The notes beneath the pieces are model-generated. The model was not told the DNA's origin and did no database searches. It worked only from the letters and a program-made list of their open reading frames with translations. The translations under genes were made by a program, and so were the position numbers. Below are positions 1-64,000 of a stretch of 64,000 bases of DNA, piece by piece. This stretch comes from a phage: sequence record PQ724394.1; one strand, given 5' to 3'. How positions within the stretch are numbered: position 1 is the stretch's first letter; every line of letters starts with the position of its first letter.

Positions 1-558
1 ATGGTTCGAGGATTGACATTGGCTAATATTTTACCTATGAGCACAGATTTAGGAGACTCCATGGAAGGAGCCTCAATCGATGTTACGTTTACCGCTCAAT
101 TAGAAACAAACGAAACATTAGTTGAAATAAATATAACAGAATATGAGCCAACAGAAGGCATTATTATCGATGGGGCCCGTTTATACGGAACCTATGAATC
201 GGTATTCGGATTTTCTGAAGATGCGTTAAAATATCGATTAGGTGATGAATTTAAAACAGCAGGTTCATGGAAAGATTTACCAGAGGACAAGAGCACTCAA
301 TTATACCTCTGGAAAGCCCCTGGTAATCTTCAGAAGACTTTTTCCTATACTGTCACATTAATCTATGACTTTCAGGAAGAGTCATCAGGAGGTGATACAG
401 GGAGCTCAGGAGGAAGTAATTCTAGAGCCGGTAACGAAACCGACCCTCCTCCAGCACCGGTAAGAAAAACTCTTACTAAGGTTTATACCAAGGTTATAGT
501 GGGTAATTGGAGTCGCTGGGGAGACCAATTAAGAGAATATGTATATGCGAGGCCATAA
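1..558 (+). CDS. hypothetical protein, possibly 5'-truncated by the window edge; lies upstream of the PAAR-like 5.4 gene
   Basis: ORF runs from position 1 to a TAA at 556-558 that overlaps the next ATG (TAATG); Gly/Ser-rich stretch, no family recognised. Confidence 0.4.
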
Positions 559-851
559 TGTCGGGCTTAAGTTATAATCAATGCGTAACAGCAGGTCATG
601 AAGCATGGCCTCCTACAGTAATAAATGCCACCCAGGGTAAAGTATTTACAGGCGGCATTCCTGTATTAGTCGATGGGGACCCAATAACTCCTCATACAGA
701 AATTAAAAAACCATATGAAACCCACGGTGGGGTAACCCAACCTAGAACATCAAAGGTATATGTTACAGGCAAAAAGGCTGTCCAAATGGCAGACCCTATT
801 TCGTGCGGAGATACAGTCGCACAAGCCTCATCTAAAGTATTCATAAAATAG
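558..851 (+). CDS. 5.4: PAAR-like baseplate spike tip protein (gp5.4-like), 97 aa
   Basis: Internal ATG at 558 with GAGG upstream; 97 aa matches T4 gp5.4 size; sits directly before gene 6; ORF-track start at 507 judged an upstream extension. Confidence 0.65.
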
Positions 852-859
852 GAATTAAA

Positions 860-2818
860 ATGGCTACTCCTACGAATTACCAATTAACAAGAACCGTTAA
901 CGCTATCCCAAAAGTATTTGTGGGAGCTACGTTTGAAGAAATTAAAAAGAATATTATCGATTGGCTTTCCAGCCAGGAAGAATTTAAGGATTATGATTTC
1001 GTTGGTTCTCGAATGAATATCCTTATTGATATGCTTGCTTATAATACTCTTTATATACAGCAATTTGCTAACACAGCTTTATACGAGTCTTTTATAGGAA
1101 CGGCAAACCTTCGTTCTTCGGTTGTCCAGGCTGCACAAGATAACGGATACCTTCCTAGTTCCAAATCTGCGGCAAAAACAAGTATTATGTTGACCTGTAC
1201 TCAGGCCCTGAATGAAAAGAATATTCGTATCCCACGTGGTACTAAATTCTTGGCCTATGCTCGTGATACTTCGGCAGACCCATATGCTTTTGTTACCACG
1301 GAAAACGTTATTGCCGTACGTGATGTTAATAACCAATATCTCCCTATTGTATCTTTAGCACAAGGTCGTATTATTCGTACCGAACTTAAGTATGACCCTA
1401 AAACTCCTATTCTTATTCGTGACCCGGATATTGATAGACAAGAAGTTAAACTTTATGTCGATGGTGCAGAATGGACTAACTGGACTAATAAATCCATGGT
1501 TCATGCTGGTAGTACATCAACCATTTACTATATGCGTGAAACCGTAGATGGTAATACTGAATTCTTCTTTGGTGAAGGCGTTGCCGAAAAATCAGTTGCG
1601 GGTGGTGTATTAGAAGCTAATTATATTGGTGGTTTAAAACCTGTTAAAGATGCTACAATTGTTATAGAATATCTTCGTACCGATGGTGAAGTTGCTAACG
1701 GCGCAGTGGACTTTAGTTATGCGGATTCTTTGGCATATATTACGGTTGAAAAAATTACAGAAAACTATGATGGGAATCCGGATTATGTAGGTGCTGATGG
1801 TGGCGGTGACCCTGAAGATATCGAACGTATTCGTGAACTAGCTGTAGTTAAACGCGAAGCCCAGATGCGTGCCGTAACTGGTACAGATTATGATACATTC
1901 GTTTCAGAGCGATTTGGTTCTATTGTACAAGCAGTACAAACCTTTACGGACCCAAATAAACCAGGTTACGCCTTTGTTACTATTAAACCTAAATCAGGAT
2001 TGTATTTGACTGCGGTTCAACGTGAAGATATCCAGAATTATCTTTCAGAATTTAACTTGGCGCCTATTACTCCTTCGGTTATTTCTCCGGACTACTTGTT
2101 CTTAAAGCATAAAATTAAGGTTTCATATGCACTGAACAAATTACAGGAATCCGAACAATGGCTAACGGCTCAAATCCTTTCCCAAATAGACCGTTATTAT
2201 ATTAACGAAGTTGAAATATTCAACCACGGATTTGCCAAGTCTAAAATGCTGACTTATATTGATAATGCAGACCACAGTATCCTTGGCTCTTCGGCTACGG
2301 TAACAATGGTTCGCGAGGTATTAAACTTCTTCAAAACACCTGAAGCAGGTATTAAATACTATAATCAATACACCAACCGTTCTGTAACTTCTAGTGAATT
2401 TGAGTTCGTCCCAACAAACGTATCGGATGATATTAAATCTTATAACGTACGTATTGTTGCCACAGATAAAGACGAACGAGGCGATGGTAAAATGGTTATA
2501 GGTCCTTTCCGTCCAGGTGATGTAATTGAAAACCAATACATCCAACCTTACACCGGAGATGACTTCGATAAAATGGCAGCTCCTGCAGACCAATCGGTCT
2601 ACTATGTTATTGGCGAAATTGATTATTACTCAGACTTTATTTTCTGGGATATCGCCGCGATAGGCCTTACTTCCGACCGTTTTGAAGTCCAGTCTATTGA
2701 ACTTTATGCAGGACCAGACCAAGACAACATCTTTACCAAAGACGGTTCTTTAATCGTATTTGAAGATGACCTTCGTCCTCAGTACACAACTATAGAGTTG
2801 GAACCAATTACAATATAA
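860..2818 (+). CDS. 6: baseplate wedge protein gp6
   Basis: 652 aa (T4 gp6 about 660 aa); position between 5.4 and 7. Confidence 0.85.
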   Translation: MATPTNYQLTRTVNAIPKVFVGATFEEIKKNIIDWLSSQEEFKDYDFVGSRMNILIDMLAYNTLYIQQFANTALYESFIGTANLRSSVVQAAQDNGYLPSSKSAAKTSIMLTCTQALNEKNIRIPRGTKFLAYARDTSADPYAFVTTENVIAVRDVNNQYLPIVSLAQGRIIRTELKYDPKTPILIRDPDIDRQEVKLYVDGAEWTNWTNKSMVHAGSTSTIYYMRETVDGNTEFFFGEGVAEKSVAGGVLEANYIGGLKPVKDATIVIEYLRTDGEVANGAVDFSYADSLAYITVEKITENYDGNPDYVGADGGGDPEDIERIRELAVVKREAQMRAVTGTDYDTFVSERFGSIVQAVQTFTDPNKPGYAFVTIKPKSGLYLTAVQREDIQNYLSEFNLAPITPSVISPDYLFLKHKIKVSYALNKLQESEQWLTAQILSQIDRYYINEVEIFNHGFAKSKMLTYIDNADHSILGSSATVTMVREVLNFFKTPEAGIKYYNQYTNRSVTSSEFEFVPTNVSDDIKSYNVRIVATDKDERGDGKMVIGPFRPGDVIENQYIQPYTGDDFDKMAAPADQSVYYVIGEIDYYSDFIFWDIAAIGLTSDRFEVQSIELYAGPDQDNIFTKDGSLIVFEDDLRPQYTTIELEPITI

Positions 2819-2832
2819 GCCTCTTCGGAGGT
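2819..2832 (+). other. short UUCG-tetraloop hairpin between genes 6 and 7
   Basis: gcctc-ttcg-gaggt immediately after the gene 6 stop and before the gene 7 AAGGAG ribosome-binding site. Confidence 0.35.
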
Positions 2833-2845
2833 TTAAGGAGATTTA

Positions 2846-5800
2846 ATGTCTGTACAAGCGCCTTATGTTACTAGTCTGAGAATTGATAAGCTCTCGGCTA
2901 ACCATGTGAGCATTCTTTGGGATGACGTAGGCGCCAACTTCTATTATTTCGTAGAACTGGCCCAAACGAAGGATGCGGGTGTAGAAATTCCCGACGATAG
3001 ATTATTTTGGAGAAATTTAGGTTACACCCCTAATAACGAATGGTTTGAAGAGGCATTCATTTCTCCTAATTCATTTTATAAAATGCGAGTTGCGGTAGCT
3101 GCTCAGGGGTTTGAGCAGTCTGAGTGGGTTTACACTGAAGAATTTGAAACTTTCTCTACCAACGCATATACATTTGAGCATATGCGTGAATTCACATTGT
3201 CTAATAAATTTATTGAAGAAAAATTCACAAAAAATAATCAGAATTATGTGAACTTTAATACTGACGCCATTATGGCTTCCTTAATGACGGAAGATTTTAA
3301 CTTTACGCCGGCGTATTCGCATTTGTCATCTATATCAAATTATGTTTTAAAAGCCGACCGATTCCATGAAATCCAAGGAAGCATTCAAGCAGTTTGTAAA
3401 GACCCTAAACGTTCTATTTTAATGGAACTTGGTGGAGTTCTGTATCTTTTAGAAAGATTCCAAAGCACTGCTAAAGTTTCTAATGATAAAGGACAAAACT
3501 GGCACTATATTAGATTGTTTAACGATAGAGTGGGTAATCCGGTATCTAGAACGGCCCATTACCAAACAGAAACTACTACATACGTACTAGGTTATGACCA
3601 AATATTTTACGGGCGTAAATCAAGTGATATTAGATGGTCTGCTGATGACGTTCGCTTTAGTTCTCAGGATGTAACATTTGCTAAAATCGGTAGTGATATC
3701 GACCTTCCGTTTGAAATAGAAATATTTGGGTCATATGCAAAACTCCCATTGCCTATTTCCACTATCGCCGAAGCTATGTGTGCTTCCGACGATTTCATTT
3801 ATGTTGCGGGTAGAGACAGAGTTTATAAAGCAAAAACATCTGAGGCCCCTATAGACACTGACCCTAGCTCACCAACTTATGGCGAGAAGATATTTGAAAG
3901 CGGATATTCAACTATCACAGGGAACCCTAAAGCTGTTTGTTATAAATTAGATTCTATCCAAGGGCATACGTTTGCTTTAATTACAGGCGAAGTTAAAGAA
4001 GAAAAAATGGACCCTACAGTAGAGGCTAACGTAATTGATTCTGAATCTAAAGGTGTCTATTGGTTGGATGTAGAAACAGATACTTGGACTCGTGTATTCG
4101 GAAATACTGAAGAAGAACGTCGTCGTATAGAGCATGGATATACTAGCATGTCTACAGATGGCGAAGAGTTATTTTTCAGTTCAAGCAACTTTAGATATGA
4201 AGTGGAGGTTGATTCTGAACTTCCTTGGAAATATCCTGAAATTGTTACTTCGGCTGTTAAATACGTTAAAGACGAACAGTGGATTCATAATAAGCATTAT
4301 TTGATGATGAGCTTTAGGTCTAACTCTAAATCAGATTTTAAAGAATTTAAACCAGGTCGTATGGCTTATTATGCTGAACCATTCTTCAGTTGGTCACGTC
4401 GTGATGGAACCCGTTCTTGGATTACTACAGGTGACCATGCGATGGTTGTTTATAACGATGCTTTGTATCAGAAAGTAATCGACCTTAATAGTGGTTCATC
4501 GCCAGAACGTATTGTTCATGAGATTTGGAATAAAGGATTTTGCAAAGTTACATCCCCTAATATCGAATTTAATGGCTTTAAAAAATATTCCTCTGGTATG
4601 ATGATTCACAAATCTACAGGTGAATTAGTTGGTTATTTTGAATTCGACTATCGTGTGCGTGATGAAGTCCGTGTTATTTGGAAGCCTAAAGAAATTATGT
4701 TTACGGCAGAGCTCCAAAACCAAGAGCATGAAATTCCATGGGCCCCTAAAGAAGAGACCGGCGAACAAGACCCCGATTTGAAACCATTATTAGTCAAAAT
4801 GGTTCCCGATAGTTATTTACTCCAAGATTCCAATTTTGAAAAATTCTGCGAATATTATCTACAGTTTATTAGTGATGGTTCCGGCACTCATTATAATAAT
4901 TTGTTAAACCTTATTCGTAATCAGTATCCTCGTGAAGAAGACTCATGGGAATACCTATGGTCTGAAATTTATAAACGTAATATCTATTTGTCAAAAGAAA
5001 AACGCGACGAAGTTGTTAGATTTTTCCAAGCTCGTCAGTCTGATTTTTGGTCAACTAAAGGTACTGAAGCTTCATATAAATTCCTGTTTAAATTGCTTTA
5101 TAATGAAGATGTCGAAATTGATATCGAGTCCAAGAACTCTATCGAATATGATATCATCGTAGAATCCGACAATATCAGTGAAGATATCGTAGGCCAAACG
5201 ATTTATACTCCTACAGGAAGAAGTAATGTTACTTATATAGAACGAAATTACAAAGACGGTAAATTGCAATGGCGTTTAACCATTCACAATCTTTTAGGTC
5301 GTTTTATAGTCGGTCAGGAAATCAAATCTGAACGTACTTCATTTAAGGGTATGATTGTTCAAGGTGTTCGCGGCAAAGAGCTTTTGAGTAACAATATAGA
5401 TTATATCAACCGTAACCGTTCTTACTATGTGATGACTATTAAGTCTAATCTCCCGACCTCTCGTTATCGCAACGACGTTTTGAGATTTGTTCACCCGGTA
5501 GGTTTCGGCTTTATAGGTATAACTTTGCTTTCTATGTTTGTTAACGTTGGTTTAACACTAAAACATACAGAAACCATTATTAATATCCTTAAGAACTATA
5601 AATGGGACTCAGGTTTGCCATCTGAATGGTATGATAGAGTTGCTGTAATAGGTTTTGATGGTAATATAGAACGAGACCCTCGTACAGGTGCTCCGATGTA
5701 CAACGTTGGACCTAAAGCGGGTGAACCATTTGATATTCCTGCTGATTATGATGCAGAAAATGATTTCTCTGTATTCCAAGGTCAATTACCACACGAACGT

Positions 5801-5941
5801 ATTAAAAAGCATAGTCCATTGTTTGACCAAAGTGCTGTGACTTTTGCCAATTGGCGTGCACTGGTTGATAAGCGTCTTAAAGACGATATTGGAAATCCTA
5901 GAGACCCTAAAGTTCCAACTCAGGTAAAAATTAATGATTAA
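2846..5941 (+). CDS. 7: baseplate wedge protein gp7
   Basis: 1031 aa (T4 gp7 1032 aa); strong AAGGAG ribosome-binding site; synteny. Confidence 0.85.
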   Translation: MSVQAPYVTSLRIDKLSANHVSILWDDVGANFYYFVELAQTKDAGVEIPDDRLFWRNLGYTPNNEWFEEAFISPNSFYKMRVAVAAQGFEQSEWVYTEEFETFSTNAYTFEHMREFTLSNKFIEEKFTKNNQNYVNFNTDAIMASLMTEDFNFTPAYSHLSSISNYVLKADRFHEIQGSIQAVCKDPKRSILMELGGVLYLLERFQSTAKVSNDKGQNWHYIRLFNDRVGNPVSRTAHYQTETTTYVLGYDQIFYGRKSSDIRWSADDVRFSSQDVTFAKIGSDIDLPFEIEIFGSYAKLPLPISTIAEAMCASDDFIYVAGRDRVYKAKTSEAPIDTDPSSPTYGEKIFESGYSTITGNPKAVCYKLDSIQGHTFALITGEVKEEKMDPTVEANVIDSESKGVYWLDVETDTWTRVFGNTEEERRRIEHGYTSMSTDGEELFFSSSNFRYEVEVDSELPWKYPEIVTSAVKYVKDEQWIHNKHYLMMSFRSNSKSDFKEFKPGRMAYYAEPFFSWSRRDGTRSWITTGDHAMVVYNDALYQKVIDLNSGSSPERIVHEIWNKGFCKVTSPNIEFNGFKKYSSGMMIHKSTGELVGYFEFDYRVRDEVRVIWKPKEIMFTAELQNQEHEIPWAPKEETGEQDPDLKPLLVKMVPDSYLLQDSNFEKFCEYYLQFISDGSGTHYNNLLNLIRNQYPREEDSWEYLWSEIYKRNIYLSKEKRDEVVRFFQARQSDFWSTKGTEASYKFLFKLLYNEDVEIDIESKNSIEYDIIVESDNISEDIVGQTIYTPTGRSNVTYIERNYKDGKLQWRLTIHNLLGRFIVGQEIKSERTSFKGMIVQGVRGKELLSNNIDYINRNRSYYVMTIKSNLPTSRYRNDVLRFVHPVGFGFIGITLLSMFVNVGLTLKHTETIINILKNYKWDSGLPSEWYDRVAVIGFDGNIERDPRTGAPMYNVGPKAGEPFDIPADYDAENDFSVFQGQLPHERIKKHSPLFDQSAVTFANWRALVDKRLKDDIGNPRDPKVPTQVKIND

Positions 5942-6938
5942 TTCTACAGTAGTTTATCGTTCTATTGTTACTTCAAAATTTAGAACGGAAAAAATGTACA
6001 ACTTTTACAGAACAATAGGTGACGGTGAAGACCAGAACACTATGTATGTATCTTTCGGAAGGGCCCGACCGTGGGCCGATAACGAAAATGACCCTGGTTT
6101 TGCACCACCCTATCCTGTAGATGATTCTGAAGGCGTAGAAGACGTCTGGACCAACATGATGGGTTGTGTTAAGGTTTATAAGAGTATGCTGGATTGTGTT
6201 GTCCCACGCAAAGACTGGGGTGACACAACTTATCCTAACCCATTTACTTTCCAGATAGGTGAAATTGTAGTAGCGAATAGCCAACCACAAAACCGTACTG
6301 ATGTAGGTGCTGGGTGGATGGTTTATCGTTGTGTAGATATTCCTGAATCAGGTACATGTTCTATTTTGTCCCTTGATAATAAAACCGAGTGTATTAAACT
6401 TGGTGGCAAATGGACTTCAAATGTGCAATCGGTTAAAGCCCCGGCAGGACAAGGTGATACGGAAGGTATGGTGGATACTGGTGATGGATATCTCTGGGAA
6501 TATTTGTATGAGATTCCACCTGATGTAAGTATTAACCGATGTACTAATGAATATATTGTAGTTCCATGGCCAGAAGAAATTGCTGAGGACCCTGAACGTT
6601 GGGGATACGAGAATAACCTCACTTGGCAACAAGACGATTATGGATTAATTTACCGTATTAAAGCCAATACTATTCGCTTTAAAGCATTCTTAGATTCGGT
6701 TTATTTCCCTGAATTTAGTTTGCCCGGCAATAAAGGTTTTAGACAGCTTTCGATAATTTCTAACCCGTTAGAAGCTAAAGCCCACCCATCCGATCCGATC
6801 ATTAAAGCCGAAAAAGAGTACTATGATGTTATAGACCTCTCCCGCCACTCCGGTGAAATGATTTATATGGAAAACCGTCCTCCGGTTATTCGTTCCATGG
6901 ACCAAACAGAAGAAATTAACATTGTCTTCGAATTCTAA
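5934..6938 (+). CDS. 8: baseplate wedge protein gp8
   Basis: 334 aa, same as T4 gp8; N-terminus resembles T4 gp8 (IVTSKFRTEKM, GFAPPYP); start overlaps gene 7 end. Confidence 0.85.
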   Translation: MINSTVVYRSIVTSKFRTEKMYNFYRTIGDGEDQNTMYVSFGRARPWADNENDPGFAPPYPVDDSEGVEDVWTNMMGCVKVYKSMLDCVVPRKDWGDTTYPNPFTFQIGEIVVANSQPQNRTDVGAGWMVYRCVDIPESGTCSILSLDNKTECIKLGGKWTSNVQSVKAPAGQGDTEGMVDTGDGYLWEYLYEIPPDVSINRCTNEYIVVPWPEEIAEDPERWGYENNLTWQQDDYGLIYRIKANTIRFKAFLDSVYFPEFSLPGNKGFRQLSIISNPLEAKAHPSDPIIKAEKEYYDVIDLSRHSGEMIYMENRPPVIRSMDQTEEINIVFEF

Positions 6939-6941
6939 TAA

Positions 6942-6963
6942 GGGCCGCAAGGCCCTTTCGGGT
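6942..6963 (+). terminator. intrinsic terminator-like hairpin after gene 8
   Basis: gggcc-gcaa-ggccc stem-loop followed by tttcgggttt. Confidence 0.55.
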
Positions 6964-6999
6964 TTAATAAATACAGTATATCAATAATGAGGCATACCT

Positions 7000-7860
7000 A
7001 TGATTAAGCAAACTGGTAAAGAACTAATTGACGTCGGTGAAATTGGTAATGCCAGCACCGGCGACATTCTTTATGACGGCGGTGTTAAACTGAACACTGA
7101 CTTAAACAACATCTATAATACTTTCGGCGACCAACGTAAAACTGCTTTAACCGGTGAATTGACCGGCCAGAAATTACACGCTACAGGTTATTATCAAAAA
7201 TTTGGTGATATGGACCAAGCAAGCTCGGTTGATTTAGGCTCTTTGGTGGATATCGATGCTTCTAGCGGTTCTATCGTATTAACCACTGTAAAGGGTGCAG
7301 TTGGTGAAGGAATTGAGATTATCAACTCTAACGGAAGTATTTCATCTACCAACTATCTTGAAATCCGTATATTAGATACTTTTGCAAGTCATCCTACTTC
7401 AACCCTACGTATTGTAACACCTTATACCCGAGTTCTTTTATGGTGTGTATCGGATACAAACGGTGTTGCGGTATGGGATTATTCAATTGAAAGCATGTTT
7501 GGTGATAAACGAGTTCCATTAAATAAGACATATAATATATCTTCTGTCGCTCGTGATATTCCGGTGGTTTATTCAGGTCAGTATTCATTGGTCAAACTTT
7601 TAGTTACTGCAGTGAATGCCAACGAAACCATTTACAAAGCTTCAGAATATCTTGTGTTTATCGATAACCAAGCTAAAAAGATTTATTCCACTGAATACGC
7701 AGTTATTAAACGTGGACAAACTTCAGATGATGACGAAATTTATTCTCTAGATTTTAAATTCGATACATCAAACTATATTATCGCGACCGCTTCTTCTGTC
7801 AATCCTATGAGGCTTGCAATTAAGGTCGTAGAAACCCAAACTATTGGAGTTCCAGTATAA
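7000..7860 (+). CDS. 9: baseplate wedge / long tail fibre attachment protein gp9
   Basis: 286 aa (T4 gp9 288 aa); synteny; AGG ribosome-binding site. Confidence 0.8.
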   Translation: MIKQTGKELIDVGEIGNASTGDILYDGGVKLNTDLNNIYNTFGDQRKTALTGELTGQKLHATGYYQKFGDMDQASSVDLGSLVDIDASSGSIVLTTVKGAVGEGIEIINSNGSISSTNYLEIRILDTFASHPTSTLRIVTPYTRVLLWCVSDTNGVAVWDYSIESMFGDKRVPLNKTYNISSVARDIPVVYSGQYSLVKLLVTAVNANETIYKASEYLVFIDNQAKKIYSTEYAVIKRGQTSDDDEIYSLDFKFDTSNYIIATASSVNPMRLAIKVVETQTIGVPV

Positions 7861-9671
7861 TGAAACAAGACTTAAAAGTAGGTTCCGCTGTTGATGACGG
7901 GTCCGGTGATTACCTGCGCGCAGGTGGTCTTAAAATTAATAACAACTTCAATGAGCTTTATTACCAATTAGGCGACGGCAATAACCCACATGCCGCAGGC
8001 GCTTGGAAACAACATTCTACTGAAGACGGTGCTTTGTTGAATGCCGTAATGGGTCATAGCTACACCCTTAATACCCAGGGTGGGCGTATTAACGTCCAGC
8101 TTCCTAAAGGCTCTCCTGAAGAATATAACTTTGTTATCCGTGTACGTGACGTGTATTCTTCATGGCAAGCTAACCCAGTAACCTTAATCCCTGCCACAGG
8201 TGATACCATTAAAGGTTCAGCTACTCCAGTTGAAATTGCTCGCAACTTCTCTGACCTTGAATTAGTTTATTGTGCACCTGGTCGTTGGGAATATGTTGAA
8301 AATAAGCAAGTAAACCGTATTCCAAATAACGACCTTGCTACCGTAGCAACTAAGCAGTTTATTGCTACTGAAGGTCAAACAGATTTTCTAGATGTTTTCC
8401 CTGGCCTTTCTTATAACGTAGCAAGTTTAAGCGTTTCACAACGTGGTAACAATTTGTTCTATGGTGTTGATGATATTTTTGATGCAGCTACCGCAGAGTT
8501 TGGTTCTCCAGGTGCTCAACCGGGTGAATTGGTTGCCTTGAATGGTAAGGACATCCGTTTAAAATATCCATGCGAAGCAGGTGATACTGTTATTATCAAA
8601 TCGTATAATGACGGACTTGCCCAATGGCGCAGTTCTTATAACCGCCGTGATATAACAATCAAAAGTTCAGAATTGACTAAAGACGTTTCTGTTCCTGGTT
8701 CTTCTTTCGTGGGCGATTTGAGTACTTCACATGTTATATCAGCAGCTGATTTGAATATTTCCGTTAACAGTCCTATCAACCCAAATGCTTGCCAAGTCAT
8801 GCTTAATAGCACATTACTTCATCAAGCTGGTACTGCTGGTCTTCCTTCGTTTTATTGTGAAGGTGCCGACGGACGTACTGCTACCGAGTGTTTTAATGCA
8901 GGTGGACAATGGACCCAATCTAAATCAGATTATATTTTTAATTTGACCGCTGAAGATAAGATTGAATCCATCGAATTTGGACGTGACTTTGAACATGGTG
9001 ATATTCTTACGGTAATTTGGTACAATAACGATATCGGTACCACCATGGAAATTGATGAGATTTTGGATTATACCAACAACATCTATATTTCTAAAGGCCC
9101 TTCTATTGATATATCAGGCCAGGTTCGTATAACTGATGTAGATAATCCTTTTGCACCTAACGTTGAACCTGTCGCCCCATCTAATATTACAATAGATACG
9201 GCATCGACATTTTTTGATTTAATTTACCCTGTAGGAACCATCTATGAGAACACGGTGAACCCTAATAACCCTAAAACTTATATGGGCTTTGGTTCATGGA
9301 AGCGTTTATCTGATGTGTTCTTGGTAGGTTGGTCTCCTGACGCTAGTTCTTTGTTTAATGCAAATAATAACGACCTGGATTCAGCGGGTGTTCCACAATC
9401 AACTGCAGGTGGGACTGGTGGTGCTCATGTGGCTAATTTGAAATATGAGAATATCCCAGAACTTAATACAGATGATAAAGTCCTTATTGCTGATAATGAT
9501 GGCCCTATTTTTGTAGGTGGATGTTTAGTTGACCCTGATTCACAAGGACCGGCTTATACAAAATATCGTGAAGATAAAGCCAGTATTAATAAGGCTCAAG
9601 GGACCACTCCTATCCCGGTTAATACTCTACCACCATACTTAACTGTTCATCGCTGGATGAGGATTGCATAA
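7860..9671 (+). CDS. 10: baseplate wedge / short tail fibre attachment protein gp10
   Basis: 603 aa (T4 gp10 602 aa); TAATG overlap with gene 9 stop. Confidence 0.8.
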   Translation: MKQDLKVGSAVDDGSGDYLRAGGLKINNNFNELYYQLGDGNNPHAAGAWKQHSTEDGALLNAVMGHSYTLNTQGGRINVQLPKGSPEEYNFVIRVRDVYSSWQANPVTLIPATGDTIKGSATPVEIARNFSDLELVYCAPGRWEYVENKQVNRIPNNDLATVATKQFIATEGQTDFLDVFPGLSYNVASLSVSQRGNNLFYGVDDIFDAATAEFGSPGAQPGELVALNGKDIRLKYPCEAGDTVIIKSYNDGLAQWRSSYNRRDITIKSSELTKDVSVPGSSFVGDLSTSHVISAADLNISVNSPINPNACQVMLNSTLLHQAGTAGLPSFYCEGADGRTATECFNAGGQWTQSKSDYIFNLTAEDKIESIEFGRDFEHGDILTVIWYNNDIGTTMEIDEILDYTNNIYISKGPSIDISGQVRITDVDNPFAPNVEPVAPSNITIDTASTFFDLIYPVGTIYENTVNPNNPKTYMGFGSWKRLSDVFLVGWSPDASSLFNANNNDLDSAGVPQSTAGGTGGAHVANLKYENIPELNTDDKVLIADNDGPIFVGGCLVDPDSQGPAYTKYREDKASINKAQGTTPIPVNTLPPYLTVHRWMRIA

Positions 9672-10336
9672 TGACTTTAACTGAAATGAAAAGCGGGTTA
9701 AAATCCCGCTTAGCTGACTATTTGGAATTATCTTACACCAGTGACAAGCCTACTGCTGTTGCTGACCAACGACCTATCGGTGGCCCTTCTGCAAACCAAA
9801 CCCAGAAGGGTGTTTATTTTCCTACAGTCCAAAGTGCAATAGATGATATTGCATTTAGAACAGAGCTTCCTGTGAACTCTGTTATTATTACCACAGAAAA
9901 CAGAGCACCCGGATTTATCCAACAATCTGATAAAATTACATTTACCGGTTCTATTTCTTCAGGCGGCGAACTTGGCGACCCGGTTATTATTAAAGTGTTT
10001 GGACTTCCTGTAGAAGTCTTAGTTGGTGATTCATCTGTATTGGTTGCATCTAAAGTAAATGAGGTATTTTTAGACGCCATTGCTAATAGCTATATTTTAG
10101 CCGAAACATCTATTGACGCCTTAGACCAATCTACCTTGAATATTAAATACAATGACTATCAGAATCATATTTTTTCACCATATAAACAATCGGGTTGTAC
10201 AATTTCCCATACTATAGTCCAGCAGCCAAGGGCCGGATATGGTAAGTGGGAATACTTAGGTAACTCTACCCAATCGTTAGCAGGTGGTACAGTTAACGGC
10301 ACGATTCCTTTATATTACTATAAGAGATTATATTAA
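9671..10336 (+). CDS. 11: baseplate wedge protein gp11
   Basis: 221 aa (T4 gp11 219 aa); start overlaps gene 10 stop. Confidence 0.8.
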   Translation: MTLTEMKSGLKSRLADYLELSYTSDKPTAVADQRPIGGPSANQTQKGVYFPTVQSAIDDIAFRTELPVNSVIITTENRAPGFIQQSDKITFTGSISSGGELGDPVIIKVFGLPVEVLVGDSSVLVASKVNEVFLDAIANSYILAETSIDALDQSTLNIKYNDYQNHIFSPYKQSGCTISHTIVQQPRAGYGKWEYLGNSTQSLAGGTVNGTIPLYYYKRLY

Positions 10337-11862
10337 TGTCAACAAACACACTAAAACACATTAGTGATAAATCGGAATTCAAATCATTCGACCCTACTGG
10401 GTCGAATTTCCCGCCTGATATTACTAATGTTCAAGAAGCATTGGCGGCTATTTCATTAATCGGTGTCACAGGTAATGTTCCTTCAGCCACAGAAACATCC
10501 CAAGGTATTATTCGTCTTGCCACAACACAAGAAGTAATGGATGGGTTGGATGCCTATAGTGCAGTGACTCCGGCAACTTTAAAAGCACGTTTAGATATTC
10601 CTACTCAGGCAACAGAAACTTATGTAGGTATTACCCGTTATGCTACTAACGCTGAAGCTATAGCAGGCACAGAGCCCCAGGCTGCAATCGTAGCAACCTC
10701 TTTGAAAGCGGTAATGGATTATACATTTGAGAACCGTTTATCAACAGAGAACACTACAGGCGTTATCAAGATTTCAACTACGCCTGCTGCATTAGCTGGT
10801 ACCGATGATACCACAGCAATGACCCCACTTAAAGTATCTCAAGCAATTGGTGCGGCCACAGCAGCGTTACCGGTTTATTCTACGGCAACGACCACAAATG
10901 AAGGTTTGGTTCGTTTAGCTACTAATGCTGAAGTTGGCAATGGAAGTCTTTCGGTAGGTATTGCTATTTCTCCAGCCGGATTAGCCACATTAACTTCCAC
11001 CGAAGCCAGAAGTGGTATTATTAAACTCGCAGGTTGGGATATGGTATCTAATGGTACTGACCATACTGCTGCTGTTACTCCGGCATCTTTGCTAGCTCGT
11101 ACAGGTAATACAGGACGAATTGGCTTGGTGCGTTTAACTACTACAGTAGGACAAGGCGATGGTAATACGGCCCTGGCTTATAATGCTAACGTTATTTCTA
11201 CTTCAGGTGGTGAAATATGGGGTACTTTAAACGTTAATGGCGCATTACGTCGTAATGGTGTTGATGTTGTTACCCACGACCAATTATCAGATAGCGTTCC
11301 GGTAGGTACTATTTGTATGTGGGGTGGACATGAAGGTAATATCCCAGGCAAATGGCGAGCTTGTGTAGGTGGGACTTATACTGGTGGTGCATATTTAAAT
11401 GCTGTTGGCGGACGTTGGGGATGGTGGGGTGCTATTCCGGATTTCCGTGGATTATATCCTCGCGGTGCCAACATGGTTGGTGGATATTCTGAAGGTGAAG
11501 TTAACCCGCATATTGCCGGTAACCGAGGAGAAGACGGTAAAGGTAAAGCCCGTTTAGGTAACGGTGTAGGTTCGTTCCCACAATCTTCTGTTCAAGCCCA
11601 AGCATTACGTTATCATAAACACGCCGGTGGTTTTGGTGAACATGATAACTATGGTGCTTTTGGTAACACCGCTAACTCTGGGTATGTTGGTACTCGTAAA
11701 GGCCTTGACTGGGATAACCGTAGTTATTATACTAACGAAGGGTTTGAGACCACCGAACCTTGGAACCGTGATGGCCATACCACACTGAATAGTGAAGGAC
11801 TTATTGCAAATGAAACACGTCCTTGGACAATGTCCGTTCTTTTTATTATTAAAGTAGAATAA
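10336..11862 (+). CDS. 12: short tail fibre protein gp12
   Basis: 508 aa (T4 gp12 527 aa); repetitive Ala/Thr-rich shaft followed by a Gly/Trp-rich C-terminal domain; synteny. Confidence 0.8.
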   Translation: MSTNTLKHISDKSEFKSFDPTGSNFPPDITNVQEALAAISLIGVTGNVPSATETSQGIIRLATTQEVMDGLDAYSAVTPATLKARLDIPTQATETYVGITRYATNAEAIAGTEPQAAIVATSLKAVMDYTFENRLSTENTTGVIKISTTPAALAGTDDTTAMTPLKVSQAIGAATAALPVYSTATTTNEGLVRLATNAEVGNGSLSVGIAISPAGLATLTSTEARSGIIKLAGWDMVSNGTDHTAAVTPASLLARTGNTGRIGLVRLTTTVGQGDGNTALAYNANVISTSGGEIWGTLNVNGALRRNGVDVVTHDQLSDSVPVGTICMWGGHEGNIPGKWRACVGGTYTGGAYLNAVGGRWGWWGAIPDFRGLYPRGANMVGGYSEGEVNPHIAGNRGEDGKGKARLGNGVGSFPQSSVQAQALRYHKHAGGFGEHDNYGAFGNTANSGYVGTRKGLDWDNRSYYTNEGFETTEPWNRDGHTTLNSEGLIANETRPWTMSVLFIIKVE

Positions 11863-11871
11863 GGGTAAAAA

Positions 11872-14406
11872 ATGATTAACAAATTGGAACTTAGTGAGTT
11901 ACCATTTGTTGACGGCGTACCTGATGCTCCTCAAAAGCGTATCCAATGGATACGCGAGGGTGATTGTATGTCTGCAGCAAAAACAAAATACGGCAATGAA
12001 GGTAATTTGAACGCTGCTGCTTTAGGAGTTCAGAAAAACGTAGAAGCTCTTGATGCCAACGATTTAAAAACTGCTGATAAAGTTAATGAGCTTATAGAAA
12101 ACGTTAATAATATCAATGACGCTTTAGAAATGTCAACAGATATTTCCATCATTCAACAAATAGAGAAAAACCGTGTTGATATTGTAGACCTTAAAAAAGT
12201 CACCGAAGATACAACAGAAAAATTGGACACCTTAACAACCAATTTTGATTTCTTGCGTGAAGATGTTGGATATCATGACCCTTTACAAGATGGGCCTTAT
12301 TTAACTGTACGTGAAAATATTGTTCTTCTTAAAAATGAAATTGGTCACTATGAGGACCAGGATATAAACGGTAATCCTTTACCTCCAGGTGAAACTAGTG
12401 AAGCCACTGGTATAAAACGCCGCATCATGGATAATACCACTGAATTGGTGGACCATCGTCTTCGTATTGATACCCTTGAAAGAAACTATGAAGATTCTGA
12501 TGTTGGGCAATTAGGTATTAAACTAAATGAAATTCGTGCCGAATTAGGACCACATTCTGATACGGTAGGTAAACAACCCGCTTACACCCGAATTTCAGTA
12601 TTAGAAACGGCTGCAGTTAATTTTAATACGGCTATTGACGAAATTAAGGATAATATTGATTTCTCTGGTATGCCTATAAAGGACCGAGTAACTACTTTAG
12701 AAAGCAAAACCTTTACCTTAGAAAATTCAGTTAACGTTGATTTAAAACCTAGAGTAACTTCTATAGAAACTCAAATCGGTTCTGAGTCTGCACCAGCATC
12801 TATTAATGGACGTTTAAGTGGGCTTCGTACCGATGTAAATGATTTAAAAACCGTTGTTGGTAATAGTTCTAGTGAAGGACTTCGTTTCCAGGTTTCCGAT
12901 ATTAATCGACGCCTTGGTAGTGAAGTGTCTCCTGCCGCTGGCACTATTAATAAGCGTTTGAATGATGTTATTATTCAAGCAAACCAATCTACCTCGTCCA
13001 TCCAGGATATTCAGGTAGAAATTGGTAACAACCAATCCGGTATAAAAGGTACTTTGCTTAAGCTCACAAATAAGGTTGACGGAACGAACCCTAACGGAGC
13101 TACCGTAGAAGAACGTGGTCTTATTAATGCGGTTACTTCTTTAGAAACCCAGATGCAAGGTAAATTAGGTGACGCGCCTTCTGATGGTAAACTCTATGCA
13201 CGTCGAAATGCGGCATGGGATGAAGTTGTTAATAATTCCACAGAAATAGAAACCGTTAAAGCCGATTTGGTTGTTACCAATGGTAAAGTGACCGCTTTAA
13301 CTTCCAGAGTAGATGATAATGATACTTCTATTTCATCTCTTAATACTCGCACTACTGCTCTAAATACTTCGGTTGGTGAGATTAAAGCCGATATAGTTTC
13401 TATAAAGGCTAAAGATGTTGAACAGGACGGTCGTTTAACTTCTTTGGAAGAGGCTGATGTTACTATTAACGGTAAAATTGCTGCTCTCGAAACTAAGACA
13501 GATACCACTGATGATGATGTCACAGCACTGGCTTTAGACGTTTCTTCTTTAGAGAACCAATTGACTCCTATAAAAGCCGATATTACCAAAAACAAAGGTG
13601 ATATTGTTGCCTTAACCGGTCGAGTGGCTTCTACTGAAGGCGAAATTACCGCAATTAAAGTTGATACAGCCAAAATTGCTCCTTTGACTACTAGAGTTAC
13701 TACGGCAGAAGGTAAAATCACTACTTTAGAAACAGGGCTTGCCGCTGTTAAAGTCGAATCCGATAAGGTAGCAGGTATTAATACCCGTTTAGGTACGGCA
13801 GAAGATGACATCGGAACACTTGAAACGGGTTTGGCTGAAGTTAAGGGTGAAGCCGATAAAGTAGCTGCTATAGATACCCGTTTGGGTGTTGTTGAAGCTG
13901 AAGTTGGTAAAGTAGCTTCTATAGATACCCGTTTAGGCGATGTTGAAGCTGAAGTCGGTACTCTTGAAACAGATTTATCTACTGTTAAAGGTAAAGTTGG
14001 TACTCTTGAAACAGGTTTGGCTGCCGTTAAAGTCGAATCCGATAAGGTAGCAGGTATTAATACCCGTTTAGGTACGGCAGAAGGTAAAATAACTACCCTT
14101 GAGTCTGGCTTGGCTGCTGTTGAAGTTGAATCAGATAAAGTAGCAGGGATTGATACCCGTTTAGCTACTGTTGAAGGCGAAGTTAGTACTCTTGAAACAG
14201 GTTTAGCTGCTGTTAAAGTTGAATCTGATAAAGTTGCTGACTTAGGAACCCGTTTAACCGCTGCCGAAGGTAAAATTACGGCCTTAGAAACAGAATTATC
14301 TAAACGTCCACCGGTGGCTCCTGCCGCAGACGGACTTCCGTATGTTCTGGTTGATAACGCATGGGTATTATTGTCTGATTTTGTGACTTTAAACTCAGCA
14401 CCATAA
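11872..14406 (+). CDS. wac: fibritin (whisker antigen control), expanded 844-aa form with C-terminal foldon
   Basis: N-terminus LPFVDG motif as in T4 fibritin; long coiled-coil with tandem repeats; C-terminal foldon-like LPYVLVDNAWVLLSDF; T4 fibritin is 487 aa. Confidence 0.8.
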   Translation: MINKLELSELPFVDGVPDAPQKRIQWIREGDCMSAAKTKYGNEGNLNAAALGVQKNVEALDANDLKTADKVNELIENVNNINDALEMSTDISIIQQIEKNRVDIVDLKKVTEDTTEKLDTLTTNFDFLREDVGYHDPLQDGPYLTVRENIVLLKNEIGHYEDQDINGNPLPPGETSEATGIKRRIMDNTTELVDHRLRIDTLERNYEDSDVGQLGIKLNEIRAELGPHSDTVGKQPAYTRISVLETAAVNFNTAIDEIKDNIDFSGMPIKDRVTTLESKTFTLENSVNVDLKPRVTSIETQIGSESAPASINGRLSGLRTDVNDLKTVVGNSSSEGLRFQVSDINRRLGSEVSPAAGTINKRLNDVIIQANQSTSSIQDIQVEIGNNQSGIKGTLLKLTNKVDGTNPNGATVEERGLINAVTSLETQMQGKLGDAPSDGKLYARRNAAWDEVVNNSTEIETVKADLVVTNGKVTALTSRVDDNDTSISSLNTRTTALNTSVGEIKADIVSIKAKDVEQDGRLTSLEEADVTINGKIAALETKTDTTDDDVTALALDVSSLENQLTPIKADITKNKGDIVALTGRVASTEGEITAIKVDTAKIAPLTTRVTTAEGKITTLETGLAAVKVESDKVAGINTRLGTAEDDIGTLETGLAEVKGEADKVAAIDTRLGVVEAEVGKVASIDTRLGDVEAEVGTLETDLSTVKGKVGTLETGLAAVKVESDKVAGINTRLGTAEGKITTLESGLAAVEVESDKVAGIDTRLATVEGEVSTLETGLAAVKVESDKVADLGTRLTAAEGKITALETELSKRPPVAPAADGLPYVLVDNAWVLLSDFVTLNSAP
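13669..14300 (+). repeat. tandem ~90-nt coiled-coil repeat units inside wac
   Basis: Near-identical DNA blocks, e.g. 13725-13800 versus 14005-14080 (gttaaagtcgaatccgataaggtagcaggtattaatacccgtttaggtacggcagaag); protein repeats TLETGLAAVKVESDKVAGINTRLGTAEGKIT. Confidence 0.8.
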
Positions 14407-14410
14407 TAAA

Positions 14411-14429
14411 AGGGCTTCGGCCCTTTTTT
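14411..14429 (+). terminator. intrinsic terminator after wac
   Basis: agggc-ttcg-gccct UUCG hairpin followed by a run of six T. Confidence 0.7.
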
Positions 14430-14431
14430 GC

Positions 14432-14439
14432 TATAAATA
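14432..14439 (+). promoter_or_regulatory. T4-type late promoter (TATAAATA) for gene 13
   Basis: Exact TATAAATA about 21 nt upstream of the gene 13 ATG. Confidence 0.6.
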
Positions 14440-14460
14440 CGGTTATTAGAGGAATAAAAC

Positions 14461-15396
14461 ATGGCAAGTGAATCATATAACCCTAAGCAACTCAAGGACG
14501 CTATTCTGCGCCGCCTGGGTGCACCGATTACAAATATTGAAGTAACTACTGACCAAGTGTATGATTGCATCCAGAGGGCCTTAGAGCTCTACGGCGAATA
14601 CCATTATAACGGGTATAACAAAGGTTATCAGGCTTTTTATATCGGCCATGACGATGAAGAAAAATTCCGTAATGGTGTATTCGACCTTAAAGGACGTAAT
14701 ATATTTGCAGTAACACAAATTTTGAGAACTAACGTTGGTTCTTTAACATCTATGGATGGGCAAGCAACTTATCCATGGTTTACAGATTTTGTACTAGGTT
14801 TGGCAGGTATTAATGGTGGCCTTGGGTCTTCATGTAATAGTTTTGGACCTAATGCCTTCGGCGCCGACCTTGGTTATTTCACACAATTAATGCAATATCG
14901 TTCTATGATGCAAGACCTTTTGGTTCCTCTGCCTGATTATTGGTATAATGATGCCACTGAACAATTAAAGGTAATGGGCAACTTTGTTAAAGGCGACTTT
15001 ATTGTAATTGAAGTTTATACCCGTTCATTTAATGGTGTTGATTCCATGGTTGGGAATACAGCAGGATATGGATATGCTTCTGGTGGCTGTGACGAAAATG
15101 AATGGAGCCCTGGGGCTATTTGGGACAATCCTGCACGTCGAATTTCAGGAATGAGAGCTGGTGAGGACCTTGGACTACAAGATGGGGCGTATAATAACCG
15201 TTGGGTCAAAGATTACGCTACAGCATTAGTTAAAGAGGTCAATGGTAATATTTTAGCCAAACACCAAGGTATGCAATTAGCTGGCGGAACCACTGTAGAT
15301 GGCATTCGATTGATTGAAGAAGCTCGTTTAGAAAAAGAACGTCTTCGCGAAGAATTAGATTTGCTCGACCCACCAACACCTATTTTAATTGGATAA
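14461..15396 (+). CDS. 13: neck protein gp13
   Basis: 311 aa (T4 gp13 309 aa); synteny; GAGG ribosome-binding site. Confidence 0.8.
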
Positions 15397-15398
15397 TT

Positions 15399-16172
15399 AT
15401 GGCTACTTTCGATTCGAGTTTATTTGCTAAGCTGGAAAATAACACCGGCTATGCTAACACGAACGAAACTGAAATAATGAACCCTTTCGTCAACTTTTAT
15501 CGCCATGAGAACACTCAAACATTGGCTGATGCTTTAGTTGCTGAGTCTATTCAAATGCGTGGTATCGAGCTTTATTATATACCACGCGAATACGTTAATC
15601 CTGACCAGCTATTTGGCGAAGACCTTCAGAACAAATTTACTAAAGCCTGGAAGTTTGCAGGTTATTTGGATTCCTTTGAAGGTTATTCCGGTGACAATAC
15701 TTATTTCAGTAAGTTCGGTATGATGGTTAATGATGAGGTAACAATCACAATTAACCCTAACCTTTTTAAACATCAATGCAACGGTACTGAACCTGTTTCA
15801 GGTGACTTGATTTATTTCCCTATGGACAATAGTCTATTTGAAATTAACTGGGTTCAACCTTACGACCCATTCTATCAAGTCGGTACAAACGTCCAGCGTC
15901 GCATTACTGCTACCAAGTTCATTTATAATGGTGAGGAACTTCGTCCTGAATTACAGAGAAATGAAGGCATTAATATTCCTGAATTCAGTGAGCTTGATTT
16001 AATGCCTGTTAAAAATATCGACGGGTTGGCTGACATCTCTGATATCCAATATGAAGAGGTTAATGAGATTAATGCTGAAGCAGCGGAATTCGTACACCCT
16101 TATGTAGTGATTAACGGTAGAGGAGAAGATGCTCCTCCTACAGCATTTGATGATGCTTTTTTAGATGATTAA
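15399..16172 (+). CDS. 14: neck protein gp14
   Basis: 257 aa (T4 gp14 256 aa); synteny. Confidence 0.8.
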
Positions 16173-16180
16173 ATAATACA

Positions 16181-16201
16181 TGGCGCATCCCGCGCCATTT
16201 T
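16181..16201 (+). terminator. terminator-like hairpin after gene 14
   Basis: tggcgc-atccc-gcgcca followed by tttt. Confidence 0.5.
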
Positions 16202-16211
16202 AGGAGGTTTG

Positions 16212-17074
16212 ATGTTTGGACATTGGTATAATAGTTCGCTACGTCGCTATATTGTTTTGATGGGTGATTTATTTTCCCATGTTCAAGTAGCACGTCAAAG
16301 AGAAGATACAGGGCTTAAATTTATTAAGGTTCCTATTACGTATGCTTCTAAAGAAAGATTTATGGCTAACTTAGGTAAATGGACGGCAGTACAGAATATC
16401 CCAAATCCTAATATGACGCCAAAAGAAAGAGCTGAACAAAAAGCTAAGGTGGAAACTGTTCTTCCACGTATGAACCTCCAAATGGTTGACATGCTTTATA
16501 ACTCACAATACAAAACAGCTCTTCAAAATAGAACACAAATTCAATTTGAGAATGGGGACCCTCGTAAACGAGTCAGCCAATATTCTCCTACTCCAGTAAA
16601 AATGATTTTTGAACTGGGTATTTACACTAGAACTCAAGATGATATGTTCCAGATTGTGGAACAAATTATGCCGTATTTCCAACCTCACTTTAATACAACA
16701 ATTACCGAACTCTATACAAACGAAATTAAATTTGACCGTGATATTCGTATTGTGTTCCAATCTATAGCAATGGACGAACAATTAGAAGGTGATACCACTT
16801 CACGTCGTCGCTTAGAATGGTCTATGATGTTTGAGGTTAACGGATGGCTATATCCTCCTGTTAAAGAAATGGAAGGCGAAATCAAAACCATTTATCTTGA
16901 TTTCTTTGCCAACTCTAAAGAACTCGCTCCTGAAGGTAATTTTGAATCGGTTGATAGCGAAGTGGTTCCTAGAGGTGTAGAAGAAAAAGAATGGGACGGT
17001 AAGTCCATTCAAACATATTCACAAGATATTCCGGTGCCTGTTGAACCAGAACCTCCAGCACCAAGGAGAAACCC

Positions 17075-17078
<4 letters not shown>
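16212..17078 (+). CDS. 15: tail sheath stabiliser / tail completion protein gp15
   Basis: ATG at 16212 preceded by AGGAGG; N-terminus [13 protein letters not shown] resembles T4 gp15; 288 aa. Confidence 0.8.
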
Positions 17079-19388
<2,310 letters not shown>

Positions 19389-19417
19389 ACAATAAAGCAT
19401 AACCAAGAGGATTCAAA

Positions 19418-21400
19418 ATGGCTTTATTATCACCGGGCATTGAGCTCAAAGAAACGTCCGTACAGAGTACTGTCGTTCGTAACGCAACGGGTCGTGCAGC
19501 GCTGGTTGGTAAATTCCAGTGGGGCCCTGCTTTCCAGGTAACTCAGATTACCAATGAAGTTGAACTGGTTGATTTGTTTGGAGGTCCTAATAACGAAGTA
19601 GCAGATTACTTTATGTCTGGTATGAACTTCCTCCAGTATGGTAATGACCTTCGTACAGTTCGTGTCGTTAGTCGCGAATTTGCTAAAAACGCATCTCCTA
19701 TCGCTGGTAATATTGAAACCACTATTACTACGGCTGGTTCCAACTATGCTGTAGGCGATAAAATTAATATTAAATATAACCAAACTGTAGTCGAATCTGA
19801 AGGTCGTGTGACTTCTGTAGATACAGACGGTAAAATTCTTTCTGTGTTTATTCCGTCAGCAAAAATTATTGCTTACGCACGTTCTTTAAACCAGTATCCT
19901 ACCCTAGGCCCGGCTTGGACTGCTGAAGTTACTTCTGCCTCTTCGGGTGTTTCTGGTACTATTACCGTCGGCCAAATTGTTACCGATTCCGGCATTCTTT
20001 TGACTGAAGCTGAGAATAGTGAAGAAGCTATTACTTCTCTTGAATTCCAAGCGGCCCTTAAGAAATTTGCTATGCCAGGCGTAGTGGCCCTTTATCCTGG
20101 TGAAATTGGTTCTACTCTGGAAGTAGAAATCGTTTCTAAAGCAGCTTATGAAGCCGGTTCTTCTAAAATGTTGGATGTTTATCCTGGTGGTGGTACCCGT
20201 GCTTCTATTGCCAAGGCAGTATTTAATTACGGACCTCAAACAGATGACCAATATGCCATTATCGTTCGTCGCGATGGCGCTATCGTAGAATCAGTCGTAC
20301 TTTCCACCAAAGAAGGTGAAAAAGACGTTTACGGTAATAACATTTATCTTGACGACTATTTCGCTAAAGGTACTTCTAATTACATCTATGCTACCTCGTT
20401 AAACTGGCCGAAAGGATTTAGCGGTATCATTAATCTGTCCGGTGGTATTTCCGCCAACGATAAAGTTACTGCAGGCGATTTGATGCAGGGTTGGGATTTG
20501 TTTGCCGACCGTGAAGCACTCCATATTAACCTGCTTATTGCTGGTGCTGTTGCCGGTGAAGGCGATGAAGTGGCTTCTACTGTTCAGAAACACGTTGTGA
20601 GTATTGCTGATGAACGTCAGGATTGCTTAGCATTTATTTCTCCTCCTAAAGGTCTGTTGGTTAACGTTCCACTTACTCGTGCAGTAGATAACCTTATCGA
20701 CTGGCGTACCGGTGCCGGTAATTTCGATGCCAACAACATGAACATCAGTACCACTTATGCCGCTATTGATGGTAACTATAAATATCAATACGACAAATAT
20801 AACGACGTAAACCGTTGGGTACCACTGGCTGCCGATTTGGCTGGTTTGTGTGCACGTACTGATGATGTGTCTCAGCCTTGGATGTCTCCTGCCGGTTATA
20901 ACCGTGGTCAGATTCTTAACGTTCTGAAATTGGCAATTGAACCACGTCAAGCACAACGTGACCGCATGTACCAGGAAGCTATTAACCCAGTTGTTGGTTT
21001 TGCTGGTGGTGATGGTTTCGTATTGTTTGGTGATAAGACTGCAACTAAAGTTCCATCTCCGATGGACCATATTAACGTTCGCCGTCTGTTCAACATGCTT
21101 AAGAAAAATATAGGTGATGCCTCTAAATATAAACTGTTTGAATTGAACGATAACTTCACTCGTTCAAGCTTCCGTATGGAAGTTTCTCAGTACTTAGATG
21201 GTATTAAGGCACTTGGTGGGATTTATGAAGGACGTGTGGTTTGTGATACTACAGTGAACACCCCTGCGGTTATCGACCGTAATGAGTTTATTGCTAATAT
21301 ATACATCAAACCTGCGAGATCGATAAATTACATCACGTTGAACTTCGTTGCAACGAGCACTGGTGCTGATTTTGATGAATTGATTGGACCTTTAGTATAA
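19418..21400 (+). CDS. 18: tail sheath protein gp18
   Basis: 660 aa (T4 gp18 659 aa); AGAGGA ribosome-binding site; synteny. Confidence 0.9.
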   Translation: MALLSPGIELKETSVQSTVVRNATGRAALVGKFQWGPAFQVTQITNEVELVDLFGGPNNEVADYFMSGMNFLQYGNDLRTVRVVSREFAKNASPIAGNIETTITTAGSNYAVGDKINIKYNQTVVESEGRVTSVDTDGKILSVFIPSAKIIAYARSLNQYPTLGPAWTAEVTSASSGVSGTITVGQIVTDSGILLTEAENSEEAITSLEFQAALKKFAMPGVVALYPGEIGSTLEVEIVSKAAYEAGSSKMLDVYPGGGTRASIAKAVFNYGPQTDDQYAIIVRRDGAIVESVVLSTKEGEKDVYGNNIYLDDYFAKGTSNYIYATSLNWPKGFSGIINLSGGISANDKVTAGDLMQGWDLFADREALHINLLIAGAVAGEGDEVASTVQKHVVSIADERQDCLAFISPPKGLLVNVPLTRAVDNLIDWRTGAGNFDANNMNISTTYAAIDGNYKYQYDKYNDVNRWVPLAADLAGLCARTDDVSQPWMSPAGYNRGQILNVLKLAIEPRQAQRDRMYQEAINPVVGFAGGDGFVLFGDKTATKVPSPMDHINVRRLFNMLKKNIGDASKYKLFELNDNFTRSSFRMEVSQYLDGIKALGGIYEGRVVCDTTVNTPAVIDRNEFIANIYIKPARSINYITLNFVATSTGADFDELIGPLV

Positions 21401-21525
21401 TCTATTATCCCAGGCTGTAATATAAAGAACCTAAAACCATTATACCATGTGTTTGGTTACAGCGTACATCACGTAGAATTGCGCCTGGGAGTGATTAACT
21501 ATCAGGAATATGATTTATCAACTGT

Positions 21526-21533
21526 TATAAATA
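21526..21533 (+). promoter_or_regulatory. T4-type late promoter (TATAAATA) for gene 19
   Basis: Exact TATAAATA in the 173-bp 18-19 intergenic region. Confidence 0.55.
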
Positions 21534-21546
21534 AATTAATCAGAAC

Positions 21547-21567
21547 GTTCCTGGTGTGGCCAGGAAC
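21547..21567 (+). other. 5'-leader hairpin between the late promoter and the gene 19 start
   Basis: Perfect inverted repeat gttcctgg-tgtgg-ccaggaac about 18 nt upstream of the ATG at 21586. Confidence 0.5.
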
Positions 21568-21585
21568 TGACTTATGAGGCATCCC

Positions 21586-22077
21586 ATGGAGTTGACAGAT
21601 ATCACTCGTGCGTTTGAGTCAGGTGACTTTGCACGCCCTAACCTTTTCGAAGTGGAAATTCCATTTCTTGGTAAAAACTTTAGCTTTAAATGTAAAGCAG
21701 CACCTATGCCGGCAGGCATTGTAGAAAAAGTACCGGTTGGCTACATGAACCGTAAAATTAACGTAGCCGGTGACCGTACGTTTGATGATTGGACCATTAC
21801 CATTTATAACGATGATGCCCATGACACCCGTCAGGCAATTGTCGATTGGCAAAACCTCTGCCATGGTATGACCAATGAAATTACCGGTGCTGCACCTGCA
21901 GAATATAAGAAACAAGCAGTAGTTCGTCAGTTCCATCGTGACGGTAAGACTGTGACTAAAGAAGTTACAATTTATGGCTTATGGCCTACTAACGTTGGTG
22001 AAGTCCAGATGGATTGGGATTCAAACAACGAGGTAGAAACTTTCGAATCTACGTTCGCTATCGATTGGTGGGAATGA
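21586..22077 (+). CDS. 19: tail tube protein gp19
   Basis: Start at second ATG (21586) gives 163 aa matching T4 gp19; N-terminal DITRAFESGDFARPNLF matches T4; GAGG ribosome-binding site. Confidence 0.9.
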   Translation: MELTDITRAFESGDFARPNLFEVEIPFLGKNFSFKCKAAPMPAGIVEKVPVGYMNRKINVAGDRTFDDWTITIYNDDAHDTRQAIVDWQNLCHGMTNEITGAAPAEYKKQAVVRQFHRDGKTVTKEVTIYGLWPTNVGEVQMDWDSNNEVETFESTFAIDWWE

Positions 22078-22078
22078 G

Positions 22079-22086
22079 TATAAATA
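22079..22086 (+). promoter_or_regulatory. T4-type late promoter (TATAAATA) for gene 20
   Basis: Exact TATAAATA directly after the gene 19 stop. Confidence 0.55.
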
Positions 22087-22096
22087 GAATTATAAA

Positions 22097-22110
22097 GGAG
22101 CTTCGGCTCC
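22097..22110 (+). other. UUCG-tetraloop hairpin in the 19-20 intergenic region
   Basis: ggagc-ttcg-gctcc; likely partial terminator or RNA stability element downstream of the highly expressed gene 19. Confidence 0.5.
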
Positions 22111-22134
22111 TTATCCCATTCATCGGAGACTCTA

Positions 22135-23709
22135 ATGGCAAACTTTAATACAATATTAAGTTTTCTTAAGCCATGGGCTAATGAAGACGAAAAAGAATAT
22201 AAACAACAATTAAATAACAATTTAGAGTCTGTCACTGCACCTAAGCTTGATGATGGCGCTCGCGAAATTGAAACCCAAGAGCAAAATATTCCTTATAACG
22301 CTCTTATGCAACAAATGTTTGGTAGTAATGAGCCTGAAGTTAAAAACACCAGGGAACTCATTGATACCTACCGTAATTTGATGAACAACTATGAAGTCGA
22401 TAACGCAGTTCAAGAAATTGTGTCTGACGCTATTGTCTACGAGGATGATAAAGAAGTAGTTGCATTAAATTTAGACGGGACAGATTTCAGTCAATCAATT
22501 AAAGATAAAATTTTGGCTGAATTTAGTGAAGTTTTGAATCTTTTAAATTTCCAACGTAAAGGCACCGACCATTTCCAACGTTGGTATGTAGACTCGAGAA
22601 TATTCTTTCATAAAATTATAAACCCTAAAAAAATGAAAGATGGTATACAAGAGCTCCGTCGTTTAGACCCTCGCCAACTCCAATATATCCGTGAAATTGT
22701 TACACGTATGGAAGATGGTGTTAAAATTGTAGATGGATACCGCGAGTTTTTCGTTTACGATACTGGTCATGAAAGTTATTGTGCTGATGGACGCATTTAT
22801 TCAGCTGGGACTAAAGTTAAAATTCCTCGTGCTGCTGTAGTTTATGCACATTCTGGGTTATTGGATTGTTGTGGTAAAAACATCATTGGCTATTTGCAAC
22901 GTGCTATTAAGCCTGCAAACCAGCTTAAATTGATGGAAGATGCAATGGTCATCTATCGTATTACCCGTGCTCCTGACCGTCGTGTATTTTATATCGATAC
23001 AGGAAATATGCCTTCTCGTAAGGCTGCAGCACAAATGCAACATATCATGAACACGATGAAAAACCGTGTGGTATATGATGCTTCGACCGGTAAAATTAAA
23101 AACCAGCAACATAATATGTCAATGACCGAAGACTATTGGTTGCAACGTCGAGACGGTAAAGCGGTAACAGAAGTTGATACCATGCCTGGAGCCACAGGTA
23201 TGAGTGATATGGATGACGTTCTTTATTTCCGCACAGCACTTTATCGTGCGCTGCGTATCCCAGAGTCGCGCATCCCTAGTGAATCTAATTCCGGTGTTAT
23301 GTTTGATGCTGGTACGGCTATAACTCGTGATGAGTTGAAATTTGCTAAATGGATTCGACAGCTCCAAAATAAATTTGAAGAAATTTTCTTAGACCCATTA
23401 AAAACAAACCTCATTCTTAAAAAGATTATTACAGAAGATGAGTGGGAAAGAGAAATAAATAATATTAAAGTTACGTTCAACCGTGATAGCTATTTCAGTG
23501 AAATGAAAGATGCGGAAATCATGGAACGCAGAATCAATATGCTAACGATGGCTGAACCATTTATTGGTAAGTATATTTCACATCAAACGGCTATGAAAGA
23601 TTTCCTTCAGATGACTGACGAAGAAATTAATCAAGAAGCTAAGCAAATTGAAGAAGAGTCTAAAGAGGCTCGTTTCCAAAACCCAGATGAAGAAGAAGAG
23701 GATTTCTAA
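22135..23709 (+). CDS. 20: portal vertex protein gp20
   Basis: 524 aa, same as T4 gp20; synteny. Confidence 0.9.
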
Positions 23710-23984
23710 TGGAAGATTTAATCGAAGCTATTAAATCAAACGACCTCGTAGCAGTTCGTAAAGCAGCAGCCCCGCTTATCGAATCTCGAGTAGCCGCTTT
23801 GATTGAAGCCCGTAAAGCAGAAATTGCTCGCTCCGTTATGATTGAAGGCGAAGAAGCCGACGAAGATGACGAAGACGAAGATAAAGACGAAAAATCCGAT
23901 AAAGCAGATAAGAAAGACAAAAAAGAATCTGACGATGCGGATGAAGGTGATGACGGCGATGATGAAGACGAGGACGACGAATAA
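23709..23984 (+). CDS. 67: prohead core protein gp67 (acidic)
   Basis: 91 aa with strongly acidic C-terminus; position between 20 and 68; ATGA-type overlap. Confidence 0.7.
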
Positions 23985-24412
23985 TGTTCCTTATCCCTGA
24001 TGATTACGAATTAACTCTAGAAAGCGTAGAGGCCAAAATTCCAGAAGCACAGGGACGTTTTGCTACTCTTTCTGAAGCCCTCGAGAAAAGCGATATAAAT
24101 AATCTTGTAGAGAACATGATTGCTGATGGTGATATCGATACCGCTATTGCCATCGCCTCTTTGAATGAAAATATGGCTCTTAACGAATTTATCGTTAAGC
24201 ACGTCTCTTCTAAAGGTGAGCTTACTCGTACTAAAGATATTAAAACCCGTCAACGCAACGCTTATCAAACGACCGGGTTGTCTAAAGCAAAACGCCGTCA
24301 GATTGCTCGCAAAGCATCTAAAACCAAACGTGCTAATCCATCTATTCAAGTACGTGCCGAACGTAAGCGTAAGAAAGCTCGTTCTAAACGTAAAGCCTTT
24401 GGACTTAACTAA
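23984..24412 (+). CDS. 68: prohead core protein gp68
   Basis: 142 aa (T4 gp68 141 aa); synteny. Confidence 0.7.
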
Positions 24413-25047
24413 TGAAACCTGAATTGCTCATCGAACATTGGGGACAACCAGGTGAAATTATCGATGGGGTTCCGATGTTGGAATCTCATGATGGAAAAGA
24501 TTCTGGACTTGCCCCAGGCCTTTATATAGAAGGCATATTCATGCAAGCCGAAGTGGTTAACCGTAATAAACGCCTTTATCCGAAACCTATTTTGGAAAAA
24601 GCTGTTGCTGATTATATGGCAGAACAGGTTGCTACTAAACAAGCTTTAGGAGAATTAAATCATCCGCCTCGTGCTAACGTCGACCCTATGCAAGCCGCTA
24701 TTATTATTGAAGATATGTGGTGGAAAGGTAATGACGTTTATGGACGTGCTCGTATTATTGAAGGCGACCATGGTCCTGGTGATAAACTAGCTGCTAATAT
24801 TAGAGCCGGTTGGGTGCCTGGTGTTAGTTCTCGTGGTCTAGGTTCTTTAACCGAAACCAATAAAGGATATAAGCGTGTAAACGAAGGTTATAAATTAACC
24901 GTCGGTGTTGATGCAGTATGGGGTCCATCTGCTCCTGATGCTTATGTAACTCCTAAACAAATTACAGAATCACAAACGGTAGATACCGATACCAGTGCCG
25001 ATGACGCCTTTATGGCTCTCGCAGAGGCCATGAAAAAAGCGTTATAA
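24412..25047 (+). CDS. 21: prohead core protease gp21
   Basis: 211 aa (T4 gp21 212 aa); synteny directly upstream of scaffold and capsid genes. Confidence 0.85.
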   Translation: MKPELLIEHWGQPGEIIDGVPMLESHDGKDSGLAPGLYIEGIFMQAEVVNRNKRLYPKPILEKAVADYMAEQVATKQALGELNHPPRANVDPMQAAIIIEDMWWKGNDVYGRARIIEGDHGPGDKLAANIRAGWVPGVSSRGLGSLTETNKGYKRVNEGYKLTVGVDAVWGPSAPDAYVTPKQITESQTVDTDTSADDAFMALAEAMKKAL

Positions 25048-25050
25048 ATA
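25043..25050 (+). promoter_or_regulatory. T4-type late promoter (TATAAATA) for gene 22
   Basis: Exact TATAAATA overlapping the gene 21 stop, about 28 nt upstream of the gene 22 ATG. Confidence 0.6.
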
Positions 25051-25077
25051 TTATTATCTAAACAACAGGACTACAAA

Positions 25078-25893
25078 ATGCTTAAAGAACAACTGATCGC
25101 CGAAGCACAGAATATTGATGCTTCCGTTGCTCTTGACAGTATTTTCGAATCAGTTAATATTTCTCCGGAAGCAAAAGAAACTTTCGGCACTGTATTCGAA
25201 GCTACCGTCAAGCAACATGCCGTTAAACTGGCTGAATCTCACATCGCTAAAATCGCTGAAAAAGCGGAAGAAGAAGTTGAGAAAAATAAAGAAGAAGCTG
25301 AAGAAAAAGCTGATAAGAAAATCCAAGAAGCTGCCGGTCGTTTCCTTGACCATGTTGCTAAAGAATGGATGGCTGAAAACCAGCTGGCTGTTGATAAAGG
25401 TATTAAAGCCGAACTGTTCGAATCCATGTTGATGGGTATGAAAGAACTGTTTGTTGAACATAACGTGGTTGTTCCAGAAGAAGCAGTAGACGTTGTCGCT
25501 GAAATGGAAGAAGAATTGGCTGAACAGAAAGCTGAAACCGCTCGTTTGTTCGAAGAAGTTGGCAAGCGTGACGCATATATTAATTACGTACAGCGTGAAC
25601 AAGCTGTTATGGAAGCAACTAAAGACCTGACTGAATCTCAGAAAGAAAAAGTTAGTTCTCTGGTAGAAGGCATGGATTATTCCGATGCATTTGGTAAAAA
25701 AATTGGCGCTATCGTTGAAATGGTTAAAGGCCAGACTGACGTTGAAAAACCAATCACCGAAGCCGCTATAAATAAAACTGAAGACGATGCTGCAGCACTG
25801 AATTACATTTCGGAAGCAGTTGAAGAAAAAGGCGCTAAGCCTACCCTGTCCTTCGCGGACCTGTCTGCAATCGCAGCATCTCGAATTTCTTAA
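25078..25893 (+). CDS. 22: prohead scaffolding core protein gp22
   Basis: 271 aa, Glu/Lys/Ala-rich coiled-coil; T4 gp22 269 aa; synteny. Confidence 0.85.
   Translation: MLKEQLIAEAQNIDASVALDSIFESVNISPEAKETFGTVFEATVKQHAVKLAESHIAKIAEKAEEEVEKNKEEAEEKADKKIQEAAGRFLDHVAKEWMAENQLAVDKGIKAELFESMLMGMKELFVEHNVVVPEEAVDVVAEMEEELAEQKAETARLFEEVGKRDAYINYVQREQAVMEATKDLTESQKEKVSSLVEGMDYSDAFGKKIGAIVEMVKGQTDVEKPITEAAINKTEDDAAALNYISEAVEEKGAKPTLSFADLSAIAASRIS
25767..25774 (+). promoter_or_regulatory. candidate late promoter for gene 23 located inside the 3' end of gene 22
   Basis: Exact TATAAATA about 140 nt upstream of the gene 23 ATG; no TATAAATA in the short 22-23 intergenic spacer. Confidence 0.35.
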
Positions 25894-25914
25894 TTTAATA
25901 AGGTTATACAACAC

Positions 25915-27474
25915 ATGAAAAAGAATGCATTAGTTCAAAAATGGTCCGCTCTGCTGGAAAACGAAGCTCTTCCTGAAATCGTTGGTGCTTCTAAACAAGC
26001 TATCATCGCTAAAATTTTCGAAAACCAGGAACAAGACATCCTGACTGCTCCGGAATACCGTGACGAAAAAATCTCTGAAGCATTTGGTTCTTTCCTGACC
26101 GAAGCTGAAATCGGTGGTGACCATGGTTATGATGCTACCAATATTGCAGCGGGCCAGACCTCTGGTGCTGTAACTCAGATTGGGCCGGCAGTAATGGGTA
26201 TGGTTCGTCGTGCTATTCCTCATCTGATTGCTTTTGATATTTGTGGTGTTCAGCCTCTGAATAACCCTACCGGCCAGGTATTTGCACTGCGTGCAGTATA
26301 TGGTAAAGACCCTATCGCTGCAGGCGCTAAAGAAGCTTTCCATCCGATGTATGCTCCGAATGCTATGTTCTCTGGTCAGGGCGCTGCTCAGACTTTTGAA
26401 GCACTGGCTGCAGGTAAAGTTCTGGAAGTTGGTAAAATTTATTCTCACTTCTTCGAATCTACCGGTTCTGCACACTTCCAGGCTGTTGAAGCCGTAACCG
26501 TTGATGCTGCTGCTACCGATGCTGCTAAACTGGATGTTGCCGTAACTGCTCTGTTGGAAGCTGGCCAGCTGGCTGAATTGGCTGAAGGTATGGCTACTTC
26601 TATCGCTGAACTTCAGGAAGGCTTTAACGGTTCTCAGGACAACCCGTGGAACGAAATGGGCTTCCGTATCGATAAACAAGTTATCGAAGCTAAATCCCGT
26701 CAGCTGAAAGCAAGCTATTCCATCGAACTGGCACAGGACCTTCGTGCAGTACACGGTATGGATGCAGATGCTGAACTGTCCGGTATCCTTGCTACCGAAA
26801 TTATGCTCGAAATCAACCGTGAAGTTATCGATTGGATTAACTACTCTGCACAGGTTGGTAAATCTGGTATGACCAACACCGTTGGCGCTAAAGCTGGTGT
26901 GTTTGACTTCCAGGACCCGATTGATATCCGTGGTGCTCGTTGGGCCGGTGAGAGCTTTAAAGCCCTTCTGTTCCAGATTGATAAAGAAGCAGCCGAAATC
27001 GCTCGTCAGACCGGTCGTGGTGCTGGTAACTTCATCATCGCTTCCCGTAACGTAGTTAACGTACTGGCTGCAGTTGATACTTCTGTAAGTTATGCAGCTC
27101 AAGGTCTGGGTCAGGGTTTCAACGTTGACACAACCAAAGCAGTATTTGCCGGTGTTCTTGGTGGTAAATATCGTGTTTACATCGACCAGTATGCTCGTTC
27201 CGATTACTTCACCATCGGTTATAAAGGTTCCAACGAAATGGACGCAGGTATCTACTATGCTCCGTACGTTGCACTGACTCCGCTGCGTGGTTCCGATCCG
27301 AAGAACTTCCAACCGGTAATGGGCTTCAAAACTCGTTACGGTATCGGTATTAACCCGTTCGCTGACCCAGCTGCTCAGGCACCTACCAAACGTATTCAGA
27401 ATGGTATGCCGGACATCGTTAACAGCCTTGGTCTGAATGGTTACTTTAGACGTGTATATGTGAAAGGTATCTAA
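25915..27474 (+). CDS. 23: major capsid protein gp23
   Basis: 519 aa (T4 gp23 521 aa); strongly biased codon usage and Ala/Gly-rich sequence typical of a highly expressed capsid protein; synteny. Confidence 0.95.
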   Translation: MKKNALVQKWSALLENEALPEIVGASKQAIIAKIFENQEQDILTAPEYRDEKISEAFGSFLTEAEIGGDHGYDATNIAAGQTSGAVTQIGPAVMGMVRRAIPHLIAFDICGVQPLNNPTGQVFALRAVYGKDPIAAGAKEAFHPMYAPNAMFSGQGAAQTFEALAAGKVLEVGKIYSHFFESTGSAHFQAVEAVTVDAAATDAAKLDVAVTALLEAGQLAELAEGMATSIAELQEGFNGSQDNPWNEMGFRIDKQVIEAKSRQLKASYSIELAQDLRAVHGMDADAELSGILATEIMLEINREVIDWINYSAQVGKSGMTNTVGAKAGVFDFQDPIDIRGARWAGESFKALLFQIDKEAAEIARQTGRGAGNFIIASRNVVNVLAAVDTSVSYAAQGLGQGFNVDTTKAVFAGVLGGKYRVYIDQYARSDYFTIGYKGSNEMDAGIYYAPYVALTPLRGSDPKNFQPVMGFKTRYGIGINPFADPAAQAPTKRIQNGMPDIVNSLGLNGYFRRVYVKGI

Positions 27475-27490
27475 GACCTAACCTTATTAT

Positions 27491-27520
27491 GGGAGACTTC
27501 GGTCTCCCATTCTTGTTTCT
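27491..27520 (+). terminator. terminator hairpin after gene 23
   Basis: gggagac-ttcg-gtctccc followed by a T-rich tail. Confidence 0.65.
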
Positions 27521-27523
27521 GTA

Positions 27524-27790
27524 CTATGCAATCTTAACTCGACGGTTGATGATATCACGGAAGTCAATACGATTTTCTTGGATTTTAAGCCAGTTACCAG
27601 ATTTGTCTTTGGTATGGGTAGAATATTCGCCGTTCCACCAGAAGTCGGTTTCATAAGCCAGAGCTTCGTATTTCTTAACCAATGCATTAACTGCATTACC
27701 GTTAGGATTGGAACCATATTTTTCTACCAGAGCTTTGATGTCTTTGTCAAGGTTAGAAAGCGTGGTACGGATAAAGTTTAATTTGTTCAT
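27524..27790 (-). CDS. hypothetical small protein (88 aa) at the 23/24 junction
   Basis: Minus-strand ORF; internal ATG at 27790 preceded by AGGAGA; own sigma70-like promoter upstream. Confidence 0.5.
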   Translation of the reverse strand: MNKLNFIRTTLSNLDKDIKALVEKYGSNPNGNAVNALVKKYEALAYETDFWWNGEYSTHTKDKSGNWLKIQENRIDFRDIINRRVKIA

Positions 27791-27819
27791 TTTTAATCTC
27801 CTCATGTTTTGATAGGACT

Positions 27820-27849
27820 ATAGTAACACGTGGGAACCTTGCTGTAAAC
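27820..27849 (-). promoter_or_regulatory. sigma70-like early promoter candidate (GTTTAC-N18-TACTAT)
   Basis: Minus strand: GTTTAC (27849-27844), 18-nt spacer, TACTAT (27825-27820); same architecture recurs at 31845-31874 and 46843-46872. Confidence 0.45.
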
Positions 27850-27855
27850 AACTTT

Positions 27856-27863
27856 TATAAATA
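27856..27863 (+). promoter_or_regulatory. T4-type late promoter (TATAAATA) for gene 24
   Basis: Exact TATAAATA about 29 nt upstream of the gene 24 ATG. Confidence 0.6.
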
Positions 27864-27891
27864 AACATATACCCTCAATAAGGAAAGCGCA

Positions 27892-29175
27892 ATGGCAAAG
27901 ATTAACGAATTACTGCGCGAGTCAACAACTACTACCAGCAACTCATTGGGTCGCCCTAATCTTGTTGCTTTGACCCGTGCTACCACTAAACTAATTTATC
28001 GCGATATCATCGCTGAACAACGTACTAGTCAGCCTATTGCTGCATTGTATGGTGTCAAATATCTTACCCCTGATAATGAATTTAGTTTCCAAACTGGTGC
28101 TGTTTATGGTGGTGAAGTTGGTTCTAAAGACCGTGAAACTATCCCAGAACTCACAGATAAAGCCCAGGCGATTGCCAAGGGTGACTACTTTAAGTATCAG
28201 AATGTGGTTTATAAGGCTCTTCAAGCAAGCCCACTCGCATCCACTAGCGCTACAGAATTGGCTGATGCTCTTCAAGAAGGTTTGGTGTCATTAACGTGTC
28301 GTTTGGTTCCTGATGCGGCGCATACCACTAAATTCGAAGCGAGTGATGTAGAAATCTCTGATGCTGTATTCCAGGTTAATAAATGGAATGCTCCTGTTAA
28401 GACCCGTAAATTGAAGACTGCTTTGACCGTAGAATTAGCACAGGATATGGAATCAAATGGCTTTGACGCCCCTGCGTTCTTAGAAGACCTCCTGGCTACG
28501 GTAATGGCAGATGAAATTAATAAAGACGTTCTACAATCTCTAATAACCGTATCTAAACGCTATAAAGTTACGGGCGTATCTGATAATGGTATTATTGATT
28601 TGACTTATGATAGTGCTCCGGAATCTGCACGTAAACTTTATGAAATTGTGTGTGAGATGAATTCTGAAATCCAGAAAACTACTTCTTATTCTGGTACGTT
28701 TGTTGTGGCTTCAAGTCGTGTGGCTGCAATGCTTGCAGGTTCTGGCTGGTTAAAACATAGACCTGAAGATAATAATTGGCTCCCGGAAACTGCCTATGGT
28801 TATTTGTTGAATGGATTACCTCTGTTCTGTGACGTTAACAGCCCATTGGATTATGTTATCGTAGGTGTTAAAGAGAATTATGGCGGAAATGAAGTCGTAG
28901 GCTCAATTTTCTATGCCCCGTATACAGAAGGCTTGGATTTAGACGACCCAGAACACGTCGGTGCTTATAAGGTTATTGTCGACCCGGATTCATTACAGCC
29001 TTCTATTTCTCTGATGGTTCGTTATGCACTGTCCGCTAACCCGTACACCGTAGCTAAAGACGATAAAGAAGCTCGTGTTATCGATGCAACCAATATGGAT
29101 TTAATGGCTGGTCAGAGTAATATGTCCTATCTGCTCGGTGTTAAACTTCCAGCAATTATTTACGAGGCTGATTAA
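27892..29175 (+). CDS. 24: capsid vertex protein gp24 (copy 1, T4-orthologous)
   Basis: 427 aa, same as T4 gp24; N-terminus MAKINELLRESTTT as in T4 gp24. Confidence 0.85.
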   Translation: MAKINELLRESTTTTSNSLGRPNLVALTRATTKLIYRDIIAEQRTSQPIAALYGVKYLTPDNEFSFQTGAVYGGEVGSKDRETIPELTDKAQAIAKGDYFKYQNVVYKALQASPLASTSATELADALQEGLVSLTCRLVPDAAHTTKFEASDVEISDAVFQVNKWNAPVKTRKLKTALTVELAQDMESNGFDAPAFLEDLLATVMADEINKDVLQSLITVSKRYKVTGVSDNGIIDLTYDSAPESARKLYEIVCEMNSEIQKTTSYSGTFVVASSRVAAMLAGSGWLKHRPEDNNWLPETAYGYLLNGLPLFCDVNSPLDYVIVGVKENYGGNEVVGSIFYAPYTEGLDLDDPEHVGAYKVIVDPDSLQPSISLMVRYALSANPYTVAKDDKEARVIDATNMDLMAGQSNMSYLLGVKLPAIIYEAD

Positions 29176-30455
29176 TGTCTAAGATTATAGACCTAATTAA
29201 AGAATCCACATTGACGGCTGCCAACTCGGTTGGCCGTCCTGCTCTTCTTTCATACACCCAAGCAACTAATAAACGAATCTTTAAAGCCCTAGTTGCTGAA
29301 CAAAAAACAAGCCAACCTGTTGCCGCTCTGTACGGGGTTCGTGTACTTAATCCTGACGACAAAATGACTTATCTTGGTGGCGCTACATTTGCAGGCCAGA
29401 TTGGTATGTCGGAACGTGAAAATATTCCTGAATTTACCGATTCGTCTACAGCTTATGCAGCCGGCGATATGTTCCAGTTTGAAAGTGTAGTGTTTAAAGT
29501 TCTAGAAGCATCTCCTTTCGCCGGAACCACAGAAACCGACCTAGGTGAAGTTATTTCTGAAGCAGTGGCAGCCGGACATATTCGTATGGTATCAGATGCT
29601 GCTATTACTTCTAAATTCGAACAAGGTCATCCCGAAATTGCTGAAGCAGGCTTCCGTATTGACAAATGGCAATCTGAAGTTAAATCACGTAAACTGAAAA
29701 CTTCATTGACAGTCGAATTAGCCCAAGACCTAGAATCAAACGGGTTTAATGCTCCTAATTTCATTGAAAATCTGCTAGGCATTCAAATGGCAGAAGAAAT
29801 TAATAAGGACGTATTACAGTCATTAATTACGGTGAGTTCTCGTTTTAAAGTCCAGGGTGTTTCTGAAAAGGGTGTATTAGACCTTACCAACCCACGTTAC
29901 GATAATGCCCAGGACCGTGCTCGTACATTATATTATTACATGTGTGAGATGAACTCTGCCGTCCAACGTCAAACTTCTTTCGCTGGGACTTATGCAGTAG
30001 CTAGTTCTCGTTGTGCTGCTATTCTCGCCGCTTCCGGTTGGGTTGAGAAAAAGGAAGACCAAGACGAACTGGCTTATGGTGTATTAAAGAATGGTCTGCC
30101 TCTTTATGCCGATATGAATAGTCCGTGTGATTATGTTATTGTTGGTGTAAATGCTCAGATGGGTGAAGGACAGACGGTCGCATCTTTATATTATGCGCCT
30201 TATACGGAAGGTTTGGATGTGGTTGATGAAGAAGGTGATACTTCAGTAGGTGAATTTAAGGTTATTGTTGACCCGGAAAGCTTACAACCTACAGTAGCAT
30301 TGCTTGCTCGTTATGCATTGACTGCAAACCCTTATACCGTCGCTAAGGACGATAAAGAAGCCCGCATTATTGATGGTTCTGATATGGACAAAATGGCTAA
30401 CCAAAGCCAGTTGAGTTCTTATCTTGGTGTTAAACTTCCACCTTTAGAAAAATAA
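29175..30455 (+). CDS. capsid vertex protein gp24 paralogue (copy 2, divergent)
   Basis: 426 aa, collinear with copy 1 at roughly 55-60 percent identity by eye; TAATG overlap with copy 1 stop. Confidence 0.8.
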   Translation: MSKIIDLIKESTLTAANSVGRPALLSYTQATNKRIFKALVAEQKTSQPVAALYGVRVLNPDDKMTYLGGATFAGQIGMSERENIPEFTDSSTAYAAGDMFQFESVVFKVLEASPFAGTTETDLGEVISEAVAAGHIRMVSDAAITSKFEQGHPEIAEAGFRIDKWQSEVKSRKLKTSLTVELAQDLESNGFNAPNFIENLLGIQMAEEINKDVLQSLITVSSRFKVQGVSEKGVLDLTNPRYDNAQDRARTLYYYMCEMNSAVQRQTSFAGTYAVASSRCAAILAASGWVEKKEDQDELAYGVLKNGLPLYADMNSPCDYVIVGVNAQMGEGQTVASLYYAPYTEGLDVVDEEGDTSVGEFKVIVDPESLQPTVALLARYALTANPYTVAKDDKEARIIDGSDMDKMANQSQLSSYLGVKLPPLEK

Positions 30456-30457
30456 AA

Positions 30458-30478
30458 GGGACCTCGCGGTCCCTTTAT
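30458..30478. terminator. bidirectional terminator between the second gene 24 copy and rnlB
   Basis: gggacc-tcgc-ggtccc flanked by an A-run upstream and T-run downstream; convergent genes on both sides. Confidence 0.7.
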
Positions 30479-30481
30479 TGT

Positions 30482-31489
30482 TTATTTGGATACTAATTCA
30501 ATCCACACAGCTCGTAGCGTATCTTTTACACACTCAACGAGCTGCTTTTTAACTTCAACAGGGTTTTCTGCATCGGTTAATTCTAATTCTTCACGGGCTG
30601 CCTCTTCCAAAATATCTTGGACCGTCAGTCCCATTACCTTTCCAAAATCTTTAGGTGATACTTCACCAATCTTACTGATAACGTTGTTAATACGGTTAAC
30701 AGTCACATAATCTGTGAATTGCCACATCAAGTCCATATCGTCTTGGGACAATACCACTGGAACCTTAATAGGCTTGTCAGACTTTTTCTTCTCGCTGAAT
30801 TTAGAGTTCTTACATTTAATAGCTACACGATTTCCGTTTGGAAGCCAAAGTGGGTAGCAAGGTTTTAATACATACCCTTCAGCCGTAAATACTTCGCCTT
30901 TTGCTTCAGACTTCCATACACGGGCATTAGCTTCAATTAACCCGACATTATCTACTGTAAAATTATAATCAGGAAGGACGGAATCTAAATCATTTGGCAA
31001 TTTAATAAGGTCTTCAAATTTACCACGACCTAAAAGTGGCGCCGTTTTAAATTTGAACGTCTTACAAAATGATTCCATCATATAATCGTCGACATAAGTC
31101 ACATCGCCACTTTCGGTGGTAACAATAATGTCAAATACATAAAAATCTTTATCACCGTAATCAACATTCTTCTGAATGCCTGTTCCAGCGAATTCACCGA
31201 AAACTTGATAAGATACGGCTGCCGAAGTTTCCATAATATCTTGTATGGATTTAATAGAATCGGCATAGTTCTTAAGTACAATTTCATAACCATAGAAATC
31301 TTCAGCAGGGAGAATTGGGCCAGTGCGCTTGGCGCATGTGACTGCGTCACGTTCTATGATTAAACTAAAGTTGGTTCCATGAATCTTCTCACGTGCTACC
31401 CATTCACCACCAGTCAAACCATTGGTACGGAGTTTTTCGATAAACTTACTGTTGTAGTGGTTTTCCAGACTGCTATATTTCTTGAACAT
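30482..31489 (-). CDS. rnlB: RNA ligase 2 (Rnl2)
   Basis: 335 aa; N-terminus [20 protein letters not shown] and nucleotidyltransferase motif KIHGTN match T4 Rnl2; same position after gene 24. Confidence 0.9.
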
Positions 31490-31575
31490 AAATCACCATA
31501 ATAAATATAATTAAATAGAAGAGCTAGTAATCTTCTGTCACCAAGCCAAATGGTTTAACGGAAGGACCTAGACCC

Positions 31576-31601
31576 ATTATAACATACCTAAATTTAAAGC
31601 A
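31576..31601 (-). promoter_or_regulatory. MotA-dependent middle promoter candidate upstream of rnlB
   Basis: Minus strand: MotA-box-like TGCTTTA, 13-nt spacer, TATAAT. Confidence 0.45.
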
Positions 31602-31603
31602 TA

Positions 31604-31816
31604 TTACTTTAGACCAAAAACGCGCTTTGCGCTGACTTTTTTGTTGTTTAATCTTTTACGATATACGACTTTCTCTCTTGCTTTAAACTTGGCCTTAGCA
31701 TTCTCAACTTCGGCCCAAGCTTTAGCCATATCTCTGGCAGTTCCGCCAATCTTTTTAGCAATATCAATAAAATTCATACCAGATTCATGTAAAAAATGTA
31801 CTTTAATCTTATCCAT
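31604..31816 (-). CDS. small basic protein with putative helix-turn-helix (70 aa)
   Basis: Minus-strand ORF; segment NFIDIAKKIGGTARDMAKAW resembles an HTH; basic C-terminus; position equivalent to the T4 24.2/24.3 region. Confidence 0.5.
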   Translation of the reverse strand: MDKIKVHFLHESGMNFIDIAKKIGGTARDMAKAWAEVENAKAKFKAREKVVYRKRLNNKKVSAKRVFGLK

Positions 31817-31844
31817 AACAATTCTCTTGTGATTTGACTATTCA

Positions 31845-31874
31845 ATAGTAACATGAGAATTTTAACTTGTAAAC
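31845..31874 (-). promoter_or_regulatory. sigma70-like early promoter candidate (GTTTAC-N18-TACTAT)
   Basis: Minus strand: GTTTAC (31874-31869), 18 nt, TACTAT (31850-31845), about 29 nt upstream of the ATG at 31816. Confidence 0.45.
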
Positions 31875-31884
31875 AGGAGATTTT

Positions 31885-33390
31885 ATGTCAGACAATCCAT
31901 TATACGGGCATGACGGTAGAGGTCACTTTAGAGGCGTATCATTAGTAGAAGTTCCGCAGGATAAATCATTGGAATTTGCAGACATACTCACTAGTGAAAG
32001 CACCTTAGACCCTACTATGTTGGATTCTTCTCAAAGTTATGGACTTGAATTTATAAAACAAGCTTCTAGGGAAGGCGCGTTGGCCCATTTAGGTATAACT
32101 AATGAGATGCTAACACCTGGTACTGAAGGTCCACAAGGCCCTAAAGGAGACCCAGGGCCGCAAGGTATTCAAGGTAACCCGGGTCCTAAAGGAGAAAAGG
32201 GCGAACCAGGACCAGCAGGTCCAGAAGGTCCTAAAGGAGACCCGGGTTCACCAGGAAAAGAAGGCCCTCAGGGTTTACAAGGGGCCCAAGGAGAAGTAGG
32301 ACCGCAAGGACCACAAGGTCCTATAGGCCCAGCAGGTTTGGTGTGGAAGGGAGCCTGGGATGAATCTACCCAATACTCTAAAGACGATGCAGTTGGATAC
32401 CAGGGAGCTTCTTATTTTTGCATCAGTTCTAATACAGGAACAATACCTCCTAGCGAAGGAGTTTGGGCGCTATTGGCTAATATCGGTGCACCAGGTCCTC
32501 AAGGACCAACCGGCCCAACCGGCCCTCAAGGTCCACAAGGCGCGCCAGGCCAAGATGGTAATGGGTTTATCTGGGCCGGAAACTGGGCCCTTGGTTCGTC
32601 TTATTATATAAACGATTTGGTCCAGTGCGAAGGGTCTTCTTGGATTTGTATCCAGGATAATATAGCAAATAATGATAGTTATCCCGGGAGTGGAGACCTG
32701 TGGGCCGATTATTGGAATTTATTTGTAAAAGAAGGGCGTCCAGGAAATCCCGGAGAAGATGGTGCACCTGGAGAGCAAGGCGCCCAAGGACCGCAAGGCG
32801 ACCCGGGTCCTAAAGGTGAAAAGGGCGAACCTGGGCCACAAGGTATTCAAGGTCCTATAGGGCCCGCAGGTGCTCCTGGTAAAGATGCAGTATTTGATGT
32901 TGATTCTTTAACCCAGTCTCAATTAAAATCTTTATATGATAAACTTTTCCCATTCTATCCACCTAGATATTGGAAAGGCTCTTTAAGATTTGATAAGCCT
33001 CTGAACACTTCAGAGTGGAAGGAAATACGTTTATGGGACCTTAATATGGTTCTTCATGTTCGTATGTATTCGTCTTTAGGCATCCATATAAGGGCTACTA
33101 ATGCGGGTCTTACCAACAGACTTGATATTAAAAGATTTACCAACTATGAAAACGGGATAGAATGCGCCAACTGGAGTAATGTTCTGTGGTCCTCAACTCC
33201 TGAATTATTCGACGATTTGGCTTATTCTAGTGCAAGACAATTTAACCGTTACGAAATATTTGACCGTGATACTAGAAAATACTACACTGTATCTGTGTTT
33301 ATTGTAGGCGGCCCTCTTAATACGACTACAGATATCCCTGTTGAAGTTTTATTTTCTGTCGAAGACCATACTAATATGAGCCCATTTTAA
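31885..33390 (+). CDS. collagen-like repeat protein with two tail-fibre-type W/Y/C-rich modules and a globular C-terminal domain
   Basis: 501 aa; three Gly-X-Y runs (about 24, 9 and 17 triplets) separated by two ~45-aa modules ([30 protein letters not shown] and [30 protein letters not shown]); GGAG ribosome-binding site. Confidence 0.75.
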
Positions 33391-33399
33391 GGAGGTCGA

Positions 33400-34266
33400 A
33401 TGATTACACTTAAAATAAATGGTCCTAGATATGAATTAGTTGGAAGAACTGTAACCTTTTATACCGGGTTTGTATTACCGCCCGGTTCTACTCTAGACGA
33501 TGTAGAAATTAATTGGTATAAAAACGATGTCCATATTCCACAACTTCCTACCGAGGACCCTTTTGAATTAAATTTGTGGGAAGTAGGATTCCCTGCTGCC
33601 GGAACATTTTATGCGACTATAACAAATAAGAAAAGTGGAGAAATAACTAAGAGTAATGAAATAGAACTTGAAATAGGTACCCTTCCAAGAAGGGTTATTT
33701 TAGATATAAATTCAAGACGATTAATATACGCTAATATAGGAGAAACTGTTGCACTTAGGCCATCATGTAGAGTAGAGCCTTCTTATGCGGAAAGGGTTTG
33801 TAGATGGTACAGAGACGGAGTCGAATTATCTAAAGATGAAGATATCGATATATTAATAGACAACTCTAGTAAATTCGGGGAGTATACATTAAAATCTATA
33901 GGAACTTGTGAAGGAGCATATATCCCTGCTTCTGAAGAACTTTTAGTTGAAATAAAACCTAGGGATGATGTATTGCAGTGCCCTTTCATATATGATAACG
34001 ACCTTAATGCTTATTTACCATATGGCGGTGGAAGAAATGAATCGTATATGTGGATAGGTTGGTGGGTATGGGACGAAATAAGAGAAGCCGTTAGATTGGG
34101 AGAAGATTGGACTTTGGATATAAACAACAGCCCATACAAGTATAAATGTGAGTTACAAAAAGTAGCCGACCTTTTGTCTAAGTATCCTGAAGTAGAGATA
34201 CAAGAGTCGAGAAATGGCTACATCTTAGAAAGGAAGGACTTAGTTTACGTCCCTCCTGAAAAATAA
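33400..34266 (+). CDS. Hoc-like protein 2: Ig-like N-terminal region plus conserved Hoc-type C-terminal module
   Basis: 288 aa; AAGGAGG ribosome-binding site 10 nt after the collagen-like gene stop; C-terminal ~70 aa (YMWIGWWVWDEI...YPEVEIQESRNGYILER) matches the C-terminus of the 470-aa Hoc at 34540-35952. Confidence 0.65.
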   Translation: MITLKINGPRYELVGRTVTFYTGFVLPPGSTLDDVEINWYKNDVHIPQLPTEDPFELNLWEVGFPAAGTFYATITNKKSGEITKSNEIELEIGTLPRRVILDINSRRLIYANIGETVALRPSCRVEPSYAERVCRWYRDGVELSKDEDIDILIDNSSKFGEYTLKSIGTCEGAYIPASEELLVEIKPRDDVLQCPFIYDNDLNAYLPYGGGRNESYMWIGWWVWDEIREAVRLGEDWTLDINNSPYKYKCELQKVADLLSKYPEVEIQESRNGYILERKDLVYVPPEK

Positions 34267-34270
34267 TAAA

Positions 34271-34289
34271 GGGCCTACGGGCCCTTTTT
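34271..34289 (+). terminator. intrinsic terminator after the Hoc-like 2 gene
   Basis: gggcc-tacg-ggccc followed by ttttt. Confidence 0.75.
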
Positions 34290-34454
34290 GGTTTGTAAAA
34301 TTTTATCTATAGTAGCTATTATCCCGAAAAATGAACTAATGCATGAGAAAAGAGCCAATATAGAAGCAAACAACCCACTAGTTAATGAAATTAACGAAAA
34401 CAAAAACAGCACTATAAAGAAAACCAACAACCCTATATCTTTGTTAAATTTCAT
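34275..34454 (-). CDS. candidate small hydrophobic protein (59 aa), not in the ORF track
   Basis: Minus-strand ATG at 34454 preceded by AGGTGG; translation MKFNKDIGLLVFFIVLFLFSLISLTSGLFASILALFSCISSFFGIIATIDKILQTKKGP; AT-rich region, so chance ORF not excluded. Confidence 0.3.
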   Translation of the reverse strand: MKFNKDIGLLVFFIVLFLFSLISLTSGLFASILALFSCISSFFGIIATIDKILQTKKGP

Positions 34455-34521
34455 ATATCCACCTATTAAAAATTATTCGTCAATAACTTAATCTCCCGAA
34501 ACACTATCATAAACTAAATAA

Positions 34522-34535
34522 GGGCCTTGCGGCCC
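34522..34535. terminator. bidirectional terminator-like hairpin downstream of hoc
   Basis: gggcc-ttgc-ggccc flanked by A/T-rich sequence on both sides, immediately after the hoc stop. Confidence 0.6.
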
Positions 34536-34539
34536 TTTA

Positions 34540-35952
34540 TTAATAAACGTAATCGTAAATAATTCCAGCATCCAAAGCGGTTCTGTGAATAATTCTACCA
34601 TTACGAGATTCCTGTACATCAACCTCAGGATAATCGGCTACCATTTTTTGAAGGGTATAACGATGGAGATAATATTCACTATCAGGTTCGTCAGTTTTCC
34701 AGTCTTTGCCTTCAAGGGTCATTTTCTGAATTTCGTCCATAACCCACCAACCACACCAAATATAAGCTGAATTACGAACTGGTAGCGGATGAACGTAAGG
34801 TAGTTCGCCCTCTGGTTCAGGAGCTACTTTAGCCGTAATTGTTACATTACCTGTTTTTTTGACAGTCACAGGATTATAGTCGGTAGCCGAAACAACAGCA
34901 GAAACTTCAATAACCTGTGAACCTTCAGCGCTTGTGTCAATTACTAATGTATCCGTAGCACCCACAACAGGTGAACCATCTTTCTTCCAAGAATAAGCAA
35001 AAGTAGCACCACTAGGCGCACCGACTACCGTGGCTTTAAAAGAAGCCGGGATTCCTTCAGAGACAGTAATAGAAGCAGGCGTTAAATTAACAGAAACACC
35101 TGTCATAGTCTTTTTAGTAATTGTTACACTTCCTGTTTTGGTAACGGTTAAATCATTATAATCCGTACCTTTTAGGAGTACCGAAACTTCAATAGAGTAA
35201 GAACCTATTGTAGACGTATCAACAGCAAGAGTATTACTGCTTTCGCCCGGAATAATAGAACCATCTTTCTTCCAAGAATAAGTTGCATTTACGCCGGAAG
35301 GAGCACCAACTACATCCGCTTTAAACTGTGCAGATGAGTCTTTCTCTGTACTAATTGAGGCGGGCGTTAAAGTAACAGAAACACCTGATATAGTTTTCTT
35401 AACAAAAGTTACCGCAACACCTTTAGTAGCGGTACCCGGGTCATATTCAGGGGCGGTAACAGTAACTTCACAGTTCAACGTGTAATTTGCTTCTGCTGCT
35501 TCGGTTACAGTAATAGTTTTACCAGTTTGTCCAGAGATTACGCTGGTGTTACGTTTCCAAACATAAGCAATTGTTGCGCCTGCAGGTGCACCCGTCACGT
35601 TAGCAGTAACAACTTGAGATTGGCCAACTTCTTTAGAAACAGAAATAGGGTCTAAGGCCAAAGAAATAGACATGGTCTTATTAGCTACGGTAACTTCAAA
35701 AGTATCTTCAGCTACCTCAGGTTCGCCTTCAGCCGGAGTAGAAGTTGCTACTACTTTTAAAACTTTCTTACCTGCAGGTGAAGCACCTGTATATTTCAAA
35801 ACATTGGTTGCTTCTGGATTAGAAGCACCATCAATAGACCATACATATGTAATGGTTCCTTCTACAGCTGCACCTGTTGCGGTAGCAGTGTAGTTAGCAC
35901 TTTCGCCTATTTTAATAGACGCTGTGCCGGCTATACTTACAGTAAAAGCCAT
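34540..35952 (-). CDS. hoc: Hoc-like outer capsid decoration protein with four Ig-like repeats and C-terminal capsid-binding-type module
   Basis: 470 aa; tandem ~95-aa Thr/Ser/Val-rich repeats; C-terminal module shared with the 288-aa paralogue; position between inh and the accessory cassette as for T4 hoc. Confidence 0.75.
   Translation of the reverse strand: MAFTVSIAGTASIKIGESANYTATATGAAVEGTITYVWSIDGASNPEATNVLKYTGASPAGKKVLKVVATSTPAEGEPEVAEDTFEVTVANKTMSISLALDPISVSKEVGQSQVVTANVTGAPAGATIAYVWKRNTSVISGQTGKTITVTEAAEANYTLNCEVTVTAPEYDPGTATKGVAVTFVKKTISGVSVTLTPASISTEKDSSAQFKADVVGAPSGVNATYSWKKDGSIIPGESSNTLAVDTSTIGSYSIEVSVLLKGTDYNDLTVTKTGSVTITKKTMTGVSVNLTPASITVSEGIPASFKATVVGAPSGATFAYSWKKDGSPVVGATDTLVIDTSAEGSQVIEVSAVVSATDYNPVTVKKTGNVTITAKVAPEPEGELPYVHPLPVRNSAYIWCGWWVMDEIQKMTLEGKDWKTDEPDSEYYLHRYTLQKMVADYPEVDVQESRNGRIIHRTALDAGIIYDYVY
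34815..35685 (-). repeat. tandem Ig-like domain repeats within hoc
   Basis: Repeated protein units (KKTISGVSVTLTPASIS..., KKTMTGVSVNLTPASIT...) with corresponding DNA similarity. Confidence 0.7.
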
Positions 35953-35961
35953 AGTTTACCC

Positions 35962-36633
35962 TTATTTTAAAGTTACAAAAGATGAATTACGTGTTTCACG
36001 TACTAATACTGAGCCATTACGATTGATGTAATAAATCAGACTGAATAATGTTTGGTGGGCAGAAGGGTGTTGGAAATCTTTAGGACGTTCTTTCCAATCA
36101 GGGGTTTCAGAAATCCATTGATAAATCCACCAAGGAACAGTACAGTAACCAGGGTTTTTACCAATAAGCAAAAGATTAGGACTAAAGTTTTCAGGCAAAG
36201 AGAATACAGGTTTTTCCGATTCAATAACCTTGGTTACGGCCTCTTTGAATTTCTCTTCGACAAACGGAACATCTTCTTCAATAATCTCTACCTTAGGAAG
36301 TTCGGCTACCTCAATAACTTCAACTACAGCTTCAGGGGCATCAAATAATAGGGTAGCTTCTTCTTTGGCAGGTTCCGCGCCATCAACAAATTCGTTAGCG
36401 CCTGTAAGTTCGTCGGCGGCATCAATCAAATCAGAAATAGACAAACCTTCGGTTTCTGGAAGTGGTTCATCAGCCAAGGCTTTAAGGCCTTCAGAGATAT
36501 CGATAATCAAATTATCAAACGAACGGGTTTTCTTAAGTTTTAAACCGAATTGTTCGCCGTATTCGATTAACTTAGCTTTAGCTTCTTTTTTATCTTCGAG
36601 TGCACGAAGCTCTTCAATATATTGAGTATCCAT
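35962..36633 (-). CDS. inh: Inh-like protein (putative inhibitor of prohead protease)
   Basis: 223 aa (T4 Inh about 226 aa); immediately upstream of hoc on the same strand as in T4; called by synteny and size only. Confidence 0.5.
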   Translation of the reverse strand: MDTQYIEELRALEDKKEAKAKLIEYGEQFGLKLKKTRSFDNLIIDISEGLKALADEPLPETEGLSISDLIDAADELTGANEFVDGAEPAKEEATLLFDAPEAVVEVIEVAELPKVEIIEEDVPFVEEKFKEAVTKVIESEKPVFSLPENFSPNLLLIGKNPGYCTVPWWIYQWISETPDWKERPKDFQHPSAHQTLFSLIYYINRNGSVLVRETRNSSFVTLK

Positions 36634-36652
36634 AATTAGTCTCTTGTTGGTG

Positions 36653-36660
36653 TATAAATA
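36653..36660 (+). promoter_or_regulatory. T4-type late promoter (TATAAATA) for uvsW
   Basis: Exact TATAAATA about 29 nt upstream of the uvsW ATG. Confidence 0.55.
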
Positions 36661-36666
36661 TAATTA

Positions 36667-36674
36667 TATTTATA
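36667..36674 (-). promoter_or_regulatory. T4-type late promoter (TATAAATA on minus strand) for inh-hoc
   Basis: Plus-strand TATTTATA, i.e. TATAAATA on minus, about 34 nt upstream of the inh ATG; divergent with the uvsW promoter. Confidence 0.5.
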
Positions 36675-36688
36675 ACTGAGAATTAGAC

Positions 36689-38185
36689 ATGCAAATTCAA
36701 GTACATTTTGATAATTTTAGTCATGTTCGTGTTGAGTGTGATGAATCCACCTTCTACGAACTCAGAGACTATTTCAGCTTTGAAGCTGATGGATATAAAT
36801 TTAACCCTAAATACCGTTACGGGCAATGGGATGGGAGAATTCGTCTTCTAGATTATAACCGTAAACTTCCGTATGGTCTAGTCCCACAAATTAAAAAATT
36901 CGCTGACCAGTTTGAATACTCTCTTTGGATAGACCCACGTATTCTTGAACAGGAAGATATTTCACGTGAAGATTTTGACTCATGGGTAGCTTCACAGGAG
37001 ATTTATTCAGGTTCTACCAGGATTGAGCCACATTGGTATCAGAATGAAGCCGTATACAACGGTCTGACAAAACGTCGTGCAATTCTGAATTTACCTACAT
37101 CTGCAGGTAAATCATTGATTCAGGCGCTCCTGAGTCGATATTACGTTGAGAACTATGAAGGTAAAATTCTTATCTTAGTTCCTACTACTGCACTTGTCGA
37201 TCAGATGATTAATGACTTCATTGATTATCGTTTGTTCCCTAAAGCTGCTATGCTTGGTATTCGTTCAGGTACTGCTCGTGATTCCGATGCAATGATTTAT
37301 GTTTCAACTTATCAAACGGCTATTAAACAACCTAAAGAATGGTTTGCTCAGTTTGGTATGTTTATGAACGACGAATGCCATTTGGCGACAGGTAAATCAA
37401 TTTCTACCATCATCGAAGGCCTTACCAATTGTATGTTTAAATTCGGTTTGTCCGGTTCTTTAAAAGACGGTAAAGCCAATTTAATGCAATATATGGGTTT
37501 GTTTGGTGATGTGTTTAAGCCAGTATCCACTTCACAGTTAATGGAAGAAGGACAGGTTACAGACCTTAAAATCAACAGTATCTTCCTTCGTTATCCGGAT
37601 GAATTCACTGTTAAGATGAAAGGTAAAGATTACCAATCAGAAATCAAGGTCATTACTAAGGCTACTCGTCGTAATAAATGGGTTGCTAATTTAGCTGTTA
37701 AACTCGCTAAGAAAGAAGAGAACGTATTCCTGATGTTTAAAAACATCGAACACGGTAAAACTCTTTTTGAAATGGTTAAAGAGCAACATAAAGAAGTTTA
37801 TTACGTATCAGGTGAAGTTAATACCGAAACGCGTAATGCTCTGAAAGTAATGGCGGAAAATGGTAAGGGTATTATTGTTGTGGCAAGTTATGGTGTGTTC
37901 TCTACTGGTATTTCCGTTAAGAACCTTCACCATGTTGTATTTGCTCATCCAGTAAAATCCAAAATCATTGTACTCCAGACAATTGGTCGTGTACTCCGTA
38001 AACATGCTTCTAAATCAACAGCACAAGTTTGGGACATTATAGACGACATGGGCGTTAAGCCTAAATCAGCAAATGCTAAAAAGAAATATGTTCATTTGAA
38101 TTACGCATTAAAACATGCCTTAGAACGTATTCAACGTTATGCTGACGAGAAATTTAATTACGTAATGAAACAGGTGGATTTATGA
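36689..38185 (+). CDS. uvsW: UvsW DNA helicase (recombination/repair)
   Basis: 498 aa; helicase motifs LNLPTSAGKS (Walker A) and DECH; N-terminus VHFDNFSHVRVECDESTFYELRDYFSFEADGYKFNP closely matches T4 UvsW. Confidence 0.9.
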   Translation: MQIQVHFDNFSHVRVECDESTFYELRDYFSFEADGYKFNPKYRYGQWDGRIRLLDYNRKLPYGLVPQIKKFADQFEYSLWIDPRILEQEDISREDFDSWVASQEIYSGSTRIEPHWYQNEAVYNGLTKRRAILNLPTSAGKSLIQALLSRYYVENYEGKILILVPTTALVDQMINDFIDYRLFPKAAMLGIRSGTARDSDAMIYVSTYQTAIKQPKEWFAQFGMFMNDECHLATGKSISTIIEGLTNCMFKFGLSGSLKDGKANLMQYMGLFGDVFKPVSTSQLMEEGQVTDLKINSIFLRYPDEFTVKMKGKDYQSEIKVITKATRRNKWVANLAVKLAKKEENVFLMFKNIEHGKTLFEMVKEQHKEVYYVSGEVNTETRNALKVMAENGKGIIVVASYGVFSTGISVKNLHHVVFAHPVKSKIIVLQTIGRVLRKHASKSTAQVWDIIDDMGVKPKSANAKKKYVHLNYALKHALERIQRYADEKFNYVMKQVDL

Positions 38186-38409
38186 AGTCCTTTAAAGAAG
38201 TTATCTATGAAGCCTCTATCGAGAGCTTCATGTCTAAAATTAGTTCTTGTCAGACCATGGAAGGTCTGGAGGAATTAGAGAAGTATTACAAAACTCGTAG
38301 TAAGGAAGCCGAACTTCGTGATTCGGATGATATCAGCGTACGCGATGCATTGGCTGGTAAGAGAGCCGAATTGGAGTCGATGGACGACGAGGAAGAGGAA
38401 GATTTCTAA
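38182..38409 (+). CDS. uvsW.1: UvsW.1 small acidic protein
   Basis: 75 aa ORF overlapping the uvsW stop (ATGA); acidic C-terminus; same arrangement as T4 uvsW.1. Confidence 0.7.
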   Translation: MKSFKEVIYEASIESFMSKISSCQTMEGLEELEKYYKTRSKEAELRDSDDISVRDALAGKRAELESMDDEEEEDF

Positions 38410-38416
38410 ACAAAAA

Positions 38417-38440
38417 GGGCCCAACCTTTCGGAAGGGCCA
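38417..38440. terminator. terminator-like hairpin between uvsW.1 and the convergent minus-strand genes
   Basis: gggccc...cctt-tcgg-aagg...gggcc nested stem-loop preceded by an A-run. Confidence 0.45.
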
Positions 38441-38469
38441 ATAACCATAAAATGGCTATACACACTAGA

Positions 38470-38637
38470 CTAAAGTAATAATTGTGTTTCGTTCAGCTGT
38501 TCTTCAGTGTTTTCCGTAACAGGCATGCTTTGAACGTAATTATAACATGAACCCGGATGAACCGGACCTTTTTCTGTTTCAACAACCAATGCAGCATCGA
38601 TTGGAGTTTTACAGACAACGCAAATCTTATCTGACAT
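38470..38637 (-). CDS. candidate small Cys-containing protein (55 aa), not in the ORF track
   Basis: ATG at 38637 preceded by TAAGGAGA; translation MSDKICVVCKTPIDAALVVETEKGPVHPGSCYNY... with CxxC and a downstream Cys. Confidence 0.4.
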   Translation of the reverse strand: MSDKICVVCKTPIDAALVVETEKGPVHPGSCYNYVQSMPVTENTEEQLNETQLLL

Positions 38638-38665
38638 GATTGTCTCCTTAGTTTAACTTACATAT

Positions 38666-38764
38666 CTATTTATTACTTGCTAAAGCGGCATTAATGAATT
38701 CTTGGAGAAGTTTCATCTTATCGGCATCTACTTTAATGGGTTTGGTATTTTTAGTACGTCTCAT
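38666..38764 (-). CDS. candidate 32-aa micro-ORF translationally coupled to uvsY
   Basis: ATG overlaps the uvsY stop (TAATG); very short, so weak. Confidence 0.2.
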   Translation of the reverse strand: MRRTKNTKPIKVDADKMKLLQEFINAALASNK

Positions 38765-39198
38765 TATTTGCCAGCCTCAAATTGTCTCATCTCATGCATG
38801 GTCTTAAGGTTAAAACCTCGCGCCTTAATAGCATCAAGTGCCGAACTACAAAAGTCCTGTAATAAAGCCCAATACTGGATTGATGTATCTATTTTAATCA
38901 CGCTAGAATCTGCGGCCATTACAGTCTTTAATTCTGACTTCTCGTATTGGTCCATACAAACCTCATCACCAGGCTCTCCACGTCCCGTGTAGAAATCTAA
39001 TCGCTTCTTAAGAGAGGTCTTTTTCTGGATTTCTAATCGCATTATCTCTTTCTTACAATTCGTATACAGCCTTAGCCATTTGCTGTGCAGCAAAACGTTG
39101 TTCTGTACTTCATACTGTAAACGAGTCCCATCAATCTTTAAATCTTCATCTAATGCATCTTGGAATGATTCCAATTTATATTCAATCTCTTTACTCAT
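38764..39198 (-). CDS. uvsY: UvsY recombination mediator
   Basis: Internal ATG at 39198 (MSKEIEY...); sequence LQYEVQNNVLLHSKWL...RGFNLKTMHEMRQFEAGK closely matches T4 UvsY. Confidence 0.85.
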   Translation of the reverse strand: MSKEIEYKLESFQDALDEDLKIDGTRLQYEVQNNVLLHSKWLRLYTNCKKEIMRLEIQKKTSLKKRLDFYTGRGEPGDEVCMDQYEKSELKTVMAADSSVIKIDTSIQYWALLQDFCSSALDAIKARGFNLKTMHEMRQFEAGK

Positions 39199-39229
39199 CG
39201 CATGTTTCCTGTGTAATAACCATAGGACC

Positions 39230-39256
39230 ATTATACACTATTCATTTGAACAGCAA
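39230..39256 (-). promoter_or_regulatory. middle-promoter-like element upstream of uvsY
   Basis: Minus strand: TTGCTGTTCA (MotA-box-like), 11 nt, perfect TATAAT. Confidence 0.35.
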
Positions 39257-39646
39257 TTAACCACTCTGTGAGAGCTGGATTCTAATTTGCTCTAATGTAT
39301 CCGGGTCGTCAACAATACTAAACTGGACGGTTACTATAATAGAGTTGTCATCATAAACAGGGGTAACGCCTACGGCAAGAGCAGAAATTCTAGGTTCGAA
39401 GTTCCGCACAGCGGAAACTATATTACGCTTAATGGTATCCGTGATTAATGGGGTAATATTTTCAAATAGTTGATTACTGATATCACAACCAAATTCAGGC
39501 ATAAAAGGGCGAGAACCTTTACGAGTAGTAATAATGCCTAACAAACTATTTTTTACTGCACGGGCCCCTGTAGCTTTAGCGACGTCTCTATTCCAAGACG
39601 TCCTCATTTCAGGGTCTAAATCTGAATACATTTTATCGATATTCAT
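39257..39646 (-). CDS. 25: baseplate wedge protein gp25
   Basis: 129 aa; LLGIITTRKGSRPFMPEFGCD and VYDDNSIIV motifs match T4 gp25. Confidence 0.9.
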   Translation of the reverse strand: MNIDKMYSDLDPEMRTSWNRDVAKATGARAVKNSLLGIITTRKGSRPFMPEFGCDISNQLFENITPLITDTIKRNIVSAVRNFEPRISALAVGVTPVYDDNSIIVTVQFSIVDDPDTLEQIRIQLSQSG

Positions 39647-40269
39647 TACATCACCTTAAAGAACTCTTTAAGTCCCTCAATAACGTGGACGGTATGCTCA
39701 CCACATTCACAAGAAATAGGTATGGCCAAAATAGGCTTAGGGGCGACTAGAGCATCATAAATTTCTTTTACATCTTTTTCCGTTATCACAGAATAAAGGT
39801 CGTCTAGTTCCGCATCACTTAAATCAGAAAGAAGAAGCTTTTCGCCTGCAGAAGTTAAAATATAATCGATACATCCTGCAACCATCATAGCCCTATTTTT
39901 GTCTTCAAAGAGCTTAGGATATCTGAACACTATTTTAAAGTTGCCGAAGTCCTTAATAATATCAGGCTCTTTACCTAATGTAGCGCGAGTTAATGTCATA
40001 GGGACAACCTGTGAGCGACCACAACTGCAAACCCACTCACGTTCTATATTCACTTCAGCCAGTGAATGAGCCCACAGGTTTATCACCAGGAGCTCAGATT
40101 CTTGCTTGTTTAAACCACGAGCATCTGTGCAATTCAAAATGAGTTCATTGATAAAGGGCTCTATTCTGTCTTCTAATTTAGCTTGGAGCAAGTCCTTATA
40201 CTCTCTGAGGGTAAATGCTCTGCATTTTATGGTCTTGTTTTTAATTTTTACGTCAAAAGTATAATTCAT
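39646..40269 (-). CDS. 26: baseplate hub protein gp26
   Basis: 207 aa (T4 gp26 208 aa); overlaps gene 25 start; synteny. Confidence 0.8.
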   Translation of the reverse strand: MNYTFDVKIKNKTIKCRAFTLREYKDLLQAKLEDRIEPFINELILNCTDARGLNKQESELLVINLWAHSLAEVNIEREWVCSCGRSQVVPMTLTRATLGKEPDIIKDFGNFKIVFRYPKLFEDKNRAMMVAGCIDYILTSAGEKLLLSDLSDAELDDLYSVITEKDVKEIYDALVAPKPILAIPISCECGEHTVHVIEGLKEFFKVM

Positions 40270-40287
40270 TGTCTTCTCCTTTAAGCT

Positions 40288-40299
40288 TATTTATAAATA
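40288..40299. promoter_or_regulatory. palindromic divergent late promoter pair (TATTTATAAATA) for genes 26 and 51
   Basis: TATAAATA on plus (40292-40299) and on minus (40295-40288) overlap in a 12-nt palindrome between divergent start codons at 40269 and 40320. Confidence 0.55.
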
Positions 40300-40319
40300 C
40301 ATCAATAAGAGGATACCCT

Positions 40320-41072
40320 ATGGCTAATATAGTACGTTGCGAAATGCCTGATGGAGTCCACCGATTTAAACCTTTTACAGTAGCTGATTATCGTGATTTT
40401 ATTTTGATTCGAAATGATATGAATAATAAATCACCTGAAGAGCAAAAACAAATTTTAGATGAGTTACTGGAAGAATACTTTGGTGAGTACCCTGTGTCAT
40501 GGCGCCCATACATGTTTATTGAATTGTATACGTCATCTCTCGGCAAGACCAAAATTCCTATCCGATACACTTGCAGTAAGTGTGAAAAGGATAGACAAGT
40601 TTTATTCAATTTGAAGCAGACCAAGTTAGTCAACCCTACAATTGAAGTGGCCGGCTTGAAATTGACATTCAAATTCCCTGAAATAGAATATCATGATAAA
40701 TCTGAATTGATTTTGAATACCCTCCAGACAGTAGAAGATGAAAATGGGGTTTATAACTGGTCAGACCTTTCTGAAGAAGACCAGTTAGCCGTAATAGATG
40801 CTATAGACTTATCTACTTTAGAGGATATAGTCAAACAAACAAGCCCTATTCATTTCGAGCTCAAATATGGATGCTGTAATCGTAGAACAATTACATACAC
40901 TGACATTTTAGAAGTGTTTAAACTTATAGTCAATCCAGATGAGATATTTTTATTTTACCAAATAAACCATTTACTGGTAAAGAACAATTATTCATTAGAA
41001 AGCATTATGCAGATGATTCCAATCGAACGCGGTATTGCTTTGTCTTTGGTTGAAAAGGACCTTAAGAAATGA
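40320..41072 (+). CDS. 51: baseplate hub assembly protein gp51
   Basis: ATG at 40320 with AGAGGA ribosome-binding site (ORF-track start 40269 rejected as extension); 250 aa (T4 gp51 249 aa); synteny. Confidence 0.7.
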
Positions 41073-42238
41073 GTTCAAAAACTATGCAGCGTGAAGGCTT
41101 TCCTAATATTAGTATACGCCTCTACGAAGATTATGACGCCTGGTTAGAGCATCGTTTTGTTGAACTAGGCGCGACATTTACTACCCTAACAATGCGAGAT
41201 GGTCTTTATGGTAATAATGAAGGATTGCTCCAGTTTTATGATGCAAAAAACCTTCATACTAAAATGGATGGTGAACAAATTATCCAAGTTTCTGTTAAGA
41301 ATGCCAACTCGGAACGTACCCAATCAAGAATTTACGGAAGTAAACACTTTGCAGTAGGGGTGGATTCTAAGGGCGACAATATCATAACAATACAACTCGC
41401 CCCTATCCACTTTTTAGAAAATCTTAAATTCGGACGTATGTTCTTCCCTAGTGTTCAAGAAACATTAACAGAAATGATTGGTGTTATTTACCAGGACCGA
41501 CCGCTCCTTGCACCTCCATTGAACGGGATAAACGTTTATGTTCCTAATGTTCCGTGGTGCGATTCTATGGACAGATATATGGAATTTGTACGAGAAGTTG
41601 GTATGGCTGTTGAATCCGATAAATTTGTATTTGTCTGGGAAGATATAGATGGTATTTCTATCATGGACTACGAATTTATGGTTAATCAAGAGCCTATCAA
41701 TTTTGTGGTTGGTGAGCCTCGTTTAATAGGCCAATACGTCCAAGATATGGATACTCCTATTGCATTTGATTTTGAGTGGTTAACTAAAGCCAACCAGCAT
41801 ACCCGAAAACCATACGAAAATGCTACAGTATATGCGCATTCGTTCTTAGATAAAAACGCTACACGAATTACTTTTGGTGATGGGCAAAACAGTATATTGG
41901 TTTCTCGTTCAGGTGGATATTCTGATTATACCTACCGAAACGGATTTGAAGAAGCTGATAGATTAGTTACAATGGCCCAGTATGACGGGTACGCTCATTG
42001 CAAGGTATATGGGAACTTTGAATTAACTCCTGGTGATAAGATTAACTTCTATGACCCTAAAAACCAATTCCAATACGATTTTTATGTAGACGAAGTTATT
42101 CATGAAGTGAGTAACAATACATCAATTACAAACCTTTATATGTTTACTAATGGTAAGCCTATTAAGATTGAAGAGCCACCGAAGGTTAAAAATGAACTTA
42201 AAACTGATACTCCCGATCAAGAAAATAACGCTGGGTGA
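41069..42238 (+). CDS. 27: baseplate hub protein gp27
   Basis: 389 aa (T4 gp27 391 aa); ATGA overlap with gene 51 stop. Confidence 0.85.
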
Positions 42239-42713
42239 TAAAGAGATTTCCATTCCTAAATTGGGTCTTAAACACCAAAAATTGGTTAAAGATGAAAAAG
42301 ACCCTTATAAAGCTCTTCATATATTAATGAGTTCCATTTATAAGGGTTTAACTGCAGCCGAAACCGATTTCGCTGCTCTTCATCTTTTAGAATTCAACGG
42401 ACGGTTAAAAGAAAAGGTAACTAAGGATGGGTTTACGTATAACCTAAATGACCTTTATATCTGCCAACGTCTTGAATTCCAATTCCAAGGTAAAACATTT
42501 AAATTTAAATCACACGAACCATTCCAAACATTTGGTCCTGTTGATAGTGTATTACAATCCCTTTACCTTGGGGACGATGTACCAGATTTTCTGGATATGC
42601 CTGCCTTTGTTGCTACATGGGCCGACGATATAACTTCTACTGTAGCTATCCCTGGTCCTAATGGTCCTATTAAAGGATTGCTTAAAATCATGGATATCTT
42701 AAATGAAGAATGA
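42192..42713 (+). CDS. 28: baseplate hub distal subunit gp28
   Basis: Internal ATG at 42192 with GAAGGT upstream; 173 aa (T4 gp28 177 aa); overlaps gene 27 end. Confidence 0.65.
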
Positions 42714-44439
42714 ATCTAATCAGAATAGTTTTCGTCGCAATAAACTGATTGAAGAAATGGCTCCTCAGCGTCGTGCTGAGGCGCTAGCCCAAACCCAGAA
42801 CGACGAATTAGGAAATATAACAGAAGCTTTATCAGAAACCCAGGCGGCGTCTGAATTGCTCTCTGAAGTTGTTGAAACAAAGTCTAATCAGATTATTAAT
42901 TCTATAGACAGAGTAGATAAAAGTGTTCAAGATGTTGTCGCCGGAACAGAATTAACAGCCGAAGCTATATCAGAACAAACCCAACAATCTAAAGCTCTTT
43001 CGGATGCCTTAAACGAAAAGATTAATAAGCTTTCTAATATGTTGGAGGCTAAATTCTCTGGTATTTCTATTCCGCCGGAAGGGAGCTCATTAAAGGTTAT
43101 TGAAGACTCTATTCCAGAAGAACCTAAGGCTGAAACTCCTAAAGTCCCGGCAGTTATTGAAGATATTCTTCCGCCTGAAGATAATAAACCTGACGCTGAA
43201 TTTGTACCAGAGCCTCCTAAAAATTCAAATGAAGGTAAAGAAGGTGATAAGTCTTCTCTTTCTGATAAAATCGAAGCCCTTACAAAAATAACCGAAAAAG
43301 GATTTAAAGCCTCTGTGGGTGTGGCTGATAGAATTTCAGGTATGCTTTTTAAGTATACTATTACTGCTGCTGCAGAAGCCGCTAAACTGGCTGCAGGCCT
43401 AGCCCTTTTAATATTTGGTATAGATGCTATTCGTGTATACTTCCAATATTTCATGGACCAATTTAATGAAGGATGGAAAAAATTTAACGATAAGTTTAAA
43501 GAGTGGGGACCCGTACTTGAAGGCTTAATGACCTGGGCCAAGAATGCTGAAGCTATGTTTAGCGAAAGAAATTGGCTAGGTCTGGCAGAAGCTATTATTC
43601 GCGGTATGGTTAATCTTACCAAAAATATGGCACAACTGCTAATGCTCGGTATTTCTAAATTGATTTCTGCTATTTTAAGTAAAATACCAGGTATGGGTGA
43701 TTTGGCTGAAAACGTAGAGGCATCAGCTTTAATGTCGTATCAACAAAATACTGGAGCCACTTTAGATGACGAAGACCAGACTAAAATAGCCAAGTACCAT
43801 GATAGACGTTCAGCTGAGGCTTTAGAAACAGCCGAGAAAATGAATAAGAAGTATAAGGATAAACCTGAGCTTATAAACCAGGCAGAGAAATACGGTAATC
43901 TTACTAAAGAACAAGCCGACCAATTACGCGCTGGTGGAATTGATACAAGCTTCCGTGACCTCCCTGAAGAAGAACGTTTAGAGTATTTTAAGAAACGTGA
44001 TAAAGCCCAGGCTGATATTATTCGTTTAACTCAAACCGCCGATAATATAATGAAGCCTGATTCTAAAGATATCGAAAATGCCAAGGCATTTAAAGCGGAT
44101 ATAGAGAAACAATTGGCTGACCCTATTATGGCTAAAGGTGGAGCACCTAAGGACCTTAATATTCAGCAATTACTTGATAAGATGAATAAATCTTTAGAGA
44201 AATTTAATGAAGCTGAAAAGCCTAAACCTGCTTCTGTAGCGGAATCTCCTGAAAATACCCAGGTTAAAAAGGTTGACGAGCAAATGAGAGCAAAGGAAAA
44301 TGCTAAATATAGTCAGCAAGCTCCAACTCAAATAAATCAGCAAACGAATATCAAGAAAACGAGTAAGACCAGTTATAATTTACCACCACAGTCTTCCACT
44401 CCTGCTCCTGGTATGCGTCAAGCTACTAAAGTTAATTAG
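42703..44439 (+). CDS. 29: baseplate hub / tail tube length determinator gp29
   Basis: 578 aa (T4 gp29 590 aa); Ala-rich helical central region; synteny. Confidence 0.8.
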   Translation: MKNESNQNSFRRNKLIEEMAPQRRAEALAQTQNDELGNITEALSETQAASELLSEVVETKSNQIINSIDRVDKSVQDVVAGTELTAEAISEQTQQSKALSDALNEKINKLSNMLEAKFSGISIPPEGSSLKVIEDSIPEEPKAETPKVPAVIEDILPPEDNKPDAEFVPEPPKNSNEGKEGDKSSLSDKIEALTKITEKGFKASVGVADRISGMLFKYTITAAAEAAKLAAGLALLIFGIDAIRVYFQYFMDQFNEGWKKFNDKFKEWGPVLEGLMTWAKNAEAMFSERNWLGLAEAIIRGMVNLTKNMAQLLMLGISKLISAILSKIPGMGDLAENVEASALMSYQQNTGATLDDEDQTKIAKYHDRRSAEALETAEKMNKKYKDKPELINQAEKYGNLTKEQADQLRAGGIDTSFRDLPEEERLEYFKKRDKAQADIIRLTQTADNIMKPDSKDIENAKAFKADIEKQLADPIMAKGGAPKDLNIQQLLDKMNKSLEKFNEAEKPKPASVAESPENTQVKKVDEQMRAKENAKYSQQAPTQINQQTNIKKTSKTSYNLPPQSSTPAPGMRQATKVN

Positions 44440-44447
44440 GATTGATA

Positions 44448-45536
44448 ATGAAAGTAAAAGAAATTGACATTGACGTAGCCTCCTTATTTAAAGGAGGTTC
44501 AAAAACCTCCGCGGGCCAATCTAAAGCTAAACCAGCCCAAACCACGGTAACTGCCCAGTATCCAGCCGAAAGGGCCTCGGGCAATGATACCTCTACAGAT
44601 ATGGTGTTAAACGATTTATATAAAAATGGATTACTTTTTACGGCATATAATTTTAGCTCTCGCGTATCACCTGATTTACGTAACGACCGCTCGAGCCAAA
44701 TGACTAAAAAGTTTTCAAAAGCCGCTAGTAAACTTACTGGTAATACCGGTGGGTTCAGCGCGGTTAAAAACTTGTTTAGTAACAACTCTAAAGGAGTTAA
44801 ATTTGATAGCCAGGCTTTAGCCAATATTTTGCTCCCACGTTCTAAATCTGATGTTGATTCGGTTACCCATAAATTTAATGATGTAGGCGAATCATTAATT
44901 ACTAAAGGTGGTGGTACTGCTACAGGTATTTTGAGTAACGTTGCCAGTACTGCTGTATTTGGCGCATTGGAATCTGTAACTAACGGTGTAATGGCCGATT
45001 CTGGTGAGCAAATATACACCACCGCTCGTAGTATGTATGCAGGGCCTGATAACCGTACTAAGGTATTCACTTGGGAAATGACCCCTAGAAACGCCCAAGA
45101 CCTTATTCAGATTATTAAAATATACGAAATCTTTAATTACTATTCTTATGGCGAAACAGGCAACTCTGCCTTTGCCGGTGAATTAAAAGAGAAGATTGAT
45201 ACATGGTACCGTTCCACATTTAAAAAAGAAGCTATTGATAACTTTGACGGCAAGCTATTAGGAGAAGGTATCACAAGTTTCCTTTCTAATGTTATTGTGG
45301 TAAGTAACCCAACTATTTGGTATATTCGAAACTTTGGTAATACAAGTTCATATGACGGACGTGAAGATATTTTCGGACCGTGCCAAATCCAAAGTATACG
45401 ATTTGATAAAACTCCCGACGGACATTTTAATGGTTTGGCTATTGCTCCTAACTTACCATCCACGTTTAGTTTAGAAGTTACTTTCCGTGAAATCATTACT
45501 TTGAACCGTGGCTCACTTTATACGGAAGGATTCTAA
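44448..45536 (+). CDS. 48: baseplate-tail tube junction protein gp48
   Basis: ATG at 44448 with AGGA ribosome-binding site; 362 aa (T4 gp48 364 aa). Confidence 0.8.
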   Translation: MKVKEIDIDVASLFKGGSKTSAGQSKAKPAQTTVTAQYPAERASGNDTSTDMVLNDLYKNGLLFTAYNFSSRVSPDLRNDRSSQMTKKFSKAASKLTGNTGGFSAVKNLFSNNSKGVKFDSQALANILLPRSKSDVDSVTHKFNDVGESLITKGGGTATGILSNVASTAVFGALESVTNGVMADSGEQIYTTARSMYAGPDNRTKVFTWEMTPRNAQDLIQIIKIYEIFNYYSYGETGNSAFAGELKEKIDTWYRSTFKKEAIDNFDGKLLGEGITSFLSNVIVVSNPTIWYIRNFGNTSSYDGREDIFGPCQIQSIRFDKTPDGHFNGLAIAPNLPSTFSLEVTFREIITLNRGSLYTEGF

Positions 45537-46489
45537 TGTATACTTTACAAGAATTTCAAAACCAGGCAATTAATATTGACCTACAAAGGAATAACCTGTT
45601 TAGTGTAGTATTTGCTACAGTTCCTTCTTCTAAATCCCAAGCGCTCCTCGACCAGTTCGGTGGAGCTTTATTTAACAATATCCCGTTGAATACCGATTTG
45701 TTTGGAATTACCCAAGGAGATTTAACCCAAGGTGTTACGACATTAGTGACAGCGGGCACTCAGAAGTTGATTCGTAAGTCCGGCATAAGTAAATATCTGA
45801 TTGGAGCTATGTCATCCAGGGTTGTGCAGAGCTTACTAGGTGAGTTTGAAGTCGGGACTTATCTTATGGATTTTTTCAATATGGCTTATCCTACGGCAGG
45901 TCTTTTAGTCCATGCAGTTAAAATTCCGGATAATACTTTGAACTATGAAATGGATTTGAACCACAACTCGCCTAATATCAAAATTACCGGAAGAGAATAT
46001 TCCCCATTGGTATTAAGCTTCCGTATGGATTCTGAAGCTGCTAACTACCGTGCTTTTAATGATTGGGTCAATAGTGTCCAAGACCCTATTACACAATTAA
46101 GAGCATTGCCTGAAGATGTTGAAGCTGACATCCAAGTCAACCTTCATTCTCGTAATGGATTGCCACATACGGTGGTAATGCTTAATGGATGTGTTCCTGT
46201 TAGTGTTTCATCGCCGGAATTATCCTATGATGGTGATAACCAAATTGCTTCGTTTGATGTTACATTTGCTTATAGAAGTGTGCAGACAGGTGCAGTTGGT
46301 AAACAAGCTGCTTATGAATGGCTGGAAGATAAAGTCCTTAAAGGCGTAGCAGGTATAAGTGAGAGTAACTCATTAAGTGCTTCTGTAGCTAAATTAAGCC
46401 GACTTTCAGGAGCTTCTAGTGGATTGACCGGATTGGTTAATACATTTGGTGGGCGTGCTATTAATAATGGAATATCCAGGTTGTTATAA
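45536..46489 (+). CDS. 54: baseplate-tail tube initiator gp54
   Basis: 317 aa (T4 gp54 320 aa); TAATG overlap with gene 48 stop. Confidence 0.8.
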   Translation: MYTLQEFQNQAINIDLQRNNLFSVVFATVPSSKSQALLDQFGGALFNNIPLNTDLFGITQGDLTQGVTTLVTAGTQKLIRKSGISKYLIGAMSSRVVQSLLGEFEVGTYLMDFFNMAYPTAGLLVHAVKIPDNTLNYEMDLNHNSPNIKITGREYSPLVLSFRMDSEAANYRAFNDWVNSVQDPITQLRALPEDVEADIQVNLHSRNGLPHTVVMLNGCVPVSVSSPELSYDGDNQIASFDVTFAYRSVQTGAVGKQAAYEWLEDKVLKGVAGISESNSLSASVAKLSRLSGASSGLTGLVNTFGGRAINNGISRLL

Positions 46490-46496
46490 CAAAAAA

Positions 46497-46517
46497 GGAG
46501 AGCTTACGCTCTCCTTT
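46497..46517. terminator. bidirectional terminator between gene 54 and the convergent minus-strand early block
   Basis: ggagagc-ttac-gctctcc with A-run upstream and T-rich downstream. Confidence 0.7.
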
Positions 46518-46523
46518 AGGGGT

Positions 46524-46814
46524 TTATTTACGGAACGAGATAAAACCTGCGGCGGTCATTAATGGCTGCTTTTTAACAAAGACCGTGATAGAAATAGGAG
46601 CTTCAGATTCAAGCTGGCCGGTTACTACACCATTAAAGATATTTTCAGTTTGTTCGGGTTGTGAAAAATTTTCAACCGGGCGTAAGTCAAACTGTTTGTC
46701 TTTGCCGAAAACTCGACGTAATTCATTACCGACTGCACTGTCGAACTCTTCAGAAGCAGGGATAACGTTTTCAACTACCAGCTCTTGACCATTAAAACGG
46801 AATGCAGATTTCAT
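46524..46814 (-). CDS. hypothetical protein (96 aa)
   Basis: Minus-strand ORF with leader ACATGAGGAGA and its own GTTTAC-N18-TACTAT promoter; position corresponds to the T4 alt.-1/-2 region. Confidence 0.5.
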   Translation of the reverse strand: MKSAFRFNGQELVVENVIPASEEFDSAVGNELRRVFGKDKQFDLRPVENFSQPEQTENIFNGVVTGQLESEAPISITVFVKKQPLMTAAGFISFRK

Positions 46815-46842
46815 AATGTTCTCCTCATGTTTGTGTAAGGTA

Positions 46843-46872
46843 ATAGTACCACATCCTTGTGGCGTTGTAAAC
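46843..46872 (-). promoter_or_regulatory. sigma70-like early promoter candidate (GTTTAC-N18-TACTAT)
   Basis: Minus strand: GTTTAC (46872-46867, overlapping the first Alt-like gene stop), 18 nt, TACTAT (46848-46843). Confidence 0.45.
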
Positions 46873-48995
46873 TACATTTTGAATTTATTTGATAAAGAAG
46901 AGATGTCCAAAGATGCAGCAAGGATTTCCATAGCCTCATTACTTTCTGAAACAGATTCTGAAACTAGGAATTCTTTAAACCCATTCATCAATTTAACTTC
47001 ACCGGTTTCCATCAGATGGTCGCCATCGTAAACGGATTCGCTGAGTTCTGAAGGAGATGTCACTGTAGCTTCCATAAGGTATTTGTGAGATACTCTATCA
47101 TTCATAGCAAAAGCCGCTACTTTATCAACCTTCAACAATAACCCGCGCGGAAGGATAATTTCCGCTTCTTCGGCATATTCTGTAAGGTCGCCAGGAGCGA
47201 TAACTTTAACTGCTTCAGCACCTCGAATAACCATACCAATTTCAGCAATCCTGTCTGCAGGGCCTTCAGGTGCAATTGGATTACCAAACTCGTCTTCTTC
47301 CCATTCTACCTCTTCGTCATCGACTTCACCTACGTCAGATGAACTACCACTGGCTAATTTAAACAACTCATCAGCGGAGGATAAAGAACCTTCATCACCG
47401 ACAAAAACTGCTTGGTTGTCGAGGGCCATATAATTTTTACCAAATTCGCCAAAGATATTAGGCTTTAATGAAGCGGACACAAAGTTCTTAAAGTAAAAGG
47501 TTTTGTTATCAATATTATGGCGCAGAATTTTGTATGGTAAATCCTGACCACGATACAAAATAGTACCCTTAGGAAGTTTAATACCCTTGGTAAATGCCGA
47601 GTCTAAATCCTTAATCAATTTAATAGCTGTTGTATTGTTTTCGGATTCAGGTTTACCTAAAAGGAATAAGTTCATAGGAGCATATTCAGCCGCACAATAT
47701 TCAATAATGGCATTACTTTCGTCTTTGGTCAAGCCCTTAGGTTTAATGAGCTCGCCTGAATAAGCATATGCATCGCTAATAGAATCGTTAATCAGTTTAT
47801 AAACGGCTTCCATAGCGAAAGCAATTCGAGATGCTTTCTCTGAAGGAGACCCCTGAAAACGGGCACTCAGGTTATTAACAATTCTCTTAATAATATCCAG
47901 ACTATTGGTAGTATTGATTTGAGAAAGACCGCTTAAAAGTCTATCGACTTCCGTATTAAAAAATGCCATATTATTAGAGTAAATTTCAAACCCTTGTTTA
48001 TCTCTATTAGCATAATTTAGTTTAAATTTACTATCAGTCATTAAAGCGTGCGTGAGAGCAATGGTGTATCTAAAGTTGGCAAGGTCCTCACTCTTAGATT
48101 TAAACTGAGAGGCCTGTCGCATTTTAGTAATAGAACCTTTTTTAAAGTTCTGGCTAATCTGCTCAATACCTTCGTTCTCAGGGCCTTCGGCCGAGTGAAC
48201 AGGGACAGAAGCTTCAAACTCGTTATAAATCTGCAATTCTTTAGGTGATAAAGTTTCGGGTTCGGCAGTAGAATACTGCGCCGCTGCAGCCATACGACGG
48301 GAAATCTTAGTACGAGAAATAACAGCCTTATCGGTACGTTTCTCTTCAACCTGTGCAATAGATGCCGCTACGGCTTCTACTTTACTTACGGCCTGGCCGG
48401 TTTTCTTAGAAACATAAACTTCACCGACTTTAGACTCAACCTTGGTATAAAGGTCTGCATCAATTTCAGGCATACCCTTGATATCTTCGATATTAGAACC
48501 ACGACGTACTAAAAGAACGTAGGTATGTTTACCACTAAACTGGAACATATCATCGACAACTTTAAACTTACCACCGGTACGTGCCATCACCAAACGAGCT
48601 AATACACGCTGAACGGTAGGACCCTTACCTTTCATTTTCTTGGTAGGGAAACGGAACAAAACTGCATCCATTTTAAGTTTGTTTACTTGTTCGTATACGG
48701 TATCGAAAATAGTATTCAGTGTACCAAGTGGGTCAGAACCAAGCCCACCTTTGAGTTCAGCCGGAGCACCCTTGCTAGACAAACTCATTAAAATAATATG
48801 AACGTATTTGTCGCCAGGCTTAACCATTTTAATAGCGTCTCCTTGAGACGCATAAGATACCATACGAGCAACCAGGTTATCATTACCTGGTGCTTGGATA
48901 GAGAAAATCTGTGGGATACCTGAGCCTGGCTTAAGATTTGTTACTGGATAGTTTTTAGCTGAATCACTATCAAAAACTTCGTTTAAATTTTCCAT
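46872..48995 (-). CDS. alt: Alt-like ADP-ribosyltransferase paralogue 1
   Basis: 707 aa; R-S-E motifs in the C-terminal half (LYRGQ, FVSAS, EAEIILPRG); position between gene 54 and DNA ligase as for T4 alt (682 aa). Confidence 0.7.
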   Translation of the reverse strand: MENLNEVFDSDSAKNYPVTNLKPGSGIPQIFSIQAPGNDNLVARMVSYASQGDAIKMVKPGDKYVHIILMSLSSKGAPAELKGGLGSDPLGTLNTIFDTVYEQVNKLKMDAVLFRFPTKKMKGKGPTVQRVLARLVMARTGGKFKVVDDMFQFSGKHTYVLLVRRGSNIEDIKGMPEIDADLYTKVESKVGEVYVSKKTGQAVSKVEAVAASIAQVEEKRTDKAVISRTKISRRMAAAAQYSTAEPETLSPKELQIYNEFEASVPVHSAEGPENEGIEQISQNFKKGSITKMRQASQFKSKSEDLANFRYTIALTHALMTDSKFKLNYANRDKQGFEIYSNNMAFFNTEVDRLLSGLSQINTTNSLDIIKRIVNNLSARFQGSPSEKASRIAFAMEAVYKLINDSISDAYAYSGELIKPKGLTKDESNAIIEYCAAEYAPMNLFLLGKPESENNTTAIKLIKDLDSAFTKGIKLPKGTILYRGQDLPYKILRHNIDNKTFYFKNFVSASLKPNIFGEFGKNYMALDNQAVFVGDEGSLSSADELFKLASGSSSDVGEVDDEEVEWEEDEFGNPIAPEGPADRIAEIGMVIRGAEAVKVIAPGDLTEYAEEAEIILPRGLLLKVDKVAAFAMNDRVSHKYLMEATVTSPSELSESVYDGDHLMETGEVKLMNGFKEFLVSESVSESNEAMEILAASLDISSLSNKFKM

Positions 48996-48998
48996 TAT

Positions 48999-51083
48999 TT
49001 ACCCTTGGATGAATTTTTCTGGTATGTCATAGAGGTCTATGCATGAAGCCAAAAGTGGCAGTACGTCAAACCGTGTAGATTTAACAAATGAATCAAAAGA
49101 TACAGGGCTTTCGGAAGTATCGAAGTCATCTTGGTATACAACCAATTCACCAGTTTCCATTAGTACGTCACCATCATACACCACAGATTCTTGAAGCTCA
49201 TCTGTGGTCATAACTTCGGCTTGAACGAGTTTTGTATTACTAGATGTTGTTCCGTCATTATTAGAGGCATCGGTTATTTTATTAACTTTGACCATCAATC
49301 CACGCGGTAGAATAACTTCAGCTTCTGTTGCTATTCCGAGACTTCCTGGATATACAACATTAACTTTATGGGCTCCATCAATTGCCCATCCTATTTGAAC
49401 TTTAACGTAATCAGGGTTTTCTTTATACGCTCTTATTTCATTAGGATTAATGGTTATTCCTTCTTCATTTTTATCGACTGTCAATTCATTGCGAACTTCC
49501 GGTTCTAAAAGACCGACACCCGCGTGTGTAACACCAAAACGACCAAAAATGATAGGAGTCAGTGAAGTAGATACAAAATTTCTAAAATAAAATACCTTAT
49601 TTTTAACTAGTGCTTCGTATATAGGAGCAGTCATACTTTGAGCACGATAAACTGTAATGCCTTCTGGTATACGGTCACCATTTTCAAAAGCTGAATCAAG
49701 ATTATTAACAGCAGATTCAATAGACCTTTCATTCATTACATCATAGTTCTGAGGATTATAACGTCCTAAAAGAAGATTATTGATGTCGGTATAACCTGAG
49801 CCGCAGTATTCTCTGATGCCGCGCTTTTGTGATGGGGTGTATTTAGAACCATCGCGAGCAATAGTAATATCGACCATAATACCACCGCCTACACCAGCAA
49901 AACTATATACACGTTTTTTAATGAACTTGGTCTTGGCTGCTTTCCACTTGGACTCGGTTAATTCATTCCAGACGTCGTCAGGCTGACCTTTACGAGTTTT
50001 GTTATGTATAGCCAGCCATTCGCCTTTATATTCTTCAAAAACTGTATTAATAACAGAGGCATACTTTTCTAGAGCTTTAACAGATGTCAAAGGTTCGTTT
50101 TTGATGGCTGTAAGAATTCTCTCTTTAATTTTCTCTTGGATTTCACCTATACCGTGAAGAGGAAACATTTTATATTCATAATGCAACTCTTCAGCAGTGC
50201 CTTCAGCTACTATATTAGCAACTTTATTTTTAGCCGCAGGAGAATTGTTATTGGTGACCATTTCCTGTGCCTCAGGGATTAATGGAGCTGTTGCAGGTTT
50301 ATTAAAATCTGCTGCAGTAGCTTCATATTTCTTAAACAGTTCACTTTCATTACGATAAGATTCTAAAGACTGACTTGCTGCAATAGCGCGACGAGAAATC
50401 TTAGTCTTGGTTATAACCATTTTATCAGTGCGACGTTCTTCAACTTTAGCAATACTGCCGGCAATAGCAGTTTCTTTAGTAACCTGCACACCTTCTTTTT
50501 TAGAAATATAAACTTCACCAACATCAGAATCTACCTTAGTATATAATTCGGCATTAATTCCTGGCATACCTTTGATATCTTCAATATCAGCTTGTTTACG
50601 AACTACTAGGATATAAGTATGTTTACCGGTAAATTGGTACATGGCTGGAACTACTTTAAAACGTCCACCGGTTTTCTGTGCTACCAAACGTTGGATAATC
50701 CGTTGGACGATAGGTCCTTGTCCTTTCATTTTCTTGGTTGGAAAACGGAACATCACAGCATCCATACGAAGCTTTTTAACTTGTTCGAATACTACGTCGA
50801 AAATGGTATTAATAGCATCAATAGGAGTAGGGCCTAAGCCGCCTTTAAGTTCGGCTGGAGAACCTTTAGCTGAAAGGCTCATAAGGATGACGTGGGCGTA
50901 TTTATCACCTAATTTAACCTGTTTAATAGCATCGCCTTCAGAGGCATAAGATACCATACGGGCCACTAATTGGGATTCGGCGTCGCCAATCTTCCAAATC
51001 TGCGGTACTTTAAGTTTTGGGTTTAAGTTTACAGTAGGCAGGGTGCCTTCAGACTCAAACACTTCATTTAATTGTTCGGTCAT
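48999..51083 (-). CDS. Alt-like ADP-ribosyltransferase paralogue 2
   Basis: 694 aa; N-terminal ~140 aa highly similar to paralogue 1; R-S-E motifs (VYRAQ, FVSTS, EAEVILPRG). Confidence 0.7.
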   Translation of the reverse strand: MTEQLNEVFESEGTLPTVNLNPKLKVPQIWKIGDAESQLVARMVSYASEGDAIKQVKLGDKYAHVILMSLSAKGSPAELKGGLGPTPIDAINTIFDVVFEQVKKLRMDAVMFRFPTKKMKGQGPIVQRIIQRLVAQKTGGRFKVVPAMYQFTGKHTYILVVRKQADIEDIKGMPGINAELYTKVDSDVGEVYISKKEGVQVTKETAIAGSIAKVEERRTDKMVITKTKISRRAIAASQSLESYRNESELFKKYEATAADFNKPATAPLIPEAQEMVTNNNSPAAKNKVANIVAEGTAEELHYEYKMFPLHGIGEIQEKIKERILTAIKNEPLTSVKALEKYASVINTVFEEYKGEWLAIHNKTRKGQPDDVWNELTESKWKAAKTKFIKKRVYSFAGVGGGIMVDITIARDGSKYTPSQKRGIREYCGSGYTDINNLLLGRYNPQNYDVMNERSIESAVNNLDSAFENGDRIPEGITVYRAQSMTAPIYEALVKNKVFYFRNFVSTSLTPIIFGRFGVTHAGVGLLEPEVRNELTVDKNEEGITINPNEIRAYKENPDYVKVQIGWAIDGAHKVNVVYPGSLGIATEAEVILPRGLMVKVNKITDASNNDGTTSSNTKLVQAEVMTTDELQESVVYDGDVLMETGELVVYQDDFDTSESPVSFDSFVKSTRFDVLPLLASCIDLYDIPEKFIQG

Positions 51084-51120
51084 AATAATTCCTCTTTAAT
51101 AACCGTATTTATGCCATAAA

Positions 51121-51134
51121 AGGCCCGAAGGCCT
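51121..51134 (-). other. UUCG-type hairpin upstream of the second Alt-like gene
   Basis: Plus aggcc-cgaa-ggcct, reading ggcc-UUCG-ggcc on the minus strand. Confidence 0.4.
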
Positions 51135-51304
51135 TAAAGTGGTAGCAACGTACGATATACTTCGAATGTCGGGCCTTTTTCATAGCCATCAAACATGTCT
51201 TTAAAATCGGCAAAAGCTATTTCATCCTCAAACTCTAGGATGATTTGAGAGGCCGCGGTGGTATTTGTATTTGTTACAACAATTGTTTCTAAATAAGCTT
51301 TCAT
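51134..51304 (-). CDS. hypothetical small protein (56 aa)
   Basis: ATG at 51304 lies 2 nt after the ligase stop; short. Confidence 0.35.
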   Translation of the reverse strand: MKAYLETIVVTNTNTTAASQIILEFEDEIAFADFKDMFDGYEKGPTFEVYRTLLPL

Positions 51305-51305
51305 A

Positions 51306-52811
51306 TTATAGTCCAGTTTGAGACCAATCACCAAATACATCTTCAAATGTATCAGCTTCTGTTTTATCGAAACGCCAACCTTTAATAGTTGGAAGGAAAA
51401 TACCTACAGTATCAGTACGTCCTTTAGAATGAACCCAACCATTACATTCACAGTCAGCAATACGTCCAATCAACTTACCTTCACGGGCTTGTTTCATAAG
51501 AAGTTCACGGTCTAAATCAGGACGGTTTTCTAATGGGATTAATACCTTTTTACCGGATTTATCTTTCTTATGGGTGGTATCTTTAAAACCGGAACCACAG
51601 TCAGTTGTAATACGACGGCACCGTGATACTAACTCAATACCACCAATCTTGTTAGGGTCTTTAGAGTGTTCATAATAACCTACTACTTCTAAAGCAATAT
51701 CGATTACTTCTTTGAACTTTATAAGATTCTTAGAACGGCGGTTCTCCCAGTAGGAGTCCATGTTCTTAAGGATAATACCTTCCAAGCGTTTGCCGATATA
51801 TTTCTTATAAACTGCTTTAGCTTCGTCCAGGTTATTAACCCACTGCGTTTCGATAGGCTCGACACGTGTAAAACCTTCAGCCATTTGTACTAATGCCGCT
51901 AAACGAACATCGTATTTTTGACCTTTAATTTTGCCTTCAGAATAAACTTCATCCAATGGAACATAGTCCCACGCCTGTAATACCATGCCATCAGCTTCAG
52001 CTGGAGTAATAGTTCCTTGAAGAGCCTTGTTAGCCAAGCCATTTGACGTAGAACGATCGGCTACGGTTTGGAACTCCTTAGCCTTACTTAATTCAGGAAG
52101 TTCTTCATCAAACATACTAAACAAATCATTAGATGCTTTAGGTTCTACTTTAGGTGTATGGTAAACTAATTCACCATCAATCATAACACCATTAGGATGA
52201 CGCTGACGAGCTTCTTCGGTCATTTTAATAAGTTCGGCCGCAAGCTTAGTAAGCCCTTGATATTCGTTCCCACCACGAGTAAGGAATGTTACCCCATCGT
52301 TACGAACTTCAGCAAAACAACGGGCACCGTCAGCTTTTAATTGGGCGAACGCTGGCCATTTAATATTTTTCTTAATCAGGGCTTCGTCATAAGAACTAGC
52401 CAACATTTGAGGTTGTTCAGGGATTAAACCTTTCCAAACCTTGTTAGCAATAGAAATCGATGCACCACATTCAAGGTCACGCATCATTACTCGACGTAAT
52501 ACCTCAGCGTCAGGACCCTTAGCATCGGCAATAATTTGGGCAAGCTCTTCAATAGCCGCATTACCTGTAATCTTACGGGTGGCTAATGTGAACTCAGCGA
52601 AATCAAGAAGGTCTTCAAGTGTAATCATACCAAAGGATTGAGACGTAAATCCAGGTTCAGGCCACTTTTTAATACCGTAGTTTAAACGACGGGTATAAGC
52701 CATACGATATACACGTTTCAGAAGCTCGTTATCCTTTTCACGAGCAATAATAGCTTCTTTAGCTTTAGTAGAATCAATAGAAGCAATTTCGTTTAAAATA
52801 TCTAAAATCAT
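51306..52811 (-). CDS. 30: ATP-dependent DNA ligase gp30
   Basis: 501 aa; N-terminus MILDILNEIASIDSTK and adenylation motif KADGAR closely match T4 DNA ligase. Confidence 0.95.
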   Translation of the reverse strand: MILDILNEIASIDSTKAKEAIIAREKDNELLKRVYRMAYTRRLNYGIKKWPEPGFTSQSFGMITLEDLLDFAEFTLATRKITGNAAIEELAQIIADAKGPDAEVLRRVMMRDLECGASISIANKVWKGLIPEQPQMLASSYDEALIKKNIKWPAFAQLKADGARCFAEVRNDGVTFLTRGGNEYQGLTKLAAELIKMTEEARQRHPNGVMIDGELVYHTPKVEPKASNDLFSMFDEELPELSKAKEFQTVADRSTSNGLANKALQGTITPAEADGMVLQAWDYVPLDEVYSEGKIKGQKYDVRLAALVQMAEGFTRVEPIETQWVNNLDEAKAVYKKYIGKRLEGIILKNMDSYWENRRSKNLIKFKEVIDIALEVVGYYEHSKDPNKIGGIELVSRCRRITTDCGSGFKDTTHKKDKSGKKVLIPLENRPDLDRELLMKQAREGKLIGRIADCECNGWVHSKGRTDTVGIFLPTIKGWRFDKTEADTFEDVFGDWSQTGL

Positions 52812-53071
52812 TTTACCGTCCTTACAGTTTGTGTACTTCTATTATAAGCTACTTCATCTAAAAGCTCATTTAAAGTTTTGTGATACGATATAATACGCTT
52901 ATCTTTAATATCATATTCAGTAACATACATAAATCCACGCCGAACACATTGGATAAAGATATCTTCATCTTTGGCTTGGAAATATACAGGGTTCAATCGA
53001 AGGAATTGTCTAACGTTTCCATAATCATGGGATTTAGGGATTCCATCAGTAATAGTATGAACAACAAACAT
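52808..53071 (-). CDS. hypothetical protein (87 aa)
   Basis: ATGA-type overlap with the ligase start; start taken at internal ATG 53071 preceded by GAGG. Confidence 0.5.
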   Translation of the reverse strand: MFVVHTITDGIPKSHDYGNVRQFLRLNPVYFQAKDEDIFIQCVRRGFMYVTEYDIKDKRIISYHKTLNELLDEVAYNRSTQTVRTVK

Positions 53072-53072
53072 A

Positions 53073-53711
53073 TTAACCTCGTGCAATCCATTCAACGGCT
53101 GCATTATTACGAAGGGATTCGATTGCTGCAATATCGTCCCATGAATTAACCTTTACGGCTAAATTAGGTTTAAAGTCGCGTTCACCACGGGCTAACCAAT
53201 AAACTTGGATATCCATGAGAATATTAGATGCAGCATCACAGTGGTGAGCCAAATCGTCAACATAAAACTTAATGCGTTTACCGTATGTATTTTTAGCTCT
53301 TATGAACAGGTCTTCTTTTGATTCTGAATGACCACACATCAGAATCTCCTTGAATGCACCAGGGAACAAAGCATTCAAATTGAATTGTCTATTCAGCAGA
53401 GCATCAATTGAGTCGCCTAGCGCAGTCACGGCTACAAAATCGAAGTCTTTTTTGAGCTTGTTGATGTGTTTTAATGCATCCATGTAAGGGGACAGATAAC
53501 GAATAAAATCTGACTGGTTATATTTCTCGATTAAACGTGCGCCTAATTCGTCGTCACAATTAAACAGTTCGCCTGGAGATAAGAAACGTTCGTCCTGAAT
53601 CATATTCAAAATATGTTCTAAAGGCAAATTATATTTCTGTGCGAAATAAGGCAAGCCGGACTGCCAACTTAAACATACTCCATCGATATCTGTTAAGATA
53701 ACTGGTTTCAT
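53073..53711 (-). CDS. HAD-superfamily hydrolase-like protein
   Basis: 212 aa; N-terminal DIDGV motif typical of HAD phosphatases. Confidence 0.55.
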   Translation of the reverse strand: MKPVILTDIDGVCLSWQSGLPYFAQKYNLPLEHILNMIQDERFLSPGELFNCDDELGARLIEKYNQSDFIRYLSPYMDALKHINKLKKDFDFVAVTALGDSIDALLNRQFNLNALFPGAFKEILMCGHSESKEDLFIRAKNTYGKRIKFYVDDLAHHCDAASNILMDIQVYWLARGERDFKPNLAVKVNSWDDIAAIESLRNNAAVEWIARG

Positions 53712-54175
53712 AATAAATCTCTCAATTTGTTTAGGATGTCGATAAACTCTTTTTCAGTTAGTATTGTATCACATTCTTTGAGGTGGCTTGCCATTGAATG
53801 CTTTAAAACCTTACCTTTAGTGGCTTGTAAAGCTTCTCGGAATCCTTTGTTCTGGAGTGCTGCTTCAAAATACGCACTTTCGTAAAGCTCTTTCCATGCT
53901 TCGGAATATCTTGAAAACGGGGTTCCAAGCCAGAACAACGTGCCACGGTCCTGAGCTCTAGCATAAGCTCGTCCAGCTTTTTGTGCGTCTAACCCGGACA
54001 TCCTAAATATACGTCTTTGTTGTTCAACACTTTTCACCTTACATCCTTGGAGGAATCCTTCGAGTCCACCAAATTGGATACCGTCCATAACGAAAGGCCA
54101 TTTAGCAAAGTTACTTAATGCGCATGATGGCCACGGAAAGTTACTTCTAATTTCTAACTCAGACATCTTTGACAC
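53708..54175 (-). CDS. NADAR/YbiA-like (DUF1768) domain protein
   Basis: 155 aa; LSNFAKWPFVMDGIQFGGLEGFLQGCK resembles the conserved N-terminal block of E. coli YbiA (FSNFAAWPIKVDGKTWPTSEHYFQAQKF); ATGA overlap with the HAD-like gene. Confidence 0.5.
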   Translation of the reverse strand: MSKMSELEIRSNFPWPSCALSNFAKWPFVMDGIQFGGLEGFLQGCKVKSVEQQRRIFRMSGLDAQKAGRAYARAQDRGTLFWLGTPFSRYSEAWKELYESAYFEAALQNKGFREALQATKGKVLKHSMASHLKECDTILTEKEFIDILNKLRDLL

Positions 54176-54371
54176 TTATAATCTTGGTAGCGTACCACAT
54201 ACCATGGTCCGGTAATCTGGATTTAATTGACCGCCCACGATATGTTTTTCGCATTATAACAGTCTTAATAACATCTTCATCACAAGCATATGGCGGCGAT
54301 AAGTCGATAACACGATAAGTCACTTCAACCATTTCTAGGCCAAACAGCTTTTTAAGCCATTTCTTAACCAT
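54159..54371 (-). CDS. hypothetical protein (70 aa)
   Basis: Minus-strand ORF in a tightly packed early operon. Confidence 0.45.
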   Translation of the reverse strand: MVKKWLKKLFGLEMVEVTYRVIDLSPPYACDEDVIKTVIMRKTYRGRSIKSRLPDHGMWYATKIISVKDV

Positions 54372-54372
54372 A

Positions 54373-54567
54373 TTATCCTCGCTTCAAACATTTGATTACA
54401 GATAATTCAGAACCCATACGAACGTCTTCAGTTCCATCGACCCACAGGACGGTGTAGGCTTCTTTAATAGTAGCATTACCTAATTTAAAACCAGGCAAGA
54501 CCTTAGAAATCATTCCAGGAATACCTACACCTTTTAACTGGACGGTTTGTGATAAGAATAGTTGCAT
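54373..54567 (-). CDS. hypothetical protein (64 aa)
   Basis: Minus-strand ORF; start overlaps the upstream ORF stop. Confidence 0.4.
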   Translation of the reverse strand: MQLFLSQTVQLKGVGIPGMISKVLPGFKLGNATIKEAYTVLWVDGTEDVRMGSELSVIKCLKRG

Positions 54568-54854
54568 TAGAACCTCATCTGAAATCCATGTGATTTAACA
54601 TTACCGCCGTAGATGTCAGAAGTATTGACTTCGCGGGCAGCGCTAGGGTCGATGTTAATATCATGGTTGAGCTTAGTGATTGCTAGGGTGTCACGACCAT
54701 TGACTGTACGGAATTCTACTGGACAAACCACATCAGCATAAGCCTTAATGGATTCACGAGTAGGCTGTTTGTCGGCAGGAACATCTTTACCTGCCTTAGA
54801 GAAAACAACTTCACAGAAATTTTTACGAGTATCGAAATAAGTGGTCATAAACAT
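54567..54854 (-). CDS. hypothetical protein (about 95 aa)
   Basis: Start placed at internal ATG 54854 (GAGGA upstream) so the terminator hairpin at 54870-54885 lies outside the coding region. Confidence 0.45.
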   Translation of the reverse strand: MFMTTYFDTRKNFCEVVFSKAGKDVPADKQPTRESIKAYADVVCPVEFRTVNGRDTLAITKLNHDINIDPSAAREVNTSDIYGGNVKSHGFQMRF

Positions 54855-54869
54855 AATATTTTCCTCAAA

Positions 54870-54885
54870 GGAGGCCGAAGCCTCC
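54870..54885 (-). terminator. UUCG hairpin terminator after the 121-aa gene
   Basis: Plus ggaggc-cgaa-gcctcc; on minus an A-run, the hairpin, then a T-run. Confidence 0.6.
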
Positions 54886-54895
54886 ATTTTTAAGA

Positions 54896-55261
54896 TTAGA
54901 TATCAAATTCATTCAGAACTACATCAAAGATTGCTTCCAGGTGTTCAGGTTTAGCACGGTTGCTCAGGATGTGACGAATCCAGGTTTTAACCAGAAGCTT
55001 ACGATTATCACCGTTCCAGCAAGGATGGGTACCTAAATCACGTTGACGGAAATCATCATCCAAAGCGATTTTAAAAGTAGAACCTTCCATAGTGATTGAA
55101 ACCGTGATACCATTTTCAAAGCGCATATAAACGTAGTTAGGAGTCATGCACTGTTCGATTTCGCACACTGTGCTGTTGTTGTGTTTCCACAGGCAAATAA
55201 CTTCAGAAGAACCAGCAATACCGTTAGAAACATATTTACGTTCGAAGTTGATGTAGTTCAT
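54896..55261 (-). CDS. hypothetical protein (121 aa), leader shared with the adjacent upstream gene
   Basis: Minus-strand ORF preceded by a ~40-nt leader identical to that of the 55336-55704 gene; GGAG ribosome-binding site. Confidence 0.5.
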   Translation of the reverse strand: MNYINFERKYVSNGIAGSSEVICLWKHNNSTVCEIEQCMTPNYVYMRFENGITVSITMEGSTFKIALDDDFRQRDLGTHPCWNGDNRKLLVKTWIRHILSNRAKPEHLEAIFDVVLNEFDI

Positions 55262-55310
55262 TTTATTCTCCAGTTTGTTTTCGTATTATTTGGTACAGGT
55301 CTATAATAAC
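55259..55310 (-). repeat. repeated 5' leader/promoter module, copy A
   Basis: cattttattctccagtttgttttcgtattatttggtaca identical to 55703-55741; contains GTTTAC-N17-TATTAT on minus and a hairpin ggtacaggt...acctgtacc (55291-55321). Confidence 0.7.
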
Positions 55311-55335
55311 ACAACCTGTACCAAAGTAAACCGTT

Positions 55336-55704
55336 TTATGCAACTTTAATCCAATTATCTAAATTTAATTCACCTTTGGCTTTCATTTTTTCGATCAGGT
55401 CATCTGCAGTTATACGACCATTTTGATACCATGTAACATCTTCAGAATAACCAGTTTCTTCATCTTCATAGGTCTTACAACGAATCTTACCGGTTATGAT
55501 AGTTTTCAGTTCGTAGGTATCACCGGTAAAAAAGTTTGTTACCAAAATTTTCCAAGAGAAGTCATCAGAAGGACCTTCAGGAGTCATACAACCTACAAAT
55601 TCAAATTGTTCTTTGTACAAGCGCCATTGCATCTCTTTAGTTTCAATAGCTTTATAACCGTCGTGGTCTTTACATTTGATATATGAGTTAAGATTGATTT
55701 TCAT
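55336..55704 (-). CDS. hypothetical protein (122 aa)
   Basis: Minus-strand ORF with the same leader as the 54896-55261 gene; weak similarity between the two proteins (CMTP motif). Confidence 0.5.
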   Translation of the reverse strand: MKINLNSYIKCKDHDGYKAIETKEMQWRLYKEQFEFVGCMTPEGPSDDFSWKILVTNFFTGDTYELKTIITGKIRCKTYEDEETGYSEDVTWYQNGRITADDLIEKMKAKGELNLDNWIKVA

Positions 55705-55775
55705 TTTATTCTCCAGTTTGTTTTCGTATTATTTGGTACATGTCTATAGTATCATGCCTACCGGAGATGTATACC
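55703..55775 (-). repeat. repeated 5' leader/promoter module, copy B
   Basis: Same ~40-nt leader; minus strand GTATAC-N17-TACTAT upstream. Confidence 0.7.
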
Positions 55776-55800
55776 CTTTTTTTAAGATTTAGAAACAAAA

Positions 55801-55822
55801 ATGGGACTCCGAAGAGTCCCAT
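55801..55822 (-). terminator. UUCG hairpin terminator
   Basis: Plus atgggactc-cgaa-gagtcccat; on minus followed by a T-rich run. Confidence 0.6.
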
Positions 55823-55825
55823 AAC

Positions 55826-55987
55826 TTATGCAATAACTTTACCGAAGCAAGCAGCATCTGCACGCAATACTGCACGAGCACGAGCTTGAAGCTTATCAAC
55901 TACCTGATTGATACGCTTGTTAGACGCACGCTTGTAACCAGCGCGTTTAGAGGTTCCGTCAACTACTTTAACTTCTTTCTTAGCCAT
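55826..55987 (-). CDS. candidate small basic protein (53 aa), not in the ORF track
   Basis: ATG at 55987; translation MAKKEVKVVDGTSKRAGYKRASNKRINQVVDKLQARARAVLRADAACFGKVIA; followed by a terminator hairpin. Confidence 0.35.
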   Translation of the reverse strand: MAKKEVKVVDGTSKRAGYKRASNKRINQVVDKLQARARAVLRADAACFGKVIA

Positions 55988-56340
55988 TTTTAAATCTCTT
56001 AAATTAGGATGCAGGACTTATTGGCATTGCCTGCGCAAGCCCTCAAGGGGAACATAGGTTTTAGATATTTAACGACAGGATAACCGTAAACCTCGTCATC
56101 ATAGCTCTTATCTGTTGCACACCGTTAGCTTAAAGGTTCCGGGTTCGATTTCTCGAGGATAAGATATATACTGATGGATATATAGGCCTTGAGGCGTACT
56201 CCCGATTGGCCATCACCTCGGGGTAGCATGCACTTGCCGCTATAAAATAACATTCAAGAGGTACACCGTAAAACTGCCGGGGTCTTAAAACTATAATGAT
56301 TCGCAAATCATTAATCAGACAGTTCGACGGCTCCTCGATT

Positions 56341-56589
56341 TTACTTCAGGGTAATAATAAAATGACGTACTGCTTTACGAGCTGCTGAAGCCAAAGGCTT
56401 AGCATATTTCAGTTCATCTTTTGCTTCCAATTCAGCGGCCAGAGTAGCCTGAGCAGGATTAAGATGTTTGAAATAACGCAGGATTTCCAGTGCTTCGGCT
56501 TCAACATCAATAGATGCGCCGTAGTTTTCGTGACCGTTGTTCCAAGCGTTGCGTTGCAGTTCAAGAGCGTGATTCAGATGTTTGTTCAT
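56341..56589 (-). CDS. rIII: rIII lysis inhibition accessory protein
   Basis: Internal ATG at 56589 gives 82 aa (MNKHLNHALELQRNAWNNGHENYGASIDVEAEALEILRYF...), matching T4 rIII in length and sequence. Confidence 0.8.
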   Translation of the reverse strand: MNKHLNHALELQRNAWNNGHENYGASIDVEAEALEILRYFKHLNPAQATLAAELEAKDELKYAKPLASAARKAVRHFIITLK

Positions 56590-56727
56590 TTTAAATTCTC
56601 GATTCGAGATAAAGATTGGTGGACACGTTCTTCTGAATTTCACTTCCTTTCGGCAAGTCTCTCAGTTGTAGTCCACCGCTTAGGATTCTCCGGTTAACTA
56701 ACTAGTCCGGCAGCCAATCCATATTAT

Positions 56728-56735
56728 TATTTATA
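56728..56735 (-). promoter_or_regulatory. late promoter (TATAAATA on minus) upstream of rIII
   Basis: Plus TATTTATA immediately after the gene 31 stop; about 140 nt upstream of the rIII ATG, leader contains inverted repeat ggtggac/gtccacc. Confidence 0.45.
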
Positions 56736-57059
56736 TCACTTATAAAGACACGGAATAGCTTTATAGTGGCAGGTAACGAATTTCTGTTTAATTTCTTTAG
56801 GCTGTTTAATACCAAGCGCAACTAAAGGATGAGGCACGTTAGCAATCTTACCAACAGGAAGTGGAGTCAAATCACCTACTTCACAAAAACCTTCAGGGAC
56901 ATCAGGCCCTACAGAATAAATTTCGCAAAGTTCAGGGATTTCACCTTGATGAAGTTTGCCAATAACGATACCAGATGCAGTAGTTTCTTCATCACCAGCT
57001 TGTTTTGGTTCGGAAACGAGAATAACATATTCTCCGACCGCTTTAATAGGAAGTTCCAT
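56736..57059 (-). CDS. 31: co-chaperonin gp31 (GroES-like)
   Basis: 107 aa; [12 protein letters not shown]...[14 protein letters not shown]...[23 protein letters not shown] closely matches T4 gp31. Confidence 0.9.
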
Positions 57060-57090
57060 ATTTAATCCATGTTGTTTTGTTGATAGATTA

Positions 57091-57115
57091 ATAATAACAC
57101 GCTATTCTTAAAGCA
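57091..57115 (-). promoter_or_regulatory. MotA-dependent middle promoter candidate for gene 31
   Basis: Minus strand: TGCTTTA MotA box, 12-nt spacer, TATTAT. Confidence 0.5.
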
Positions 57116-57117
57116 TA

Positions 57118-57417
57118 TTACAGGACAAGCAGAGTTTCAGTCTGAAGCCCATTAATAGAAATCAGTTTATCGAAACGGAATGAACGCCAGTCATTAACCT
57201 TGGTATCAAATACACGAATATAATTAACCGGTTCTTTATTAGCTTCTTGGCCCGGGGCTTGAATTTCTTTATACGGGAGGAGGTCCAGGTCGCGAGTACA
57301 AGTCATACGACGAACGCTACCATCCGCCTTTTCAAACAGAACTTCGTGAGTACCCACAGACAGAATAGTCTTGGCTTTTTCACGGAGTCGAATAGTTTCT
57401 TGTTCAGTTAAAATCAT
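57118..57417 (-). CDS. hypothetical protein (99 aa)
   Basis: Minus-strand ORF between cd and gene 31 (T4 31.1/31.2 region). Confidence 0.5.
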   Translation of the reverse strand: MILTEQETIRLREKAKTILSVGTHEVLFEKADGSVRRMTCTRDLDLLPYKEIQAPGQEANKEPVNYIRVFDTKVNDWRSFRFDKLISINGLQTETLLVL

Positions 57418-57419
57418 AA

Positions 57420-57653
57420 TTATTCCAGGATAGTTTTAATAGTTGTTGCATTACGCTCTTTTAGAGCACTTAATAGGCTATGGCAATTATCAAGAATAGG
57501 CACTGTTTTGTATTTCATTTCGGCGCGAACCCACTCGGATTTATAGTATGATTTCCAACGAGAGAAAAAGTACTTTTTATATTCCACTGAATAGGCTACT
57601 AAGCTTTCGCCTTTTGAGTTCAGACCTGAAAACTTCACTAATCGAAATTTCAT
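57420..57653 (-). CDS. hypothetical protein (77 aa)
   Basis: Minus-strand ORF; start overlaps the cd stop region. Confidence 0.45.
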   Translation of the reverse strand: MKFRLVKFSGLNSKGESLVAYSVEYKKYFFSRWKSYYKSEWVRAEMKYKTVPILDNCHSLLSALKERNATTIKTILE

Positions 57654-58198
57654 TATTCACCACAATAGTTTTGAATTGATTCCCAGTTCAGAGAACGGAG
57701 ACCGGTACGGTTATACTGGATAACTTCGATGCCTGATTCACGGAGGATATCATCCCAACCTTCAGGATTTCGGTCATAGAGTTCAGCATAAACCAGAGTT
57801 TTAATTCCGGACTGCGCAATAGACTTAGCACAATCTGCACATGGAGATAGTGTCACATACATTGTAGCACCGTCAATAGAACTTCCTGTACGAGCTGCGA
57901 ACAGAATAGCATTCAGTTCGGCATGGATTTCATTTTTGGATGACCATGCGGCATGAGCCATACGATGTTCTTTAAGAAGAATCGATTTATGGGACATTCG
58001 TGCTGTGTCATACACAACACGAGTCCAGTTCTGTTCTGCCGCGTGGTCACAACAGTTCACACCACCGGAAGGCGAACCATTATACCCTGTAGAAATAATG
58101 CGACCATTCTTTTCAATAACCGCACCCACTTTCCATGAACAACATTTTGATTCTTGAGAAATCAGGTATGCAATCTGAAGGTATGTGCTTGCTTTCAT
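57653..58198 (-). CDS. cd: dCMP deaminase
   Basis: 181 aa; zinc-binding deaminase motifs HAELNAI and PCADC; N-terminus MKASTYLQIAYLISQESKCCSWKVGAVIE matches T4 Cd. Confidence 0.9.
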   Translation of the reverse strand: MKASTYLQIAYLISQESKCCSWKVGAVIEKNGRIISTGYNGSPSGGVNCCDHAAEQNWTRVVYDTARMSHKSILLKEHRMAHAAWSSKNEIHAELNAILFAARTGSSIDGATMYVTLSPCADCAKSIAQSGIKTLVYAELYDRNPEGWDDILRESGIEVIQYNRTGLRSLNWESIQNYCGE

Positions 58199-58428
58199 TC
58201 CACGTACACTCGCTGCGCTTCGACTAGACCATCAGAACCAAGTTTTAACTGGGTAATCTGGTCGCCATTTTTAGGATTAACGATAACCAATACTGCACGT
58301 GGTGATTCCTGAATTACTCGCAGAGTTGCATCAGGAAAACGTACAGAAACCTTATTAATCAGGGCCTGAGCAAATTCTTTAACTTTAACTTGGAACTGCT
58401 CTACAGTAATAGGTTGTTCGCTCAGCAT
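58195..58428 (-). CDS. hypothetical protein (77 aa)
   Basis: ATGA overlap with the cd start. Confidence 0.45.
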   Translation of the reverse strand: MLSEQPITVEQFQVKVKEFAQALINKVSVRFPDATLRVIQESPRAVLVIVNPKNGDQITQLKLGSDGLVEAQRVYVE

Positions 58429-58982
58429 TAGATGGTCTCCAACTTAAGTTGTTTGGTAGTGGTAGCTTGGGTAACGTCGCCTTTAACAATATAACACACC
58501 TGTTGGAACGAACTGGTCAAAAGCTCTTCGGCTTGACGGTCGGCTTGTTCTTTTGTGTTATGGCGAGAATGAACTTCAATCTTACCATTTTTAACGATAA
58601 GCACTTTCCATTCAGCAGTGGCTTTTACCAGCTTAGGTTCATCATTTTCAGGAATACTCACCGAGGCCAGTGGACGTACTACTTCAATAAAGTAATCGAA
58701 TTCATGGCCAAAAAAGCCTGAGGAATTAAAAAGAACAGCATTTGCATCATCAGGATTACCTGTGATTTTGCTCGGGTCGACAAACATCATCTCGTCATAT
58801 ACACGAATTCGGCTTACACGTTCACGCCCATTATGGTAATCAATTTCAACTTCAAACGGGTTCATACCTACATACTTGGCAAAAGCTGTATTGAGGCCAT
58901 AAGCGCCGTTATTAGTGAATTTGTTTTTAGTGTATTCACTACCGAACTTATAAAACTTACGCTCTTCAAAGAACTTGCTCAT
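58428..58982 (-). CDS. hypothetical protein (about 184 aa)
   Basis: Start taken at internal ATG (MSKFFEERKF...) because the ORF-track N-terminal extension overlaps the upstream gene. Confidence 0.45.
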   Translation of the reverse strand: MSKFFEERKFYKFGSEYTKNKFTNNGAYGLNTAFAKYVGMNPFEVEIDYHNGRERVSRIRVYDEMMFVDPSKITGNPDDANAVLFNSSGFFGHEFDYFIEVVRPLASVSIPENDEPKLVKATAEWKVLIVKNGKIEVHSRHNTKEQADRQAEELLTSSFQQVCYIVKGDVTQATTTKQLKLETI

Positions 58983-59044
58983 TTCGATTTCCTCATTTGT
59001 TTCGGTAGGACTACTATACCACAGTCCTACCATGATGTAAACAC

Positions 59045-59323
59045 TTAAATTGCTTCGACAACTACCGTTTGTTTCTGGAAGTCCATTTTGCATGAAATAG
59101 CCAAAATGTGGTCATCAATTTTAAATGGAACAATTGCAAATGCTGCACCAGGTGTGAGTTGAACAGTGATTGCATCAACTGCATCCGGGAACATGATTTC
59201 CAGAATAGCAGACAAACGACCATGAACTTTTAGTTCAGTCGACGTGTCGACAGGTTCGTATAGGTAATCAGATACAATCTGACTAAAAACTACTTTAACA
59301 ATTTCAGAATAAGTAGGGAACAT
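59045..59323 (-). CDS. hypothetical protein (92 aa)
   Basis: Minus-strand ORF in operon context. Confidence 0.4.
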   Translation of the reverse strand: MFPTYSEIVKVVFSQIVSDYLYEPVDTSTELKVHGRLSAILEIMFPDAVDAITVQLTPGAAFAIVPFKIDDHILAISCKMDFQKQTVVVEAI

Positions 59324-59330
59324 AATTACC

Positions 59331-59546
59331 TCAGTGTACTGTATGGACCTTCACGTTAACAATAAACCGGTCAACGACTTCAGTCAGAGGAACGAACTCA
59401 ACATAGTACTCACCTTTGTAACGTTCATTCAAATCGTTACGGAGAGCGGCCAGTGAGTTAATGAGGGTAGGAGACATATTAAGCCCTACCAGTTTCTGAA
59501 GCTCTTTATAAGCTTCTTCTTCAACTTCATGGTGTTTGTTATACAT
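59331..59546 (-). CDS. hypothetical protein (about 71 aa)
   Basis: Start taken at internal ATG 59546 (MYNKHHEVEEE...) overlapping the upstream ORF stop by 8 nt. Confidence 0.35.
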   Translation of the reverse strand: MYNKHHEVEEEAYKELQKLVGLNMSPTLINSLAALRNDLNERYKGEYYVEFVPLTEVVDRFIVNVKVHTVH

Positions 59547-59735
59547 AATGTTCTTCCAAGAAGGCAAGGAGTTCAGGAGCGGATTTAAAAATACCACCAT
59601 CGACCCTGTCTTCATCTCTGTAGTCCATAACATCCAGGCCAATACGTCCATCAGTTAAAGGCCATACGCCGAAGAAAAAGCATTTACGTTTTTCAATTTC
59701 TTCGATTGTACGAAAAATCTTTTCGATATTATTCA

Positions 59736-59736
<1 letters not shown>
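59539..59736 (-). CDS. hypothetical protein (65 aa) translationally coupled to pseT
   Basis: ATG overlaps the pseT stop (TAATG). Confidence 0.4.
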
Positions 59737-60957
<1,221 letters not shown>

Positions 60958-60961
<4 letters not shown>

Positions 60962-61455
60962 ACACCAAGCTCCTTATAAAGTTCTTCACGGCAGGTTTTA
61001 AGGATTTTACCAGTTTCATAAGCCGCACTTTCAGAAACATCACCAAGTGTAGCAGCAGCTTGCATTTGGCCATGGCGCTTAGCCGCATATTCAAAACTTT
61101 TTACCAGCTCACGAATACGTTCTTTTTCTTCGTGAAGTGATTGGTTTTCTTTATAGCACGCCGTAACATCTAAGATTGAATTCCACACATCAGAAGGAAT
61201 AGGCTCGGACAATTTCAACACTCGGCTCGGGAAATCATTCCATGGGGCATAGTATTCAACTTCTGTAATAACTCCACCTTTACATTCTGTAATAAAAAAT
61301 CGAGCTTTACCTTCCAAAGGTGTTTTACGGCAAGAACCAATTCGGGCCAGCTTTTGGAAGAATTCGTCTTTACACTTCATGATATTATTAGCGTTCTCAA
61401 CATACCATAATATTTTCATGTCCAATTCCTCAATTTTTATAATCCGTAGGAGCAT
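60958..61455 (-). CDS. hypothetical protein (165 aa)
   Basis: ATGA overlap with the downstream gene; no recognised motif. Confidence 0.45.
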
Positions 61456-61482
61456 TATACTCTGCTCCCAAGAGTTTGTAAA

Positions 61483-61590
61483 CTACTTTCCAAAAATACC
61501 ATTCATACACATGCTGAACACGATACCAAAGCAAAAACATGCAGCGCCGAATTTAAAAACATCCCACCCATCGATACAGGCTTCAATCAT
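61483..61590 (-). CDS. candidate hydrophobic micro-protein (35 aa) coupled to the o-spanin gene
   Basis: ATG overlaps the o-spanin stop (ATGA); translation MIEACIDGWDVFKFGAACFCFGIVFSMCMNGIFGK. Confidence 0.3.
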   Translation of the reverse strand: MIEACIDGWDVFKFGAACFCFGIVFSMCMNGIFGK

Positions 61591-61877
61591 TTGCACTTCT
61601 CCTCTTTTAGTCCAGAACGATAATAACATAACATAGATTTTTGGTCTTGTACATATCTTTTTACGTCGTTCAACCAAATGCGGTGTTCTTGAGAGTCTTC
61701 AAATGGCATTCCTACCCAAGCCTTACCATCGAGTACCTTAACCTGCCACTTAACATTATGTTCGGCAATAGGTTGTGGCCATGAAGGGTGGAGTTGTTGT
61801 TTAGGCGCTACAGGAACATCCTGGGCACATCCAACTAGCAATCCAATAGATAACATTACAGCAGCCAATTTAATCAT
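61587..61877 (-). CDS. pseT.2: outer-membrane spanin lipoprotein (o-spanin, PseT.2-like)
   Basis: 96 aa; signal peptide with lipobox LLVGC; immediately downstream of the i-spanin-like gene with ATGA overlap. Confidence 0.65.
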   Translation of the reverse strand: MIKLAAVMLSIGLLVGCAQDVPVAPKQQLHPSWPQPIAEHNVKWQVKVLDGKAWVGMPFEDSQEHRIWLNDVKRYVQDQKSMLCYYRSGLKEEKCK

Positions 61878-62227
61878 TCTGTGATGCTCCTGAAGTCTTC
61901 TGTAAAGGAATCGAAGGACTTGTTGATTTGTTTTTCGACCAATCCTGGTTTACTTGCCACCACGTGCGCCTTCTTCGAATCTTTACGGAGCTTTTCATTT
62001 TCTACCTTAATTTTATCCAGTCTGGCATTCATTTCAGTAGTACGGAATTCAATATCTGAATATTGACCACGAAGGTCATCAACAGCTTCAGCGTTCTGTT
62101 TAGCCGCTTCCTGGGTTGTTTTCAGTTCTTCAGTTAATGTATCGATACGGCTTGATTGATATGAAATCAAACCATAAGCACCTACTGCAAGAGCTCCAGC
62201 TAAAAGGTAAATATTTAATTTAGACAT
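61874..62227 (-). CDS. pseT.3: inner-membrane spanin (i-spanin, PseT.3-like)
   Basis: 117 aa; N-terminal transmembrane helix followed by a charged coiled-coil region. Confidence 0.65.
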   Translation of the reverse strand: MSKLNIYLLAGALAVGAYGLISYQSSRIDTLTEELKTTQEAAKQNAEAVDDLRGQYSDIEFRTTEMNARLDKIKVENEKLRKDSKKAHVVASKPGLVEKQINKSFDSFTEDFRSITE

Positions 62228-62715
62228 TTGGTAATAATCTCGATGATGTCATCACGTGACAGGGAGTTGATAAGAACCGTTTTAGGGTTTTCACACTGGA
62301 TTTTATACGTTTCGAACATCACGCACAATTCTTCAGCGGTATGGTAAGGGCTCGAAATGCCAAGGCGATTAAACTTATCGCTTAATGGGTCGCAAATCAA
62401 ATAGAATGTGATTCCAGCGATTTTGACATTAGGCTGACTGATATTAATGAATACCTCAGCATCATACTTGGAAAGGTTGTTTTGGAGAAACTCAACCATA
62501 GAGTTAACAGCTTCCGGCATGGCTTCACGCTTTTCTTCTGCATAACGGGTAGAGTATTCTTTTTGCTTAATTTTCTTTTTAGCATTTTTAGCTAAAGTAA
62601 CACGAAGATCGGTTAGGTACCCTACTGCACGAGAACCTTTAAAAACTTGGATACCGTCAGTAGAGTCACCAAAAGCTTTAACAACCATTTCGTTGGTAAT
62701 CATTTGCATATTCAT
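62215..62715 (-). CDS. hypothetical protein (166 aa), possibly Alc-like by position
   Basis: Adjacent to and downstream of rnlA, where T4 carries alc (167 aa); size and synteny only. Confidence 0.35.
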   Translation of the reverse strand: MNMQMITNEMVVKAFGDSTDGIQVFKGSRAVGYLTDLRVTLAKNAKKKIKQKEYSTRYAEEKREAMPEAVNSMVEFLQNNLSKYDAEVFINISQPNVKIAGITFYLICDPLSDKFNRLGISSPYHTAEELCVMFETYKIQCENPKTVLINSLSRDDIIEIITKCLN

Positions 62716-62773
62716 TTTGTTTTCTCCTCATTAGTTGGTAAGTCTATACTAACACATCATGAGGAGATGTAAA

Positions 62774-63922
62774 CTACTCTATCACAATTTCTTTCAAATA
62801 TTTTTCAGGGATTTGGGCCTTATGATTTTTCAAGAACACAGAGTTAATCTGGTCCACGACTGTATCATAATTAATACCGTCTACGTACGCCTGCATAAGA
62901 ATAGAGAACAGCCCTGGGAAGTCTTTGAGGATTAACTGACCGGTAACAGCGTAGTCTTTACGGTCACGACCCTTGAGCTGAGAATATGCTGCTTCTAACA
63001 AAGCCAAGGACTGTTCTAAGTAGTCTAAATGGATACGTTCAAATGCATTGATTTTCTCGATAGCAAATGAATCGGTGCTGAACAAACCTCGGAGGTCATC
63101 AGTTCCACCAGCCACTACAACTTCAAACAAACGTTCGTTATTGTTAATGGAATCTTTGGTATGATGCAGTGCGCTATACCAAGCGGTTTTGAGTTTAAAG
63201 AACGTGCCATCTTTAAGTACAAAGATAAAGCCTTCAATACCCTCTTGTTTACGGATATTGTCAACAAAATCACCTTCAGAGAGTTCATAGCTTTTAACCA
63301 AATGCTTACGCAGAGCGCCATCTTTAAACAGTTCAGCATAAGGGATATACTCACCCGTTTCGTTATTACGAACGTTCAGTAAGATAAGGTTTGTTTCTTG
63401 GTAAGCCAGCACAATACGGTTAGTAGGCGAAACATACTCGAGGTTGCATGTGTAGCCTGCTTTAGTAATTTCTTCTAAACGAGCAGCGAAGGCCTCGTTT
63501 TCAGGGAGTCGAAGGAAACGTAAAGAATCATGTACCATCGACGAATGGATAGAGCCTTTAGATTTAACAGAAAGATATTGTCTGTCCATGAAGGTAGAAA
63601 TCAAGGAACCATCTTCCTTAGCCATTACGAGGTCGATATTTTCTTGTGATAAATCTAAACCAATAGTCAACGGGTTTTCATCGAGATTAAAGAACTTTTG
63701 CATAGGACGAGCAGCGATACGTACCGGACCATTCTCGTCCATTTCAAACATAATGCCTCGGCACTCTAGTGCGCCGTCTTCCAACCAATCACTGTATGAT
63801 GCATAGTTATAACTAAAGATGCGATAGTTGACTCCTAGAGCACTCTGGAAGTCTTTAAAGAAGAACTTAGATTTAGTTGAGTTTTTAACCAAAGTCATCA
63901 AGTTATCATATAATTCAATCAT
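62774..63922 (-). CDS. rnlA: RNA ligase 1 (Rnl1)
   Basis: 382 aa; YRIFSYNYASYSDW, ECRGIMFEMD and lysine motif KEDGSL match T4 Rnl1. Confidence 0.9.
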   Translation of the reverse strand: MIELYDNLMTLVKNSTKSKFFFKDFQSALGVNYRIFSYNYASYSDWLEDGALECRGIMFEMDENGPVRIAARPMQKFFNLDENPLTIGLDLSQENIDLVMAKEDGSLISTFMDRQYLSVKSKGSIHSSMVHDSLRFLRLPENEAFAARLEEITKAGYTCNLEYVSPTNRIVLAYQETNLILLNVRNNETGEYIPYAELFKDGALRKHLVKSYELSEGDFVDNIRKQEGIEGFIFVLKDGTFFKLKTAWYSALHHTKDSINNNERLFEVVVAGGTDDLRGLFSTDSFAIEKINAFERIHLDYLEQSLALLEAAYSQLKGRDRKDYAVTGQLILKDFPGLFSILMQAYVDGINYDTVVDQINSVFLKNHKAQIPEKYLKEIVIE

Positions 63923-64000
63923 TGCTTTATCCTATGTTGGGTATTCCAAGGTGGATTAAATTTCTTTATGAACATTGGCTCTTCAAGAGACATGGTCTCA

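Follow-up and report, generated by a model that had tools for sequence, protein, structure and literature searches.

The window analysed here is a 64,000-nucleotide stretch of phage DNA (sequence record PQ724394.1), in which an open reading frame at 11872..14406 on the plus strand, the strand on which all features lie unless stated otherwise, encodes a protein of 844 aa. This ORF is flanked by gp12 (10336-11862) and gp13 (14461-15396), it shares 94-96% identity at the DNA level with wac of JS98, EcWhh-1 and NC-G, and the gp12-wac-gp13 order is the same in 10 annotated Dhakavirus records; gp13 follows wac directly, without an intervening chaperone gene. The product of 11872-14406 is the fibritin (Wac), which forms the neck whisker, of a Dhakavirus (JS98-group) T4-type coliphage. 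A first-pass annotation, made from the sequence alone, had placed an 844-aa wac at this position and had described it as about 350 aa longer than T4 fibritin; the ORF and its gp12 and gp13 flanks bear out the former statement, and the excess is 357 aa (844 vs. 487 aa). Downstream of wac, a terminator-like hairpin (AAAGGGC-UUCG-GCCCUUU, then a U run; 14408..14430) was read from the sequence, with an RNA folding energy of -11.1 kcal/mol (z = -3.3); a pattern scanner run over 11500-14800 did not list this hairpin. A pattern search placed a T4-type late promoter box for gp13 (TATAAATA) at 14432..14439, 22 nt upstream of the gp13 ATG at 14461.

The first half of the protein (aa 5-428; 11884..13155) comprises a T4-homologous N-terminal neck-attachment domain and segmented coiled-coil shaft. 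By phmmer, these residues align to residues 4-430 of T4 fibritin 2bsg_A with E = 7.7e-73 (3j2o_A also gave ~1e-72), confirming the T4-like N-terminus recognized previously. Within the N-terminal domain, both full-length 2bsg and the N-terminal T4 fragments 1ox3 and 2ibl (E ~1e-13 for the fragments) could be aligned with aa 5-68, and P11, P17, Q21, R23, I24 and W26 are invariant across 35 fibritins. Homology of the shaft to T4 covers aa 69-428, and DSSP assignment of the AF2 model yields 13 predicted helices with loops between them at aa 45-433; this model represents a monomer and is of modest confidence (mean pLDDT 67.6, pTM 0.20).

Two T4-like foldon motifs, starting at aa 438 and 820, were identified in this one polypeptide, and a motif scan was run on 50 homologues. 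The internal foldon-like motif (aa 435-452, APSDGKLYARRNAAWDEV; 13174..13227), a hairpin that the first-pass annotation missed, is supported by Pfam, by AF2 and by homologues. Pfam Fibritin_C (PF07921) matches aa 371-454 (profile positions 2-92 of 93, E = 5e-28) and hence maps onto the inner motif rather than onto the C-terminus, AF2 predicts a beta-hairpin at 442-445/448-451, and the motif starts at residue 438 or 439 in all 17 Dhakavirus-type homologues considered (16 database proteins and IME341), 16 of which have it at 438. The C-terminal foldon-like motif (aa 816-838, APAADGLPYVLVDNAWVLLSDFV; 14317..14385), which had been noted before, was recovered as the second phmmer domain against the T4 foldon and as an AF2-predicted beta-hairpin at 824-827/830-833. 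Between its sequence DGLPYVLVDNAWVLLSDFV and the T4 foldon DGQAYVRKDGEWVLLSTFL, 11 of 19 positions match; on its own, this short stretch scores weakly in HMMER (1avy, E = 0.04). Among 35 fibritins, conservation is at least 90% at A816, P817, D820, G821, Y824, V825, D828, W831, V832, L834 and S835. JS98-type fibritin was described by Letarov & Krisch 2013 (PMC3797505), with reference to Latypov et al. 2007, as having two foldon motifs, of which the inner motif is the first, with a variable coiled-coil spacer, and foldon-driven trimerisation of JS98 fibritin has been reported biochemically (PMC3797505).

The spacer between the foldons is ~355 aa long, and its predicted structure is alpha-helical, with the hydrophobic repeat of a coiled coil. 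Its 5' part (aa 456-600; 13237..13671) is a non-repeated coiled coil with AF2 helices at 456-541 and 558-592, which every long relative retains and which is deleted from the 529-aa forms; in this part, autocorrelation gives only weak signals, at lags that are multiples of 21 nt (z 3.3-4.8). When the 31-aa unit that makes up the remainder was used as an HMM, nothing significant was found in aa 458-600 or in T4 fibritin (best independent E ~0.01, Z = 1), and we do not claim that the whole spacer was built from one module, as this HMM detected no degenerate copies in aa 458-600.

The 3' 60% of the spacer is a tandem module array (aa 601-812, 212 aa; 13672..14307), which was delineated by a module parse, the HMM, TRF, autocorrelation and AF2. 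It consists of seven A modules (17 aa, i.e., two heptads plus three residues), six B modules (14 aa, i.e., two heptads) and a truncated B (Bt), which follow one another as A B A B A A B B A B A B A Bt; either module can also occur singly. TRF reports a period of 93 nt with sub-periods of 51 and 42, and autocorrelation over 13700-14300 gives z = 14.0, 11.4 and 13.5 at lags 93, 186 and 279, respectively, as compared to a maximum of ~4 in 200 codon shuffles, while domain matches to the 31-aa-unit HMM (E 1e-8 to 1e-22) are confined to the array span. Modules share 51-90% DNA identity, the 31-aa units are ~74% identical in protein (hand count of three unit pairs), and the block B1-A2-B2-A3 recurs as B4-A5-B5-A6 with 71-86% identity. 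An exhaustive diagonal search for exact repeats of at least 25 nt identified one pair, which is 58 nt long and offset by 279 nt (3 x 93); copy 1 (13747..13804) runs from the 3' end of B1 into the 5' part of A2, and copy 2 (14026..14083) from the 3' end of B4 into the 5' part of A5. Coiled-coil character was assessed by hydrophobic-moment periodicity together with AF2 secondary structure; the hydrophobic period is 3.45 residues (31/9), and AF2 predicts a single unbroken helix at 603-809 (block pLDDT ~61-83). Two trimeric coiled-coil fibres, P22 gp26 (E 3.6e-6) and reovirus sigma-1, were matched weakly by phmmer. With a period of 31 residues, each A module would introduce either a discontinuity of 3 residues (stammer) or a small loop.

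These data support the tandem periodicity and coiled-coil character expected from the first-pass annotation, and they modify its description of the repeats. While a tandem 93-nt period is indeed present, the "five or more nearly identical ~30-aa units" are A/B composites of diverged modules, and the exact repeats longer than 55 nt amount to the single 58-nt pair. Similarly, the array does lengthen the protein, but it contributes 212 of the 357 residues in excess of T4 (~59%), the rest being the internal foldon-like hairpin and ~145 aa of non-repeated coiled coil.

Comparison with 16 relatives identified 11 distinct wac lengths, ranging from 515 to 827 aa and differing mostly by whole 14- or 17-aa modules, in agreement with the link between repeats and length variation that had been suggested previously. 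The 844-aa window allele is the longest found. Relatives carry the same A/B module family in other numbers and orders, with arrays of 195, 167, 136, 119, 105, 102, 88 or 0 aa, as compared to 212 aa in the window. As the inner motif remains at 438-439 over wac lengths of 515-844 aa, it is the inter-foldon spacing that varies. Modules at the edges of the window array (A1, B1, B6, A7 and Bt) are identical to, or 1-2 nt different from, those of JS98/JS10, whereas the inner modules are 2-14 nt away from their closest counterparts among all relatives; A2, A4, B3, A5, B5 and A6 represent variants not found in any relative. In a protein-guided IMG/VR scan, nine loci were recovered, including one (L024) from a lineage in which a different part of the spacer has been amplified, and a fibritin from a distant lineage (P0050) carries three foldon-like motifs; together, L024 and P0050 suggest independent expansions.

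With regard to mechanism, unequal homologous recombination or replication slippage between modules may lead to the gain or loss of whole modules. Each such change would shift the core positions by either 0 or 3 residues, and the reading frame and a continuous hydrophobic seam would hence be kept; with both kept, the trimer could still zip between the two foldons, so that variants would survive. The inner foldon and the T4-equivalent part would hold a fixed distance from the neck, and the outcome would be a whisker of variable length, to which the window array, the largest seen so far, might add ~310 Å, for a total of about twice the T4 whisker. Divergence of 10-49% among copies indicates that the expansions are not very recent or that they have been overwritten by exchange between alleles. 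Overall, we consider it highly probable that the window encodes a JS98-type fibritin in which a T4-like N-terminus and shaft are followed by an inner foldon, a helical spacer with an A/B array and a second foldon, and in which module gain and loss produce variable whisker length. This layout and its length variation have already been described for the JS98 group (PMC3797505); the window allele is the longest so far.

Two alternative explanations question what the repeats represent. A 458-aa antisense ORF (minus strand, 13194..14570) might be a real overlapping gene for the sake of which the repeats are maintained; it is long, it has an ATG start, and long ORFs occupy this frame in relatives as well. 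A stop in this frame can arise only where a codon ending in T or C precedes a sense Tyr codon, or where a codon ending in T precedes a His or Gln codon. Spacer residues 458-812 include no Tyr, no His and two Gln, neither of which follows a T-ending codon, and the long antisense ORF exists because the spacer lacks Tyr and His and nearly lacks Gln. The ORF terminates exactly at Tyr442, its length follows that of the spacer, from 149 aa in KIT01 up to 458-464 aa in the window, and it is cut short by premature stops in NC-G and VR5; among relatives, its intactness was not found to be independent of sense composition. Its product is of low complexity (rich in Ser, Thr, Ala, Val and Pro), the ORF overlaps the wac terminator as well as the late promoter and the start of gp13, and promoter-like matches in 11500-14800 are no more frequent than in shuffles (12 vs. 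8.6 +/- 3.9). An overlapping gene is thus exceedingly improbable; judged by codon composition, the antisense ORF is a by-product and not a gene, as the first-pass annotation had supposed in calling it spurious. It is also very improbable that the window array is an assembly artefact in which short-read mis-joining within repeats made a gene of the JS98-like (751 aa) or JS10-like (799 aa) form appear longer than it is. Assembly errors classically occur in repeat arrays, the exact 844-aa protein had no match among ~15 billion public proteins, and exact searches with the window-specific modules A4 and B3 returned 0 matches in IMG/VR, as did a search of JGI metagenomes with B3. However, the sole exact repeat of at least 25 nt is, at 58 nt, below ordinary read length, the reading frame is intact, and independent records reach 827 aa with other module orders. 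In addition, the inserted modules differ both from their neighbours and from those of every relative, which counts against an artefact since a mis-join would give identical copies rather than new variants.

A different question is whether array length, once real, is under selection or reflects neutral copy-number drift. Selection on length, either as an adjustable ruler for the reach of the distal foldon along the retracted long tail fibre (in retraction, sensing or assembly) or with the distal part serving as an extra surface sensor or adhesin, appears unlikely to us. That array length is a selected and quickly adjustable ruler, in which module number tunes how far the distal foldon reaches along or beyond the fibre and hence the sensitivity of the environmental "fibres up / fibres down" switch that the whisker controls, with the window isolate at the extreme, we regard as quite unlikely. 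Module sizes that preserve the coiled-coil core phase, strict conservation of both foldons around a variable spacer, and the apparently independent expansions in L024 and P0050 are consistent with a ruler, as is the contact that the C-terminus of T4 fibritin makes with the long tail fibre near the knee (PMC3797505). By contrast, the long-tail-fibre subunits gp34, gp35, gp36 and gp37 are near-constant in length (1322-1349, 373, 215 and 1080-1108 aa, respectively) in KIT01, JS98 and JS10, which have wac products of 529, 751 and 799 aa; fibre and wac lengths do not co-vary in these three relatives, which argues against a tight functional length match. Array-less forms (Bp7, QL01, KIT01 and others) are also common and viable.

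Our results provide a module grammar, in which A (17 aa) and B (14 aa) each fit the coiled-coil core phase, for a length polymorphism that had been noted only generally, and they indicate that wac length is poorly suited to the typing of Dhakavirus phages and that annotators should treat the 458-aa antisense ORF as a composition artefact. The natural series of arrays from 0 to 212 aa within structural gene blocks that are 97-99% identical represents a ready allelic set for studies on the effects of whisker length on fibre retraction and assembly. The double-foldon layout may also be of interest in protein engineering, where the foldon serves as a trimerisation tag.

Among known fibritins, the Wac proteins of JS98 (AAU29287.1, 751 aa) and JS10 (799 aa) are encoded by the same gene in the same place and share the two foldon-like motifs and the A/B module family. 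By BLASTP, JS98 Wac is 94% identical in protein over the aligned parts only (89% of the query) and JS10 Wac 90%, and DNA identity to JS98 wac is 97.7-100% in the first 1800 nt; the window protein is longer than these by 93 aa (six modules) and 45 aa, respectively. Our literature search found nothing on Dhakavirus fibritin and, on JS98/JS10 wac, nothing beyond PMC3797505. The short Dhakavirus fibritins (529 aa in Bp7, QL01, KIT01 and others; 515 aa in fDHCT2) have the same N-terminal 457 aa, inner foldon, and terminal A/Bt plus foldon, but lack the 145-aa unique spacer part and the array; the sequence of their junction (...ALTSRV|TAAEDKITALETEL...) suggests that two A-like segments were joined by a deletion. 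T4 fibritin (gpwac, 487 aa; PDB 2bsg, 3j2o, 1aa0, 1avy) has a homologous N-terminal domain and shaft and shares with the window the C-terminal foldon motif DGxxYVxxDxxWVLLSxF, the position between genes 12 and 13, and a terminator 3' of the gene; it has one foldon and no spacer, whereas the window protein has an extra foldon-like hairpin at the T4-equivalent position followed by ~355 aa of coiled coil. T4 is the wrong baseline for length, because all JS98-group fibritins carry the two-foldon extension, the variable spacer of which has been published (PMC3797505).

More generally, T4-like fibritins vary between lineages in length and in their C-terminal region by gain and loss of modules, and the extensions of the Aeh1 type (~2x T4 length, chaperone-dependent) and the RB43 type (one to three Ig-like domains) are unrelated in sequence and stand in place of the foldon (PMC3797505). 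By contrast, the extension of the window fibritin is a coiled coil with a foldon on either side, and its gene is followed directly by gp13 instead of a chaperone gene. Outside phages, streptococcal M proteins are size-variable coiled-coil fibres in which in-frame tandem repeats give rise to length variants by recombination. The window array may resemble these proteins by analogy, with the difference that M proteins are dimers on the bacterial surface and are subject to immune selection, while Wac would form a trimeric phage whisker.

The wac gene, which encodes fibritin, the neck whisker protein, lies at 11872-14406 (+) as an ORF of 844 aa, as the first-pass annotation had placed it, between homologues of gp12 (508 aa; 10336-11862) and gp13 (311 aa; 14461-15396), the latter followed by gp14. 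By megablast, the gene belongs to Dhakavirus (the JS98 group within the Tevenvirinae), and genes annotated as wac in EcWhh-1, JS98, and NC-G match it best, at 94-96 % identity. The exact 844-aa protein is absent from a collection of ~15 billion proteins; the nearest clusters are those of JS10 Wac (799 aa), which matches along the full length at 90 % identity, and of the 751-aa Wac of JS98. Across the flanks of wac (11.9 kb and 21.5 kb), the partial record of Ec2-ASingh shares 97-99 % identity with the window, and other close records (e.g., JS10, JS98, and dhabil) do not exceed 98.7 % upstream or 96.7 % downstream; none of the records compared is identical to these flanks. The C-terminal part of gp12 (short tail fibre) carries a 27-nt tandem repeat (11626-11681 (+); 2.1 copies, 80 % match). 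In the window, gp13, gp14, and gp15 are directly adjacent (15396/15399 and 16172/16209) with no extra gene next to gp14; among relatives that do have one, a putative endonuclease separates gp13 from gp14 in MX01 (5656-6282 of locus L007), gp14 is followed by a homing (mob-like) endonuclease in KIT01 (from 5866 of locus L010), and gp14 and gp15 flank a gene for a hypothetical protein in ABTNLsp5 (6439-7026 of locus L006).

The proposed T4-like N-terminus was confirmed, with aa 5-428 aligning to residues 4-430 of T4 fibritin (PDB 2bsg_A, 487 aa; E = 7.7e-73). The Pfam model that includes the foldon, Fibritin_C (PF07921), aligns with aa 371-454 through positions 2-92 of its 93 (E = 5e-28), an internal rather than a C-terminal location. 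The inner motif APSDGKLYARRNAAWDEV (aa 435-452) shares the T4 foldon's DG-x2-Y-x6-W spacing, and a second copy, DGLPYVLVDNAWVLLSDF (aa 820-837), which accounts for the foldon-like C-terminus noted at first pass, is nearer to the T4 foldon than the inner motif. An AlphaFold2 monomer model built from a 35-sequence alignment, of modest confidence (mean pLDDT 67.6, pTM 0.20), predicts 13 helices with intervening loops up to residue 433, a β-hairpin at 442-445/448-451, helices at 456-541 and 558-592 with a 4-residue helical turn at 550-553, a single unbroken helix at 603-809, and a second β-hairpin at 824-827/830-833. The Pfam match, the motifs, and the predicted secondary structure therefore point to a T4-like fibritin that closes with a foldon-like hairpin and is extended by ~355 aa of predicted helix and then a second foldon. 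A distant metagenomic fibritin homologue (P0050; 1016 aa, 32 % identity) has three foldon-like motifs, DGEYYARRDGVW, DGKMYGRKDGVW, and DGAKYTRMNGKW, at residues 684, 850, and 979.

The repeat features of wac are far beyond chance. Autocorrelation over 13700-14300, compared with 200 codon shuffles (largest z ~4), gave 62 %, 60 %, and 67 % identity at lags of 93, 186, and 279 nt (z = 14.0, 11.4, and 13.5, respectively), bearing out the suspected tandem periodicity; the N-terminal 1.3 kb of wac showed none above shuffle noise. Tandem Repeats Finder reported a 93-nt period (3.3 copies, 13974-14278) with overlapping 51-nt and 42-nt periods, and a gap-free repeat finder five 210-nt copies spaced 93/93/186/93 nt. 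The array, at aa 601-812 (13672-14307 (+)), parses into 17-aa A modules (consensus KVAGIxTRLGTxEGxIx) and 14-aa B modules (consensus TLETGLAAVKVESD) arranged as A B A B A A B B A B A B A; a truncated B (ALETELSKR) then completes the array and runs into the foldon. A plus B gives the 31-aa (93-nt) period, and the A-A and B-B junctions explain the 51-nt and 42-nt periods. The ~30-aa units of the first-pass annotation thus hold as to period, but they are not nearly identical, as modules of the same type share only 51-90 % DNA identity. Likewise, exact repeats longer than 55 nt had been described in the plural, but an exhaustive search for exact repeats of at least 25 nt found a single pair (58 nt; 13747-13804 and 14026-14083, offset 279 nt); this pair and the lag-279 signal arise because the block B1-A2-B2-A3 recurs as B4-A5-B5-A6 (71-86 % identity). 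An HMM of the 31-aa unit matched the array span alone (E from 1e-8 to 1e-22); neither aa 458-600 nor a T4-type fibritin (P0049, 487 aa) gave a significant match. Tandem units also account for only part of the added length: the array contributes 212 aa (59 %) of the 357-aa excess over T4 fibritin, and the rest comes from the region of the inner hairpin and from ~145 aa of helix without repeats.

Hydrophobic residues in the inter-foldon spacer recur every 3.45 residues (31/9), with core positions at 2, 5, 9, 12, 16, 19, 23, and 26 of each 31-aa unit and one near the B/A border. From these positions, B is exactly two heptads, and A has three residues on top of two heptads, so that the a/d core positions swap yet stay in phase. 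Each A module may therefore introduce a stammer-like discontinuity or a small bulge, between which a monomer model cannot decide. Weak phmmer matches to two trimeric coiled-coil fibres, P22 gp26 and reovirus sigma-1 (E 3.6e-6 and 6e-4, respectively), are in keeping with the spacer's composition.

Translation of wac from 12 phage records, supplemented with proteins from database searches and IMG/VR, showed lengths of 515 aa (fDHCT2), 529 aa (KIT01, Bp7, and QL01 type), 720 aa (MX01, ABTNLsp5, IME540, and dhabil), 734 aa (UP19), 737 aa (vB_EcoM_005), 751 aa (JS98 and NC-G), 768 aa (EcWhh-1 and VR5), 799 aa (JS10 and IME341), and 827 aa (Ec2-ASingh and Esco_phi_B-01), against 844 aa in the window. 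The anticipated repeat-linked length variation is thus present, mostly in steps of whole modules. In 17 Dhakavirus-type homologues (16 database proteins and IME341), the start of the inner foldon motif falls at residue 438-439 (438 in 16), and length differences among the homologues compared are confined to the stretch between the foldons. Arrays, including that of the window, measure 0, 88, 102, 105, 119, 136, 167, 195, or 212 aa and differ by whole A and/or B modules except in the two 827-aa alleles. These two, both on the minus strand (L011 and L012), have irregular junctions, in which seven residues are duplicated (TAEGKIT-TAEGKIT), an A module is truncated (10 aa), and the segment VKVDTAKIAPLTTRVT is duplicated anew, and recombination therefore seems not to have been confined to module borders. 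JS98 wac has six modules fewer than the window, whose extra modules A4 B3 B4 A5 B5 A6 amount to 93 aa. Because the outer modules are 0-2 nt from those of JS98/JS10 and the inner ones 2-14 nt from their closest counterparts among the relatives, the array reads as a mosaic with allele-specific variants rather than a fresh perfect duplication. A 722-aa fibritin (49 % identity; 3501-5669 of L024, a 171,541-bp IMG/VR contig) has a different part of the spacer amplified, as ~3 tandem copies of a ~21-22-aa unit (EITAIKLDTAKIAPLTxRVxxxE), which suggests an independent expansion in another T-even lineage.

A long array could also be produced by misassembly. This is unlikely here, since there is a single long exact repeat (58 nt), the added modules are unlike both their neighbours and those of all relatives, the reading frame is intact, and lengths up to 827 aa already occur in independent records. 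The observed pattern is the one that would be expected if diverged tandem modules underwent unequal homologous recombination or slippage, which is plausible in a T4-type phage, where replication depends on recombination. Every product would remain in frame, the hydrophobic seam would be kept because modules are 14 or 17 residues long, and the two conserved foldons could still set the register at both ends. A coiled coil rises ~1.5 Å per residue, at which the array would add ~310 Å and the whole spacer would span ~530 Å, roughly the length of an entire T4 whisker.

In KIT01, JS98, and JS10, where Wac measures 529, 751, and 799 aa, the long-tail-fibre subunits are nearly constant (gp34, 1339, 1349, and 1322 aa; gp35 and gp36, 373 and 215 aa in each phage; gp37, 1108, 1080, and 1103 aa), and fibritins without an array are common among isolates; both observations argue for relaxed constraint on spacer length and against a matched ruler, although the distal foldon could conceivably have a tuning role.

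The 458-aa antisense ORF (13194-14570 (-)) was rightly regarded as spurious and is a by-product of composition. For a stop to arise in its frame, the sense strand must have T or C as the last base of the codon before a Tyr codon, or T as the last base of the codon before a His or Gln codon. Tyr and His are absent from residues 458-812, which include two Gln, neither after a T-ending codon, and Tyr442 of the inner foldon marks the exact end of the ORF. Its stop-to-stop length tracks spacer length, from 149 aa (KIT01) to 464 aa (window), and the frame is shortened to 320 aa in NC-G and 312 aa in VR5. It spans the gp13 start, a T4-type late promoter box (TATAAATA; 14432-14439 (+), 22 nt before that start), and a hairpin terminator after wac (14408-14430 (+); GC-rich, UUCG loop, U run; -11.1 kcal/mol, z = -3.3) that a generic terminator scan did not pick up. 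Two further long antisense ORFs, 25930-27312 (-) (460 aa) and 25150-25914 (-) (254 aa), lie within sense ORFs of 519 aa (25915-27474 (+)) and 271 aa (25078-25893 (+)), which by gene order are probably gp23 and gp22; by analogy with wac, both are probably compositional artefacts. Downstream of gp23, two neighbouring gp24-like (capsid vertex) genes (27892-29175 and 29175-30455 (+); 427 and 426 aa, 57 % identical) form a tandem paralogue pair.

Fibritin of the JS98 type, with two foldon motifs parted by a coiled coil of varying length, has already been described by Letarov & Krisch 2013 (PMC3797505), where JS98 fibritin is reported to fold into trimers by means of its foldon motifs alone, and where Latypov et al. 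2007 is cited for length differences among JS98-like phages. No independent copy of the 844-aa allele was found in the public protein and sequence collections searched, and the window's wac is a new allele, the longest found of this type. It does not represent a new kind of feature; rather, the A/B module grammar and the length survey refine the published picture of JS98-type fibritin.

Follow-up and report, generated by a model that had tools for sequence, protein, structure and literature searches.

Two capsid vertex genes, designated here 24a and 24b, lie head to tail in the window, a 64,000-nucleotide stretch of phage DNA (PQ724394.1) from a JS10-like Dhakavirus. Sequence comparison indicates that this pair is real and old, not a recent local duplication. 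We propose, with moderate confidence, that 24a and 24b encode two non-redundant capsid vertex (penton) subunits that would be made together late and would assemble into separate pentamers. The ORF list and the sequence confirmed what a preliminary description had claimed of the layout: two full-length gp24-type genes of 427 and 426 aa, head to tail, with a TAATG overlap. The genes and the signals around them are as follows.

27489..27510, plus strand: terminator-like hairpin after gene 23 (9-bp stem, 5 G-C pairs, T-rich tail)
27856..27863, plus strand: T4-type late promoter motif TATAAATA, 28 nt 5' of the 24a start codon
27881..27884, plus strand: putative Shine-Dalgarno-like AGGA for 24a, read off the sequence
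27892..29175, plus strand: gene 24a, ATG start, 427 aa; canonical capsid vertex protein, counterpart of T4 gp24
29164..29167, plus strand: putative Shine-Dalgarno-like GAGG for 24b, read off the sequence within the 24a 3' end
29173..29177, plus strand: stop/start overlap TAATG (24a TAA at 29173-29175, 24b ATG at 29175-29177)
29175..30455, plus strand: gene 24b, ATG start, 426 aa; second, diverged vertex-protein paralogue
30455..30476, not assigned to one strand: bidirectional terminator-like hairpin serving 24b (plus) and the convergent rnlB (minus), with a 9-bp stem, 5 G-C pairs and T-rich tails on both strands

The two proteins aligned collinearly and end to end by BLASTP, far above chance level (242/428 identities, 57%; 77% positives; 10 gap positions; E = 0). 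Pfam searches matched PF07068 (Gp23 family) over almost the full length of 24a (E 3e-98) and 24b (E 3e-97); gp23 of the window matched the same family, and 24a and 24b both matched phrog_138 (PHROG 138). Both copies were full-length vertex proteins nearer to T4 gp24 than to gp23: 24a matched T4 gp24 (1YUE) across residues 1-424 (E 3.8e-200) and gp23 at ~1e-10, and 24b matched T4 gp24 across residues 1-423 (E 4.2e-152) and gp23 at ~1e-11. Amino-acid identity to T4 gp24 was 70-71% for 24a and 57-58% for 24b. The first copy is thus close to T4 gp24 and the second collinear yet clearly diverged, as had been proposed. The predicted mature products are 45.5 and 45.2 kDa with a pI of 4.65 each, values so similar that gels would not have resolved the two.

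The gene order was 68-21-22-23-(small minus-strand ORF)-24a-24b-rnlB, with gene 23 ending at 27474. The pair therefore sits in the head-gene cluster right after gene 23, behind a late promoter assigned by motif. The hairpin at 27489..27510 sets the end of the gene 23 transcript apart from the 24a-24b unit. In 10 of 11 compared loci, T4-type RB27 among them, TATAAATA was located 26-29 nt 5' of the first copy; from established T4 biology, it would act as a late promoter. None of the 12 tandem loci compared had the motif within the final 400 nt of its upstream copy, and neither promoter motif nor terminator was found between 24a and 24b. The two genes were spaced -4 to +1 nt apart in each of the 12 tandem loci, and the TAATG overlap indicates translational coupling of 24a with 24b. 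Predicted RNA structure at the junction was no more stable than that of shuffled sequence (z = -0.10). A single late-promoter motif, one terminator and the coupled junction together indicate that 24a and 24b form one unit.

Phylogenetic analysis did not uphold the idea that the duplication is recent or peculiar to this genome. The two copies were not each other's nearest relatives, as those of a recent lineage-specific tandem duplication would be: 24a was nearer to T4-type proteins (70-71%) than to 24b (57%), and 24a and 24b were recovered as sisters in 0% of bootstraps. Instead, 24a formed a group with gp24 of T4, RB69, CC31 and Moon in which 24b had no part (bootstrap 99-100), and the canonical crown clade, with 24a and T4 gp24 in and 24b out, received a bootstrap of 100. 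By monophyly, position and diagnostic residues, 24b of the window belongs to an old 24b-type ('vertex protein II') clade, supported at 100 for the whole protein and at 99-100 in each third. This clade extends through Dhakavirus, Gaprivervirus, Gelderlandvirus, Klebsiella F48/BM7-like phages, Erwinia phage FBB1 and several metagenomic lineages; the pair is kept in at least four genera and in more distant lineages. The 24b gene was directly 3' of the canonical copy in 15/15 lineages examined, of which 7 were represented by annotated genomes and 8 by metagenomic loci, and no 24b-type gene without a canonical copy was found among the phages and contigs searched. The tandem junction was present in ~118 of the 1,417 gp24-bearing phage records of the collection searched, and ~1,300 had one gp24. 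At 80% identity or above, 92 phage records matched 24a and 92 matched 24b. Trees of separate regions disagreed on the deep position of 24b, which joined the canonical crown clade in the C-terminal third (bootstrap 74) but Jiaodavirus, Tegunavirus and Acinetobacter phages in the middle third (40%). A tree of the last 199 residues of gp23 had poor resolution and did not recover the two-copy phages as a monophyletic group.

Both copies are under strong purifying selection, with dN/dS of 0.02-0.075 for 24a and 0.02-0.077 for 24b. Disabling mutations in one copy, which the preliminary description had named as evidence against its reading, were not seen at these ratios (0.02-0.08 overall): among 103 columns invariant in 28 single-copy proteins, 24a kept 101 and 24b kept 90. 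Synonymous divergence between the paralogues was saturated, so there has been no gene conversion between them. Within the same genomes, downstream copies were slightly more conserved than upstream copies (0.759 vs 0.717). Divergence of the two copies ran in step across 18 genomes (Spearman 0.84), and the paralogue distance within genomes was steady at 0.62-0.74.

The 13 invariant positions altered in 24b fell into two groups: 6 carried one fixed residue in 24/24 clade members, and 7 were variable within the clade. The fixed replacements, T32N, L34R, Y36F, K56R, Y57V and E335Q (T4 numbering), were present in all 24 members, the window's copy included, at sites that are invariant in the 28 single-copy proteins and in 19 upstream copies. 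Apart from E335Q, these changes clustered at residues 29-57, in the N-terminal arm and where the insertion-domain linker begins, and the 348-359 loop of 24b also had an acidic insertion of 3 residues. This residue pattern points to a functional shift, not decay. The gp21 prohead protease cuts T4 gp24 at residue 10, and cleavage after Glu10 was predicted in both window copies (MAKINELLRE↓S in 24a, MSKIIDLIKE↓S in 24b). The motif (L/I)-x-E↓S at residue 10 was found in both copies and in 24/24 of the 24b clade, and the x-E-S context was conserved in all copies. In mature T4 gp24, the 10 N-terminal residues have been removed (PMC9546572).

Structures of gp24 in the PDB were from T4 only. An AlphaFold2 model of 24b, computed on an alignment of 33 sequences, was of unusably low quality (mean pLDDT 51, pTM 0.48); an HK97 fold for 24b is inferred from its 57% identity to the solved T4 protein. 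Structural roles have been described for gp24* residues 11-20 and 26-29 and for the I-domain linkers, and in the T4 pentamer residues 26-29 of one gp24* are paired with the linker of the insertion domain in the adjacent gp24* (PMC9546572). The changes in 24b adjoin both partners of this contact, and 24b would therefore be expected to self-assemble, an expectation based on substitution positions read through the published T4 description, not through a model of 24b. Preferential assembly of 24b with itself would give two kinds of homopentamer, and the 11 vertices of the prolate head other than the portal vertex would be divided between them. The preliminary description had suggested specialised or mixed vertices, which is plausible. 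With expression coupled, the 24a and 24b products would be made in broadly comparable amounts. Stability against pH, osmotic shock or proteases is a candidate property added by 24b vertices, because mutations in T4 gene 24 affect these traits. The RB69 record gives 'os' as the T4 synonym of gene 24, and gp24 is important for capsid stability (PMC10580926).

Against a general need for two penton proteins, most T4-like phages have one gp24, as in ~1,300 of the 1,417 records. All 55 gp24* subunits in T4 adopt essentially one conformation (PMC9546572), so prolate geometry alone does not require two penton types. A more specific arrangement, in which distinct homopentamers occupy different vertex classes (for example, the five portal-proximal vertices versus the distal cap, or one special vertex), is in our estimate rather doubtful. 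To our knowledge, no tailed-phage capsid has been shown to use two dedicated penton proteins. If vertex classes did differ in this way, it would be the first case of its kind in tailed phages, and, if true, T4, RB69 and their relatives, with one gp24 each, would have arisen by secondary loss from a two-penton ancestor.

Several other explanations for the pair were weighed. The copies could be interchangeable, entering pentamers at random, mixed ones included, with the pair kept for robustness or heterogeneity. Neither copy has lost any of the fold-defining residues or the cleavage motif, a single coupled unit expresses both, their mature size and pI are almost equal, and T4 vertices are all structurally equivalent. 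We nevertheless consider random use unlikely: the 24b replacements at residues 29-57, fixed in 24/24 members, adjoin the N-arm/I-linker contact and suggest an altered interface, and interchangeable copies should have been lost or homogenised, yet the distance between the paralogues stays constant and their dS has reached saturation. Mature vertices might instead be built from 24a only, leaving 24b an assembly-phase or non-virion role as a transient prohead component or assembly regulator. That 24b never occurs without the canonical copy is compatible with such a role, as is the distribution of its conservation, which is lowest in the propeptide (0.58) and N-arm (0.67; upstream copies 0.86 and 0.80). 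However, 24b keeps the full gp24 architecture, with insertion domain, both linkers, a conserved C-terminus and 90/103 invariant residues; its overall conservation slightly exceeds that of the upstream copy in the same genomes; and it retains a cleavage motif typical of prohead-processed head proteins, making this role improbable. An anti-defence function, with 24b as a decoy or escape variant against immune systems that sense the vertex protein, seems highly improbable. The T6 vertex-protein change A380V escapes type IV Thoeris and gp24 can be needed for triggering, but immunity to the escaper returned when wild-type vertex protein was supplied: the trigger is dominant, and an extra copy would hide nothing (PMC13243611). 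Both 24a and 24b have Ala at 380, and on this conservation together with trigger dominance a Thoeris-type decoy or escape was rejected. Escape genes usually turn over quickly, and 24b is old and strongly conserved. Least credible of all is a simple dosage duplication or redundant spare copy. The tandem layout and co-expression would suit it, but dosage duplications are typically near-identical and unstable. At only 57% identity, with saturated synonymous divergence, dN/dS of ~0.05 per copy, fixed residues of its own in each and retention across at least four genera and more distant lineages, the pair shows a pattern of divergence and conservation that effectively refutes this reading.

The origin of 24b is a further question, and here lateral acquisition is possible although we do not favour it: 24b would have come from a diverged T4-like lineage by homologous recombination beside the resident gene 24 and spread later. 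The failure of 24b to group as sister to 24a and the conflict among trees over its deep position are both in keeping with such an origin, and site patterns in which 24a agrees with canonical proteins and 24b with the outgroups were favoured 11 to 2. In two genomes, contigs c20182 and c80268, the upstream copies grouped with single-copy lineages (bootstrap 87 and 73) and the downstream copies grouped together (97), a discordance that shows exchange at the locus; Jiaodavirus gp24 also appears intermediate or mosaic. Against lateral entry, no 24b-only phage or contig was found as a possible donor, GC content is 42.1% in both copies alike, the C-terminal third grouped with the crown clade (74), as expected of an old within-lineage duplication, and the copies have co-diverged overall (Spearman 0.84).

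The pair itself was already known. GenBank labels it 24a/24b in JS98, JS10 and IME08, and vertex protein I/II in VR5, VR20 and CGG4-1; the Melville genome announcement describes the pair in S16 and Melville as a tandem duplication of the capsid vertex protein (PMC6486254). In the accessible literature only that announcement mentions the duplication, nothing was found on function, and no virion proteomics, cryo-EM or genetics was found for any two-copy phage. Published and annotated accounts end at 'duplication', with no function assigned. Each known 24a/24b pair is the same feature, both of its members being orthologues of the copies in the window; the pair described here adds no new kind of system to this documented annotation. 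In this region JS10 is 97% identical at the DNA level, and its gene order and overlap are those of the window. Its 24b is one residue longer (...PPLDKN vs ...PPLEK in the window), and nothing else differs materially.

T4 gp24 (1YUE; capsids 5VF3, 7VS5 and 8GMO) resembles both copies in length and aligns with each from end to end. T4 gene 24 likewise follows gene 23 and precedes the convergent rnlB, and its x-E↓S context at residue 10 and late-promoter motif distance match those of the window. T4 differs in having a single gene 24, whose product lacks N32, R34, F36, R56, V57, Q335 and the acidic loop insertion of 24b. The gp23/gp24 pair of T4 offers a precedent for duplicated capsid genes from an HK97-fold ancestor, each with its own lattice position (hexamer vs pentamer); gp24 was derived from gp23 by duplication (PMC10580926, PMC3012670). 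As gp23 and gp24 are ~21% identical, with ~90 extra residues in gp23, whereas 24a and 24b are 57% identical and equal in length, any positional specialisation of 24a and 24b would be far subtler. In T4 bypass-24 mutants, gp23 pentamers stand in for gp24, indicating that the vertex accepts alternative HK97-fold subunits and that vertex composition alters particle stability (PMC10580926, PMC3012670). Those are laboratory mutants in which one subunit does both jobs, whereas the window carries a conserved natural pair of vertex genes.

T4 is the reference for large prolate capsids, and its single gp24 is usually taken as the general case. About 1 in 12 gp24-bearing records in the collection searched (118/1,417) have a second, strongly conserved vertex paralogue that T4 lacks. 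The two-copy phages include relatives of candidates for therapy or biocontrol (JS98/JS10 and the S16 group). Were both proteins part of the virion, as the proposal of two non-redundant vertex subunits would have it, the corners of these heads would be of two kinds. Two corner kinds, if true, would bear on how assembly specifies vertices and on how stable the particle is in the gut. The pair is also relevant to capsid engineering and to the reading of virion proteomes, since the mature products are near-equal in predicted mass and charge.

A tie between 24b and the downstream collagen-like and Hoc-like ORFs (31885-34266) was considered and rejected. Only 26 phage records had the collagen-like N-terminal domain, some of them from phages outside the tandem-junction set such as Aeromonas phage 65 and Pseudomonas PspYZU05 (their gp24 copy number was not checked), and the domain was absent from the sequenced stretch 3' of 24b in VR20, a two-copy phage. 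Comparable plus-strand genes come after 24b in FBB1-like contigs.

Two gp24-type vertex genes lie head to tail in the window: 24a, the counterpart of T4 gp24, and 24b, a second vertex gene directly downstream. The features of the locus are as follows.

27489-27510: terminator-like hairpin, 3' of gene 23
27856-27863: T4 late-promoter motif TATAAATA, 28 nt 5' of the 24a start
27892..29175, + strand: 24a ORF, 427 aa
29175..30455, + strand: 24b ORF, 426 aa
30455-30476: bidirectional hairpin after 24b

The ORFs and junction were exactly as the preliminary description had them, two full-length genes of 427 and 426 aa with a TAATG overlap: the 24a stop TAA (29173-29175) and the 24b start ATG (29175-29177) have one base in common. 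The second gene had been called collinear yet diverged, and the products indeed aligned over their whole length: 242/428 positions were identical (57%), positives reached 77%, and there were only 10 gap positions. Both matched Pfam PF07068 over nearly their full length, as well as PHROG 138. The solved T4 gp24 structure, 1YUE, aligned from residue 1 to ~423 with 24a (E = 3.8e-200) and with 24b (E = 4.2e-152). Matches to T4 gp23 were far weaker for both (~1e-10 to 1e-11), and no PDB relatives of either product were found besides T4 gp24 structures. The identity of 24a was 70-71% to T4-type gp24 versus 57% to 24b, which together with the 1YUE match agrees with the stated resemblance of the first gene to T4 gp24. 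All sequence criteria tried place 24a in the T4 gp24 family; 24b belongs to the same family, within a distinct, old sub-clade.

DNA of the region showed 97-98% identity to Escherichia phage JS10 and 'phage Ec2-ASingh' and 86% to JS98, and the window is therefore assigned to Dhakavirus (Straboviridae, Tevenvirinae). It carries the feature known from JS98, JS10, VR5, S16 and Melville, where the pair is annotated as 24a/24b or vertex protein I/II. GenBank labels are '24a' and '24b, gp24 head vertex protein' in JS10, JS98 and IME08, 'capsid vertex protein I/II' in VR5 and VR20, and 'head vertex protein I/II' in Salmonella phage CGG4-1. The pair exists and lies where described, but it is not new; no function is assigned to the second copy in the accessible literature. 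New in the present analysis are the evidence that the 24b clade is old and monophyletic, the strict placement of 24b downstream of the canonical copy, the conserved coupling of both genes, and a set of clade-fixed 24b replacements close to an inter-subunit contact.

Neighbour-joining trees with bootstrap were built from 28 and 74 sequences. The 24b clade received 100% support. A 'canonical crown' clade, also at 100%, contained every upstream copy as well as the single-copy T4-type, RB69, CC31, Moon and other proteins, and 24b fell outside it. A recent tandem duplication was rejected by its defining test, as 24a and 24b came out as sister groups in 0% of bootstrap replicates. The trees were matched by the site patterns: 24a shared states with canonical proteins, and 24b with outgroups, in 11 columns, and the reverse held in 2. 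Private changes numbered 34 in 24b and 12 in 24a. Compared with every canonical Tevenvirinae gp24, 24b was 55-58% identical; with Jiaodavirus gp24 the figure was 64%. The deep attachment of 24b had 10-15% support for any placement with the whole protein; the C-terminal third joined the crown clade (74% support) and the middle third leaned to Jiaodavirus, Tegunavirus and Acinetobacter-phage proteins (40%).

The branching orders of the upstream and downstream clades largely mirrored one another. Across 18 genomes, upstream and downstream pairwise distances were correlated (Spearman 0.84) and the paralogue distance inside each genome was near constant (0.62-0.74). Two metagenomic two-copy contigs, L027 (58-2603) and L028 (4724-7278), were exceptions. 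Their upstream copies grouped with single-copy lineages, PEi20/PM2 (bootstrap 87) and the T4/Moon/Karamvirus group (73), and their downstream copies clustered together with three other contigs (97). This discordance shows that some allele exchange at the gene 24 locus has occurred. The split between 24a-type and 24b-type genes is robustly older than the separation of the Dhakavirus and T4 lineages. Either 24b was lost in T4, RB69 and other single-copy lineages or it moved between lineages, and a gp23 C-terminal tree did not discriminate loss from transfer.

The single gp24 of Jiaodavirus (Klebsiella phage TU02, L011 1501-2781; P0022-P0024) appears to be an intermediate form or a mosaic. Its residues 1-60 and 301-427 had mean identities of 81% and 74% to canonical proteins versus 60% and 64% to 24b, and residues 231-300 were nearer 24b (66% versus 56%). 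Either recombination between canonical and 24b-type genes or the retention of ancestral states could explain this pattern.

A search with a 401-nt query across the 24a/24b junction, requiring contiguous coverage, identified the junction in 118 phage records, from Dhakavirus, Gaprivervirus, Gelderlandvirus (S16-like Salmonella phages) and Klebsiella F48/BM7-like phages. With either protein, tblastn found a gp24 homologue in ~1,417 records; ~120 extra 'places' were consistent with the same set of two-copy genomes. Records at least 80% identical numbered 92 for 24a and 92 for 24b. In a collection of 5.8 billion proteins, 24b-type proteins were found down to 67% identity, Erwinia phage FBB1 among them. 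The order gene 23, canonical gene 24, 24b-type gene was seen in 7/7 annotated genomes and in all eight metagenomic loci inspected, and no solitary 24b-type gene was found in any genome or contig searched.

Neither gene is decaying. Nei-Gojobori dN/dS between orthologues, restricted to comparisons with unsaturated dS, was 0.02-0.075 for 24a and 0.02-0.077 for 24b. Between the paralogues dS was saturated, and there is therefore no sign of gene conversion. Mean pairwise identity in the same 18 genomes was 0.759 for downstream versus 0.717 for upstream copies, the propeptide and residues 11-30 being exceptions to this slightly higher conservation. Twenty-eight single-copy proteins shared 103 invariant columns, of which 24a retained 101 and 24b 90. 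GC content was 42.1% in each gene.

Neither a TATAAATA motif nor a terminator was found between 24a and 24b, and no unusual RNA structure was found at their junction. Intergenic spacing was -4 to +1 nt across 12 tandem loci. The motif lay 26-29 nt 5' of the first copy in 10 of 11 loci, and likewise in T4-type RB27; it was absent from the final 400 nt of the upstream copy in all 12 loci. From this layout and tight spacing, 24b is predicted to be obligately co-transcribed with 24a and is probably translationally coupled to it. The coupled arrangement is as old as the pair itself.

Exact TATAAATA motifs numbered 15 in the window, versus 7.5 expected by chance over its whole length; ten were on the + strand in 14432-27863, a 13.4 kb stretch that includes the head structural genes. 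Between gene 23 and 24a sits a 93-aa ORF (27524-27805, - strand) with no Pfam match. Its counterpart is 'hypothetical' in JS10, JS98, VR5 and VR20, and a SegD homing endonuclease fills the slot in CGG4-1 and IME08.

Replacements in 24b at family-invariant positions (T4 numbering) were clustered, not scattered. T32N, L34R, Y36F, K56R, Y57V and E335Q occurred in 24/24 members of the 24b clade and T204I in 22/24; R29 was changed to Q or K. The canonical residues were retained at these positions by 19/19 upstream copies. Loop 348-359 of the 24b-type proteins carried an acidic insertion of 3-8 residues, and both copies retained residue 10 in an (L/I)-x-E|S context. In gp24*, the protease-processed T4 protein, cryo-EM shows that ten N-terminal residues are cut off, that residues 11-20 contact the adjoining gp23* hexamer following expansion, and that, within a pentamer, residues 26-29 of one gp24* form a parallel beta pairing with its neighbour's insertion-domain linker; I-domain linker 1 starts at ~residue 60 (PMC9546572). 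On this contact map, the fixed 24b changes adjoin both partners of the intra-pentamer contact.

We propose that 24a and 24b are both vertex subunits, made late and processed by protease, and that neither can stand in for the other. The interface region, altered yet frozen, hints that 24b favours itself as neighbour, and two kinds of homopentamer would then share the 11 non-portal vertices. The data establish that the two genes are homologous and intact, evolve under selection, carry signals of co-expression and are inherited together, and they locate the fixed differences; that both products enter virions, assemble homotypically and perhaps divide the vertices between them is inferred. The rival readings are random mixing of the subunits, an assembly-only role, lateral origin, an immune decoy and dosage. 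The alike appearance of all 55 gp24* subunits in T4 (PMC9546572), and the single gene of most relatives, speak against a geometric need for two pentons. That 24b is an immune decoy is a weak alternative: type IV Thoeris immunity against a T6 escaper returns when wild-type vertex protein is supplied (PMC13243611), and Ala380 is retained in both 24a and 24b. 'os' is given as a synonym of T4 gene 24 in the RB69 record.

Downstream of rnlB, a 501-aa ORF (31885-33390, + strand) contained collagen triple-helix repeats (PF01391, E 8.6e-24), with two CBM_5_12 carbohydrate-binding modules set among them. Conservation of its N-terminal ~75 residues was confined to 26 phage records, in which the protein is called 'tail fiber protein' or hypothetical; these include JS10, CGG4-1, Erwinia FBB1 and Cronus, Aeromonas phage 65 and Pseudomonas PspYZU05. 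The C-terminal domain was variable and present in 15 records; the JS10 allele was shorter (335 aa, 39% identity). The adjacent Hoc-like ORF (33400-34266, + strand, 288 aa) gave a weak Ig_2 match, and its C-terminal ~75 residues, which include an ESRNG motif, resembled the capsid-binding domain of Hoc from many T4-like phages. The motif is highlighted in PMC10385173, and second Hoc-like proteins were already described for phages Muldoon and PG7. JS10 carries the label 'hoc' on the counterpart of the 288-aa ORF and on a second gene (469 aa, opposite strand).

In the window, rnlB and two small minus-strand genes intervene between 24b and the collagen-like and Hoc-like genes. In FBB1-like two-copy contigs, a collagen-like gene and a short Hoc-like gene lay immediately 3' of 24b on the same strand, at these positions:

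L021, 4890-6427: collagen-like and Hoc-like homologues
L023, 5326-6841: collagen-like and Hoc-like homologues
L025, 2676-4506: collagen-like and Hoc-like homologues
L026, 2634-4140: collagen-like and Hoc-like homologues

Follow-up and report, generated by a model that had tools for sequence, protein, structure and literature searches.

A collagen-like gene paired with a Hoc paralogue: a candidate head-fibre cassette in a subset of T4-like phages

Hoc is the textbook dispensable, Ig-like capsid decoration protein; it is adhesin-like, and the notion of phage adherence to mucus is built on it. In phi29, the gp8.5 head fibre is a helical coiled coil standing at quasi-threefold sites of the capsid. 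In Agrobacterium phage 7-7-1, an Ig-type link protein on the capsid has been proposed as the base of the capsid fibres, which sit on pentamers and target flagella and whose fibre protein has not been identified (PMC12796354). The fibres of 7-7-1 and phi29 resemble the one proposed here in being long, flexible head fibres for first contact, although neither of the described fibres is collagen-like or bears carbohydrate-binding modules (CBMs). Phage SPP1 encodes a protein with a collagen motif (Gly-X-Y), gp12, which, as outlined in two later reports, forms a trimer at capsid hexamer centres, lies on the outside of the capsid, is dispensable and is thought to aid adhesion (Zairi et al. 2014, via PMC7602432 and PMC5292684). 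According to the same reports gp12 differs from the protein described below in being small, in binding hexamer centres directly and in having a helical C-terminal part; it also lacks CBM modules and a dedicated Ig-like partner. When our entire protein was compared by tblastn with 50,697 phage records (E <= 1e-5), no Bacillus phage matched, and hence no sign of homology to gp12 appeared. Lastly, phage tail-fibre and bacterial surface proteins that combine the Pfam families Collagen (PF01391) and CBM_5_12 (PF02839) alternate Gly-X-Y runs with modules in the same way. They number in the thousands, some with T7-tail-fibre or collar domains, but they lack the N-domain with its GHDGRG motif, the tip domain and the Hoc-like neighbour that we describe here.

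The locus lies in the window, by which we mean the whole 64,000-nt stretch of phage DNA that was analysed (record PQ724394.1); it belongs to a Dhakavirus and matches phages dhabil and dhaeg at 96%. A first-pass annotation, made from the letters of the window, had placed a plus-strand collagen-like gene, which T4 lacks, between the minus-strand 24.3-like gene and hoc, with a Hoc-like gene about 10 nt downstream. This layout is confirmed (Table 1), with a spacer of 9 nt; T4-type and RB69-type genomes are without the N-domain, and the fibre gene is absent from T4 and RB69. The annotation had described three Gly-X-Y runs of about 24, 9 and 17 triplets, separated by two modules of some 45 aa rich in Trp, Tyr and Cys, and a C-terminal domain of about 165 aa after the third run. 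We count 25, 9 and 17 triplets, the first figure becoming 24 if the last triplet, GLV, is assigned to the start of the next module; both modules are where they were described, and the C-terminal region has 167 aa. A 59-aa minus-strand ORF between the pair and the main hoc gene had been overlooked. In the literature we found no paper on the fibre gene, on virion proteomics covering its product or on head fibres in these phages, and no binding or microscopy report for any member of the fibre family.

Table 1. Features of the collagen-like/Hoc-like locus (positions in the window)
Feature	Position	Strand	Remarks
24.3 homologue	31604..31816	-	upstream of the fibre gene; DUF2774, E = 6e-29
Divergent leader, 24.3 (minus) / fibre gene	31817..31884	.	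motif TTGTAAACAGGAG directly before ATG
Sigma-70-like site	31873..31845	-	
Collagen-like fibre gene	31885..33390	+	ATG-to-stop ORF, 501 aa plus stop codon
N-domain (aa 1-78)	31885..32118	+	family-defining; proposed attachment end
Collagen run 1 (aa 79-153, 25 triplets)	32119..32343	+	
CBM5/12-like module 1 (aa 151-198)	32335..32478	+	Pfam CBM_5_12
Collagen run 2 (aa 201-227, 9 triplets)	32485..32565	+	
CBM5/12-like module 2 (aa 227-281)	32563..32727	+	optional, more variable
Collagen run 3 (aa 284-334, 17 triplets)	32734..32886	+	
Neck helix + C-terminal beta-sandwich tip domain (aa 335-501)	32887..33387	+	
Spacer, ribosome-binding site GGAGG for partner gene	33391..33399	+	9 nt
Partner Hoc-like gene, 288 aa	33400..34266	+	about 190 aa Ig-like, then Hoc-type C-terminal domain
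Hoc-type capsid-binding domain of partner	33994..34263	+	last ~90 aa
Bidirectional intrinsic terminator	34268..34287	.	closes the two-gene unit
59-aa ORF	34275..34454	-	between the pair and main hoc
Main hoc gene	34540..35952	-	beyond the fibre-partner pair

The fibre gene is clearly coding, since 34 synonymous but only 6 non-synonymous codon differences separate it from its counterpart in phage dhabil, and it is under purifying selection. Its product shares 99% identity with dhabil_240, and with a translation from phage Ec2-ASingh identity reaches 100%. A Pfam scan at E <= 0.1 matched Collagen (E = 8.6e-24; 83.5 bits, cut-off 27.2; four stretches) and CBM_5_12 (37.9 bits against 26.2; two stretches, the better at aa 157-184) and nothing else. 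Within the Gly-X-Y runs, Pro occupies 43% of the X and 25% of the Y positions. The first-pass expectation of Collagen plus a phage tail-fibre repeat was thus right in its first half; the second half failed, CBM_5_12 taking the place of the repeat, and with it went the attribution of the Trp/Tyr/Cys-rich modules to a repeat of tail-fibre or side-fibre type. When a profile of the module family was compared with solved chains, the chitin-binding domain of chitinase A1 (1ED7) matched at E = 1.6e-4 and other CBM5/12 chains at E = 0.01-0.03, and a W, a Y and a second W are invariant across the module alignment. By family, then, these are CBM5/12 carbohydrate-binding modules, for which glycan binding is predicted; inside a fibre they might serve as structural knobs and not as lectins.

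The remainder of the protein is conserved to very different degrees. Module 1 is found in all collagen-bearing family members and module 2 in some members only; a mosaic patch sets module 2 of the window apart from that of CLB_P2. The length of the collagen stalk goes from 0 to 104 triplets among family members. The tip, a beta-sandwich, gave no match to solved structures in a sequence search, and the jelly-roll trimerisation domain of C1q/TNF-like or BclA-like collagen proteins, which we looked for at the C-terminus, is absent. Between the window and CGG4-1 identity is 72% in the N-domain, 35% in the second CBM module and 47% in the tip, which reads as a fibre-like gradient of conservation. 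The hallmarks of the 78-aa N-domain are the invariant residues G8 H9 (D10) G11 (R12) G13 of the GHDGRG motif and its 15-residue ending. It occurs in 26 of 50,697 phage records, all Straboviridae and none of them Tequatrovirus or Mosigvirus, and the family that it defines was confined to some 20 T4-like phages plus a handful of metagenomic contigs. An IMG/VR scan with the N-domain returned just CGG4-1 and Cronus themselves, and word-indexed searches with the N-domain alone or the C-domain alone gave zero matches while the full-length query did match. Against PDB sequences the N-domain had a single weak match (E = 0.74), and no profiled protein resembles it; an AF2 monomer model was poor (pLDDT 59), with no confident fold.

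The product of the downstream gene belongs to the Hoc family. It matches PHROG 1149 ('Hoc-like head decoration') at E = 1e-42 over aa 5-282 and the main Hoc of the window at E = 3e-19 by BLASTP, with which it has the motifs WIGWWVxDEI and QESRNG in common; motif alignment finds the Hoc C-terminal signature (WxGWWVxDEI, QESRNG) in it, while Pfam Ig_2 scores 18.7 bits, under the cut-off of 27. It is like T4 Hoc in its C-terminal capsid-binding motifs and, putatively, in its N-terminal Ig-like domains; the retained motifs predict that it binds the capsid. It is unlike T4 Hoc in being an extra paralogue linked to a collagen-like gene. Such partners form their own clade, apart from the main Hocs, and their Ig part remains conserved throughout when subfamilies are compared (E = 1e-35); in the same phage pairs, similarity between the main Hocs is only short and local. 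The fibre protein itself is unlike Hoc.

Every intact family member adjoins a co-oriented short Hoc-like gene of this kind, in at least three different genomic contexts. We checked the pairing in the window, dhabil, JS10, CGG4-1, Cronus, Aeromonas phages 65 and AhFM11, Phynn, L005, L006/L007 and L019, and judged it from coordinates in AS4, TH15 and ABTNLsp5. The order of the two genes is reversed in L006/L007, and their spacing varies: at one extreme 12 nt lie between them, and at the other they overlap slightly, by 4 nt in both Aeromonas phages (65 and AhFM11) and by 11 nt in Phynn. Among the family loci examined we found no intact fibre gene without a partner. Partner-type Hoc-like sequences without an intact fibre gene do occur, in PspYZU05, at the IME08 locus, where the fibre gene and the partner are not adjacent, and in the 944-aa Hoc of CGG4-1. 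The first-pass view of the two genes as a unit is upheld by this pairing, which is kept across genera and is present twice in tandem in each of two contigs (L005 and L019).

The same annotation had called the cassette 'inserted', and here the comparison with relatives gives a mixed answer. Between the window and JS10, gp24b is 99.5% identical, the fibre N-domain 51% and the partner 54-61%; for CGG4-1 the corresponding figures are 85% (gp24), 73% and 59-73%. By these comparisons fibre and partner share a history that is at odds with that of the flanking core genes. In the second pair of L019 a fibre with a variant N-terminus stands beside a partner with a different first Ig-like domain, a co-variation of fibre and partner that rests on few, non-independent sequences. 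The pair is present or absent as a unit: cassette-less relatives are without both genes, one of them, IME341, with a deletion scar. The leader of the fibre gene is kept in JS10, L006 and Cronus and also in QL01 and IME341, both without the cassette. Since the leader or a coding scrap remains in the cassette-less relatives, these have lost the pair by deletion; JS10 carries a replaced allele of it. The two-gene unit and its discordance with the flanks therefore stand, and a simple insertion does not. Judged from these sequences the cassette is accessory, exchanged among T4-like phages as a unit and readily lost. A link to the duplication of gp24 was considered and discarded, as gp24 is duplicated in QL01, which has no cassette, and single in L005-L007, which do have it.

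We put at about even the chance that the pair encodes a two-component head fibre, in which the Hoc paralogue anchors a trimeric collagen-like fibre on the capsid and provides a second means of adhesion. The 288-aa paralogue would use its Hoc-type C-terminal domain to grip the capsid surface, and its conserved first Ig-like domain would be the docking site for the 78-aa N-domain of the fibre protein. The latter would trimerise; its triple helix, with about 44 nm of collagen in all, would be broken up by two rings of CBM5/12 modules and end in the variable beta-sandwich tip. The phage head would thereby gain a multivalent, probably glycan-directed adhesion, for example to host surface polysaccharide, biofilm matrix or mucus, in addition to tail fibres, whiskers and ordinary Hoc. 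We infer trimer formation, incorporation into the virion and a site on the capsid from gene context and homology; the contact between N-domain and partner and the ligand of the fibre are likewise proposals. More tentatively, at somewhat under even chances, we see in the pairs a modular, horizontally exchanged head-fibre system of a subset of T4-like phages, a dedicated Hoc paralogue acting as adaptor for a CBM-studded trimeric fibre with a swappable tip, possibly at a site other than the ordinary Hoc site, for instance the gp24 vertices. T4 Hoc binds as a monomer and the fibre is presumably trimeric, a mismatch in stoichiometry that counts against such an anchor. Against a head fibre also stand the lack of a recognisable late promoter in the window, of a confident monomer fold for the N-domain and of adjacency of the two genes in IME08, as well as the terminator after gp24b.

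If a Hoc paralogue does anchor a fibre of some 45-55 nm with sugar-binding modules, capsid adhesion in T4-like phages would be more elaborate and more modular than thought. Straboviridae would then have their first described head fibre, and the Hoc family its first member known to anchor another protein, and carriers in the gut and in water would gain a capsid-borne hold on glycan-rich matrices. The JS10 lineage and CLB_P2 are gut coliphages in use for therapy or gut-colonisation work. Because natural carriers (dhabil, CLB_P2, JS10) and non-carriers (QL01, IME341) of the cassette both exist, its effect on adsorption, host range and gut persistence is directly testable. The N-domain and the partner would also offer a plug-in site for long fibres or cargo on T4-type capsids.

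A fairly unlikely alternative is that the genes encode independent accessory decoration proteins that travel together, the fibre binding the capsid by itself (at hexamer centres, quasi-threefold sites or gp24 vertices) and the Hoc paralogue being a second Hoc. SPP1 gp12, as outlined in the reports cited above (PMC7602432, PMC5292684), attaches to the capsid without an adaptor, and both the partner-type Hoc-likes that lack an intact fibre gene and the separated genes of IME08 fit such independence. Co-transfer alone would be enough to give both genes a common history; adjacency and common history also fit two independent decoration proteins. Against independence speak the one-to-one pairing even in tandem duplicates, its retention in unrelated genomic contexts, the overlap of the two genes by a few nucleotides, the unusual conservation of the partner's Ig part and the constant presence of a partner beside an intact fibre gene.

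Less probable again is an accessory tail or neck fibre, mounted on baseplate, tail or collar and widening host range, in which case the finding would be routine. The closest PHROG of the fibre protein, phrog_5073, is annotated 'tail fiber protein', and the variable distal tip is like that of a receptor-binding protein. Collagen and CBM5/12 are frequently combined in phage tail-fibre proteins, and in many proteins they co-occur with T7-tail-fibre, collar or endosialidase-chaperone domains. The PHROG label, however, appears to derive from the collagen repeats, and we found no experimental support for it; Pfam matches no tail-fibre domain in our protein, and its N-domain is unlike any solved or profiled protein. 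At all loci examined the surroundings of the fibre gene are head genes (gp24, hoc, inh) or the Hoc-like partner, and at none does it lie beside baseplate, tail or fibre genes. The window, moreover, already encodes gp12, a long fibritin and a normal tail module.

The signals around the pair bear on when it is expressed. In the leader and the region upstream of position 31885 there is no TATAAATA late promoter, and the conserved TGTAAACA was ruled out as promoter of the fibre gene, as it sits too near the ATG. The minus-strand sigma-70-like site probably drives 24.3. Read-through of transcription into the pair is uncertain because a terminator sits after gp24b. Among relatives, L005 and Phynn have TATAAATA, a late-gene signal, at -63 and -67 respectively, and in Cronus and IME08 the pair or the fibre gene comes immediately after late gene 24; in the window phage expression may be late. 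That the protein is no virion component, but acts as a decoy or as a collagen-like adhesin or matrix protein that the infected cell produces and sets free on lysis, the Hoc paralogue having nothing to do with it, is highly improbable: the missing late promoter of the window and the nearest NCBIfam models, which are bacterial collagen-like adhesins (Scl1/Scl2, Lcl), speak for it, but the scores of these models (72, 67 and 64 bits) do not come near the equivalog cut-offs of 325, 500 and 400 and stem from the collagen repeats only, the N-terminus inspected by eye has no obvious signal-peptide-like hydrophobic stretch, relatives have late promoters or a position after gene 24, and linkage to the paralogue with its capsid-binding motifs is tight. 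The position of the intrinsic terminator that closes the two-gene unit corresponds to the junction of the IME341 deletion scar.

The 501-codon open reading frame for the collagen-like protein is real, and its layout is largely that proposed in the first-pass annotation: three uninterrupted Gly-X-Y runs (the first of 24 triplets if the GLV shared with the next module is left out), two Trp/Tyr/Cys-rich modules between them, 167 residues after the last run, and a Hoc-like gene close downstream. That annotation had also anticipated two Pfam families. Collagen was found (E = 8.6e-24; 83.5 bits, cut-off 27.2); Pfam detected no tail-fibre repeat in the protein, and the modules match CBM_5_12 instead (37.9 bits, cut-off 26.2). 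A profile of 18 family modules matches the chitin-binding domain of chitinase A1 (1ED7, E = 1.6e-4) and, more weakly, the CBM5/12 of chitinase 60 and of chitin deacetylases (E = 0.01-0.03). Judged by sequence, the modules are CBM_5_12 carbohydrate-binding modules. Collagen interleaved with CBM5/12 is common (3,544 database proteins at E <= 1e-10), and some proteins that combine them also have T7-tail-fibre, collar or endosialidase-chaperone domains.

Features of the window (nucleotide positions unless marked aa) and arrangement of the gene pair in relatives
Feature	Position	Remarks
Fibritin (wac) homologue	11872-14406	844 aa
ORF in gp23-gp24a gap	27524-27805	minus strand, 93 aa
gp24 paralogues	27892-29175, 29175-30455	tandem
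Motif TTGTAAACAGGAG	31866-31878	5' of fibre gene
Fibre gene	31885-33390	plus strand, 501 aa
Gly-X-Y run 1	aa 79-153	25 triplets, the last (GLV) starting the next module
CBM1	aa 151-198
Gly-X-Y run 2	aa 201-227	9 triplets
CBM2	aa 227-281
Gly-X-Y run 3	aa 284-334	17 triplets
Spacer, fibre gene to partner		9 nt, carries GGAGG
Partner (short Hoc-like gene)	33400-34266	plus strand, 288 aa; PHROG 1149 'Hoc-like head decoration', E = 1e-42
Bidirectional terminator	34268-34287	hairpin; closes the pair
Hydrophobic ORF	34275-34454	minus strand, 59 aa
Hairpin	34520-34537
Main hoc	34540-35952	minus strand, 470 aa
Upstream of the pair		two gp24 genes, rnlB (minus strand), 24.3 homologue (minus strand)
Downstream of the pair		59-aa minus-strand ORF, main hoc, inh, uvsW
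Window, dhabil, JS10		fibre gene 5' of partner, at the 24.3-hoc locus
CGG4-1 (Gelderlandvirus)		fibre gene then partner
Cronus (Roskildevirus)		pair immediately 3' of gp24b
Aeromonas phage 65		4-nt overlap with partner, annotated 'hoc-2'; another genomic context
AhFM11		genes overlap by 4 nt
Phynn		partner mis-labelled 'capsid vertex protein', Hoc-like by PHROG
Contigs L006/L007		reversed order
Contig L005	6001-10970	two tandem pairs
Contig L019	5001-9993	two tandem pairs
AS4, TH15, ABTNLsp5		genes adjacent, by coordinates
IME08 (L013)	1707-1913, 1916-3103	N-domain and annotated fibre protein in different frames

In the predicted model of the C-terminal domain (the tip; pLDDT 78, pTM 0.68) a helix leads into a beta-sandwich with some ten strands. 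This model had no Foldseek match in the PDB at E <= 0.001, the tip sequence matched none of the solved structures searched, and the tip has no convincing relative among solved structures. It is rare, with only 13 matching clusters among 1.8 billion representative proteins; the predicted viral structures that it matches are members of its own family, the sequence-diverged JS10 (E = 2e-5) and Phynn tips included, and collagen-like proteins of E. coli siphophages. The 78-residue N-domain matched nothing above threshold in the libraries searched and gave a poor monomer model (pLDDT 59).

Full-length relatives share one layout, in which the N-domain is followed by a collagen stalk, a CBM, more collagen, and a neck helix with the tip domain; one CBM is constant and a second optional. 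Residues M1, G8, H9, D10, G11, R12 and G13 of the N-domain are invariant, and the domain ends HLGITxEMLxPG. The stalk ranges from 0 to 104 triplets (~89 nm), the 239-aa Phynn protein having only N-domain, neck and tip; the 51 triplets of the window correspond to a helix of ~44 nm. From proximal to distal, identity to the CGG4-1 protein is 72% (N-domain), 58% (CBM1), 35% (CBM2) and 47% (tip). Declining conservation in this direction is usual in fibres that are anchored N-terminally.

Of 50,697 phage records only 26 contain the N-domain, each from a member of Straboviridae, with hosts in Escherichia, Salmonella, Erwinia, Pantoea, Aeromonas and Pseudomonas; an IMG/VR scan with the domain yielded no new members. 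Over a 6.3-kb region the window shares 96% identity with dhabil and dhaeg, both Dhakavirus, and 94-95% with CLB_P2 and Ec2-ASingh. The fibre gene differs from that of dhabil by 34 synonymous and 6 non-synonymous codon changes, indicating purifying selection. More than 20 deposited genomes contain the gene under uninformative or probably misleading names: 'hypothetical protein' in these four phages, 'tail fiber-like protein' in JS10 and IME08. The phage 65 annotation remarks on a protein 'similar to collagen-like proteins' and a 'second copy of the hoc gene'; our literature search found no study of the function of the fibre gene or of the pairing.

A co-oriented short Hoc-like gene adjoins each intact family member examined, and among these no intact fibre gene without a partner was found. 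The tandem pairs of the uncultured T4-like contigs L005 and L019 differ in stalk length and tip, implying at least two fibre types per phage. Among decayed loci, PspYZU05 has a 50-aa N-domain remnant next to a 132-aa Hoc-like gene, and AP1 the N-domain remnant only. The sole case of separation is IME08, in which the fibre gene follows gp24b, the usual locus having kept the partner and lost the fibre gene. Its annotated 'tail fiber protein' lacks the GHDGRG N-domain, which another frame encodes just upstream; either the frameshift is genuine and the gene a pseudogene, or the 2010 record contains a sequencing error. Thus, as IME08 and PspYZU05 indicate, partner-type Hoc-like genes can occur without an intact fibre gene.

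The partners keep the Hoc capsid-binding motifs WxGWWVxDEI and QESRNG, and a tree built on the last 100 aa places them in a clade of their own, apart from the main Hocs that these phages also encode. Their Ig-like part (~190 aa) is conserved over its full length across subfamilies: that of the window matches Aeromonas phage 65 with 37% identity over 177 aa (E = 1e-35) and AhFM11 with E = 7e-32, whereas the main Hocs, compared between the same phages, give short local matches only (E ~1e-7). The short partners of Cronus (166 aa) and L006 (195 aa) retain the first Ig-like domain and the capsid-binding domain. The second fibre of L019 has a variant N-terminus without GHDGRG and its partner a different first Ig-like domain, a co-variation argument drawn from few, non-independent sequences. 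The main Hoc of the window has internally repeated Ig-like segments, 34973-35127 and 35258-35412 both matching the same dhabil segment at ~70% DNA identity. T4 Hoc, at 376 aa, is shorter; among the relatives examined Hoc length ranges from 178 to 944 aa.

Sequence comparison assigns both genes of the pair a common history, discordant with their flanks. Between the window and JS10, of the same genus, identity is 99.5% for gp24b and 84% for rnlB, against 51% for the fibre N-domain and 54-61% for the partner; with CGG4-1, of another genus, the values are 85% (gp24), 58%, 73% and 59-73%. By junction mapping, QL01 lacks exactly 31885-34521 and retains the leader sequence, JS10 carries a replaced allele from ~31923 to 34585, and IME341 has a deletion scar, 99 nt left of the N-domain coding region (window 31999-32095) being fused to the terminator at 34269. 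CLB_P2 differs from the window mainly in one mosaic patch spanning CBM2 and the third collagen run. The pair is a mobile, dispensable cassette.

Phage fibres of collagen type, fibres with CBMs, capsid decoration proteins and head fibres are all familiar; what this locus adds is a fibre linked to a Hoc paralogue of its own in T4-like phages. The best-supported reading, held with moderate confidence, is a two-component head fibre, which we infer from the gene linkage, shared history, asymmetry of occurrence, conservation pattern and published precedents: SPP1 gp12 (PMC7602432, PMC5292684), and phage 7-7-1, whose capsid fibres stand on an Ig-type link protein (PMC12796354). The Hoc paralogue would bind the capsid and offer its conserved Ig-like domain to the N-domain of the fibre; the latter, a trimeric collagen stalk with CBM5/12 rings and a variable tip, would act as an extra adhesion device, probably glycan-binding. 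Weak points of the head-fibre reading include its stoichiometry, Hoc being a monomer and the fibre presumably a trimer, the few non-independent sequences used for co-variation, and a promoter not recognised upstream of the window gene. It seems unlikely that the two products are independent decoration proteins travelling together, and rather doubtful that the fibre protein belongs to the tail or neck as an accessory fibre, the role its database label implies. The window's structural genes stand in normal T4-type order, gp12 and the 844-aa fibritin included, so the collagen-like protein is an addition, not a replacement. That it is not part of the virion at all we consider highly improbable, and a small residual probability is given to none of these readings.

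The fibre gene looks late in relatives, to judge from sequence signals: TATAAATA occurs at -63 in L005 and -67 in Phynn, TATAAATG at about -74 in phages 65 and AP1, and late gene 24 directly precedes the pair or the fibre gene in Cronus and IME08. Upstream of the window fibre gene no TATAAATA was found; a bidirectional terminator lies 3' of gp24b. A further motif, TTGTAAACAGGAG (ATGTAAACAAGGAG in Cronus), sits just 5' of the start codon of the first cassette gene, also in JS10, L006 and QL01, which keeps it although the cassette is lost; as a late promoter it was rejected, being too near the ATG.

Both gp24 (head vertex) paralogues of the window match Pfam Gp23 (E ~1e-97). Dhakavirus, Gelderlandvirus and Cronus have this duplication with or without the fibre cassette, so the two features are not linked. 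In the fibritin homologue the Pfam 'Fibritin C-terminal region' lies mid-protein (aa 371-454) and is followed by ~390 aa more of coiled-coil-like sequence, which suggests a whisker protein extended past the usual C-terminal end. The 59-aa ORF between cassette and hoc, with a terminator hairpin on either side, has no family match; it is kept in IME341 and absent from QL01 along with the cassette. The 93-aa ORF lies inside the 418-nt gp23-gp24a gap, and in the metagenomic relatives L006 and L007 an 88-aa minus-strand gene is called at a similar place.

What the first reader, a model, noticed from the sequence alone, without database searches (positions are those of the whole stretch)
33400..35952. 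Two convergent Hoc-like genes sharing a C-terminal capsid-binding-type module
The 470-aa minus-strand protein (four Ig-like repeats) and the 288-aa plus-strand protein have unrelated N-terminal regions but a clearly homologous ~70-aa C-terminus (IWCGWWVMDEI...YPEVDVQESRNGRII versus YMWIGWWVWDEI...YPEVEIQESRNGYIL). In T4 Hoc the C-terminal domain is the capsid-binding domain. Two proteins with the same anchor but different displayed domains suggest two decoration proteins competing for or sharing capsid sites, possibly giving alternative surface adhesins.
Basis: partly seen in the sequence, partly recalled or inferred. Interest (0 to 1): 0.75.

Follow-up and report, generated by a model that had tools for sequence, protein, structure and literature searches.

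The report
Second Hoc capsid protein, fibre-linked
A T4-like coliphage (genus Dhakavirus) carries two head-decoration (Hoc) genes with the same capsid anchor; this is real but already annotated and described elsewhere, and the new points are that the short Hoc always travels with a collagen-like fibre gene and that the neighbouring Inh protein carries the same anchor.

Summary
Both ORFs exist as described. The 288-aa protein ("Hoc2", + strand) and the 470-aa protein (Hoc orthologue, - strand) are convergent and share a C-terminal domain (BLASTP E=3e-19). That domain is homologous to the solved T4 Hoc capsid-binding domain (Hoc2 E=1.2e-14; Hoc1 near-identical).

"Unrelated N-termini" is wrong. 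Hoc2 has two Ig-like domains whose best structural match is RB49 Hoc.

The window is a Dhakavirus about 96% identical to phages dhaeg, dhabil and CLB_P2, where both genes are already annotated as head outer capsid proteins. Two-Hoc phages are described in Fokine et al. 2023. The finding is therefore genuine but not new.

Hoc2 is under purifying selection (omega about 0.1). It keeps most T4 capsid-contact residues, and the gp23 docking patch is identical to T4's.

Two further results:
1. Hoc2-type genes are always immediately preceded by, and often overlap, a fibre-like gene with a conserved N-domain. Only 26 of 50,697 phage records have this N-domain. This points to a two-gene module and possibly a Hoc2-anchored head fibre.
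2. The C-terminus of Inh is homologous to the Hoc anchor (hhalign 98%, E=1e-13; best PDB fold hit 8t1x).

Virion presence and competition for capsid sites remain untested.

The parts
31885..33390 (+). 501-aa fibre-like protein. It has a conserved ~78-aa N-domain ([13 protein letters not shown]...LGITNEML), collagen Gly-X-Y runs, two CBM5/12-like modules and a C-terminal domain. It is the first gene of the two-gene module with Hoc2.
   Evidence: ORF. Pfam Collagen E=9e-24 and CBM_5_12 E=2e-9. PHROG 5073 'tail fiber protein' E=3e-85. Homologues sit directly upstream of Hoc2-type genes in JS10, ABTNLsp5, CGG4-1, FBB1, Cronus, Aeromonas phage 65 and Phynn.
33388..33399 (+). 9-nt intercistronic gap with the Shine-Dalgarno sequence AAGGAGG between the fibre gene stop and the Hoc2 ATG, consistent with coupled expression.
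   Evidence: Sequence read directly. The orthologous junctions are gaps of 9-11 nt or overlaps of 4-11 nt.
33400..34266 (+). Hoc2, 288 aa: Ig-like domain 1 (residues 1-93), Ig-like domain 2 (97-187) and a Hoc-type capsid-binding C-terminal domain (about 194-282).
   Evidence: Omega is 0.08-0.11 against the dhabil and IME08 orthologues.
34268..34287 (.). GC-rich hairpin (AAAGGGCCTACGGGCCCTTT) followed by a T-run on both strands. It is the terminator after Hoc2.
   Evidence: sequence.
34520..34537 (-). Terminator-like hairpin after the hoc stop codon.
   Evidence: sequence.
34540..35952 (-). Hoc orthologue (Hoc1), 470 aa: four Ig-like domains plus the capsid-binding domain (residues 373-470, encoded by nt 34543-34836).
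   Evidence: phmmer against PDB T4 Hoc 5vf3_Z, E=3e-118, with a near-identical C-terminal domain. PHROG 1149 E=3e-123. Extra Ig domain relative to IME08.
35962..36633 (-). Inh (annotated as prohead protease inhibitor / minor head protein), 223 aa. Its C-terminal ~70 residues (about 150-223, nt 35965-36186) are homologous to the Hoc capsid-binding domain.
   Evidence: PHROG 1051 E=5e-91 and PHROG 1149 E=9e-5. The Hoc-CTD profile hits the Inh-family protein P0284 at E=1.4e-5 in 1.84 billion proteins. hhalign probability 98.1%, E=1.4e-13; 25.7 bits against 9.2 for the best of 2000 shuffles. The best PDB fold hit of the Inh model is 8t1x_X, the Hoc CTD, with TM 0.58.
36667..36674 (-). Exact T4-type late promoter TATAAATA upstream of the inh-hoc operon.
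25915..27474 (+). gp23 major capsid protein, the presumed docking partner. Residues 328-350 are identical to T4, covering almost all of the 326-344 Hoc-binding region.
   Evidence: Binding region as defined in PMC10385173.

Best explanation
The 288-aa gene encodes a genuine, functional second member of the Hoc family, here called Hoc2. It is a short stalk of two Ig-like domains on the same C-terminal capsid-binding domain that T4 Hoc uses to dock, one copy per capsomer, into the centre of expanded gp23 hexamers. The 470-aa gene is the ordinary Hoc orthologue with one extra Ig domain. Both proteins keep the anchor's contact residues, and this phage's gp23 docking patch is identical to T4's. The two proteins are therefore expected (inferred, not shown) to occupy the same about 155 hexamer-centre sites, giving capsids with a mixture of long and short Ig fibres. 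Hoc2 is not a free-standing gene. It is the second cistron of a conserved, tightly coupled two-gene module whose first gene encodes a collagen-like, CBM5/12-bearing fibre protein with a conserved N-terminal domain. The two are probably made together late in infection and act together on the head surface. The neighbouring late operon inh-hoc adds a third protein, Inh, with the same anchor fold.
For: Shown directly:
- The two ORFs exist and their C-termini are homologous.
- Hoc2's C-terminal domain matches the solved T4 Hoc domain at E=1.2e-14.
- 13 of the 16 T4 contact or structural residues listed in PMC10385173 are identical in Hoc2.
- The AF2 model shows Ig-Ig-CTD at pLDDT 84, and its best PDB hit is RB49 Hoc.
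- The gp23 patch 328-350 is identical to T4's.
- Purifying selection acts on all three Hoc2 domains: omega 0.03-0.14, whole gene 0.08-0.11.
- Full-length orthologues occur in Dhakavirus, Gelderlandvirus, Roskildevirus, Aeromonas phages (Emmerichvirinae and others) and Pantoea phage Phynn.
- GenBank annotators already call both genes Hoc in dhabil, dhaeg, IME08, JS10, CGG4-1 ('Hoc I/II') and Aeromonas phage 65 ('second copy of the hoc gene').
- Two-Hoc phages sharing the anchor are described in PMC10385173 section 3.6.

Evidence for the module:
- The fibre N-domain occurs in only 26 of 50,697 phage records.
- In every case examined except one 78-aa remnant (phage AP1), a gene with the Hoc anchor follows on the same strand, with a gap of at most 11 nt or an overlap where both genes are intact. 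The decayed PspYZU05 pair is about 115 nt apart.
- T4 and Dhakavirus IME341 lack both genes.
- Canonical late promoters precede the module in ABTNLsp5 and Phynn.
- An exact late promoter precedes inh-hoc in the window.
Against: - There is no experimental evidence here or in the searchable literature that Hoc2, or the fibre protein, is in virions of any Dhakavirus.
- No exact late promoter lies upstream of the module in this window, so its timing is not established for this phage.
- The first beta-strand region of Hoc2's anchor differs from T4 (Y293 and H295 not conserved in the alignment), and the beta1-beta2 loop is about 8 residues longer and poorly modelled (pLDDT below 50 at residues 202-213). 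Affinity or even site preference could therefore differ from Hoc1.
- Gene adjacency can reflect inheritance as a mobile cassette rather than joint function.
Confidence: 0.6

Rival explanations
1. Adaptor model. Hoc2 is mainly the capsid anchor for the collagen-like fibre. Its conserved Ig domain 1 binds the fibre's conserved N-domain, so the pair forms a two-component head fibre with carbohydrate-binding (CBM5/12-like) modules. Hoc1 independently supplies the classical Ig fibre.
For: - The gene pair is strictly adjacent and often overlapping across at least 13 lineages and two subfamilies.
- The N-domain is found nowhere else in 50,697 phage records.
- The N-domain is the best-conserved part of the fibre protein, as expected for a virion-attachment end.
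- Identity of the N-domain and of Hoc2 Ig1 rise and fall together across lineages. For Aeromonas phage 65 the values are 51% (N-domain) and 44% (Ig1), against 27% for Ig2 and 39% for the anchor.
- Both genes decay together in PspYZU05 and AP1.
- IME08 lost the adjacent fibre gene but keeps another N-domain fibre gene elsewhere.
- SPP1 gp12 is a precedent for a collagen-like trimer at hexamer centres (PMC7602432).
Against: - No interaction was tested and no multimer prediction was available.
- The co-variation rests on six lineages and on genes that share ancestry anyway.
- A trimeric collagen fibre on a monomeric Hoc anchor is a symmetry mismatch.
- The second IME08 fibre gene is frameshifted in the deposited sequence, yet IME08 Hoc2 is intact and constrained (omega 0.11).
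- Phynn's fibre homologue has no collagen repeats.
Confidence: 0.35
2. Hoc1 and Hoc2 are two independent alternative adhesins that merely compete for the same capsid sites, and the upstream fibre gene is an unrelated passenger, for example a tail or whisker fibre.
For: - The two proteins share the same anchor and there is a single gp23 docking patch.
- Fokine et al. propose that the anchor is reused to display different ligands.
- Databases label the fibre protein a tail fibre.
Against: A passenger gene would not stay adjacent and translationally coupled to Hoc2 across subfamilies while occurring nowhere else. The 'tail fiber' labels rest on collagen-repeat similarity only.
Confidence: 0.3
3. 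Hoc2 uses its diverged anchor to bind somewhere other than ordinary gp23 hexamer centres, for example particular capsomers or capsomers involving the second gp24 paralogue. In that case it does not compete with Hoc1.
For: - The beta1 strand and the longer beta1-beta2 loop differ from Hoc1 and T4 Hoc.
- Dhakaviruses carry two gp24 genes.
- In T4 the beta1-beta2 loop contacts one particular gp23 subunit.
Against: - IME341 has both gp24 paralogues but no Hoc2.
- PspYZU05 has one gp24 gene in the fetched region together with a short Hoc.
- The central ESRNG loop that contacts all six gp23 subunits is intact.
Confidence: 0.1
4. Hoc2 is a decaying duplicate with no function.
For: It is absent from some Dhakaviruses (IME341) and from T4.
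Against: - The reading frame is intact and omega is about 0.1 at dS 0.3-0.65.
- 68 columns are invariant across 9 orthologues down to 47% identity.
- The gene is conserved across genera.
Confidence: 0.02

Closest known systems
T4 Hoc (highly immunogenic outer capsid protein; PDB 5vf3, 8t1x; RB49 Hoc Ig domains 3shs)
   Same: The architecture is the same: a string of Ig-like domains plus a C-terminal capsid-binding domain. Hoc1 is the direct orthologue at the syntenic hoc-inh-uvsW position. Hoc2 shares the anchor (E=1.2e-14) and the Ig fold.
   Different: Hoc2 has two Ig domains rather than three. It lies on the opposite strand outside the inh-hoc operon, has a diverged beta1 strand, a longer beta1-beta2 loop and two family-invariant cysteines (C194, C250). 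It is coupled to a fibre gene. Hoc1 has four Ig domains.
Phages with two Hoc-like proteins described by Fokine et al. 2023 (Serratia phage Muldoon 1174 + 314 aa; Enterobacter phage PG7 233 + 511 aa)
   Same: One genome encodes two proteins sharing the Hoc capsid-binding domain, one long and one short. Muldoon's short protein also has two Ig domains plus the anchor.
   Different: That paper does not mention Dhakavirus, the linkage to a collagen-like fibre gene, or Inh ('Inh' occurs 0 times). Whether the Muldoon and PG7 short Hocs belong to the fibre-linked subfamily was not checked.
GenBank-annotated second hoc genes (IME08 and JS10 'hoc' x2; Aeromonas phage 65 'hoc-2, second copy of the hoc gene'; Salmonella phage CGG4-1 'Hoc I/Hoc II')
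   Same: These are orthologues of Hoc2 at 35-88% identity, with the same gene order where checked.
   Different: They are annotations only. I found no functional or structural study of them.
SPP1 gp12, a collagen-like decoration protein (trimer at hexamer centres)
   Same: It is a collagen-like protein on a phage head, proposed to act in adhesion. It is a functional analogy for the upstream fibre protein.
   Different: gp12 binds the capsid directly. Here the fibre protein has no recognisable capsid anchor of its own and is paired with a Hoc-type anchor protein. No sequence relationship was tested.
T4 Inh (annotated as inhibitor of gp21 prohead protease / minor head protein)
   Same: The window's 223-aa protein is its orthologue (PHROG 1051, E=5e-91) at the same position upstream of hoc.
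   Different: Its C-terminal domain turns out to be homologous to the Hoc anchor, which the papers I could search do not mention.

Membership tests
Hoc family (T4-type head outer capsid decoration protein): Hoc2, 288 aa | C-terminal domain homologous to the T4 Hoc capsid-binding domain (residues 281-376) | tested here: met
   phmmer against PDB chain 5vf3_Z gives E=1.2e-14, residues 209-279 against 297-365. Hoc-CTD profile: 125.9 bits. PHROG 1149 E=1e-42.
Hoc family: Hoc2 | Conserved capsid-contact and structural residues: the W309-W310 pair, R300, D313 and the E355-S-R-N-G359 loop, plus Y293 and H295 | tested here: inconclusive
   WW, R300, D313, Q354, ESRNG, Y304, W306 and Y360 are identical. 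Y293 and H295 are not conserved in the MAFFT alignment (possibly F196 and Y198 under an alternative register). H299 is replaced within a longer loop (residue list from PMC10385173).
Hoc family: Hoc2 | N-terminal string of Ig-like domains | tested here: met
   The AF2 model shows two beta-sandwiches with pLDDT about 90. Foldseek top PDB hit is 3shs, the RB49 Hoc Ig domains, E=1e-11. There is a weak Pfam Ig_2 hit.
Hoc family: Hoc2 | Anchor fold of a four-stranded sheet plus three helices | tested here: inconclusive
   The AF2 secondary structure for residues 198-281 is beta, beta, alpha, alpha, beta, alpha at pLDDT 75-85. The beta1-beta2 loop has pLDDT below 50. No direct superposition on 8t1x was done, because the Ig domains dominated the fold search.
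Hoc family: Hoc2 | Binds the centre of expanded gp23 hexamers, one copy per hexamer, and is present in virions | not testable with these tools
   Only indirect evidence: gp23 residues 328-350 are identical to T4. No proteomic data were found.
Hoc family: Hoc1, 470 aa | Orthology to T4 Hoc in sequence, synteny and late operon with inh | tested here: met
   E=3e-118 against T4 Hoc. Gene order hoc-inh-uvsW is as in T4. A late promoter sits upstream of inh.
Two-Hoc phages (same anchor on two proteins in one genome; Fokine et al. 2023) | Two separate genes in one genome, each with the Hoc capsid-binding domain | tested here: met
   description.
Fibre + short-Hoc two-gene module (proposed here) | A gene with the conserved fibre N-domain immediately upstream of, and co-oriented with, a gene carrying the Hoc anchor | tested here: met
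   In the window the gap is 9 nt. The same arrangement occurs in JS10, ABTNLsp5, CGG4-1, FBB1, Cronus, Aeromonas phage 65, Phynn and (decayed) PspYZU05. Positions also match for TH15, Esco_phi_B-01, AS4, GomatiRiver_11 and AhFM11.
Fibre + short-Hoc two-gene module (proposed here) | Physical interaction between the fibre N-domain and Hoc2 | not testable with these tools
   No multimer prediction or experiment was available. There is only weak co-variation of identities across six lineages.
Hoc-type capsid-binding domain: Inh C-terminus | Sequence and fold homology to the Hoc anchor | tested here: met
   hhalign against a 144-sequence anchor alignment: probability 98.1%, E=1.4e-13. hmmsearch: window Inh 25.7 bits, T4 Inh 22.8 bits, best of 2000 shuffles 9.2 bits. 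The intermediate protein P0284 was found at E=1.4e-5 in 1.84 billion proteins. Foldseek best PDB hit is 8t1x_X, probability 0.99, TM 0.58, although E=0.11 and the model has pLDDT about 63-75.

The most novel reading that the evidence does not exclude
The hoc region of T4-like phages encodes a small toolkit of proteins that all plug into the capsid through one anchor domain. The members are classical Hoc, a short Hoc2 that serves as the capsid socket for a separately encoded collagen-like, carbohydrate-binding head fibre (a two-component decoration not described for T4-like phages), and Inh. Inh is annotated as a prohead protease inhibitor and minor head protein, and that role would then depend on docking to gp23 capsomers through the same domain.
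Probability: 0.3. Interest if true: 0.65.

Novelty: new member of a known kind. Interest (0 to 1): 0.4.

Why it matters
Hoc is the standard display platform on T4 and is implicated in phage adherence to mucus. Knowing that some therapeutic-type coliphages (CLB_P2, the JS10 and IME08 relatives) carry two Hoc species, and probably a linked collagen-like fibre, bears on three things: which surface ligands their heads present, their immunogenicity, and how many sites are free for engineered display. If Hoc2 anchors the fibre, it would be a natural two-part display system on the T4 capsid. The homology between Inh and the Hoc anchor gives a concrete, testable idea of how a poorly understood T4 head protein meets the capsid.

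Tried and rejected
1. Link between Hoc2 and the second gp24 paralogue. Rejected: Dhakavirus IME341 has both gp24 genes but neither Hoc2 nor the fibre gene.

2. Word-indexed homologue search with the anchor alone. It returned only 16 short fragments. The exhaustive profile search was needed instead.

3. Inh against Hoc by pairwise BLAST (E=0.025 and 0.012) and by shallow profile-profile comparison (E=0.009, probability 4%). These were unconvincing on their own. Only the 144-sequence anchor profile, the intermediate sequence P0284 and the fold search made the case.

4. Late promoter for the fibre-Hoc2 operon in the window. No exact TATAAATA was found. A sigma-70-like TTGACT with a 15-nt spacer is poor.

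5. The local Pfam copy has no model for the Hoc anchor or for Inh. The PF26097 and PF26098 labels on Inh homologues in the precomputed table could not be read.

6. Literature searches for virion proteomics of two-Hoc phages, for 'hoc-2' or 'Hoc II', and for Inh found nothing relevant. The older T4 reviews and the JS98 paper are not held.

7. Chance as an explanation for the shared C-terminus. Excluded by the E-values.
Full report
**Identity of the window.** The region is a Straboviridae phage of the genus Dhakavirus (subfamily Tevenvirinae). Nucleotides 31800-36700 are 96.5% identical over their full length to Escherichia phages dhaeg and dhabil and 95.6% identical to CLB_P2. Gene order matches T4: gp23, two gp24 paralogues, rnlB (-), 24.3 (-), then hoc (-), inh (-) and uvsW (+). 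Two extra + strand genes are inserted between 24.3 and hoc.

**Observation.**
- Both ORFs are exactly as reported: 33400-34266 (+), 288 aa, and 34540-35952 (-), 470 aa.
- BLASTP between them gives E=3e-19.
- The 470-aa protein is the Hoc orthologue. It matches the T4 Hoc sequence of PDB 5vf3/8t1x at E=3e-118, and its C-terminal domain is almost identical.
- Relative to IME08 Hoc (377 aa) it carries one additional, precisely inserted Ig domain at residues 187-279. This domain is 57% identical to the next domain, indicating a domain duplication.
- The claim of unrelated N-termini does not hold. The pairwise alignment spans 230 residues. PHROG 1149 covers nearly all of the 288-aa protein. The AlphaFold2 model (pLDDT 83.9) shows two Ig-like sandwiches followed by a mixed alpha/beta C-terminal domain. 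The best PDB match is the Ig string of RB49 Hoc.

**Is the shared module the Hoc capsid anchor?** Yes.
- Hoc2 residues 209-279 align to T4 Hoc 297-365 at E=1.2e-14.
- Fokine et al. 2023 (PMC10385173) list the residues that contact gp23 or hold the loop: Y293, H295, H299, R300, Y304, W306, W309, W310, D313, Q354, E355-G359 and Y360.
- Hoc1 keeps all but H299 and Y360.
- Hoc2 keeps R300, Y304, W306, W309, W310, D313, Q354, ESRNG and Y360. It differs around Y293 and H295 and has a longer, poorly modelled beta1-beta2 loop.
- The gp23 region that Hoc binds (326-344) is identical to T4 from residue 328 onward, including D336 and R344.
- A profile of the anchor finds only 152 cluster representatives in 1.84 billion proteins. 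Lengths range from 70 to 1782 aa. The anchor is mostly at the C-terminus but occasionally at the N-terminus.

**Is Hoc2 functional?**
- Against the dhabil and IME08 orthologues, omega is 0.08 and 0.11 at dS 0.30 and 0.65. All three domains are constrained.
- Nine orthologues down to 47% identity share 68 invariant columns.
- Full-length orthologues at 31-88% identity occur in other Dhakaviruses (IME08, JS10, ABTNLsp5, TH15, Esco_phi_B-01), Gelderlandvirus CGG4-1, Roskildevirus FBB1 and several Aeromonas phages, including phage 65 of the Emmerichvirinae. A more distant one (27% identity) occurs in Pantoea phage Phynn.

**Is it new?** No.
- Both genes are annotated 'head outer capsid protein' in dhabil and dhaeg and 'hoc' twice in IME08 and JS10.
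- Aeromonas phage 65 has 'hoc-2, second copy of the hoc gene'. CGG4-1 has 'Hoc I' and 'Hoc II', plus a 944-aa protein with the anchor.
- Fokine et al. explicitly describe phages Muldoon and PG7 as encoding two Hoc-like proteins that share the capsid-binding domain. They propose that the domain is reused to display other ligands.
- I found no experimental work showing both proteins on one capsid.

**A point the annotations do not make: Hoc2 is half of a gene pair.**
- Nine nucleotides upstream, with an AAGGAGG ribosome-binding site, ends a 501-aa gene (31885-33390). It encodes a conserved ~78-aa N-domain, collagen repeats, two CBM5/12-like modules and a C-terminal domain.
- Homologues of this protein sit immediately upstream of the Hoc2-type gene, on the same strand, in JS10, ABTNLsp5, CGG4-1, FBB1, Cronus, Aeromonas phage 65 and Phynn. 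The junctions are 2-11-nt gaps or 4-11-nt overlaps. Coordinates agree for TH15, Esco_phi_B-01, AS4, GomatiRiver_11 and AhFM11.
- The N-domain is found in only 26 of 50,697 phage records.
- Every downstream gene tested carries the Hoc anchor at 56-126 bits.
- Decayed copies decay together. PspYZU05 has a 49-aa N-domain remnant plus a 132-aa Hoc. AP1 has a 78-aa remnant and no Hoc2.
- IME08 has a 24-aa remnant of the fibre gene upstream of hoc2. A second N-domain-plus-collagen gene, frameshifted in the deposited sequence, lies after gp24b, the position the module occupies in Roskildeviruses.
- T4 and Dhakavirus IME341 lack both genes.
- Across six lineages, identity of the fibre N-domain tracks identity of Hoc2 Ig domain 1 more closely than it tracks the anchor. 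For Aeromonas phage 65 the values are 51% and 44%, against 27% for Ig2 and 39% for the anchor. This is suggestive only.

**Expression.**
- An exact late promoter TATAAATA precedes inh-hoc at 36667-36674 (-), and another precedes uvsW.
- None precedes the fibre-Hoc2 pair in the window. Exact late promoters do precede the orthologous pair in ABTNLsp5 and Phynn, and in Roskildeviruses the pair follows gp24 directly.
- Hairpin terminators follow both convergent genes.

**Mechanism.**
- Shown: two Hoc-family proteins with a conserved anchor, a conserved docking patch, and a conserved fibre-Hoc2 gene pair.
- Inferred: both Hocs dock at hexamer centres and therefore share the about 155 sites, and the pair is made late.
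- Hypothesised at about 0.35: Hoc2's Ig1 holds the fibre's N-domain, giving a two-component head fibre. SPP1 gp12 is a functional precedent for a collagen-like trimer at hexamer centres.

**Inh.**
- The 223-aa Inh orthologue hit the Hoc PHROG weakly, at E=9e-5.
- The anchor profile found an Inh-family protein, P0284, at E=1.4e-5 library-wide. Its motif GYWVVDEI...DDWK...IRESRNS is intermediate between the Inh and Hoc motifs.
- With a 144-sequence anchor alignment, hhalign gives 98.1% probability and E=1.4e-13. The window's Inh scores 25.7 bits and T4 Inh 22.8 bits, against 9.2 bits for the best of 2000 shuffles.
- WW, DWK, E-(S/T)-R-N and R/K300 are conserved. D313, W306, G359 and Y360 are not.
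- Recent T4 head reviews and the Hoc paper do not mention Inh. Older literature could not be read.

**Verdict.** Both are already recorded in annotations and in the literature. The added value is the fibre-Hoc2 module and the homology between Inh and the Hoc anchor. Both are computationally well supported as observations but untested as mechanisms.

Noticed in passing
window 35962-36633 (-), especially nt 35965-36186: The C-terminal ~70 residues of Inh (annotated as prohead protease inhibitor / minor head protein) are homologous to the Hoc capsid-binding domain. Evidence: hhalign 98.1%, E=1.4e-13; best PDB fold hit 8t1x_X; an intermediate sequence, P0284. The same holds for T4 Inh, so even T4 has two proteins with this anchor. 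The papers I could search do not mention it.
   Followed up: partly
window 34275-34454 (-): An unannotated 59-aa, strongly hydrophobic ORF (MKFNKDIGLLVFFIVLFLFSLISL...) with a good Shine-Dalgarno sequence lies between two near-identical terminator hairpins (34268-34287 and 34520-34537). IME08 has a single hairpin and no such insert. It looks like a small inserted membrane-protein cassette.
   Followed up: no
window 27892-29175 and 29175-30455 (+): There are two tandem gp24 (head vertex protein) paralogues, as in other Dhakaviruses, Gelderlandvirus CGG4-1 and Roskildevirus Cronus. Their presence does not correlate with Hoc2, because IME341 has both gp24 genes and no Hoc2.
   Followed up: partly
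window 35116-35394 (-) (Hoc1 residues 187-279): Hoc1 has one extra Ig domain relative to IME08 Hoc (470 versus 377 aa). It is a precise domain-sized insertion, 57% identical to the following domain, indicating recent domain duplication in the displayed stalk.
   Followed up: yes
L002 (IME08) 4087-4161 and 1248-2656: IME08 retains only a 24-codon remnant of the fibre gene upstream of hoc2. It also has a second fibre gene after gp24b whose N-domain is in a different reading frame from the collagen part. This is either a frameshift or a sequencing error, and the gene is annotated from a non-ATG start.
   Followed up: partly
window 33685-33960 (Hoc2 Ig domain 2) compared with 33961-34263: Between the window and dhabil, synonymous divergence is very uneven along Hoc2: dS is 0.71 in Ig2, 0.31 in Ig1 and 0.02 in the anchor. 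This suggests recombinational mosaicism within the gene.
   Followed up: no
window 33979-33981 and 34147-34149 (Hoc2 C194 and C250): Two cysteines in the Hoc2 anchor are invariant across the nine-member Hoc2 alignment. They are also present in FBB1 and Aeromonas phage 65 but absent from Hoc1 and T4 Hoc. A subfamily-specific disulfide or metal site is possible.
   Followed up: no
proteins P0270, P0274, P0277, P0287, P0289: Several proteins carry the Hoc anchor at the N-terminus, followed by Ig-like or BIG2-like repeats. This reverse arrangement was noted for phage PG7 by Fokine et al. P0276 and P0288 combine an acidic or low-complexity N-terminus with the anchor.
   Followed up: no
Inh homologues P0010-P0129: The precomputed table assigns Pfam PF26098 and PF26097 to Inh homologues, but the local Pfam copy returns nothing for Inh. 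The names of those families, and whether Pfam already links them to Hoc, could not be checked.
   Followed up: no
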